In this document: in pieces, positions 1 through 64,000 of the stretch | Position numbering within the stretch: position 1 is the first letter of the stretch | How the letters are laid out: each line of letters starts with the position of its first letter | DNA from: Leucoraja ocellata | Lineage: Eukaryota | Assembly (NCBI GenBank): GCA_036785375.1 | Contig: JAWMAR010000384.1 | Location: 1,550,001-1,614,000 of the forward strand | Direction: 5' to 3' | DNA length: 64,000 nucleotides | Made by a program: the position numbers and the translations under genes | The notes under the pieces: generated by a model | Seen by the model: the letters and a program-made list of their open reading frames with translations, nothing else | What the model was told of the DNA's origin: nothing | The model's database searches: none

Positions 1-439
1 GTTCAGATTGAAGACGTCTCATGCATTGTGATCACATAGGCAAATTTGGCATTATTGACATACAACATATTACCATAAGCAATAATAAGACAAATAACTA
101 CTTAATTTACTTTTGCTGAGCACGGACTGGGCCAGCAAGGTTACCTGGACACTACGTAAAACATTTATTCTTCAAATAATTTATAGAATTGTTACGATAT
201 ATGTAGCGAGGGACTTGTAATTGCTGAGGTGATGTTTATTAGAGCCATTGAGTCTAATGTAGGCAGAGTCGATGTCTGGTCAGCTATATACTTGATGAAT
301 AAAGGGACCTATTTTAATGCAACGTCATACTTGCAATGCTCGTGTTGTGCCATGGTTCCATGTTGATTATAAAATTAAAACTTGAAACCCTGATCCATGC
401 TTTGTTACCTCAAGATTTCACTATTCGAACATACTCTTA

Positions 440-790
440 CCATATTCTGTGCCTCAACTCGATCAGCTAAAAGTCATTAAAAAATCTGTTGCCACTGTCT
501 TAATTCGCAACAAATCCTGTTCACCAGTCACTCTTGTGTATATTGTCCTAAGTTGGCTCCTTATTAAGCATTACTTTTATTGTAAAACTTTGATTCTCTA
601 CCCCTTAGCTTTGTAATCTCTGCCAGCTGTATGACCTGTGATATATGTGCTGTCCCATCATTATGACCATGCACTTATCATCTTTCTTTATGTTTTATGT
701 GGCCTAGTATTAATTTGTTTGTGACCCTACAAAGTTCTCTGTGGCTATGGGCTACACCAAAGGTGATATCTAAATATAAGTTCTGGGACA
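440..790 (+). mobile_element. Very old L2-type LINE/SINE 3' remnant (approximate bounds)
   Basis: tcctgttcaccagtcactcttgtg...ctaagttggctcctt resembles the L2 'SPITPVL..LHWLP' coding end; heavily decayed. Confidence 0.35.
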
Positions 791-2259
791 ATAACATAAA
801 TAACTGCTTAAACTGAGCTGTAAATTACTTTTGAAGAAAGTACCTCAGTGTCACAAAGGGCGTTGGGACTATCTCGCCAATTCTATAATTGAAACTTCTA
901 ATTTGCGATATCTGCTAGCTGAAATATTGCTGTTTGAAAAATGTTTATCAGATAAATTGACCAGAAATAAGATGGATCAAAGAAATTATAAAGACCAGCA
1001 ATAATAAGAAACAAGGTAAAATATGGATCTGTGAATATGAATACTAATGAGACACATAAACTGGAGAATTGACCCTGGTAGCCAGTAACCAAGTCAGCTG
1101 TACTCTCTTGTCGGAAGTCAGGAGAATTATCACTGGTGAACTTTACCTGATGTATTGAACTGAAGACATTTTGCAAAAAGACAGGATTTTTAATTCATTC
1201 CCTTTATTTCCTTCAACTGTTATCAAATAAACAAATGTCACTATAATTCAGTATTAAAGATAACAATTTCAATTGCCAATTTCTTCATTAGCCCTAGAAT
1301 AAGAAAGTACACAAGCATACTCAGAAAATGTTTTTGTTTTGTGTAGGTTGCAATTATTGAACTTCCATTTTATCTATGAACATTTTTGTTTTTTGTTCTG
1401 TTTTCAATTATTTTTCAAGCCTTTTTTCTAAATGTGGTCCCATTTTATTTTAAATTTGTGTGGTTGTGTTTCTTGGCAATGCAGAGCTTTATACAGTATG
1501 TACATAGTTTTATTCGGTAAAAATAATCATTGACTGCGAAAACATGAAAGCACATCATTGAATATCAAAGGCAGATCTAGATCGGCAAAAGCAGATCTGA
1601 CATTCAGCCAATGGCACATGACATTGGAAATAGTTGACCTTTTAAGAATAAAAAGAGATTGAAAGTATATAATAGATTTATCACAGCTCGATCTCTGTTA
1701 AAAATAATTGCTCTGGAATGTGGTTCTCTAATAAATAAGTATCGCACCATAAGATTCTCATGGAAAATTGGAGAGATGGAATGAGCCTTCTGTTGTCTGA
1801 GACCTTCTTAACTGGGCTGCTGGCCAGTGTAAATTTTATTATATTGCCTTAGTTATTAGGTACATTTAGGATGCTGGCTTGTCTCTACAAATTTGAAATC
1901 CCATAGATGTATTTGATAGTGCATATATTTCTTATTTCCTTTCAGGGTTAGGAGAGTATTCAGCTCATCTACTATATGTTGGATCTCAGAGCAATCTCAT
2001 CAATTCCATTTTGTCATTCATTTCCCTGTCATCTGCACTTTCACATGTGTCCATTACATCTCCCTCTTACACTTACCACTTACACAAGGGTACATCATGG
2101 TAGCTGATTAAAGCCTTGAGACCTTTAAATTTTAAAGTTTAATCTTTCCGTTCTCTGGCAACGTACCTCAAAGCTGTATCATGCTGTGGCATTAGTTTAA
2201 TAATCATCTATGTTAAAAGTGGGTAAAAGTATAGGATCCAGTGTCTGGATTGGACTGAA

Positions 2260-2363
2260 GGTACACAAAAAAGCTGGAGAAACTCAGCGGGTGCAGCAGC
2301 ATCTATGGAGCGAAGGAAATAGGCAACGTTTCGGGCCGAAACCCTTCTTCAGATTGGACTTCA
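2260..2363 (-). mobile_element. Short Penelope-terminus insertion with hammerhead-like core
   Basis: Matches the terminus of the GIY-YIG element at 21204; 12-bp TSD gattggactgaa (2248-2259 / 2364-2375). Confidence 0.8.
2325..2352 (-). ncRNA. Minimal hammerhead-ribozyme-like motif (GUU triplet)
   Basis: Minus strand reads CUGAAGA A GGGU-UUCG-GCCC GAAAC GUU. Confidence 0.55.
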
Positions 2364-3789
2364 GATTGGACTGAACTGGGTTGGACCTTTCAATTCCTTC
2401 TGCAACATAATACCTATTGCTTAATGATTTAGTAAACAAAGTTTCTCTTGCCAACTGTCACCAATGATTGGACATTGAGTTCACAGCAAACAGTCAATTG
2501 TGCAGCATCCATTTAATCAGAAATCATTCTTGAAGGAGCAGAGGCAATTTCAAACCCGAATAGGATATTTTGGCAGATCAAATGCGGAATGTAGTTATAC
2601 TGTATAGGAATTATGTGCTTCTGTTCAATCTCAGATGCCGCATTAAAGTTGATATATAAACATGGTTGTTGAATTGCAAGCTTCTGGGACAAGTAAATAA
2701 GCTTTAGAAGAGTTGATTGATAACGGAATTGCCTTCAAATGCCCGTTTAGTCTTGTAAGTGAAATGCTACTGTATGTAGCGTTTAAAACAAAATAATTTA
2801 TGCTGCATCTATGATCTTGTAAACCAGAATAAGGTTTAGGTGTGGTATTATATTTTTTCTAAGGCAACATATCCTCCGTGCAGTTAAGGTATTGGAGTTA
2901 TCAATCTTTTAATAAAGCTGATTTGGTGCATTTGCATCCAGTTGGATTTTTATTCTATCTGAATGTTTTAACCCTTGTCTTAATAGATACCAATTTACTG
3001 GAGCACAAAAGTCTGCACAAATACATTGAAAAGCAATTGATGAAAGTAAAGATGGATGTGATATTTGTTATTTCCTTAACTGGGTCATTAAAATAAAAGT
3101 TGGATAGATTTCTGAGGAGTGTGGTGACCTTCTAGCTCCTAAATAAATAAGCCCATTCCAGAAATTTCAGTTTATCTCAAGGCTAGTGTTGTTGAGCAGC
3201 TTTAGGATTGTTGTTTTCATGTTGGAATTGTAGATATGATCTTCTTGAAAACAGGTGGCCAGTTAAAATTACAGGCAATGTCCTTCAAATGAAAATGTTA
3301 AACGTTAAAGGGTCTTTTGTTTTAATTACATTGGAATTACTGTAATTTTCAAAAAATACCATTAGGTTCTGAGATCCGATGTCTCCTTGCACGAGGTTAG
3401 AGCAACCTTATTGTCAGGATTATATTCCTGTTCCTTCAACTGATTGTCAGTTGTTAACAAAGCAAAGATGACAGGAAATAGTTATTCAGCCAGAATTTTG
3501 TTTGGTCCAGGACATGTATTTTAAATCAGTGCAAGTTTTGCAAGTTTCCCATTCTCTTGTCTCCACTGGAGATCCACTGTTGGCATAATCCGACAAAGTG
3601 GCCCAGATAATTTATTTATTGACCTAAAAATGAGGAAAGTACATGTAAAATCCTTTGGCATGTTTTTAAAGACATGTAAAACTATATAAATGCAAGTATT
3701 TTTCTTTATTACTATCCACAGAGCATTCATTGCTTTTGCAACAATGTCTTTTCATGTATGTATATTTGAGGGTCTCTCTCATAAGGCTA

Positions 3790-4935
3790 ATACCATCCCC
3801 ACACTGCCCACTTCTCTCTTTCCGTGCCTCACGCTGTCTGCTTCTATGTCCTTCCCAAAATCCACAAACAGTACTGCCCTGACAGACCCATTGTTCCTGC
3901 CTGCTGTGGACCTACCAAACTCATCTCCAAATACTTTGATTCCACCCTATCTCCCCCCCCCCCCCCCCCCCCTTTGTTCAGTCCCTTCTGACTTACAGCT
4001 GAGTTACCTCACTCGGATTTCAACTCTGCAATAACTTTCTGTTTTCTAGCCCCAGGATCTTACCTTAACCATGGATGTCCAGTCCTTTTACATAGAAACA
4101 TAGAAATTAGGTGCAGGAGTAGGCCATTCGGCCCTTCGAGCCTGCACCGCCATTCAATATGATCATGGCTGATCATCCAACTTCCATCTTCCACCAGGAT
4201 GATCTCCAGTTCTTCCTAGAACAGAAGCCTAATCCATTTACCTCCACTAACACTCTTCTCCATCTGGTGGAACTTGTCCTCACCCTCCACTCACTTTCTC
4301 CAAGTTTAAGGTGTGGCCAACAGGGACCAGACTATTGACTGATGTCTACTACAAAGCTACCAATTCCCACAGTTATCTGGACTACACTTCCTCCCACCCT
4401 GCCTCTTACAAAGGCGCGATCCCCTACTCTCAAGTTGGTCTCCACCACACCTACCCTCATCTACTGCATCCAGTACATCGGTGAAACCAAGTGTAGACTC
4501 ATCGACCATTTTGCTGAACACGTGATCGGTCTGCCAAGACCTGCAGGATCTCCCCGGTTGCTATCCATTTTAACTCCTCCCCCCCCCCCCCCCATTCCCA
4601 TACTTACCTTTCCATCTTGGGCCTCCTCCATTGCCAGAGTAAGGCCACATGCAAACTAGATGAACAACACCTCATATTCCGCTTGGGTAGCTTACAACCC
4701 GATGGTAGATATAGAATACCTCCAATTTTAGATAACTACATAACCCTCCCCCTCGCTCTCTTCCCCCATATAAACCTCTCTCCCCTGTTCTCCACCTGGA
4801 CTAGCACATATTTCTCCCTCCTCCTCCCCTTCCACCTACATTCCTTTCTCCAGTGTCACAATTTGTAACTCTTTAATCCTTTTGTCTCACGTCTTCCGTC
4901 TTTTCATCTCTAGTCTTTGTCCAAACATCAGCCTA
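3790..4935 (+). mobile_element. Decayed Penelope-like retroelement (RT and GIY-YIG fragments), interrupted by a CR1 3' end
   Basis: Broken frames give FYVLPKIHK, TMDVQS (RT) and IYCIQYIGETKCRL, LEEQHLIFRLGSLQP-like (GIY-YIG); pyrimidine-rich 3' tail. Confidence 0.8.
4091..4182 (-). mobile_element. CR1 LINE 3' terminus nested in the Penelope remnant
   Basis: catagaaacatagaaattaggtgcaggagtaggccattcggcccttcgagcctgcacc is the reverse complement of the tail at 45770-45849. Confidence 0.85.
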
Positions 4936-7184
4936 TCTTTAGGGCTACTTATTGTTGGTTTCTCATTTTAATCCTTTATTTTCAAATATAATGTTTATTT
5001 ATAATTTCTGTATACAGATTTAATCTAGTATATTTTTTGTAAAATTGCTCATTGTTCAAAAATATGGGAGTCATCTGCAACACTCACTGTCTACAATGCA
5101 ACACCTTACAAAATCACTTTTCCTCTTCCACGATAAATTTGCTTCCTTGTATCCTGGTGTGGCATAAATAGGATTTCTTCCAACCATGCGAATAAGTGGA
5201 CAACTTGTTTTTATTTGTTTAGTCTTTAGTGTGCAGCATTACTGTTCTTGTAAAATTATCACTTCCCAACGTAACCCTTATTTGTGACTTTCTGATAAAT
5301 GTAAAGAGAATGTTTAGCATGATGGAAACAACTTCAGTGGAGGTGAATGTAACCAAAGCAACAACTGGGAAGGGTAGCTCTCGGCTGTCTACATGACCAT
5401 TTAGTGTTGCAATGAATAGTTTAATAAAAATACATTGTGGAGCCTCACATATACAGATTCACAAAATGGTGATATCTGTTGTTACACAGGGAATGGAATG
5501 CAGATGAAGGATGGGGTGATCAAGTGGGCGTGGCATTAAATGTGTAACATTTAATTAGCTGCAACCCTATGACGTCAGTAACTACTGTATGTCAGTATGT
5601 GGTATTTCAAGTGATGTTATTGTATTCGTCATCTGCCATGTTATTGTTTTTCAGACATCTGCAGATTCTGAAAATATCATTAATGTTATTGACTGAATTG
5701 CTAGGACATTTTGTTTTCAATTTTAGATGCTCAGAATTGCCTTTTTGTCGTTTTCTCGTTGTCATAGCAGCAGAAATGTACGTACACAGTACGTCATGCT
5801 TAGATAATATGTGGTTGTGAGTGTTTTGGACTAATTGCTAGAAAATATCACTGGAGTTTTTTGTATTTTCACATACGCAGTACAGTTGAATTAAACAGTA
5901 AACCAAATGAAAGTTTAGTTAGTATCTTCTAACAAGCTGCTATAGCTAATTATTTCAAAAACATTAAGAAATGTTATCCAAATTTATATGGTATTCTAAT
6001 CTTTTAATTCAGTCACATGTGTATAGTCTAATTCAAAATTGAAAGAACAGTCTTAATTATCAGATTACACACCTGCACTCTGTTGCCTCCACTTCACCTC
6101 TAGCCATTGTTCTATGTCCATCCATCTGCCAATCACCCAACCTCACCAGAGTATGCTATGACTTATGAGTTCTTGCCACACCCCTTGCCTTCACCTCTCT
6201 TTACCAGCTGTCTTCTCTGTAGTTGATCAGTCGGGAGAAGGTCCTGGACCTCGAACATTGGTCTAGATTCTTGAACCGATCTGCACAACCCTAATCCTTT
6301 CTCGGCAAGGGTACACAACGGCCCATGTCTTGTCTACCATTGGCTTGTTTTCTAATTGTGGTTTGCACTAACGTCTTAGTTTTTACACAATCTTTGATTT
6401 TCAATGTCTTGCAGCATTTACGTGTGAATTATGTATAATTTATGTTTCTGTGTGTTGACAGAGTTTATGTAATATGATGATGCTACAAGCAAGATTTGTA
6501 TTGTATCTGTACCTCACCACACTTGTGCATTTTACATTAAAATCAACTTAACTTCACTAATCCTGAGATTACTATTTAAAAAATCCTGCTTTTTAACCAT
6601 CTGCCTAACTCCCTAAACTCACTTTGCACGAATGTACGAACAAAAGAGCAGGACGAGGCCACCATGCCCCTCAATCTAAGCCCACCATTCAATATTGTCA
6701 CACCTGATCTATGCTGGCCTCAACTTCTCTACTGTGCCTGTTCCCCATAACCCTCAATTCCTCTTTCAAATATTAACCTGTCTCCAGGCAAGGTGCTGTA
6801 AACATTTATTACCTTTTCCTAGGTGCAACCAGTGGCAGATTCATATCCCCCTCCCCTCTTTAATGTGAACAGATGCCAGATTGTACCATGCTTTGTACCA
6901 TGGGGGGAGGTAACCTATATTCTAGAGCTGTGAACCCCATTCTTACATATGTGAATGTATAGAAGAATGCTGTTACTGACATGCATAATCATCAAAGAAT
7001 TAATTACCTTTACGTGATGTGAAATTAATTTCATTTACATTATTTTCTTCTCGGGTTCTGTTCAGATGATGATCGTTACAGAGTCATATAGAAAGTCATG
7101 GGCATTCAGCCTAATATGTGCATACTGTTTATTTACACTATTCCCCCTTGTCCACATTAGGACCATATCCTTCTGTGATGTGTA

Positions 7185-7980
7185 CAGTGAGGATGGTTGT
7201 CTAAGGCTACAGCAGCATATAGATCAAATGAAAAGTTGAGACGACTGTAGGCAGATAGAAATTAATCCTGCTAAGTATAAGGTGATGCAATTAGGGAAAT
7301 CAAATAGGGGGTAAAACATATGCAGTAAATGTTGGGGCACTAAGGAATGTTGTTGAACAGAGAGATCTGGAGGTCCAAGTCATAGTTCCCTGAAAGTGGC
7401 AACACGGATTGATGGAGTGTTGAAGAAGGCATCTGCCTTCCAGGGTTGAGGCAAGAATGGAAGATTTGGGGTGTTTTGTTGCAACTTTATTAAACACTTG
7501 TTAGGCCGTATTATATGCATTTCTGGTCACCACACAAGGAAGGATACTATTTGCACATATAATGATTGGAGGGCTCTAGTCATGGAAGAAATTGTATAGA
7601 CTGTGCTTATTTTTCTTGGAGTAAAGGAGGTCGAGGGATGACCCAATAGAAATTTCCAAGATTATGAAAGCCATAAATAAGGTAGATTGTTAAAACCTTT
7701 TATCCATGGTAAGCATATCAAAATTATGAGGGAATAAGTTTAAGGAAAGAGTAACTAGTTTAAAGGGGTACCGATGAGTCATTTAAAAAAAAACTCGGAA
7801 TGGCTGATACTTGGAACTTCCTGCACATGAGGTGGTGAAAGCAGATACAATCATTACATTTCAGAGTCATTCAGGCAGATACTTAAATGGGCAAGACATA
7901 TAAGCATACATTCATAATGCAGGCATATGGGATTAGTGTTATTGGGCAAAAGATTCCACGTGGATGTGATGGGCTGCATG
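7185..7980 (+). mobile_element. Old CR1 LINE ORF2 3' fragment and 3' UTR (approximate)
   Basis: Decayed CR1-type coding pieces (gagagatctggaggtccaagtcatagttccctgaaagtggcaac); many stops. Confidence 0.65.
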
Positions 7981-9889
7981 GGAAACTGTTCTGGTGTTGA
8001 GAAGCCACAAATTGAAGGTAATTGGTGAAAGGATCAGAGATTGTTTTCTTGTGCAGTGAGTTGTTTTTATCTTGGATTACGTTTGTGTCTGAAAGGCTGG
8101 TGAAAGCTGATTAATTTTCTAAAGGTTATGAGATAAATTTGTGAAAAGAAAAATATTGTCTGGTCGAGGTTTAAAGGACGTGAGTGTGACTAATGAACAA
8201 CTTGGAGTTGAGTTTACACATTGGGTTAAATAACTTTCTTCTGTGCTGTGTTGTTTTATGATCCGTTGACTGAGTGTCCTCAGATTTGGAAGCTAAACTG
8301 TACATTAAAGTTCCTGTACAGCATTTGGATTTCACATGAAACACAGGATCTCTTTGATACTGGCAGCTTTTTAGCAGTGGCTCTGCCCTGATTGCAAATC
8401 TGCTAAAAGTTACTGTTGTCATTTCAACTTTTATAGTAATGTCCTTATTTTCTGCCTAACCGCAACAAGCTTCAAAACGAAGACAGCTGCTTTTCTTGGT
8501 TTCTGCTTATGAAGAGCATGTGACAGGTGTTCTTATCTCCTGTTAGTTGGAAATCTTTGACAAATGAAGCAGTGTCAACATTTGACCTGAACGACCATGG
8601 ACCCATTGGCCTTGTGTTTATACCAGATGCATTAATAAGTGCAATACTAAGTTCAATATTGCATCCAAACATAAGTAGATTATTGGTCCCATTGAGATTG
8701 TTCCAATATTCAGTTATGTAATTACTGATCAATATCAGATATTACTATGTGCTCACCTTTGCTTTATAACTTTCACTAATCTATCCCAGTAAAAAATATA
8801 CATCTCAATTTTGAAAAATTCTCTCCAACTAGTCTCAACACCTTGTTAACATTCCAGATTTTACCTACCCATTATGGGAAGAAGTGTTTAGACATCAACC
8901 TCAACTAGCTCTGTCCTTAATTATAGGATCATTCTCCTTTGTTGTGACCTCCTTATCAGAGAAAATGAATTTATCTTCAAACATATTTTGATCATCTTAA
9001 ACACCTTGGTTTTGTGTAATAACATGTTAATATAAAAAAACCTTAGTAGATTTGGAATAGGAATGTTCTGCTTTATGAACCTTCTAGCAGTTTTCTGACA
9101 AACATTCAGAATGGAGTAATTTTTTCCTGGTAAATCCAGTTTTCATTGATGGGATTTAAGATCATGCCTGTTATGGGAGAGAAAAAATAAAAGGATATTG
9201 AGATTTATTCTTTTTGAATTCGTTAATCTTATGAAACAGTGCCCAAATAGATATTTTTTCCCAAAGTCTTGAGTAGGATAGAAAATTATGTAGTTGGTAA
9301 AGGATAGAAAATACTGATTAATTGAAATTCTGACTAAACTACAGAAATAAATTTTGGTTCTTTGCTTTTTTTTTGTTTTTTTTTTTATTTCCATTGTTTA
9401 CTTTATACTGTCTTTTGCATAATCCCCTTCCCTTATCTACCACAGTTCTTTTATTCTGTCCCCCTCCATTATCGAGAAGTGATTTTTCCAGTTGGCGAGT
9501 TGTCCCTGGGGAGAATCCCTGTGTAAGTAATGCTTAGGTTGTTGGGGGTGAATACATTGTTGTTTCTCATTTGTTCCTTTCCAGGGCTCTGGATGGAATT
9601 CAAAGTATTTGAAGCACAATGCAGAGAAGAATAAAAAAGCAGTTGCACCTTGTAGATTGGTCACAACATTTGTGGTAGCTGAAGGGCAACTTGCCTTTCA
9701 TTTATGTAAACTGCTCCAAGTTATCTTCCTGAGGCTTTTTTTTATCACGCAGAAGATGCAAAATGAGAAAAGCACATGGAATAAAATCCTTATACTTACT
9801 TGTTATTACACTTAAAGCAAAGAAATATTTTCTGAATTATCTCGTTTGTTTTTGTCTCATTTGTAATTTTTTTTTACATTTGTCTGCAG

Positions 9890-9965
9890 GATCCATCCAA
9901 CGTGGACAAGTTTAATGTCTCAAACTTTTTCCATGTCAAAAGTGGCCAAAGGGTTACTGATCCAG
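9890..9965 (+). CDS. PPIL2: PPIL2 internal coding exon (DPSNVDKFNVSNFFHVKSGQRVTDP), first exon found in window
   Basis: tttgtctgcag|GAT acceptor and CCAG|gtaaa donor; 76 nt, phase 0 to 1; resembles human PPIL2 DPTNLDKFNVSNFYHVKNNMKIIDP (recalled). Confidence 0.95.
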
Positions 9966-10949
9966 GTAAAAAAAAAAAACTCTCACTGATCGAAGTATCA
10001 TTTAATTGTGGAATTCTTTATTGAAAATAGGTTACATTGCTTGAGTGCAGGGGAGATAGTCTGAGAATATTAAATAAATTCAGGAGGAGGCAATTCAAAA
10101 ATGGCATATAATTTTCTCGGTGCTTCTGCCGTTTATCTTCCATGTGAAAGACGTGGATTGATTACACATTGTCCTCTCCTTTAATTTATTGAGCTTCATT
10201 GGGTTCTGATGGCCTCCTCTAAATGAGATGGCTTATAAATAACACAAAAAAGATTTTGATTTGATCCCAACTGGATATTGATTTTAATTTAATGATAAAA
10301 TACTTTCAGCTGATAGTGACTGTAAAATAATACAAAAGTGTATTATTATTTTAGTTATGTTATGAGTCTCTTAGCAAAGATGGTTAAGCTAAAGGAATTT
10401 ATTCTGAGGAATAAATCATAATCTAAATTGACAGCATTCTTTACTTAAATAGGGCATGAGAGTGCATAGAACGGTAATATAGTATGCCAGTAAGAAAGGA
10501 TGGAGGATGTGGGTGAGGAAATGATGACCAGGAAAATGTACTATGAGCAAAATGAAAAGACATATGGCAAAGTTCTGAAGGAGAACTTGCAGAATAAATT
10601 AAATTAAAGAGGTCAAGAATCAGTTAGCAATAACTATTAGTGTAAGTGCTTCTTTGGTGCTGGCTTAGTATCGGTGGGCCGAAGGGCCCTTGTCTGTCTA
10701 GGACTCTAATGAACGGGTATCGTGATGGTGAATGTTACATCACTGCTTGACTGGGCCGCACAATATCCTGTGAAGTCTAATCATTTATTCAGAATAACTC
10801 GGTTACTGAGCTTAAAAAAATCTCAATCAATGAAAGAATATTTATAACATGGTGAAGTTCATGCAATCTTATTTCCACTGAAGGTTTTCTGCGTAAATGA
10901 AAAGGTTATCATTGTGGAGTTTCTCACACATGCCCTGTATATTTTCCAG

Positions 10950-11110
10950 ATGAGGAGAAAGCAAAGTTAGACCCAAATTACTATCTCAAATCCACCAGTA
11001 TGGAGCTGAGGGAAACGCTGACTGAGCTGTACAGAGATTATAAAGGTGATGAAATGCTGGCATCTATCATGAAAGAACCAGCAAAAAAGAAAGTGGATAA
11101 AATAAATGCG
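10950..11110 (+). CDS. PPIL2: PPIL2 internal coding exon (DEEKAKLDPNYYLKSTSMELRETLTELYRDYKGDEMLASIMKEPAKKKVDKINA)
   Basis: attttccag|AT acceptor and GCG|gtaagt donor; 161 nt, phase 1 to 0, in frame with flanking exons. Confidence 0.95.
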
Positions 11111-11594
11111 GTAAGTATCCATTTCTACCAGGCAATAACAGACTAGAATCTCTTGACAATGGAAATACGTTGCTATATGGAATAAAAACAATAGTTGTAG
11201 TCTTTATGGAATCTAGGAAGATTGTCAAAGGGCTACCAATGAAGGAAGATTTTAAATGATAAATTACCCCCCATTTTCATGCAATTAAATGTAAACTAAT
11301 TGGTATCTGAATGTCATTTACTTCGAAATTTTCTGCTGGTTCCCTTTTGAATATACAAAATTTATGAATACTTAAGAGTCATTAGACAGAGAACTTGAAC
11401 AGTTCGCATCAAATCCACTGACAGCAAATCTAAGGTGACTGATTGCTGAACATTCTTCTGTGATTAAACTGCTGCTTCCGAATTCTGCCGTGCAACATTT
11501 CCTTGATTATGTGAAGACAGGTTGTTGAGTAGATTCTCCCCCCCCCCCCCCCCCCCCACCCAACTTTTATTTTAGAATCACCAAGAAAATAATG

Positions 11595-12030
11595 CTGCAA
11601 AAGAAGCTCCTCATACCTACCTCTTGACCATGACCCCACAGTGAAACACCAGGCTATTGTCTCCCAGACAGTCACTGATCCAGCGACCTACCCTCACAGC
11701 CTCTAACCTTATAGTTCCCCAACTCTGCACTGCCCATATTTATCTCTTTCCCAAAATAGATAAGCCTGACTGCTCTGGTAGACTCATTGTTTCTGCTTGG
11801 TCCTACCTCACCAAAATTCCTCTCCAAATACCTTGATTGTATTTGTCCTCCCACTCCCCACCATGTCCAGTCCCCTCCGACCAACATCCAAGTCACCTCG
11901 CACGCTCTCTAACACTTCAATAACTTCAATTCCTATGCTCCCATCGCTGCATCATTATTGTGGAATCCAGTCCTTTTGCATCTCCATTCCCAACCAGGAA
12001 GGATTAGACCTTCCAGTTCTTCTTTGAACA
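11595..12030 (+). mobile_element. Penelope-like RT fragment
   Basis: Translates in pieces to SYLPLDHDPT and YLFPKIDKPDCSGRLIVSA; homologous to 3840-4230. Confidence 0.7.
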
Positions 12031-13387
12031 GGGAATGAGACGACGATACACATCTTCGCACAAATCCTATTGAACCGTTGTAATTCTCATAGATTTGTGG
12101 ATTTCAAGGGAGTTGACTGAAATGGGAATAGTGCAGGAAATAATAAATACATGGCAAATTGCTCATGATGGAAATTTTAAAGATTAAGATAATATATGGC
12201 TTTACAGTTGGGGTGAATATCATCCTTGTGGTCCTATTTTCGGACTAAAAGCGTTTGCATCGCTGTAAAACTATATTTGATCTGGACTCTCTTCCTGTAT
12301 GCCAAGTGATTGGATACGTTATTTTATTCAAGTTTCCAAAAAAAGACTCGTAAATTTATTGTGCTATAATTAGATGCTGCCACCAGTAATATCTTTGTAA
12401 TGCATGGTTTGAACTAGTGTCAGTTCCTGTATAGCTGCCCAAACCAGAGGTCTGCAGTCTACATAGGAGAGAAACTTTGTTCTAATTCTAGATTTCTGCT
12501 TTCCAATTTATTTGGTCATTTAACCACAATTAATATAAAATTAAACCATTGTCTAAGAAGGGCATCCTTTAATATGAGGGCGGAATTGCTTTTTATATTG
12601 GAGCATTTCTTTCCTTACTCCCAAGCTCATTTTGCTTAAATACTAGATATATGCCTTTCACGGACAGTTTTTTAATGCATTGGGGGACAACTAAGATGGG
12701 TTTTCAAGATACAAGTGAGAAATTACAGACTTTAATCACGATTAGAGTTGAGAAAAAAACATAAACAGAAAAAGTAATACATTGAAAGCCTGGAGCCAAT
12801 TGAAAAATTAATGTGCAGTGTGTGAGAATAGAGGATTACTATTCAGCGTTATAATTAAGTAAATAATAAGGTCATTTATTGCAGTGTGTCATACATCACA
12901 AATCAAGTACTGTCCCAATGCATTAAAAAAGTGTGTTTTCTATGACATTTTGCAACCATTTAAAACAACAAAATCGCCTCATGTACATTTTAAGGCTGAC
13001 CAAAAGAAAGCCTAGGGCAAGGAAATCTTTTATTTGCTAACTTCCAACGATTCCTGTTCTTCTCCTTTAAGTACATACAGTATAAAGTGTTGCATTTATA
13101 CGTCCATCATGATATGTTACATTTTATCTTCCTCTATACTTATTTGTGAAAAAATCGGCCCCACTTCCAATTACAGTGGAAAATCAGGTTAGAAGACCAT
13201 TCAGATGATTTCTGATTTGGTTCTTAAATAGTTGCTGCTTTTTGAAAATATTTTCACACTCTATCCTGTATGCATGTAAAGTGTGAAGAATGAGTGCTCA
13301 GATGGCATTTATCAACTGTCCACAGTATAGATTTTTATGAAGAAGAGGCAATTCTAGGATCTTCCCACCCAAAGTCTCTGAATCAGC

Positions 13388-13458
13388 TAAAATAGACACC
13401 AAAAGCTGGAGTAACAACGGATCAGGCAGCATCTTTGGAGATAAGCCTGTGCCTCCAT
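13388..13458 (-). mobile_element. Very short Penelope-terminus insertion lacking the ribozyme core
   Basis: atagacaccaaaagctggagtaac...ggcagcatctttggaga; 13-bp TSD tctctgaatcagc (13375-13387 / 13459-13471). Confidence 0.7.
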
Positions 13459-13829
13459 TCTCTGAATCAGCATTTTGGTTAACTATGAATAAGCTAATAC
13501 TGTTCAGTAAAACTGTTAATCTGGCACGTTCAAGATTTTGGTGTCACACTGGCAGATTTTCAAGACTTTTAGATGTTATTCTAGTTAATGCTCCAAAACA
13601 CTACAAATTCACTTTTTGCTGGACCATACACGGTAGTAAAACAACATTTTCAGCAAACCCCCTAATTTTAAAGGGAACATGGGAGATGGAGCCAGGTGAA
13701 TGTCAAGCTAATAAGTGACTTTCTATTAATGGTGTAGTCTTTGGAACCAAAATACATTTCTAAATTGATGAATGAAACTACATTTTTGTGGGATTGGTGG
13801 GTATGAGCTTGTAAAGTTAACACTGATGA

Positions 13830-14600
13830 GGTCTCTAAGAAATTGCACATGAATGAACTTGCAGAGTGGGCAAATAGTTGGCAAAGGGAATCAACACTGA
13901 TGAATGTGAAGCAGTACATTTAGTTAAAAAATATGGAATTGCTTTCTCATTCTCCGATGCATGTCTAAATGTGGAAGGGGAAAGAAAGATATCTCAAAAT
14001 ATGACAATCGTTAAAAGGTTTATTAGAGCTTAGTAAGGTCATAGAGTAGATTGAACACTACACTGTATTTCTAAATTTGAAAAGTATGGAAGTTATGTAG
14101 AGTTTCTGCGGACCCTTGGTTAGGCCGCACTTAGCCTACTCCATTTACTTTACTCTTCAGGTTATCAGGAAGGATAAAGACATATTGGTGATGGTAGGGT
14201 TACAAGGATGTCACCTGAAATGTAATAGTATTCATATCAGGAAGTCGGAATAGACTAGTCCGTTTTCTCAAAGAATGAAGGCTGAATGACGAGCTGATAG
14301 AATTCTGGTCGAGTTGGTACAGAGTGGATGTTTCCACTGGTGGGAAAGGGCATAACCAGAGCCCTACAGGATCAGAGTCACCATGAAAACTAAGAGAATT
14401 CTGAAGAAACGTATTTACTTAGAATGGTGAGAATGTTACACCAAATGATTTACACAAGCATTACAAATGTATTCAAGGGGACTGGACCAACATGGGACAC
14501 AGAAGGGAATAGAGGGTTAGGCTGATTTTGGTTCAGATGTTGATGGATGAGAGGGAGCTCAATGGACTTTATAGTCAAATTGCAGGTTTGCATGCTGTAT
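13830..14600 (+). mobile_element. Old CR1 LINE fragment (approximate)
   Basis: gagtgggcaaatagttggcaa (EWANSWQ) and ttggttaggccgcactta (LVRPHL) CR1 ORF2 motifs. Confidence 0.6.
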
Positions 14601-14618
14601 ATCTTATGTCTTAAAATT

Positions 14619-15072
14619 TAGAACATAGAATAGTACAGTACAGGAATGGGCCCTTCGAACACAATGTTTGTGCTGAACCTAATGCCAAGTTAAACTGAGC
14701 TCATCTGCCTATTAACCTTCATTAGCCACCATTCTCTGCACTTCCATGTGCATATCTAAAAGCTCTTATATGCCACTATTGTATCTGCTTTCACCACCAC
14801 TCCAGGCAATGATTTCAAGGCCCCCACTACACTCTGTGTAAAATAAAATGCCCCAAATATCTCCATTAAACTTTCCCCCTTTCACCTTATAGTTATGCCC
14901 TCTAGTGTTGCACATTTCCACCCTGGGGGAAAAGATTCTGATTGTCTATTTTTTCCATGCTTCTCATAGTTGTATATACTTACATGAGTTCTTCCCTTAT
15001 CCGCCAATGTTCCTGAGAAAACAAACCAAGTCTATCCATGTAGATGAAACCCCCTGATCCAGGCAACATTCT
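14619..15072 (-). mobile_element. CR1-type LINE 3' fragment, second subfamily
   Basis: tagaacatagaatagtacagtacaggaatgggccc tail; homologous to 49470-49912. Confidence 0.75.
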
Positions 15073-15574
15073 TGTGATGTCTTATTTAGTGCTGTTGGAT
15101 ATGCTGTGAAATCTGGTTTTCGGGATGCACACTCAAGCATGTTTGTAATTTGGTAATTATACACAGTGCATCAAATAAATGTCATATTTCATGCTAATGC
15201 TTGGCTTTGTTTGGGATGAATGTGTTCTCCATTAGTTTGGTATCAAAGTTATTGATTTAGTTTGCGTTCCAAGGTTTCCTGCAAGCTGGTGTTGATCAAG
15301 AAGAATATCTCCAATGCTACTGACTTCTATCATTGAAGTGCGTGATATGTGTTATGTTAAGGGAAATGAGCCAAGAGAGCAGCATGAGATCACCCACGCA
15401 TATGTTAAAGGGATATGCGGTCGAGTGGGAAAATGCATGAAGTACAGGATTAGCCATGATCTTTTAGAAAGGCAGAGGAAGCACGAGGAACCATCTGGCC
15501 TACGTCGGTTCCTATTACATATGTTTTTACATATTGGAGAAAATAAATATTTCATGAATTGTTTCTTTGCACAG

Positions 15575-15650
15575 GCACATTATTCTACAGGAAAAGTCTC
15601 AGCTTCCTTCACATCCACAGCAGTGAGTCCTGAAACTACACATGAAGCAG
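15575..15650 (+). CDS. PPIL2: PPIL2 internal coding exon (AHYSTGKVSASFTSTAVSPETTHEA)
   Basis: ctttgcacag|GCA and GCAG|gtaaat; 76 nt; HYSTGKVSASFTST is a hallmark PPIL2 motif. Confidence 0.96.
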
Positions 15651-18600
15651 GTAAATTAGATTAGCCACTTCAGCTACAGAATGTTACAGTTGGATCCTGC
15701 TCAACACAGTCTTGCCATTTGTCAGCTAAAACCAGCATGTGCTATTTACCTAGCACGCACAACACTGATTTGTGTTCCTTTGCATGTCAGTTCATAGACG
15801 GCCAGACTGAAAATTTTGTTTGCCAATATACTTAATAAAAAAAGATGCCTTCTGGCTCTGTAAAGAAAGGTTGAGACTTCTAGAAAGAAAGTTGGTAAAT
15901 AAAGCCAACAAGATAGAACAGTATATCAAATACATATGATTTAGTTTAAGTATTTAGAACTGAAGCCTATGTGCATACAGATGAGAAATAGAGACACAAC
16001 AATCTTTTGACCACCATTTTTTTTTCTTCATAAATCAGAGTAATTTATTAAGCTTGGTGTTGATATTACTTTTGGAAGGTTGATCAATAGTGCTGATGAC
16101 CACGTGAGAGGGAATAGATTACTGGGAAATAAGCCAATGAACGTGGATACGCAGTGCATTCTGGTGCATTCAAAAGGCTGACCTCGTCTACAGTGATAGG
16201 TTACTCATTTATTGTACATGTAGATATTTCAGGCTTTGGTATATTATTTCCAATCAGCCTCACCTGAAACCAAGACTTTATTGTTTTGCCATGTAATACA
16301 CTGAAAAGATTATAGACATGATAATTCTGCTTAATTTCCATCCATGCATTAAATACAAAAAGTAAAGCCATATCTATTTTTCTATACTCCTGGGATGAAC
16401 ATGAGCCAATGATAACAAATAGAGCTCCACTTTGAGCAGTTACAGCAAGTTCCTACAAGTACTGTTAATGTGGAATCATTTAACTACTAATCAGATGCAG
16501 AGCAGTAAGGCAGTGGGATATATTTTTCTTTCTGCTACAAATTCCCCATAAGTGCTTCATTTTGAGGCTTGCTAACTGTCTTGAAATCCACAAACCTATA
16601 AACAGAAAAAAAAAGGGAAACATTCCCCCGTGTATTTTCATCACTACAAGACATCACTACAATAGGTCTTGGGAAAAAAAAATCTTTCTGAACATATTAT
16701 GTTCCATCCAACATATCCTTGCCTACTTGCTATAAATCTGTTTAATCAAAACTGATGTTGTTTGAAGTTGGACCCATATCCAGAATTCATAGAAGCCCCA
16801 GCCCATTAGTTCACTCATCTTATGATGAATGAAAGCCTCACTTGGGGCTGTGCTTCAAAAAGCTATCTTTGAATCTTTCACATAGGTTTTCTCACAATCC
16901 AGATTCCTCATGTTAAGCTAAAAATCTGAAAAAGCAATTTCTCTGAGTTGCAGATAGTTGCTTGTAATAGGTTATATTTTAGATTTATGTTCTGATAATA
17001 GTCTAATTCGAGCAACATCAAAACAGTTGACCATTCAATCACTGGTAAATTGTGATGAATTCATTTCCATTTATCTACCTTTATATCATCTCTCCTGATA
17101 CCCATGACAAAGCCTTATCAGTCCCAGTCTGGAAATGTTCAATTATCTAGGTTACAGGACCAATATATTTTTGTTGGCAATGTTGCAAGTCTTTGTTATC
17201 CTTTGTAGATGAAAGAGGTTTCCGATTTCAGTCCCAAATGTCACAGCACTTATTTTCTGCATTTATTGCCTGGATTTTCCCACCAATCAAAAAGTTGTAA
17301 TTTCTGTAATATTTATATTGAACCTTTTGAATATTTTAAAGAGCTTAATTTCATTACCACCATTCTAAACGTGGAGGATTGCAAACCATTTATGCAAAAT
17401 GTACTAGATATTCTTTCCTTTTTGCTGATTCTGTCTCCTGCCCCATTTATATTTTCTGCTTTCCTTGCATCCCTCCTCTTTGTCCCTCATTATTCCTTCC
17501 TCTACCCTTACCCACATCATTCCCTCCCCAGGTTCCTCCTCACCCAGCCCAGTTGTGTGGCTTGTCTCCATGCAAACTATACCATTTTCTTGTGCAAACG
17601 ATAACATTTTCATCATTCAGTCACTTTGGCAACGATCAAGTTAGGATAAAATTGAAGCTCAAGACATACTATTCGGCACTAGCCGTCTAAAAAGTCATGT
17701 GGTATTGACAGACACCTAGATGTAGGATTTTTATTTTTCAGTTGCATGGTGGCACATGGTGGCTCCCTGAAAAACAAGTTGAATGACATGGTGGTTCAAA
17801 AGTATCTAGAAAGCATTCGGATTAGATTTTCCCTTCTTCTACAACTAATTTAAATAAGTGACACAATACTACTAATTGCATAAAGTGTTCACCTTAAACC
17901 ATTCAGGAAGTTACATGATGAAACAATATTGGGATTGTTAACCAAGCACAGCAATTAATTACTATCCGTAAACCGACATAATGCACATTTTGGCATACTG
18001 TGCATATTTTAATATTTTAAATAATGTATGTCTATTGTCTATTTTTATTGGTATGTTGTCTGTCTGTGTTTTTAATATTAATTGCACATTTGGAGTATGG
18101 GGAAACGTAATTTCGATCCTCTGTGTAACTACTGTTGCATAATTGAATTGACAATAAAGTTTACTTTGAACTTTGAAGTCATGATGTGAGGATAACTCCA
18201 ATGACAGGAGGTTTTATAGGGCTATATGTCCAAAATTGCTTGCTCCATCCCTGCATGCAATGCTTTTGCTATCTTGGGTGAAGTACAGCAGACTAAAATG
18301 TTGTTTTCTGCAATTAATCTAACCAATTTTGAAACAATTAAATTATATAAAATCATAATTGCACCCAATGCCATTGCATTTGTTTCCTGTTGCCTTTGAT
18401 AGGCCTTTATTGAAAAGAATGTTGCCTTCCTTTAAGAGAATATATAGATCTTAAGATCTGATCAGCAATCTGTGCTAAATGTATTTAATTCCACCATGAG
18501 AGAATAAAAAAAATAACATTGAAGCCCAAATTAAACATCCTTATCACCTTCTATAAGCTCCAACCACCTACCTCACCCCGAAAATCCATAATATTGTTAT

Positions 18601-18792
18601 TCAATTAGAAGGGCATCACAATCTCCAGTTTCCGGCCACCATACTTTTAGCAGATAACCAAACTTTATCAATATGGTTTCCCAATTTTCATTCTTAATAT
18701 GCTTTTCATCTTGTTAAGATAAATTAAGCTCCTCTTTGTTAAATTGTGGATCAGATTGAATGTTATAATTTCATCTCGACTTTCCTTCACAG

Positions 18793-18899
18793 CTGCAATT
18801 GATGATGACCAGGTTCGTTACCGCTATGTCAAAAAGAAAGGATATGTCCGACTCCATACAACCAAAGGCGATCTGAACTTGGAGTTGCATTGTGAAATG
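18793..18899 (+). CDS. PPIL2: PPIL2 exon, start of cyclophilin domain (AAIDDDQVRYRYVKKKGYVRLHTTKGDLNLELHCEM)
   Basis: tttccttcacag|CT and ATG|gttagt; 107 nt, phase 1 to 0. Confidence 0.96.
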
Positions 18900-21203
18900 G
18901 TTAGTACAGTATTTAGCTTTCACAATAATTACTGTGCAATGTTTCTCTTTATATATTAATACGAATAAAACAACAAAATGTTGTGAAAGCCAGATGGTGC
19001 AAGTCTTCTCAGCATGGACCAATTTCAATGAATAAATGAAAATAATTTTTAAGAACAAAGTTCCAGCTGTGCTTCACCACCAGCACCAAATATAGATCAT
19101 GGCTCTAACTTGGGAATTTTTGTCACACATCTGTGTGTTTGTATCAGAGCAGGGGGGTGTAGGAATACTAGGGATTGCAAGAAATATATGAAATCTCTAA
19201 CTTGTTTTCAGTTTATTTCATTATGTATAATCACTCCTTTGCAGCATGAGTTAAGTTCATGGACTTCATCGACCTTTGTGCATGACATTTCTACTGCAGA
19301 CATATTTAAAACACGTGTGTATATAAGTTTGTATTGTTTACCTTTTGCCTTGTAGAAAGTCCAAAACCCTTTTCAAACGCTGTTCACTTTATTGGCCACC
19401 AGGGGATGCACTAAGCTAGTGAAGACATAAAGTGTAAACTAAAATGATCGGACATCTGCTTCTCCAGAACGGACAATGGCACCTGAACTAGTAACTAGTG
19501 TCATGTTGCTAATCCCCAAAGGAATGCACTTCAAATTATTAATGCATGTTCCAAGACTGCTCTACTGTGAACCTGAGCCTAAAGAGGATAACTGCTTATC
19601 ATGTTCCTAAACCTTCCCATGTGACACATACTATTTCAGGAGCATCTGGAGCAGATATATTTAAGTACTTATTCTACTTTGAGAAAAGGGTGTGATCAGC
19701 AGTAGGAATGTGTGCTGCCCATGACCTTGGTGAGACGATTCTGGGGCAAAACAGAATCAACCAACAGAACCAACAGGAAAGCATTAAAAAACTGCATTGA
19801 TAGTCCGTTAAATAATCTTGATCACATCTTTGGTATTTTATATATCAGTATAGATTCTCTACTAGAGGCTCACTCAAAGTTTTAAAGAGCCTTTGAGTGT
19901 TATGATAATCAAGTAAATCCCTCCTTTAGGTTTAAATAGAATTGTTCAAACCATAAATGTAACTTCTTGGTTTTTATTCAGTGCAGTGTTCCATTATGGC
20001 ACTCTGTATTTTATTATAAATGAACAATTTCAACTTGGTCTTCCCCGTTTCTGGTAATGCTGTTTAATTGTAAGAGGGGAGGGGTGAAGTTTTCTCCAAT
20101 GGGAGTGGGTCATGTGCAAATCAATGGGTTCAGTTTCAAGTTGGTAATTAACCTTTTAGTAATTACACAGTTCTGAGTCTTCTTTTGAAGGCTTGTATCA
20201 TGCTTCATGAATCTTTCAGAAGATGTTTTTGTCAGCTCGGCTTCCTTAATGAACCTCATCATGCTTTTAAGTCTGTAAAAATGGGATTTAACAGATTTTC
20301 CTTCAGCCTGCAACTGCAGCTGTCTTCATTGTTCCACAGCATTATTTATGTCACCGAGATATCTTATTAAGGTTTGAGTTTTGATGGTTCACATTTAATG
20401 AGCCTCGTGAACAAATATTGATTTGATCATGGGAGTTTTTGCTATCTACTGTTGTGACAGAGCTTCACCTCCACCCTGTAGAATTAGGGAAGCCATTCAG
20501 ACCCATAAATTCTAAAAGCTGGCAGGATTATGAAGCTGATCCACAGGAGACCAATTATACTGTTGTTTTAATTCATTTTCAATTCGGCTATTAACATTAG
20601 ACCTTCATTCACAGAAGAGGAAAATGTTACTGAGTTCCACCCTTTCCTTGACGCATTCACAGAAATTGGAGGGTGGTGCATTCCAAACATTCTGTAAAAG
20701 GAAGCACATTATTGCTACTGTGAGCTGTTCTGTCTCATTGAGCATAGTTTTGTACCAACCAGGAACAATTGGAACCTTGAAATTAGATTACCCCTCAAAC
20801 TTCTAAACTTGAGGGAACGCAAGCAGATTTTTTGCAATATTTCTTAATTCAACCTTTCAAGCCCAATATCATTATTGTGCATCTGTGCTCTACATCCAAG
20901 GATGTTGTTTAGTTTATTTTGGAGGTATAATATGGAAATCTGCCCTTCAGCCCTTGACTCCATATGTCTTTGGGATATGGGAGTGTAATATGTTACACAA
21001 GGGAGATTCAGCATTTCTGAGGTGCAGTATGCAAAACTAATCAAAAAAATCACCAGGTAGAGGCCAAGTAAAGCACTGTTCGACCCGAGCATAAGCTCCT
21101 CTGTTTCTTCCTTCCAACATTCACGTTAACATGTTTTAATACATTTTATACATGTACACTTATTTCAGTGCTTTGATCACAGTAAGCACCAAATCACTGT
21201 TTA

Positions 21204-22092
21204 AGAAAAAACTGCAGATGCTGGAAAAATCAAAGGTGGACAAAAATGCTGGAGAAACTCAGCGGATGAGGCAGCATCTATGGAGCAAAGGAATAGGCGA
21301 CGTTTCGGGTCGAGACACTTCTTCAGACTGAAGGGGGGGGTGGGGGGGGGGGGGGGAGGCGGGAAAAAGAAAGGAAGAGGCAGAAACAGTAGGCTGTGGG
21401 AGGTGGGGAGGGGAGGGGAGGGGAAGGAGGGAGAAAGCAAGGACAACCTGAAATTGGAGAATTCGATGTTCATACCGCCTGGGTGTAAATTACCCAAGCG
21501 AAATATGAGGTGCTGCTCCTCCAATTTACGGTGGGACTCACTGTGGCCATGGAGGAGGCCCAGGACAGAAAGGTCGGATGCGGAATGAGAGGGGCAGTTG
21601 AAGTACTGAGCCACCAGGAGATCAGGTTGGTTAATGCAAACTGAGTAGAGGTGTTGGGCAAAGTGATTGCCAAGCCTGCGCTTGGTCTCACCGATGTAGA
21701 GCAGTTGACACCTGGAACAGCGGATGCAGTAGATGAGGTTGGAGGAGGTGCAGGTGAACCTCTGACTCACCTGGAAAGACTGCTTGGATCCTTGGATGGT
21801 GTCGAGGGGGGAGGTAAAGCGACAAGTGTAGCAAGGGAAAGTACCAGGGGGAAGGGGTGGTTTGGGTGGGAAGGGACGAATTGACCAGGGAGTTACGGAG
21901 GAAGTGGTCTCTGCGGAAAGCCGACGGGAGGAGATGGGAAGTTGTGGCCAGTGGTGGGATCCCGTTGGGAATGCAAAATTGTCGGAGGATTATGTGTTGT
22001 ATGTGACGGCTGGTAGGGTGGAAGGCCTGGTGAAAGCCTCATCTATAGTCGAAGAGGGGAATCCCCGTCCCCTAAAGAATGACAAAATCACT
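21204..22092 (-). mobile_element. 5'-truncated Penelope-like element: GIY-YIG endonuclease C-terminus plus terminal repeat with hammerhead-like motif
   Basis: Minus ORF FTCTSSNLIYCIRCSRCQLLYIGETKRRL...LEEQHLIFRLGNLHPGGMNIEF; 10-bp TSD tcactgttta (21194-21203 / 22093-22102). Confidence 0.9.
21299..21326 (-). ncRNA. Hammerhead-like motif downstream of the GIY-YIG coding region
   Basis: CUGAAGA A GUGU-CUCG-ACCC GAAAC GUC on the element's sense strand; one stem II mismatch. Confidence 0.55.
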
Positions 22093-24074
22093 TCACTGTT
22101 TAGCTTCTGGTCTCATGGTATTAAGAAAAGGATTGGATTTTTTGGATCAAAGCCGATGTTCTCATAGTTCCTTTATTTAATGCTATTTTGCTCAATAGAT
22201 ATCCCTTTGTAATTACTTTCTTTAATCCAAACAGCATCCACAGACATTGAAACAGATGGCAAAAAGAAGCATAAACAAATTAGAAACATTGACTGGGATG
22301 CATTATATTTCACTGCCTTGACTTCCTGTTCTGAGAAATATCAGTGTTAGCTACAGTACTTGCTCCCCGAGTTAAAAGATTATTTTTTATTTAGAGATTT
22401 ATCCTGGATTGCCACTACAGAGTGCAATTACCTTTAGAGTGCAGCATCCAGAATTCTGGATTGTTAACCCAGAGGCTTCAGTTTAAATCTCACCATTGTA
22501 TTTTCAGGAATACTCAAATGCTCGGAATAAAATCTACAATTAGGAAAATAAACTGGCTGCTGAAATGGTAGCTATGAGACCACTAGATTTGGATAAATAC
22601 TTAAATTAAGAAAATGAAGTTATGGAGAAAAAGAATGACTGTAGGACTAATTAGATTTATCAAAAAGATATGCTGAACCAAATGGCTGCTAGCTATTCCA
22701 TATAATTGTTTGATGATGGCAAAAATCACTTTAAAATGGTCTTTAGTAGCTTTGGAACCTTGAAGTCATGTATAAAATCTTTTTTTTTAATTTTCTGAAA
22801 TGTAATCCAATGGTGAATTGACAATGAAAAGTGTAATCTCCATTATTAATCAATAATCATATTATATGAAACATCGTTTTTTCTGAAAATTACACAGATA
22901 AAAATAAATCAGTGAAGCAGTCATACTCGAGCGTGATTGCCTGGTAATAGATTAAAGATGTAATATCTCTGAATAGCAATAATTCTGTTAGGACTACCTG
23001 TTTTTCATATAATTCTCGTAACAGCTTTTATATTTTTCCATATTAGTAACTGCTTTGTTTCTTGGCTCTGCTTTTATTTAAATGGAATTTTCCAAAGCAT
23101 TGACTTACATGTGCAAATAATATTGCATGCTGACAAACTCACAGCAACAATCTCTTCCCATCTGTGCCAAAGCATGCTTCTTTCTGTTTTGTGTTACTGA
23201 AAGATATTCAGTCAGGCACATAGTGGATTAAAAAAGTTCAACATGTTAAAACACCTGGCAAAGTGAAGAATAATATTCCATTGCTGATGTACGATTTCCA
23301 TTCCTCTTAAGTCAAAGTGACTAAAATCTCAGGGAATCTGAATTAGAATGAATTTTCAACATTTTTGATGACTCATTACTTCAATAATTACCACACATTG
23401 TTGGCACTCCTTTTAATTAGTGTGTAGAAATGCAGCCAAAGCATTCACATCAACTGAACTTCCACTGGGGAAAAAAGACGAGAAAGCTAAACAAATTAGG
23501 GCTATTTATTTATTCCCAACTTCTCAAGAATATAGATACTTCAGCATCTTGCATTAGTATTTAAATAGCTATTAATAGCTCATGACAATTTTTTATTCCT
23601 CAATAGCTATTAATGGCATGATAAATTTTAATTCCTGAATTTAATAAAAACAATTTTTTAGATGTTGGCCTGGAAGAAGTCAACGCTTGTTCGCTGAATT
23701 TGGAGGATTTTGTAGAGATAACATTGGTATTTTTACAATGTTTTATGGTGCCTGCTATAGGAAGTCTGGGTCTCAGTAGCAAAAAGCGGACTGGGATCAA
23801 TGCCGCCCAGTTGACCATATGTTCTCCGCAAGGTCTGATCTTGTATTGGGTCTTGTAGAAAGCTAGATTACTTCGTAACAGAAAAATATTTCTCCATGTC
23901 ATCTCTTGCTCCATGATGCATTGCCAAAATGTTTGTACAATTATACTCCAGATTTATTCAAACTTTCACCTGTCCAACATACCACTAATACAAATAAAAT
24001 TGTACAGCTGCATGATACAGATACAATGAACACAAGAAAACATAGTGTATCTTTTTTCTGTTTAACTTTCATAG

Positions 24075-24164
24075 ACTCCCAAGGCATGTGAGAATTTCAT
24101 CAAATTGTGCAAAAAGGGATATTACAATGGAACAAAATTTCACAGATCTATCCGGAACTTCATG
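24075..24164 (+). CDS. PPIL2: PPIL2 cyclophilin-domain exon (TPKACENFIKLCKKGYYNGTKFHRSIRNFM)
   Basis: ctttcatag|ACT and ATG|gtgagt; 90 nt; cyclophilin FHR.I..FM motif. Confidence 0.97.
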
Positions 24165-25042
24165 GTGAGTTTTTATTGCTTAATACTTTTGAAATATGAT
24201 TTGCACAATAGTACTCACAGATTTGCACCAATTCAAAATCGGTATTCAAGATACAAGATTAATTTTGTTGGATTTGCCGATGTCAGTAAGAGAAAAGGAC
24301 AGATCATCTTTTACAACCTGGCAGAGTGTCAAAAATGTATTTATCTCAGCGTATCCAAAAGCTAAGCATCTGCGATCCTTTGTAGTACAAAATCTAATCT
24401 TTCTCTGGGTGACCAAATTCCTCTTGACTAAGTGTTCCTTATCCCAAGGGTATGTTCCTTGTTCTGGATATTTAGTGCTGTCTAGCCTTAATTCCTTAAT
24501 TGAGTGAACACAATTCCATGATATAAAACTGCTTGCAATTTGACAATCTTTCTCAGTTAATCATAGGATCATTAGCACTGAAATTGGTAACGCACGACAA
24601 ACGTGCTTTTGGAAAGACTTTCACCTTAAATTGTCCAATTTGATCAAACTGAAGCCAAAGCAAATGAAAAATTATCGGCATCTAACATGTTGTATTTGCA
24701 TTGAACGTGTTGCATTGTGATACTGACCATTAAATCTGTAAATTTGCCCATGTCAGCATCGCTTATGCCCAGTTAATAGCCAATGTTGGTAAACGGAGCT
24801 CCACATTACATCAAATGTGACAATTGTGTGGGGAGGTCTCCTTGAGGACAGCAGTGACTGTCATTGCTGTACTGCTTAACCTGATGTCCAGGCCATTATT
24901 TTGTATCCCGCAAAAATGTGCACATTTTAAAACTAGCAGTCGAAATGTAAATAAAATATATTTAATCCTGCAACAATCGTAGGTTCCTGGCATTTTCCCT
25001 TATTGCTGGTAGGCATGTGACTGCAAAGCCCAGGCAGAAATC

Positions 25043-26006
25043 AAGTTTTTACCTTTCTGGATTTTTTTTTTAAATTATAGACATAGTTCTGCAGAGTTAG
25101 AAGAGCAAATAGGCGAGGCCATTACAGACAAATGGCAGGACTAAAGAATTAGTGAAGAAATCACATGGTCTGGCTGGATCAATTGAATCTCAACAAAGAC
25201 TTCATTCGAATATAAAACTCATTCAATCTAGATGCCCATATTTGATATTTTTAATCCAATTTCTCAATACCAGCACTTTAATCTTCAATGCAGCTTTTCT
25301 ATCACCAGTTTGAATATCCTGTTAATAAGGAATTATGTATAAATGAAGAAGTTATAATTAAAGGTCAATTGTTACCACCAGACTCTACAGGGTGACTTTT
25401 TAACTTTGAAGTTAACCTATTTGTTCATTTTGCTTCACTATTTAAAATCCTATCCGATATCTCTTCCAACTGATCTATTACTAACCACCCTATTTTGCAA
25501 AGACAACTAGAAGGTACTTAATCAGCATCTCCGTTTTTTATCCTGCCTCCATGCAAATTTGCCTCAACAATTGTACAACTTTTTCATTGTGAAATAGTCC
25601 CTTGTTATCTTTTTTTTACCCATTCGATCTATCTCTTGTAAGTAATATAGACCAGTTAATAATTGGATATTTTCAGTTTGGATTTGTCTTTGTCCCTTCC
25701 CATTGATACATTAAGCCTGATTATTTTATGATTAATATCACCCAAATGCCCCCCCCAATGCAACATTTGCCTATTTTCTCTAGAGGGAGCATCAGACATT
25801 CTTCCTTCAGTATTGGCAAGAAATGTTTTGAGACTAGGACATTTATTCCAACTACAGCTCCACTCCTCTGGAGTCCATGTTGGATTAATTGAGATCACCA
25901 CTAATTCTATAGTTCTGCTTTTGTCTGTAATGGCCTCACCTATTTGCTCTTCTAACTCTGAATAACTATGTCTATGATTTTAAAAAAAACAGATAGGTAA
26001 AAACTT
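25043..26006. repeat. Long diverged inverted repeat (arms about 110 bp) around a ~740-bp spacer
   Basis: 25043-25155 (agttagaagagcaaataggcgaggccattacagacaaa) is the reverse complement of 25897-26006 (tttgtctgtaatggcctcacctatttgctcttctaact). Confidence 0.8.
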
Positions 26007-27167
26007 TACTATTTTTATCATATCTACGATCTTTTGGTTCTCCTGGGTTTTAGATTCCTTGCATATCCCTGCTGAATACCTTGCAACATCTGCATATCTT
26101 AACTTAACAATGCCAAGTGAATGATATCTAAATACCTGTCAGTAACCAGTGGTATACCTGTGGTAGAGTTAATAGTTTGCACACTACTACCTCCTGAATA
26201 GTCACAGTAGACAAACTAAAATTTGAAGTGCTTGTTCCTAATTTGTCTTGTATAGCTGCATAGTGCCTGCGTACATCACATCAATTGGTAATCTTTTTCA
26301 GAGACAAATGAGTTAACATAAAACTTCTTGTCTTTGTGCCTAGATTTTCCTTCAGTATCCAATTGAAATTTGGATATTTATATAATTGAATATGCATATT
26401 TTTGACAGCTTTTATCGTATTTTTCCTAAGCACTTGTTTTTCTTTTGAAAATTGGCCCAAACAGTCTGATATGTTTAAAGGCTGAATTGTAAGATTATGT
26501 CTCAATTTGGTTGTGGTTTTCTGGATCACCTTGGTCATCTTGATGTCCATCATCAGGTAAAGACACAAAAACTGGAAATAGCGCTAAAGAGTTTAAACCA
26601 TCCAAATGATGCACTTTATTTTATTTTTTAATCCTTAAGCTTTTGAAAAGCTTTATCATACTGTTTTGAAGCTTCATTCATTTGGTTATTGATGAATTCT
26701 AGCAACTCTTCTGATACAATAATTGAGCCTGTATTTCCTTGAAGCCAGGTCCAACGCACAATCCTTATTTAACAAAATCTAAGGATATCAGGCTCTTCCA
26801 CTAATTTAAATAAATTGCTTTGTCCTATTTATTTGATCTAAATTCCCAGCTCATGTGAACCTTTTTGGTTCACGTGCATCCTTGCAACCGTTCCATAAAA
26901 TTGTTTACTTCACATCTGCATGCTCTACAAATTCCCACATCCAAATCATGATCAATTGTAATGTACGGCATTATTCTCAATAGAGACCCCTACTCCTGCC
27001 CCAGATAGATCTTCTGTTTATTATGACTACTGCCCTGGACATGTCTTTCACTTTTCCATTCCCACACCCATCTGTCTTATTTTCACACACATCCCAATTG
27101 TTACTTAAATATTCTCTACATTGTTTTATGGACTTATTGGGACATTATAGCTTCATTTTGGGTATAA

Positions 27168-27797
27168 TTTGAGAGGGGAACATAATTTTAAAAAACTCAA
27201 TGTCAGAACAACTCTTAAAAGTATGTGCATAGCAATCTGTGGTGTGAATTTGTGGAATGGTCTGGAACAGGAGATAAAACTTAGCACAAACATAATTCAA
27301 TTTAAAAAGATGTACAAAAACACTTTTTTAAAAAGATATTGGGATGAGGATAGGTTGTGAGTGGGATATTTGTTATACTGATTGTATTGGGAAGGGTGAT
27401 TATAGGGTGATGAGTTGTATATATGACTAAGATACTGTATGAGGGTTTTTTCTTTTCTTTTTTCTTTTTTTCTCTCTTTTTTGTATGGCTTTGTAAATAT
27501 TTGATTAGTGTATAAATGTAAATAATTTGGTGTACATATAACTGCTGGTGTACATATGGTGTACATATAGCTGCTATATTTGTATAAGATAATTATAAGC
27601 AGTTGAATAAGGGGTGGGAATTAATAAGCTTTGGCTTCTTCCTGCTCCTTTTCGGACACATACAATTTCATTTATTTCTAGATATTGTTTATTACACTTT
27701 ATAAATATTCTTGTTTTGTTTTTTGTATGCTGTTTCACACTTGCTTTTTATTCTTTTATTCTGTTCGAAATAAAGAATTAAATAAATAAATAAATAG
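27168..27797 (+). mobile_element. 5'-truncated LINE (L2/Crack/Daphne-like): ORF2 end, 3' UTR and (AAAT)n tail
   Basis: RTTLKSMCIAICGVNLWNGLEQEIKLSTNIIQFKKMYK is a typical LINE ORF2 C-terminus; tail at ~27780-27797; clade uncertain. Confidence 0.7.
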
Positions 27798-28617
27798 ATT
27801 TCCAGCTATCGCAAAAGTAGGGAAATGGTTAACTCGGTAGAAAATGGCTTAAATTATTCTGGAAAATTGAACGGATATCAGAGAAATGCACAGGATTAAA
27901 ATGCCTTCATCAGAATGCAAGCACTGAAGTGTGAAAGTGAAAGACCATCGTCTTTGCTGTTAAATTGTATGATTTCACATAAATAGCTTCTTTATGAAAA
28001 CCGTCAGCTGTTTTCCTTGAGCCAGCAATCTGAAATTGCAGCTGTATTGCTGCATTATCTGTTTGCACTGAAACAAATCTACAGAAATTGGAACTCATCC
28101 TAGAAAGAACTTGTCCTTGCTTCCACTGCTCAGTCACCTCATCCTTCCCAGGCACCACTGCATCCACATACCTCAGTGAATTGATATGGTTTCCATACTC
28201 AACTTCTGATGTCCTTGTCATCTTACTTGTCGCCAACAGTGATTTTTAATCACATGTTATCCCCTCAGCAAGCTCTCGCAAGTTCCCATCGCATTGAGTG
28301 GCTACTTGCATCCAGTTTAATTGCTACTGGCCATCCTCTGTCCTTTGCTCCTGTTTTGAAAACTCCATCCATCCATCCTCAGGCTGGTCAATAAGACCTT
28401 ACTTTTATTGTCTCTGCTTTCAAATCTCGTAAGTCAATGTTTTTATTTTTGGCACTGCAGAATATTTACGGTGTGCATGCAAAATGATCCCAGTATTCCC
28501 CCATTAGTATAAAATATATAATATAGTAATTAATCTAAAATTATTTATTGTACATGTGAGTGCACCATTGAATATAAAGTTGTTTCTGGTATTAAAGAGA
28601 TGTCTTTCTTTCCCCAG

Positions 28618-28651
28618 ATTCAAGGAGGTGATCCAACTGGTACCGGCACTG
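28618..28651 (+). CDS. PPIL2: PPIL2 34-nt exon (IQGGDPTGTGT-G)
   Basis: ctttctttccccag|ATT and ACTG|gtaaga; encodes the cyclophilin QGGD signature; missed by the ORF track. Confidence 0.95.
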
Positions 28652-28865
28652 GTAAGATTTGGTCCACTTTTGAATTGGAGTTTACGGCTGTAAATAAGGG
28701 CTACAAGTAAATTATGTGGGAGGGAGGGGAAGCCAGGGAGTTCCTTGAAATTTCTCCTGCATGGAAGTAGTCTCTTGTCACAGATTGAAAGCCCATTGAT
28801 AATCTCAGCATTCATGTAGTCTGATTATTGCTGGAGCTCCATGAAATGAACAATGAATAGTTGCT

Positions 28866-29299
28866 GTGTAAAAAGGAACTGCAGATGCTGGTTTAAACCG
28901 AAGATAGTCACAAAAAGCTGGAGTAACTCAGTGGGACAGGCAGCATCCCTGTAAAGAAGGAATGGGTGACGTTTCGGGTTGAGACCCTTCTTTAGTATAG
29001 CTAGGGATAAGGGAAATGAGAGATATAAACGGTGATGTGAAGAGATAATGAACAATGAATGAAAGATATGCAAAAATGTAACAATGATAAAGAAAATGGG
29101 AAGCTAGTGCGACTTGGGTGGGGGAGGGATAGAGAGAGAGGGGGAATGCTGGGGCTACCTGAAGTGACAGAAATCAATACTCATACCACTGACCTGTAAG
29201 CTGCCCAAGTGAAATATGAGATGCAGTTCCTCCAATTTCCATTTAACTTCACTCTGACAATGGAGGAGACCGAGGACAGAAAGGTCTGTGTAGACAATT
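28866..29299 (-). mobile_element. Truncated Penelope-like element (end of GIY-YIG plus terminus), hammerhead core mutated
   Basis: Homologous to 21204-21570; 10-bp TSD aatagttgct (28856-28865 / 29300-29309); core reads CUAAAGA. Confidence 0.8.
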
Positions 29300-30439
29300 A
29301 ATAGTTGCTATTGATTGTATCCCTTACAATCACGTCAGAGTTTAACCACATTGCACGGTAGTAACTTGGGAGTCATGATAATGGGGAATTGGCTTGAAAA
29401 TAGAGTTGCGGCCAAATTCAGATCAGCCATGATCGTATTGAATTACAGCGCACAATCAAAACGATTTGGCCCACTCATGCTTCTTGTACTCCCATTTGAA
29501 GGTACTGAACCAAGTGAAATAAATAAGTCTTTGAGCTGGTCATCCCTTGCAGCTCCTGCCGTTGGGAAAGAACAAGTTGAAAGCAAATCAGTTTATTCTG
29601 CAAATCATGACTTGTGACAAGAAGCATTTGAAAGTTATTCTAGTTGCTAACCAGGCAGGCACTATTCATTAACTGGCTGGCTATTATTGGATTTGTCTAG
29701 ACATTACTGTAGGAACTACTTATAATCCAAGCACCTGTTGCTTTGCTGGATATTAGCCACAAAGAAGTATTTCCTTTTATGTGCTACCTTTTTGTTGTAC
29801 CTTCTGTTTCCCTTTATGCAAAGTGTTCTTTCCACAATGAATATATAGCACACCTTCAAACATACTGACAATTTCACAAATTCTTTCTTTATCCAATCCT
29901 TGTGGTAAAATTTACATTGCAACAGACATCAGAATATTTCTACGTCTTGTAAGGATTCTCAATTCCTACTCATTTGCATTGATTTGAATGAATTGTTCTG
30001 CCAGCCACTCTTCCCACAGGAAAATACATACAGATATCCAGTCAATGGAACATGCTGTTCACCGCTTCAGCATCAATATAGATGAAGTTTCCTCACTCCT
30101 GCATGTGGTTTCAGCAATTGGTGAAATATAGACTTGTGCTATGACCGGTGCAATTTGAGAGGCAGGTGTACATCTGCATTCGTTTTTGGAACTCACTTTA
30201 AAAAATTTATTTTTCTCCTTTAGCCCAAATGAATTAGAAGATCCCAAGAGCAAAATTATATGAAAAACTTGCATTCAGATTCCTGTGATTATTCTGACAG
30301 TCATATAGCTGCAGTCATTTTGAACTTTGCTAGTACCATTTGACGCAAAACCTCATGACAGTCCATATATGAAGTAAACCGGTATATTCCAGGGGTGAGG
30401 TGACCTCTTTGTCCTCATCTTTCCCCTTTGATACACAGA

Positions 30440-30830
30440 CGCCAAATTGGAAAAGGCAATATCTCGTATTCCACTTGGTAACGTACAACTCAATAGTATG
30501 AATATTGAATTTCCCAATTTCAGTTAACCCCACACCACCAGTGCTCACCATCCATACACACTCGCCTGTCTACCTAGTTTTCACCTTCCCATCCCCTCCT
30601 TCACATGGTTCCGTCTGCCCATCATCCACTCCCCACCTATCACCTATTTGCTTCTACCCCATGCCCAACCTACTGCTCTATAATGCAAATTGTTCCTGTT
30701 CCCTGATGCAAGGACATCAACATGAAATGTTGACTGGCACCGTTTGCCTCCAAAGATACTGTTTAACCCACTGAGTTTTTCCAGAGTTATATTTTTGTTC
30801 TGGATTACAGCATTTATAGTTTATTTTGTC
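30440..30830 (+). mobile_element. Old Penelope-like 3' end
   Basis: aaattggaaaaggcaatatctcgtattccacttgg...atgaatattgaatttcccaatttc, then a decayed terminus (cctgatgcaagg...gaaatgttgac...ccactgagtttttccag). Confidence 0.65.
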
Positions 30831-30899
30831 TTCATATTTTATTAATATCAGCTGATTGGGGTAGCTAGTTGTGAGCAGGTTACCCCTTATGCCAGTTTT

Positions 30900-31225
30900 A
30901 ATCATTTATCCGGGGGATGGGGACGTTGCTGGCAATGTAGCCATCTATTTATTATCCATCTCTGAACAGTGGCTGTTAAGAGGCAATGTCATTGGTAGAT
31001 TTGGAGACATATAGGGGAAACTAGAAGGACAACAAATTTACTTCCGTGGAAGTCAATTAGTGAACCAGATGAAACTTTGCAGCAATCCAATAGTTCATGG
31101 TTACTGAGAGCAACTTTAATTGCAGATTCATTTCCCAGTTACCATGGGGAATTCAAACGTATTCTGTAGCTCAGTGGTCCAGAGCTTTGGCTGCTGGTCC
31201 CGTAACTTAATCACGATGCTGCTAT
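30900..31225. repeat. Old SINE-like interspersed repeat (approximate)
   Basis: gggacgttgctggcaa...attagtgaaccagatg resembles a common elasmobranch repeat; family not confidently assigned. Confidence 0.35.
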
Positions 31226-32685
31226 CCCCAGCAATATTCCCAAGGGTTGGCATTCCTGCATAATGCAAGATGTGAGACCAGCTCTTTGGATAGTGTGAAT
31301 CTACAACTGTTACAGAAAAATTGGCATTTGCTCTTCTGTATAATTTTCTACACTGGATGCAATCTGTCTAATTATCATGAAACGGTTGAAGGAAATGTTG
31401 AGGCTCTTACAACAGCTGTTACTTCTGAAGGTTGTGAGCCAGTTTTCCATCTGTTAATTAATCTACCCTTGACCCTGCTTGAGTTTGCCTTGTGCAAAGC
31501 TCAAGCTACATCTGCGATGGAGGGATTTACGTGTTTCTGTACCACACAGTCAACCCTGTGTTTGATTCAACTTGTTCTTGGAGGCAACATGTTAAAACTA
31601 CCGCAGGAAATTAGTGACATCCATGGTTAGCATTAACGTATTTCCAAAACTATCAGGGGTGGACTTTTGGGGAAATAATTTATTCTAAGAACTAATTTGC
31701 AAAGAATTGCATATTTCTGTTTTACTCAGTGAATAGAAATAGATTTATTTTGTTTGTAATCTAGGAGAATGGTTATTGAAATATAAAATCTTGATTGCCT
31801 AAACATGCAAAATTATTGCTGTTAATTCCTTGTATCTTTAAATCCAGTACAGAATGAGGACATTGTGATAATCTTTGCTCTTGAGCAATTAAAGGATATT
31901 TTTTGACCAACCTGGATCTACTTTGAATCTTTGGATAAAATGAATGACTGAAGTCCTCTGCCTGCATGTTCTTGTAATTCCAATGACATTTAAAGAATCT
32001 CGTTGAAATATTTGAGACAGAACAATGCAAAGCTACAAAGAATCCCTTACACACATTCCTATCAGATTAACTATTCATTTGTGATTGATGTCAAAAGCTG
32101 CAAATACACTCAAAAGCAATTCATTTTTGTTCTAAGAAAATATTGAAAGGAAACGTGAACGGAAGACTTTATCATTCTTATCTTACATTCTTTTCTAAAA
32201 AAATCATTTTCTGCTGATAGTTTTTTTTGTTCTGAAAAATCACAATTCTTCATATCCCATTCCCCAGAAAACAAATTGTTCTAGCTGCATCTACTTCTTC
32301 CCCATAATTTCGCATTGATGACCTCTCCACAGATCTCCAATCTTTCCATTTCCTTAACCAATTATGCACGCGTATATTGTCCTCTGCAAAACCCAAGTTT
32401 TAGCTTTCAACTTTCAGCCTTCCTCATTCTAGTCCTAATGGGGTATAAATTGAAGGCTCACTTCATTGACCCTGCTCATCTTTGTTTCATTGTGTTACTC
32501 AAGAATAAAATATAACACCTCATTAACTTTATCTATCCTTGTTATAGTCCTCAATAATTGTTTACACAATCAGAGTTACATACGAATCATATTTCAACGT
32601 TTCCTCAGCTGTCATCACCAATACTTGCCATTAACAATGTTTATGAGCCGATTACACTGTTTGTACCTGGACAGATACTGGCTTA

Positions 32686-33545
32686 GAAGCATAGAAACTC
32701 AGCCCTTCGAGCCAGCACCGCCATTCAATATGATCATGGCTGATCATCCAAAATCAGTACCCCGTTCCTGCTTGTTCCCCATATCCCTTGATTCCTTTAG
32801 CCCAGGAGTCGACAACCTTGTTCTGCATAGGGGCCAGGACCCATGTCTGTGAACGGATGTGCAAGGCACATCTATCGCTATAGTGTGACACTTGGTGTTG
32901 TTTTTCGCATTAGTTTTCACATGTTTTTCAATTCGTTTTCTGCTGTTTCCAGGTCCCTCGTGTGCCCCGGGACTGGCTGCAGTTCGCAGGTCGGCTCGCC
33001 TGACCTGGGACTGGCTGTAGCTCCCAGGTTGCCTGCATGCCCCAGGACGAGCTGCATTTCCCAGATCAGCTCATGTCCCTGGGACTGGCGGTAGCGCCCA
33101 GGTCTCCTGCGTGCACCGGGACGAGCTGCAGTCCCCAGATCAGTTCGTGTCCCCGGGACTGGCTGCAATCCCCAGGTCGCGAAAACGAATTGGAAAAAAA
33201 AACACACCTGCGGGCCGGATGATTTCGGGTTACGGGCCGAATCCGGCCCGTGGGCCATAGGTTGCCGACCCCTGCTTTAGCCCTAAGAGCTAAATCTAAC
33301 TCTTGAAAACATCCAGTGAATTGGCCTCCACTGCCTTCTGTAGCAGAAAATTCCACAGATTCACAACTCTCTGGCAGAATAAGTTTTTCATCAACTCGGT
33401 CCTAAATGGCCTACCCCTTATTCTTAAACTGTGACCACTGGTTCTGGACTCCCCCAACATCGGGAACACTTTTCCTGCATCTCGCCTGTCCAATTCTTTA
33501 AGAATTTTATGTTTCTAAAGATATCCTCCTATCCTTCCAAATTCC
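32686..33545 (-). mobile_element. CR1 LINE 3' fragment split by a hAT insertion
   Basis: Minus ORF DAGKVFPMLGESRTSGHSLRIRGRPFRTE...QRVVNLWN; tail at 32686. Confidence 0.85.
32803..33274. mobile_element. Non-autonomous hAT transposon (MITE) with internal ~29-bp repeats
   Basis: TIRs CAGGAGTCGACAACC / GGTTGCCGACCCCTG; perfect 8-bp TSD ctttagcc (32795-32802 / 33275-33282). Confidence 0.9.
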
Positions 33546-34479
33546 ATTGCGGCTTGGCCTATCCACTTACCTGGTCTGTCTTTAAATTTAAATAATCTCT
33601 TAAATCTTATTCTACCCTCCATCTTTCCTATACTTCAATATTGTCCAATTGCAGTGCACCTCTAAGCACCTGCTTATGTCTCGATTCTTGAAATTATATG
33701 ATAAATTGCAGTGCAAAATAACGCTATCTAGTTTGGCTATGGAAAGAAGATTGGCAATGAAACTGTGATTTTTCATTTTTATCAATGCCATTTCTGTTAG
33801 CCTGCAGTTTTCCACTAACGGCCTTGAGTGACCCACTTGAAAGCATTTAATTCTAACAATTTCACAACTGTAGAAATGTTTCTTCTATTAAACTTTACCT
33901 TATTTTATATTCTTTGAAACTGGTACTTGCCAAATACTGTCTCTTGTGGTTTCATTTAAAAGCAATACAAAACTGAGCTCATCATATAATCTTTTAGTCA
34001 TCCTTCTCAGCTCTGGATTCATTTTACTGTATTACTGTCATTGAAATGATTTTGGAAATTGTTTATGTAAAAAAGCATATTAATCATTCTGATTTAGCTC
34101 ATCACCTTCTCTTCTTTCAGTTTTGCTGCTGCACTGAATATGACTTGCTGTGTTTTCAACAGTTGGGGAATAAATCTGTTCTGGAGGTTGGCTATAAAAT
34201 ATAGCTAAAACTTGACCAGGGTCCGAATAAATAGACCTTTTTCCATTCCTGACTCAACCATTGCCATAAACAAATAGTCTCAAGGATGATCACTTTTATA
34301 ATGAATCACCAAATATTGTTCAAGAACATGGGGCACATGTGGAAATACTAAGTTCCTCTGACCCAGATAAATACTAAATCAGATTGGCACGCCATGACCC
34401 GATCTGACCCAATTTCTTTTTTGTGGGGAAACATCATAACCAGAGGCATCAGCATGGTCCATGATGTTGGTCATTGAGA

Positions 34480-34640
34480 AATCTAGTTCAACACCATAAT
34501 TCCAGCCAAAGTAATATCAAAACTCTTGAACCTAAGACCCTCTGCAACTGGATCTGTGACTTACTGAACCATGAAACACAATCAGTAAGGATAGGTGACA
34601 GCACACCCTCCACGATATTGCTCAACACTCGTGCTCCACA
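34480..34640 (+). mobile_element. Rex/Babar-like LINE RT fragment
   Basis: LCNWICDLLNHETQSVRIGDSTPSTILLNTRAPQ is the RT segment before the PQG motif. Confidence 0.65.
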
Positions 34641-36120
34641 AAGCCACAAATTTAAAGATACAGACACTTTCCAACGTACGTAATAGGCAACTTAAGTGTG
34701 AGGTAAACTCACACTTAAACAATTCTTTAAGCCTACTGATACCCACGTGGTCTCCGTTTCGAAGCTCCCCTGTGGTTTCCGCATCGGAGCTCCCCTATGG
34801 CCCCCGCAGCGAAAGTCCCACATGTGTCTGAGTCGGACCTCCCCATGGTCTCACGGTGAATAGGAAATGTACGCATACACAGTAGCATTTCTTTTAGGAC
34901 TTAAAGTAACGCACGGGTCTGTGGGGCCTAACCTTACCAAGTTGGGGAGTGCCTGTAGGTAATTTATTGCCATGTGCACAGATATTCAGTGAAATGCTTG
35001 CTATGCATGCTATCAAATCAAATCATACTTTCCAAGTATAATAAATACTTGTCTGGAACAGTTTGCAGAGAGTCGCTAAGTTTCGGTGCCATCTTGCTGC
35101 TTCCAAGTCTTTGAAAAGCCCGATCTTGGCCCAAAGGAGATATACAATTTCTTATTTTCTCACATTAAGCCCCAGTCCTGGCAGCACTGGATCAATGATG
35201 TAGGGCTTGACCTGACCCAGCGTGATGTCCAGCACTTTCCAACCCTGCTGTGTGCAGCTATTGCAGGCTGTGTTTGATTCACTTGCTCACATGGCTGCTA
35301 CAAGGCGTCTTGCAGCCCACTCCACCAATACCATGACCCACGACCACTGCAAATGCACTGTGCAACGCTGCCATCAGCTGCTCCTTCACTTCCATATGCT
35401 GAGGTTGCCATGTGCTGCCTTCTGAGCCTATCGCACAACTTCAGAGTGCTTTCCGACGTAGGTTTGCAGACTGTTCACTCTTGCCGACTTTCCCCTTCAC
35501 ATTCCACCACCGCCATCTTGGTCTAATTCTCATCCAAAATAAATAAAAGGACCGAAAGCAATGAGTAATATTAGAATATGAACTATTTCCAAAATGATGG
35601 CATCAAATGAGAAAGATTAATGTGTGTATAATCACACAGAGAATATAAATATGAATGAGAAAAAGGCACAAGAAGTTGCATGGAACTATAAAACAGTAGC
35701 ATTATAGAGATCTGACTCGGACAGAAGATTGAATGATGACTTGATATTCTAGAACTGCTTTGTATTCAGGAAAAATAAGAAAGGGCAAAATAAAATATAA
35801 TGTGATAATGTTGATCAAAGTTACTGTTACTGCACCAGAAAAGATTGCTTGATATCAATGTCAATAACCTTATGATAAAAGGGACTTTTAAAGTAGGGAG
35901 GTAACAGTGTAAAGGAGAGGAGGGAAGATTTCTAAAAATGTTTGCGTTTTCTAGATCTGTTTGTTTCCATCAATGAGAAGTTCTGTATCTAGTTACAGGG
36001 ATGAAGTAGGGCAAGTGATGTATGTTTCTGTCGAAAAGTAATTGGGGAAACTGGGACCATGGTCAGGTTTAGAATAGTGATGGAAAATGAAAAAGGAAAG
36101 CAGGATCTGTAAGAGTTCAA

Positions 36121-36333
36121 GGTACACAAAAAAGCTGGAGAAACTCAGCGGGTGCAGCAGCATCTATGGAGCGAAGGAAATAGGCAACGTTTCGGGCCGA
36201 AACGTTGCCTATAGGGTTTCGGCCCGAAACGTTGCCTATTTCCTTCGCTCCATAGATGCTGCTGCACCCGCTGAGTTTCTCCAGCTTTTTTGTGTACCTT
36301 CGATTCTCCAGCATCTGCAGTTCGTTCTTAAAC
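36121..36333. mobile_element. Palindromic (head-to-head) Penelope-terminus insertion
   Basis: Near-perfect inverted arms; 15-bp TSD tctgtaagagttcaa (36106-36120 / 36334-36348). Confidence 0.85.
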
Positions 36334-38518
36334 TCTGTAAGAGTTCAACTGGTTGAAGTTGAATTCAATATGTCAATGGCATTTTGTCACATGTACCAAG
36401 GTGTACTGAAATTCATTTTTGCATGCAGTTCAGTACAAGTATCTGTACGTAGGCATTGTAAAGAGATTGAATCAAAACAACTGTACTTTGAGAAGATAGT
36501 AAGATTGATTAAATTAGCGGGTTACGCACAGGTGCAGGAGGCAGCCCCGACTGTCATTGTTGTAGTGGAGAAAGATTCATGGAATGGTGTTGAGGTATGT
36601 TTGGAATAAGGACTGTTCAACAAAACCAAGAAAAGGGCTGCCTTATCAGTGGCTCATGCGAGTGCCCATGGCTACAACTTTAACTTGAAGAAGTGAGAGG
36701 AGTCAATAATAGTCCAAAGAATGCTTTTGACCCGAAACATAATCTATTCATTCCCTCCAGAGATACTCCCTTAGCGCCAAGTTACTCAAGTACGTTGTGT
36801 TTTAATCATATTGGTTGCTTGTTCCTGCAGCGCACCAATCTTATTTCCCATGTTCTATGCACATTTATGCAAATATATTCATCTTAAACTGCCTTGACTT
36901 TCTTCCCTGTCTGATCCTTCTTGTTTATGAAATATCCTCCATTCCAATTCTGTTTGTTTCTTCCAGACCCTTTTTCCCAGGCACATTTTGTCTCCTCTAA
37001 TGCTTCATCCAGGGCCCTGACCTCTGCAAATGATTTGTGGAAAGATGTCTAACCAAGCCAATCGGTTCTGATAGATTCAGTGGGGGTGGGGTTGTTTTAT
37101 GTCCAAATTGTTCTGTCTGTTGTGAACCAAATGTTTGAGCACCCTCTAGTCTGTGCCTTATTGTCAGGAGGGTATCTGCCTTGAGACTAATAGTGTCCTG
37201 CAATGACTGAATGACAAGTGTAAGCTTAATATGTTGTAGCACTATTATCCTTCAACTGTAATGAGTACAAAAAGGGGCTGTACAAACAGATGAATCAAGC
37301 AGCTAGGATGTTGCTGAAGGATTAAATATGGGCAAATTAATTATATGATTGAATTGCTGAAAGCAAAATGGTTCTTGCTGATAACTTTTGGACAGCATTT
37401 GTTAGGTACAAGTGCAGCAGCACCTGTACAGAGTAGCCATAATGATAGGATATTTATAACTAACCTATTTGTTTTGCTTGTCTCTAGATGAACTTTGCAG
37501 CCCCTTAATAATCATACATCTTCCAGCAGATGGTGCAGTGTTTATATAAACCAGTCTAAAGTCAATCAGTGGATGAGTAATGATTGGGAGATCTCAGAAT
37601 AAATAGGTATAGATGAAAGCTATTTTCTTGAGGTAGAAAGGAAGGGCAGCTAAAGCTAGAGTCTCTGGCTAACTAAAAATATAAAGATTAAAGGTGCTGC
37701 AAAAACTGATAACCTAGAGCTATAGAAACCATCCCATTTCTTTAATTACAGGCCAAAAGATGTTTAAGATATCTGCCACTCCAATTCCAGAATATTGGTC
37801 ATTTGGAAATTAAACCACTCCATTACTGCAAGCTGCCTGCCAATTGAAAGCTCAGGAAATACCCTTCTGAAATTTCTCCACCTCTCTTCACAAAGCTCCA
37901 CAACTTAACATTTTTGGCAATGCCTTTGCACATCATCATTACTTTTGTAATGCTGCTATGCAGAGCCTTGGGATGTTTTGCAACGTTATAGTTAAAAAAA
38001 AAATTATTATAATTTATGAAAGTTGTTGTTGTGAATTCATTAATTTGCTCGTCACATGATAAGTTATGCTTGTGGTTACCCGATGAGTTCTAATAACTTT
38101 GGCACAGATAAATTCAGGTGTTTGATGTTTTTTTGTGGAGGCTCCTTGCTCCCTCACTAAGTGTCAGATATGGGGCAGACCCTCTCGGTAGAGCTTAGAT
38201 TGTGTAGATTGTATCTGCATTCAGACTGATACTGGTATTGACCGAGTGGTAAATGTAAGCTTAAAGCACTATGGCCGATTATTCTTCAATTTAATGTGTA
38301 CGGAAAGCAAAAATACAATCCTTCACGCCAGGTGTTTTAGGTAGCCAGCACATTACTGAAGGATTCGATACTGCAGCCTTGATTACACGATTCAATTGCT
38401 GGAAGTGAGAGGTAACTCTTGATCACAACTCTGGATGGCATCAGTCAGCTGCAAATGATGCAGCAACTTGTGCAGACCAGAGGCAAAACTTGTATATCGT
38501 GGAGCTAACCTCGGTTGT

Positions 38519-38700
38519 AGGTACACAAAAATGCTGGAGAAACTCAGCGGGTGCAGCAGCATCTATGGAGCAAAGGAAATAGGCAACGTTTCGGCCCGAA
38601 ACGTTGCCTATTTCCTTCGCTCCATAGATGCTGCTGCATCCGCTGAGTTTCTCCAGCATTTTTGTGTACCTTCGATTTTCCAGCATCTGCAGTTCCTTCT
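38519..38700. mobile_element. Second palindromic Penelope-terminus insertion
   Basis: Inverted arms around gtttcggcccgaaac; 13-bp TSD taacctc(g/t)gttgt (38506-38518 / 38701-38713, one mismatch). Confidence 0.85.
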
Positions 38701-40759
38701 TAACCTCTGTTGTGTTTGTCTGTAGGTAGAATTTGCATCAACTTAGCAATAAGCTGCTTTTGGCAGATGGTGCAGAGCTGAGGGTTATTTAGATTGACCC
38801 AGCAACATCATGTAAAATGTGCACAAGCTCGAAAGCTGTGCTTTTCGGCTCTTAACAGGTGCTACTGAGAGATTGAAATATGCATTCATTTAAACAAGAC
38901 CGTACACAACATGCATAGTAGCAGTTGACAGCTTGATGGGTACCAGAACGGATGAAATGGTAGCAGAAAGGAAGTTGTGTTGTCTTCCCTGTATTCAGTA
39001 GCCCTCTCTGAGAAAGGTGAGAAGTCCGGACTTATTTCAAAGAAGAAAATGGCCATAACTTTTGAAATACTAAATAACAGGACATTTTTTTCTTCTGTGG
39101 TTGAGGTGAAGGTGATAAAACATTACAACCTTTGTTTATGCTCATGGAGCATTGAAAATTGGTTGCAAATGCAAATATTGAAATCATTGATGCTGACAGT
39201 GGTGATTTTTTTTTTTAATTACCCGTTTCTCAATTATTTCCCAAAAAACATTTCACAAATAACAGTATTTTAAGTACGTGAAATAAATTAATAACATTGT
39301 GAATAAGTCTTAGTTTATTCAAGTAATTTGAAGCATTTTTAAATTGTTGGAGGTTTGACATGAGAATGTAAAATAATAAAAAAAATACATGAGACACCAG
39401 TCTGCATTTGAAAGGGAAACAACTGGTTAAAATTTTAGTGAAGCCTCTGGAGTCCCATGTCTTTGTACCTTTAATCTCTCTTCAATTTCTCTATTGCTGA
39501 CAAAATTGCTGTGCATTTCCGGTGTTTTATTTTTTTTATTGCAAGGAAAAGCTTGAGATTGTTTTTGTTTTCGATGAACCACGAGAACCTCGTACCGAAG
39601 GTCACCTTGCGACTAATGCAGTGAGTGAATGGTCTTACTGCACGTACTATGTACCGCACTATGTCTCATTCATCATACTAACAGCCTGCAGGAGGCTGGC
39701 TTTAACTGAGAAAGATCCTCCTCCTTTAGGTGCCACATTGAACCAAGGTAGTAAGTGAATGCGAGCTGTTCTCATTAATTCAAGCCACTGCCTCAGTAGG
39801 ACATCTGGCAACCTAATTGGCTATACCATCCCCCTCCTCAATGCAGTGCAATAACATTGAGGAGAATGTTGATGAGATGTGTGTTGACGATAGTCAGAAA
39901 ATTAAATCACAGCCCGTAATGTCTTGGTTCTTGTTGAGATTCAGGCACATACTCAGTATTCCTCACTAGAAAATAAGCATCTTATTTTCACTTTTGAGAT
40001 GCAACAACTAAATGCCCACCGCTGATTTTTGATACTCCAAGGCACAGCTGCATCTGACTTTGTTTCCTCCATTCATTACTGGTTAACTTTTGCTAAGTAA
40101 TGTGTGCCTAAGAATGTGATGCTACGTTGATATTTGCTTCAATAATTATTCACTGTATCTTAGCAACCTGCTAATGGATGACTGATGATGCATTTCTGAA
40201 AATCCCTTCCTTCACAGGTGCTTTGCTGACCACAGTAAATCACTCTGTGCTTGAAGCTTCATTTAACTCGTAGAAGCCCTTTTGATTCTTTGCTTTTTTT
40301 TCCAATGGGCCCTCGTCTGTACGTCAAGCAGTTAAAGCACCAGTATATTTTTCAACAGTAAACAAGGGCATTTGCTGTGTTCCTGCCTGCTGCCACAGCA
40401 ACATGTTTTGCTTCCAGCAAAGAATACAACAATCTGATCGACTCCACCCTGGTGTGCAATATGAAAATTCTAAATGACTGCTATAGTCCTTGAAAGCAGT
40501 AAGGCAGTCACATTGTCAGGAGTCAGGGACCTGCAGGCATCAGAGTTTGGAAATATAATTATTTCACAACTGCTAAATAATGCAATATCTTTCAAAGAAA
40601 ATGTTCTCTTCCACCTTTTGGCTTGACTCTGACTTGATTTTCTGCAATAGCTGAACAAACCCTAAATGTATAAAGAATTGTTTTGCATGGTAAGATGGCC
40701 AAAGCCAATTGAAGGTGTGTAATCAACATTATAAAATTTGACAATGCCAGAGAAGGATT

Positions 40760-41050
40760 GAATTGATTGATTGAAAGATACACCTTGGAAACAAGCACTG
40801 AGTCCATGCCGACCATTGATCTCCCATTCACACTAGTTCTATGTTATCCTACTTTCACATCCCTTTCCTATACATTAAGGGCAATTTTCAGAGGCAAAAT
40901 AGCCTACAAGCTCCTACGGCTTTGGGATGTAGTAGGAAACCCACGTGGTCACAGAGAGAATGTGCAAACTACACACGGACAGCACCCAAGGCCAGGATCT
41001 AATCTGTGCCTTTGTTGCTGTGAGATAGCAGTTCTACCTGCTGCATCACT
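40760..41050 (-). mobile_element. V-SINE (tRNA-derived, HE1-like), diverged
   Basis: gagagaatgtgcaaactacacacggacagcacc is the reverse complement of the V-domain core; CR1-like tail. Confidence 0.75.
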
Positions 41051-41759
41051 ATTAGGGAGCTTTAGAACAGTTCCCAGCAAGGAGAATACAGAGTGAATCT
41101 AAAGGGGGATTATTGTGAGGGCAGGAATCTTAGATGGTGGTAGGGGAGCAGTTAAATACCCTAAAAATTACGCTAGTAACAATGATAAAGGAAAGTTGAG
41201 AGAAAATTTGCTGAAATTGTTCAGGAGAGCATTGTCTTGTCAGTATGTTTCCAAGCTGCTGAGGAGGCATTGCTGGATCTGTTCCTTGGGAAGGAGGAGA
41301 ACAAGTCACAAATGGGAGGACAGTTTGGAAACAACAATAGAATCACAATATTTAGATTTACAAGGAAAAAGGGGAAGAACATTTTGAAATTGGAAGAGTG
41401 CCAATTTTACAAGGTTGAAAATGGCTCTGGCCGAGATCTGTTTCCTGACCTAATGAGTATTTTCATCATTTTTTGTAATAGTTCATCTGTGATTAACCAG
41501 TCTTCACCACCCTCTCCTGGCAGTACCGTCGTTTGTCTTGTTCACTCTCTTTGGACTCCACTCCATCACAGACAATCTCTGTTCTTTCCACCCTCCCCCT
41601 TTTGCTGTTGCATGAAGCATGATTAATTTTTAACATTTTCTAGTTCTGATTAAAGATTACAAGCTCTGTTTCTCTTTCCATTTTTATTATTTTCCATTCC
41701 AACATGTTTAGTTTTTAATGCCCATAGGGGCTTCCAATGTCTTCTGTTTACTGTTGTTG

Positions 41760-42270
41760 CTAGGGTAAACTGAAATCAAAGCTTGGCAGGCAAGGCTCAA
41801 TTTAAACAATTCGAGGCCTTGAATTGAGAATGGTTAGGATACTGTTTAGGTATATAATAGTTGGAGAAAAGTAGGGCAACTAGTGCCTTTGCTACTAAAA
41901 GCCGAAATTCATGGATGAACGAAAATAAGTCGATTTGAGATGAAGCAAAAATAGGGGGGGGTTACGACAGAGGTCAAGTACATCTGGCCAAATATAGAAA
42001 TACCAGAGGGAATGTTAAGAAATTGAAATAAAGGCAAAGAGGAAACGTAGTTAGACCAGCAAATCGAAATATGTTCAAAGTATAAACATAATAAATGGGT
42101 AGTAGATTGATCCTAAGCACAAGAAACATAGGATGAAGACTGGTGGAACTGAAATTGTTCTCCCTGGAGTACAGATAATGATGGAAGTGTTCAAAATCAT
42201 GAAGGCTCTTTAAATAAGAGAACCTGTTCCCATTGGCCAGAACGGTTGCGTTGTGGAGGTTATTGATTTA
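41760..42270 (+). mobile_element. Old CR1 LINE fragments (approximate)
   Basis: aattgttctccctggag...atggaagtgttcaaaatcatgaagg...cctgttcccattgg CR1 ORF2 3' motif. Confidence 0.5.
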
Positions 42271-42519
42271 AGTGAAAATAGAAAATACTGCAGATCCTGG
42301 AAAAAGAACAGAAGCGGCTGGAAACGCTCAGTAGATCGCGCTGAAGAAAGGTTGGGTCGATGAGATCATGTGTGGAGAAAGAGGGCATGATAGAAATGCT
42401 GCATGAGGATTTTATACCTGTTTTAACTAGAGATTTCTGCTAATGTTTTTGTAAACAAAGGCAGTTGGGATATTGCAGAGGTTAAGAATTGATAAAGGTG
42501 CCATCTGTATTTGAAGTAG

Positions 42520-42995
42520 GTTAGTCATCAGGTCCTATGTGCTTATGGTGCCTGTGTTACATCCATACCCCTCTGCAATTTTTTGCAGTCTTGAACAGAG
42601 CTGTTGCCAAACCAAGCTGTAATGCATCTGAAAGGATATTTTCTGTTGAGCATCTTTAGAAGTTGATAAGAATCACTGGAGACATGCCAAAGTTTCTGGC
42701 ATTCCTATGTATTGATCAAAACGATAATCCCAACAAAACTCATCTCCAGGCTCTTGGACCCAAGAGTCAGCAGCCTTCCCTGCCATTGTATCCTCGACTT
42801 CCTGATTCAATGTAGTTGTCCAGGACAAATTGTTAATGATCTTTATGGCAAGGAACGTGAAGCTCTCAACCATCTCCACTTTGACACCATAAATGTTGAC
42901 TAGGGCGTGTACACCGCATTGTATCCTGAAGTCAATAACTAACTCCTTCGTCCACCTGATATTGACGGAGAGGTTATTGTCATCCCATTGCTTCA
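42520..42995 (-). mobile_element. Rex/Babar-like LINE RT fragments, internally rearranged
   Basis: WDDNNLSVNIRWTKELVIDFR...VEMVESFTFL on minus; TIIPTKLISRLLD...CHCILDFL on plus. Confidence 0.7.
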
Positions 42996-43084
42996 ATAGA
43001 TGCTGCTTGACCCGCTGTGCACCTCACTGAGTTTCTTTGGTGCTCCAGATTCTGGCATGGGCAGTCTCCTGTTCCTTTCAAATA

Positions 43085-44281
43085 CAGGTGCACAACCTTT
43101 TATCCGAAAGCCTTGGGACCAGACACTTGTCGGATTTCGGACATTTTCGGATTTCAGAATGGAAGATTTTTAGCGTAGATTAGGTAGGTAGCGCGGGCGG
43201 CTTGAAAAGTCTGGAGCAGCTGCCTCCTCCCTGGAGACCGGGAGAATCATTGCATAAATGTTAGTCAGTTAGTTTGGAGGGATTTTATGTGGTGGTGGTG
43301 GTGTAGGGGTGAAGGGGGAAACTTTAATTCTTAGTCCCCTACCTACCTGGTCGGCGACTCCCAACCTCGCGGAGCTGGGGGCTCCGTCCGGCCGCGGGCG
43401 GCGCCGGTTGTAGCTCCGACCCCGGCAACTCTACCCCTGGCTGCGAGGCGCTCCAAATCCAGCGCGGCCCGCGGCCGGACGCCCCAGCTCCGCGAATGTC
43501 GGGAGTCGGCGGCGTCGCAGCGCTGGGATAGCAAGCTCCGGAGCGCTGTGGCCGCCTTCTTCCAACATTCGCGGAGCGTCGCTGGATTTGGAGCCGCGGA
43601 GCTGGGGGCTCCGTCCGGCCGCGGGCGGCGCCGGTTGGAGCTCCGACCCCGGCAACTCTACCCCTGGCTGCGCGGCTCCAAATCCAGCGACGCTCCGCGA
43701 TGTTGTGTGTCGGCGGCCACAGCGCTCCGGAGCTTGCCGCACGGCGACCCGGTAAGGCAGTGCCCGCACCCCGCTGGTATCCCATCGCTGCGACGTCGCC
43801 GACTCCCGACATTCGCGGAGCTGGGGCGTCCGGCCGCGGGCCGCGCTGGATTTGGAGCGCCTCGCAGCCAGGGTTAGAGTTGCCGGGGTCGGAGCTACAA
43901 CCGGCGCCGCCCGCTGCCCCACCGGCCACAGCGCTGCGGAGCTTACTGCACGGCGACCCGGTAAGGCATTGACCGCTCCCCGCCTCTCCGACCAGGTAGG
44001 GGACTAAGAATTAAAGTTTACCCCTTCACCCCCCTTCACATAAAAGCCCTCCAAACTAACTGACTAACATTTAAGCAATGATTTACAGATGTTTAAGCGT
44101 CTCCCGTTCTCCAGGGAGGAGGCAGCCGCTACAGTAGTACAGACCTGGGTTGACCGTGGGTCGTTTTGGGTCAGGTTTGGCGCCAAACGCGAGCTTTGGT
44201 GCGCAGACGACATCTGGAAAAAATGGCCGGTTTTCGGAGCTTTTCGGTTTCTGGAACACCGGATAAAAGGTTGTGCACCTG
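43085..44281. mobile_element. Non-autonomous Tc1/mariner-superfamily (Tigger/pogo-like) element with a GC-rich foldback core
   Basis: 22-bp perfect TIRs caggtgcacaaccttttatccg (43085-43106 / 44260-44281) flanked by TA on both sides; internal inverted repeats. Confidence 0.9.
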
Positions 44282-45364
44282 TAGATAATCTTGTTCCTAG
44301 TTCCATGACATATGGAACCATGAACTATGTGTATTCTTTTAACACAGCATCAAAGCAACATTGGACACATTGTTTGTTCAGTTTCCCATCAAGATAAATT
44401 CTCCCATGACCATTAGATTCCTTTTTCTATCTCTTTCTTTTTCCATTAGCACAATTTTTTTACAAGACTAAAATATACCCATCAGGGCTTCGTTGAGGTT
44501 TTTGGAATCGGCAACATTGTTCTACGAGGGCAAGATTCGTTTTTTTGCTTTGCCATTATGTCACCATTTAACATCTGAGCTCCTCCAATCACCCCAACAC
44601 ACACATCTTCAATCAGTACCAACACAACCATCATTGTTTCTATGATCTTTCTGAACTTTGGAAACATTTAGTTTATAACCACCCATGTAACCACTTCCGA
44701 GCCACTACTATTGACAAATTATCCTACTTCAAAACTCTGAAGAGTTTTCTCCTGTTTTCTGTGCTGACCATTCAATGTTTAGGTCTTTTTTCAATTACTA
44801 CTAAAAGCAGTCTACCCTATCCCAACCCTTTCATCATTAAATCCTACAATTTCACCCTATAATCTGCATTGCTTGAATGAAAAAGATCAGACCTTTTATG
44901 CCTTTCATCTTGTGTTTGTATTTCCATAGGTCAGACTTCATCTGGTTTTGCATCGCTGCCCCAACTTCTAATTATAGTTGTACATAAATTAGTTTATATT
45001 TAATTATGTTATGGCTGTAACTTCTATTTGTCATATTTAAATAGTTTTGCACGTACTAGTGCCTGATTACATATTGATGATGTCAAGAAACTACATAACT
45101 ACTCTAGTCTCCGACAGTTACAGCTACTCCTCCGTAACCATGTTCTGGTTGAATTAATGTTGTTCATTAGCTAATTACTATTCAGCGAGTGTCTGATTTT
45201 TATCTGTTCATGCCAGGAGGGGAGAATTAGAGATTTTGACCTGGGCTCTAGACATCAGCTGCATTAACAGGCAACATTTATCTTTCTGCCTGAATGAAAT
45301 ATATACAGACAAAAATGGGCAAATATTTGAAAGAAATGTAGAACTAAATAGGCACTGTACTTCC

Positions 45365-45849
45365 CAGACTGATTCCTGGGTTGTCAGGACTTTCATATGA
45401 AGAAAGACTGGATAGACTCGGCTTGTACTCACTAGAATTTAGAAGATTGAGGGGGGATCTTATAGAAACGTACAAAATTCTTAAGGGGTTGGACAGGCTA
45501 GATGCAGGAAGATTGTTCCCGATGTTGGGGAAGTCCAGAACAAGGGGTCACAGTTTAAAGATAAAGGGGAAATCTTTTAGGACTGAGATGAGAAAAACAT
45601 TTTTCACACAGAGGGGGGTGAATCTGTGGAATTCTCTGCCACAGAATGTAGTTGAGGCCAGTTCATTGGCTATATTTAAGAGGGAGTTAGATGTGGCCCT
45701 TGTGTGGCTAAATGGATCAGGTGGTATGGAGAGAAGGGAGGTACAGGATACTGAGTTGAATGATCAGCCATGATCACATTGAATAGCGGTGCAGGCTCGA
45801 AGGGCCGAATGGCCTACTCCTGCACCTATTTTCTATGTTTCTATGTTTC
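45365..45849 (+). mobile_element. Young CR1 LINE 3' fragment
   Basis: Open frame GLSYEERLDRLGLYSLEFRRLRGDLIETYKILKG...NLWNSLP; (ttctatgt)n tail. Confidence 0.92.
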
Positions 45850-46449
45850 CTGATTTTGTTATTCTAGTTATTTAGCTTGATTAATTAATTTTTTAAACTG
45901 TTCCTATCGGTTGTTAAATTGAGCTTTATCTTCTTGGCCAGAAGATATTAGTGATATTCAGGTACAGTTTTATGCAACTTAGATAATGGGTTTTTTTAAT
46001 TCCAAATATGTTAAAATTACCTCGGACTTTTAATTTTTTGATGCACATCATTCATTCACCAACATTATATATAACTCCTGTTCTCATTGGGAAATTCCAT
46101 AAATGTTCAGAACTCAGAGGAAATCAGATGAGACCAGTAGACAGTCAGAACATTCAAGGAAAGCTGCAACATAGAATGATTTGCTGGCAGCCGTGTATAA
46201 TGCCATCCAGAATGGTGGTCATTTAGTAATTACCAAAGATTACTGAAAATATGGACTGGACAATGTGACTAGCCTGACACCGCTTGAAATCACACAGTAA
46301 GCCATTAAGAATGCACCACATGAAAGAAGAAGAATTGTGGTTTAGGCTGCAGTTCAGTAGAAATGAGTCCACTGGAGTATTGTACTCGCCACTGCAATTT
46401 GCATTGTTGTTAAATTTTGAGTCTTTAGTTCGCAAAGGTAATTGTGGTA

Positions 46450-46530
46450 CAGTAAAGCCTCGTTTTAACGGACTACTTCATAATGGATTTCAGATTTAGT
46501 ATATGGACCTGTTAATGCCACCCCTGGCTC
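46450..46530. mobile_element. Possible Tigger/pogo-type terminal fragment
   Basis: TA-CAGTAAAGCCTCGTTTTAACGGAC resembles a Tigger TIR; partner TIR not found. Confidence 0.35.
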
Positions 46531-46795
46531 GCACTGTCTTCCCAGCCGTTTAGAGCCCCGGCTTCTGACGCCACCCCCGACCCGCAAGATGCACCAATGA
46601 GCCTTTCTTCACCCACCTCATGTGGTGCTTCATATTATTGTAGCTGTAGATATAATATTATGGTTCCCAATAATGTACATAATCGATTCTTGTTAATTGC
46701 ATGAAATTGTAAAAGTACATAATTGCTGGGTAGTTTGTCTCTTAAGCCACTTATCTTACACATAATTCCACCTTTATAAATTAAAGGATGCTTCA

Positions 46796-47500
46796 GTTCA
46801 TAAGTTATAGGTGCAGAATTAGGCCATTCGGCCCATCAAGTCTACTCCGCCATTCAATCATGGCTGATCTATCTTGCTCTCTCAGCCCCATTAGCCTGCC
46901 TTCTCCCCCGAATGACTCGTACTAATCAAAAATCTATCAATCTCTGCCTTACAAATATCAATTGACGGCCTCCGCAGCCTTCTTTGGCAATGAATTCCAC
47001 AAATTCACCACCCTCTGACTAAAGAAGTTGCTCCTCATCTCCTTTCTAAAGGTATGTCCTTTTATTCTTAGGCTTTGGTCTCTGATCCTAGACTCTCCCA
47101 TAAGTGGAAATATCCTCTCCACATCCCCTCTCCCCAGGCCTTTCACTATTCGATAAGTTTAAATGAGGTGCCCCCTTATCCTTCTAGATTCCAGCAAGTA
47201 CAGGCCCAGTGCTGTCAAGCGCTCATCATATGTTAACCCAATCATTCCTGGGATAATTCTCGTAAACCTCCTCAGGACCCTCTCCAACACCAGCACATCC
47301 TTCCTCAGATATGAGGCCCAAAACTGCTCACAACACAAATGCGGTCTGACCAGTGCCTTATAAAGCCCCAGCCTGATTTTATATTCTAGTCCTCTCGAAA
47401 TAAATGCTGCCATTAAATTTGCCTTCCTTACTTCCGATTTGACTTGGAAATTAAATCTTAGGGAATCCTGCACCAGCACTCCCAAGTACCTTAGCACCTT
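46796..47500 (-). mobile_element. CR1 LINE 3' fragment
   Basis: Minus ORFs LYKALVRPHL...LERVLRRFTRIIPG and RVVNLWNSLP. Confidence 0.9.
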
Positions 47501-48304
47501 CAATTCTGCATTCATTGTCATTGCCAACATGAAGAAATTCGACTATTCTCAACAGAGAGACAATTCTCCAATTGTCTCTCTCACCTGTTCATCCTCTGAG
47601 TGTCTCTTTCCCTTCTTGTCTTTGATAAGGTGTTAACCAAAACCCACTTCCACAACTACAACTCTTTCCTTAGCATCAAATTCTGAATGTTTCAGCAGAG
47701 CTTGGGCTCTGAAAAAAAAATTCAGGAGGTTTCCTAAAATCATGCCATGACATTTATTAACAAATTATTCTCCATGCTTTCTGTTATGAAGTCAATTGCC
47801 ACTTACCAATTTCTTTGAAATCTGCCATTGAATTTGAATTTTTACCAAACAGCTCAAGTTCTGCATCAAAATTAACCTGTCTTCATTTTAAAAGTTTATT
47901 TCGACCTATTTTCAGGTTCCTTCTATATTAACTATGGTTCGTTGCACCTAATTATTTTTGATCAACAAAGTTACCACACAGAGTAAATAAAGACATAAAC
48001 TGACTTGCTGAGTTACTCCAGCACTCTGTATTCTACGCAAAGCACATTTATGTGAACAACATGCTCCCTGCTATATTAACTTCCGTATTCTTAAGGGCTA
48101 ATAATATAATCGTAAGTAAATGATACAACCCTGCTGCAACATATTTGGATATTCATTTCCTTTGTTAATATCAGAATAATCACTTTATTCTTTTCCAAGG
48201 TGGACAGAAAATAATCAATAAACTATTTTCATGAATTTGGCCCATTTTGAACATTAATGCTGCAAAGTTCTGAGGTAAGTATAGGAAGGAAGGTTTACAC
48301 TGGA

Positions 48305-48660
48305 GATTGACACAAAATGCTGGAGTAACTCAGCGAGGCAGGCAACATCTCTGGAGAGAAATAATAGGTGACATTTTGGGTTCCTTCATTTCTTAGCCTC
48401 CCTCAACAAGGTCAATGTGAACCCCCCTGCTGCTTCTGGGACCCCACTCCTCCTTTTGCTCTCTGGGATCCTGCTTCTGTTTCGCTACTGTTACTCCCCC
48501 TCCTTCATGTCATTACTATTATACTCCTTCTGCTACCACCTTTGGAATCCAATCCCAGAATTTCCAGCAACCTGCTCCCAGTGCTCCAGGTGATCTGCAC
48601 TTTACAGACGTCATGGGGCATTTTGTATTTCATCAAAATCCTGCACGAGAATTCCATATA
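48305..48660. mobile_element. Penelope-terminus piece plus decayed GIY-YIG-region remnant
   Basis: gacacaaaatgctggagtaactcagc...ataggtgacattttggg, followed by an opposite-orientation decayed segment. Confidence 0.55.
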
Positions 48661-49469
48661 AAGGCGACCTCTGCAGATGCTTTCTCAAGTTAAGTAATAT
48701 GAATACTCCAAGATACTTTCATTGAAGATGTTCCACTGTTTTAGTATTGTGTTGAAGATAGATGGGACCAATGCAGTAAGACAACTGCTTACCAGTTATC
48801 TGCATCTGTCCTCAATTTGTCGAAACACAATATCAGATGTGTCTTGGCCTAATTTAAATCATTAAGCTGTTTACTTCCAAAGTAAGACAGATGTACAGAG
48901 TAATAGGTTTTGATTAGATTTGCTTACTTTAAACCATAAAAGCTGTGTCCCATGATTTGGATTAAATAAATAATATATGCTCCCTGGACTGGTCTAATTA
49001 AGCAAAATCAAACTTTAGCATTCTGTTAAAGTATTCCAAGCTGTATCTTTTTCCATTGTAGCTTTCTAAACTTGGCATCCGGATGTCTGTGCAATGTGCA
49101 TTTACCAAAACTTGTGATAGCCATGTTGCTGTTGACTGGTTTCAACCACCCCACAGCAGAATGAATGGGCAAGTGTCGCTCCAGTTATCAATCAAACTGA
49201 TGTTTAGTTTATGGGTAAAAAAACATTTCGATTAGCTCCTCTGTCAATGTGTGTCAGTGTAAAAAAAAAAGTTGTTGAGAATGTTAATTGTATTTTAAAA
49301 CACAGCACTAGAAACCATACCATAATAGAATGTTTTAAAATACTGATATATAATGGGTTCAAATTACCAAGGTTTTACACTCCAAGAATTGTTCCTGCTT
49401 TATCTCTTGAAATGATAATCTATAAATGCTTCATCAAGAAAGATGGTTATATATTTGCCTTACCCTTTG

Positions 49470-49912
49470 GTACATAGAACAGTACATCACAAGAATGGGC
49501 CCTACAACCCACAATGTTTATGCCGAATATGATGGCAAGTTAACTGAACTCTTCGGCCTGTACATGTTCCATATCTCTCTATTTCCTGCGCTTCCATGTG
49601 CCTATCTGAAAGCCTCTTAAATGCCACTGTCATATATGCCTTCACCCTCACCACGGCAATGCGTTCCAGGACCCCACGACTGTCTGTGTAAACTACCTGC
49701 CCTGCACATCTCCATTAAACTTTTCCCCTTTCATCTTATAGCTATAAGTCTCTAGTGTTGGGGATTTCTACACTGAGGAAAAAGGTTCTGACTATATTTC
49801 TTATCTATACCTCATATTTTATATACTTCTATCAAATCTCTCCTTGTTCCAGAGAAAACAATCTATGTCTATCCAACCCCTGTAGCTAAAACCCTCTAAT
49901 CCAGGCAGCATT
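49470..49912 (-). mobile_element. CR1-type LINE 3' fragment, second subfamily
   Basis: Homologous to 14619-15072 across its length. Confidence 0.75.
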
Positions 49913-51396
49913 CTACTGTACAGAAGTCGGTATCATTTATTGTAACTGTTATAAAACATGTATAGTCAAATTTATGTAGTAAACACTGCTGAGTGAATAT
50001 CATACGTGCACATTTTTCACTAATACCCGTACTCTCATAACTTCAGTGATACTGGGGAAAAAATATTCTCTAAACCGACACCAGCAAATATCAGACATAT
50101 CTTTCAAAGTACCAATGAGTAATTGCAAAAAGAGTCAGAAGTCTAGAATCATTCTTCAGGCTTGTGCTATTCATCTTCATAAAATGGTAACATTGTTGAA
50201 TCATTTTTGCACTCCATACATCCATTGGTGTTCAATTCTCAGATATAAAATTACTTGGACAATTAATAGAATAAATCAGACATTGTAAATAGATTTTGCT
50301 ACTGTAATGAAACTAACAGCTCCTTCCGAAGTCTTCACATGCTGTGTATGATGCAGAAACCTATAAGATATCCTGTTGCTCTGCATGGAGCACTGTGGGA
50401 GCTCATCACAGGTAAAAATCCTGTATGAAGTGAGAATTTTAACTTTTTACATAAATATGCTCTAAAATCCCATGGAAAAATAATCTCCATTACACAAAGT
50501 TTATCTGACATTTTAGGACCATATGAAATAATAATTTTAAACCATGCTTTACAAAAGTAATTCTGGACACGGACACTGTTTTTTCATATTTGAAGATTCC
50601 ATGCTTTACAAAATAATAAAAAATAATTGGTATTTTTGGTCTAATTTACTTGACATGTTGTTTCTGCCTTAATCTTGTGTATGTCTCAAACTTCAGATCA
50701 TTTTCTGTAAAAAGTTTGAAAATTGGAGACTGTTTTCTTGTGTATAATCTGCGCAAATTGTTCAATTCTGGCTGCTCAGCTGACCTCAAGACATCACTGT
50801 TACGTGATGCTGCGTTTCATGGAGCCATAATGAAATTAACGTTAGGGGAAGGAATAATTCATCACAAGATCTTTTTGGATAACTCTTTTTGAGTTCAATG
50901 CCACGGACTGTTATGCCACTGCTGACTGGAATAAGGGTCAGAATTTTGGGGCATGGTATATACGCTTTTAAAGGCATCATGAGAAGCATGTACCAGACTA
51001 AAGGGGAAAGAGTTGCTTTTAGACCTATTGTTATCAAACCTCTCCACCAATGCAATTATTCGTATTCCAGATTTTTCAAGACAAATTTGTAGAGATTGAT
51101 TGCCATGATTAGAATTTGTTATCTTTGTATCAAGTAACTGTGTACATGGTAGACGGGCCTTGCTCTTATTGCTTGTTAGCATTTCCCCTCTTTCCATTAA
51201 AGCAATGCCAATGCAGGTTCCAATGTTCAGTGGGTTGAACATCATTCTGTATTTCATTATTTAAGTGTGTATATAATTTTCAGACATCCATCCAGTGAAT
51301 TTCTAAGACCAGAGGAGCAACTCCTAATCCACTTCAAATGTTCTCTTTAACTTATTTTTTAATGCACTCTCACTTGCATTCTCGCTCTCACGTTTG

Positions 51397-51401
<5 letters not shown>

Positions 51402-51436
<35 letters not shown>

Positions 51437-51479
51437 CACACGCACACGCACACGCACACGCACACACACACACACACAC
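51402..51479. repeat. Compound microsatellite (CA)n/(CACACG)n
   Basis: Read directly. Confidence 0.95.
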
Positions 51480-52294
51480 TGTGACCCTCTGCTGTCTCAC
51501 TCTTTACTCTTTCTGCCTATGTTATTTTGTTTGACTCCATTTTCTATTTCTCTATTCTCTAAATGGTCATGAAGAGAACATATTGTGTGTGAATTTCACA
51601 AGGATTGAGGTGGTAATCCTAACACTGTTACATCTTATTACAGTTATAAAATACTTACAGCATAGAGGCCATTCATTGTAATGTTGACATCAACATTTTG
51701 GACCACCATTATTGTGTGATGCTGATGGTGTGCACGAGGCAGATTAAGGTGGTATGTTGGAATTGCCAACTTCAGCAACTTGTAGCCCTGCCTGTGAAAT
51801 ATAACAGGCAAATTGTAAGAGATCAGCCTGCAGTTTCTCAAAATCATAATTGCCTGGTCTCCAGGTCCACTCCTGGCATATCTCTGAAAGCTTTAACAGC
51901 CAACACAGCTCCACACCTGTTGCCGTCAGCTGTCAAAATTGCGTAATTGATTTCATAGTCTTTAAATGATTATGATTTTTGGGAATGTATAAACATTAAT
52001 AACATGGAAGTAAATAATTTTCAAAAAATATTTTTAGATCTGACCAGTTAGATTGACTTTACTATACTGACTTTACAGACAGTTACCAAACATTTTGCAG
52101 TTGAAACAGCTACATGGCAGCAATACATTAGGAATCCTTTGCAGCAACCAGTGAATCTTACCTGAGAATTCTGCACACTAACTCTCCATTTTCCTCATTT
52201 TATTTTGCTGATTTGATCCCACAATTGAAGAGAAGCAAATGTATTATGAATCATTCTTGTGAGTGTAAGAACATAAAGAAAGCAATATTCAATA

Positions 52295-52590
52295 TCCAGA
52301 ACAAGGTCACAGTTTAAGGATAAGGGGGAAATCTTTTTTCACACAGAGAGTTGTGAATCTCTGGAATTCTCTCCCGCAGAAGGTAGTTGAGGCCAGTTCA
52401 TTTGCTATATTTAAGAGGGAGTTAGATGTGGTCCTTGTGGCTAAAGGGATCAGGGGGTATGGAGAGAAGGCAGGTACAGGATACTGAGTTGGATGATCAG
52501 CCATGATCATATTGAATGGCGGTGCAGGCTCGAAGGGCCGAATGGCCTACTCCTGCACCTATTTTCTATGTTTCTATATTTCTATGTTTC
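52295..52590 (+). mobile_element. CR1 LINE 3' end
   Basis: Closely matches 45535-45849, with (ttctatgt) tail. Confidence 0.9.
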
Positions 52591-53018
52591 AAGTGTTCTA
52601 TTTGAAATCTGCAGCCACTCTGACACTGAAAGGAGAATCTTTTACAAGGTTGTGTTTGCGATTATCATTGTTACATTACATTGGCGCGTGCAAAATCAAT
52701 CATTTGGCTGCAAAGAATCATGAAATTTGAATGTTTTCGAATTGTACATTCAGAAAAAGGACACATTTAAAAGTTCAAAAACTCATGAATGTTTTTTTTT
52801 GTTCTGGGATGCCATAGGTTGCTTCAGTTTCTGTGTTCAAAAAATAATGAGAAAATCCACAACCTACCAGTCACATGAATTTAGGAACAATTATACAAAG
52901 TAGTGAGATGCTTCACTCGCTTGCAATTATCTCTATAGAAATTCCCATCAATTCCCTGAATGGACAGCAGATATATGGATGTACTTCATTTTAATGGTTG
53001 TCGCTCATATACTTTCAG

Positions 53019-53136
53019 GTGGAGAGTCATACTGGGGGAAACCTTTCAAGGATGAGTTCAAACCCAATCTCTCGCACACTGGTCGAGGCATCCTCAGTAT
53101 GGCCAATTCAGGACCCAACACCAATAAATCGCAATT
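53019..53136 (+). CDS. PPIL2: PPIL2 cyclophilin-domain exon ([40 protein letters not shown])
   Basis: actttcag|GT and ATT|gtaagt; 118 nt, phase 1 to 2; LSMAN..P.TN.SQF motif. Confidence 0.97.
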
Positions 53137-53374
53137 GTAAGTGACTTTCTTCCCTCCAAACCTGTAATAAAAAAAAGATAGTTACATTATGTTCTGTATT
53201 AGGTTTACTGAACTTAGCACGCTTGTAAAATACTCTTCCCGAAAATTTATTTAAAGGATTTTTGACTTTCACTCTAAAGGGAAAAGATACTTGTTTGTAG
53301 AAGAAATCACTCCCATTATTCAGAATTTCAATTCTCTGCTGTGAGTACTGAATCCAGGATAAAACAAATTCTCG

Positions 53375-64000: not shown

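Follow-up and report, generated by a model that had tools for sequence, protein, structure and literature searches.

The window analysed here, that is, the whole stretch of 64,000 nucleotides, carries on its minus strand a Penelope-like element copy of about 890 bp that is 5'-truncated and frameshifted. Its coding remnant (21447..22082, defined by tblastn and homolog alignment) consists of the end of the reverse transcriptase (RT), the only part of the RT retained, a cysteine linker and a GIY-YIG endonuclease; the element thus has an RT followed by a carboxy-terminal GIY-YIG domain, as in endonuclease-positive Penelope-like elements. The homologs P0001 and P0002 match it from 22082 to 21447 in tblastn (E 1.6e-49), and its identity to named shark and ray proteins is 47-55%, which suggests that the genome is of cartilaginous-fish type. 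The Pfam GIY-YIG match of the remnant itself is below the cutoff (E 0.0045); P0002 matches GIY-YIG and, below the cutoff, RVT_1. P0001 is a stingray gene model that is named for a host kinase-domain protein and is mostly Penelope-like RT and endonuclease. The CX2-5CxxC linker common to Neptune and Nematis elements (PMC8557442) is present in 99 of the 160 homologs and partly deleted in the host copy, where it is about five codons shorter, and the host element is likely of Neptune type, as judged from these sequences. A 262-aa frame that runs on through the downstream motif was rejected as a real fusion, since the family carries a stop at the endonuclease end (21446-21444) and the read-through results from a private change.

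On the same strand there follow a spacer of 120 nt (21328..21447), the core of a putative ribozyme (21299..21326), the 3' part of the terminal repeat (21233..21298) and an optional 3' tail of about 32 nt (21201..21232). The tail is defined by copy ends: among six that align well, three lie at 21233-21234 and three at 21197-21201. An optional tail of 30-40 bp has been described for Penelope-like elements (PMC8557442, PMC11167929), and 5' truncation, inverted copies and an optional tail, all described for endonuclease-positive members, are all found among the window copies. Flanking duplications, another typical trait of such elements, also occur. A candidate 10-bp target-site duplication (21194..21203, with its partner at 22093-22102) is the longest word shared by hand-chosen flanks, has no shuffle control and overlaps the end of the tail.

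The core motif and its stems

Minimal hammerhead ribozymes (min-HHR) have been described in the terminal repeats of metazoan Penelope-like elements by Cervera and de la Pena (2014, PMC4209133), with a consensus that includes an extra base after A9, a G10.1-C11.1 pair and a palindromic helix III. The corresponding layout can be read directly from the minus strand here: CUGAAGA (21326-21320, C3 to A9), an extra A (21319), a 12-nt stem-loop (21318-21307), GAAA (21306-21303), C and GUC, with C17 at 21299 and the predicted cut between 21299 and 21298. The first-pass annotation had placed this motif 3' of the GIY-YIG region on the same strand, and it is indeed there, 118 nt behind the remnant; the link to the RT and GIY-YIG remnant is likewise a direct observation. 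The consensus features present at 21299-21326 are the CUGANGA and GAAA boxes with an NUH triplet, the unpaired A21319 between positions 9 and 10.1, and the G21318-C21307 pair, which is G10.1-C11.1. The pattern CTGANGA-N4-30-GAAACGT has three matches in the window (2326-2352, 21300-21326 and 61136-61162) against 0.01 expected, and none of 100 shuffles reached three, a count that overstates the evidence because copies of one repeat are not independent. None of the 13 Rfam matches (E up to 5) is to a hammerhead family. The motif is almost certainly the minimal hammerhead of Penelope-like elements. The earlier proposal of a minimal type I hammerhead in a Penelope-like terminal repeat therefore stands in its match to the published consensus; the extra A after A9 that it had singled out as special is already part of that consensus (CUGANGAH; Fig. 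S3 of PMC4209133), and covariation within the family, which it had named as a check, was not supported, as described below.

For stem II and its loop (21307..21318) the first-pass annotation gave no sequence from this copy. They read GUGU-CUCG-ACCC, where positions 10.2 and 11.2 (21317/21308) form a U.C mismatch; the hairpin is predicted at +3.8 kcal/mol, whereas the three sister copies lie between -3.4 and -3.7. Helix II is continuous in the copies at 2352, 28995 and 61162 and broken in that at 21326. A pairing G occupies 21317 in 98.6, 99.2, 93.5 and 93.5% of the depth in the related contigs of runs X1, X6, X19 and X24, so the mismatch is largely private to the 21326 copy, and an intact stem II is directly observed in most related contigs. 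The stems quoted for the sister copies lie within 1 nt of where they had been placed. As its stem II is mismatched, the 21326 copy is likely among the copies least able to cleave.

Covariation within the family does not exceed that of shuffled controls. Among 11 window copies, 72.5% of cells are paired against 71.1% after shuffling, with 194 of 500 shuffles as high; the counts do beat slid controls, but the structure was derived from these same sequences. The change from U-A to U-G in one subfamily, which had been read as conservation of the stem, is one-sided and not compensatory.

Stem I (21297..21328) has 2 bp in this copy, as first estimated, formed by U21327 with G21298 and G21328 with C21297, and the third pair would be A.C. 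Two pairs are fewer than the 3-bp consensus (usually 3-5 bp) and equal to 6 of 56 published rows (PMC4209133). Position 1.1 (21298) is G in the 21326 copy and A in 45-79% of related depth; only A or G occurs there among the listed variant rows, and either pairs with U2.1. Because no variant row is listed at 21328, 21327 or 21297 in the four related contig sets, the 2-bp stem I looks family-wide. Helix III is replaced, as had been noted, by the palindrome ACGU (21303-21300); under the dimer model of PMC4209133 it would pair between two molecules, with a computed duplex energy of -1.7 kcal/mol.

The predicted folds of the window copies do not favour the hammerhead. Stem I has a pairing probability below 0.01 in each of the four copies folded, although the 5' strand of the family is missing from three of them. 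Only the 61162 copy forms stem II; in the other three (21326, 2352 and 28995), competing folds bury the core. In the 21326 copy, TCAGTCT and its neighbours are predicted to form a hairpin that buries CUGA. Special stability of the downstream fold was considered and rejected (z -1.72; -0.43 for the whole region).

Family members within and outside the window

Three sister copies carry the motif on the minus strand. Two are short, of about 94 nt, and belong to different subfamilies: 2258..2352, of the UUCG-loop subfamily, and 61069..61162, with an intact stem II. Both run from C3 (exactly so in the second) to the inner 3' end point and each has a 12-bp flanking duplication (2248-2259/2364-2375 and 61057-61068/61163-61174); since they begin at C3, their 5' flank supplies no stem I. 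The third (28864..29286, defined by alignment and tblastn) belongs to another subfamily and retains the endonuclease end, and its core reads CUAAAGA, so that G5 has been changed to A. With the mismatch, the lost G5 and the starts at C3, none of the window's copies is a complete, intact motif. The core is retained in two subfamilies that differ in loop and flanks.

The window also contains fold-back pairs of the terminal repeat at 36119-36333 and 38519-38703, which are joined inside the motif at a small internal palindrome and carry the tail on one arm only. The former has a perfect 15-bp flanking duplication, and both would yield a long hairpin RNA if transcribed; miRNA-like Rfam matches at 36133-36308 and 38540-38649 were rejected as miRNA, being these fold-back copies. 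More decayed Penelope-like pieces, including RT remnants, lie at 3797-4731, 30444-30523 and 36544-36687. Elsewhere are a GC-rich stretch of repeated and inverted units with overlapping open frames on both strands (43335-44010), frames at 45348-45773, 47159-47542 and 54041-54490 that resemble CR1/L2-type LINE remnants, and runs of N (61817-61962 and 62003-62410).

Related records were aligned to 21190-21520 (331 bases) at 80% likeness in 4 of 24 listed sequencing runs, all of them contigs labelled as four organisms, their status as RNA being a guess; 7893, 1686, 84446 and 79808 records were aligned per run. Variants were taken from the 40 of 62 rows that were listed, the lowest of which peak near 9%, the remaining rows presumably being smaller. 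Besides 21317, the variants listed in 21327-21299 affect a single loop base (2-11%) and the CpG of ACGU (4-11%). On these rows, and disregarding private changes, constancy in the core does not significantly exceed that in the 3' flank: sites of high variation number 0 of 29 in the core and 7 of 67 in the flank (p=0.098), and sites with any listed variant 3 of 29 and 11 of 67 (p=0.54). Coverage is deepest, above that of the core, over 21250-21273 in all four runs. The block downstream of the motif at about 21250-21280 has a wider distribution than the core, also among decayed copies; it holds an ATG at 21277, which, taken as an ORF start, gave no match to the amino termini of the best 20 of 160 homologs. 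As old repeat copies decay neutrally, the tests of constancy, covariation and fold are weak in both directions. The abundance of the family in the two large runs would make it a good data set for analysing both core constraint and the candidate intron discussed below.

A pattern combining the same core with GGG-N6-CCC, in which stem I was not demanded, gave at least 130 matches in at least 121 loci of other families: none in viral contigs, one in genome contigs and at least 120 loci in metagenomes, where 41 of 64 parts of the collection were covered. None of the metagenome loci matches the family's 3' flank, and they consequently inform on the motif class and not on the host family. Penelope-like protein matches occur in 28 of those 121 loci. 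In the 125 matches with flanks, stem I is 0-1 bp in 13, 2 bp in 26 and at least 3 bp in 86, and H17 is never G. Over 31 flank types, the first stem I pair forms in 87% and the second in 68%, compared with 63% and 44% after shuffling (shuffles as high: 3 and 41 of 10000). The third pair shows no such excess, 2286 of 10000 shuffles being as high. Across these outside families the paired positions of stem I change together. The flank types are related, several being decayed variants of three large families, and the shuffle counts are not probabilities. One of the 160 homologous proteins, P0004 from zebra shark, continues past its endonuclease and through the same core (LMKG..PKR). In a contig filed under a bacterial genome (L001, 1501-1690), the motif adjoins a Penelope-like endonuclease end, and this contig is likely animal DNA in a bacterial bin. 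A looser pattern found 81 viral loci and one bacterial locus, which were taken as chance, a loose CTGANGA lying upstream in 2 of the 82.

The spacer, proposed activity and rival readings

The spacer between the endonuclease and the core (21328..21447) starts with GT, ends with CAG, is 88% pyrimidine and is a candidate intron. The family letter at 21445 creates both the TAG stop and CAG|GTAG in 95-100% of depth, and a donor-like site lies on the stop codon in both endonuclease-bearing copies with the motif, the second at 29158. At the other end, TCAGTCT (21325-21331, minus strand) fits a splice acceptor and also the initiator consensus YYANWYY. The 15 joints listed (128 more exist) include no exact splice joint, and the 24 loose ends listed (1119 more) include none at the cut site, neither being evidence either way. 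The idea that splicing completes stem I was rejected, as the spliced and unspliced forms give the same five bases.

With good confidence, we read the locus as a copy of a likely Neptune-type Penelope-like element, truncated at its 5' end and frameshifted, whose 3' terminal repeat carries a minimal type I hammerhead motif. This copy is itself likely inactive, while intact sources would cut as a dimer, likely aided by protein. Given its mismatched stem II, the 21326 copy is very probably inactive and a likely dead relic. Intact family members have an even or slightly better than even chance of cleaving. The RNA of intact source elements would be cut by the motif after GUC. By analogy with other species, this would require two molecules joined through ACGU and, likely, the element's own protein to hold the weak 2-bp stem I together, and cutting may serve to process tandem transcripts. 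The motif is of a known class, and the 21326 copy is an ordinary example of the published kind that adds little by itself.

That the resemblance to the hammerhead consensus arose by chance inside a repeat is very improbable. The Rfam result and the non-independence of the window copies would allow it, but the motif sits where such motifs are published for Penelope-like elements and has all the consensus extras, and the same core recurs in unrelated animal families whose stem I pairs differ; position and the cross-family stem I result largely refute a chance match. It is possible, though we doubt it, that the motif descends from a hammerhead but has lost cleavage throughout the family, where it would be a passive passenger or be maintained as a binding site for protein, a promoter or a splice boundary. 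Such a loss would fit a stem I of only 2 bp whose first pair is U-A or U-G, competing folds that mask the core of three copies, and pair counts no better than shuffles. It would also fit the report that ribozyme mutants of the Anolis element left in vitro insertion unaffected, with no reads ending at the cut site (PMC11167929), and the spread of Naiad elements without canonical hammerheads (PMC8557442). However, the CpG of ACGU is the only core variant among the 40 listed rows in four runs, a 2-bp helix I is seen in 6 of the 56 published rows, and the core persists in two subfamilies whose loops and flanks have diverged.

Another reading, which we consider unlikely, places the motif at a regulated boundary, either an intron running from the endonuclease stop to the base before helix I or an initiator at TCAGTCT, so that processing would decide whether the ribozyme folds. 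The composition and ends of the spacer and the donor-like sites in both endonuclease-bearing motif copies point this way, as do the departure of gene model P0001 from Penelope homology right after FSNFR, at the donor-like site, the Drosophila virilis Penelope intron that ends at helix I (PMC4209133), the clustering of loose ends, among those listed, at 21328-21333, and the start of two short copies at C3. Against it, UUCAG precedes U2.1 in the 21326 copy with or without splicing, so that stem I is not lengthened, the AG is absent from this place in most outside families, and an acceptor and an initiator are mutually exclusive as sole explanations. A broader scenario, that a very abundant Neptune family of shark and ray type combines a retained intron (from the endonuclease stop to the first base of helix I) with a near-stemless, protein-dependent hammerhead and spawns mini-elements of about 94 nt starting at the catalytic core, is quite improbable; if true, it would offer a vertebrate setting in which to ask why an intron and a weak ribozyme are both retained by Penelope-like elements.

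Comparison with known systems

The literature search found no paper on the host family or on an intron at this site, which is not proof of absence. The preferred reading, a minimal hammerhead of a likely Neptune-type element, has its closest counterpart in the min-HHR of PMC4209133, where Neptune elements of fishes are mentioned and the min-HHR are reported to give no cleavage as monomers and low cleavage as dimers. Shared features are CUGANGAH, the G10.1-C11.1 pair, GAAA, the palindromic 15.2-16.2, NUH, a pyrimidine-rich 5' flank and a site 3' of the endonuclease in 5'-truncated copies. The 4-bp helix II, in contrast, is at the short end of the published range, and the 2-bp helix I has U-A or U-G as its first pair, whereas the six published 2-bp rows have G-C; none of the 56 rows of Fig. 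S3 is from a cartilaginous fish.

The animal non-LTR retrozymes (bioRxiv 10.64898/2026.07.22.740005) are similar in being short hammerhead pieces related to Penelope-like terminal repeats. The copies here differ in that they are dispersed, single or fold-back, two of them with endonuclease remnants, with no tandem array in the window. That study sampled one chondrichthyan genome, and one of nine Xenopus dimers cleaved.

The D. virilis Penelope hammerhead (PMC4209133, PMC2377424) also has a 2-bp helix I, whose 5' side marks the end of an intron, at the place of the acceptor-like CAG here. The D. virilis intron is proven, whereas the spacer here is a candidate intron only, and the D. virilis motif differs in its 6-bp bulged helix II and its 2-nt palindromic helix III insert.

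The Anolis element PAc (PMC11167929) resembles the present family in being a vertebrate element with a hammerhead in its terminal repeat and a tail delimited by two 3' end points. Its motif is reported to cleave only with protein, cleavage not being required for insertion in vitro (Frangieh et al. 2024, PMC11167929). PAc is a Poseidon element with an ORF beginning at stem II, whereas the homologs of the element described here carry the Neptune-type cysteine linker.
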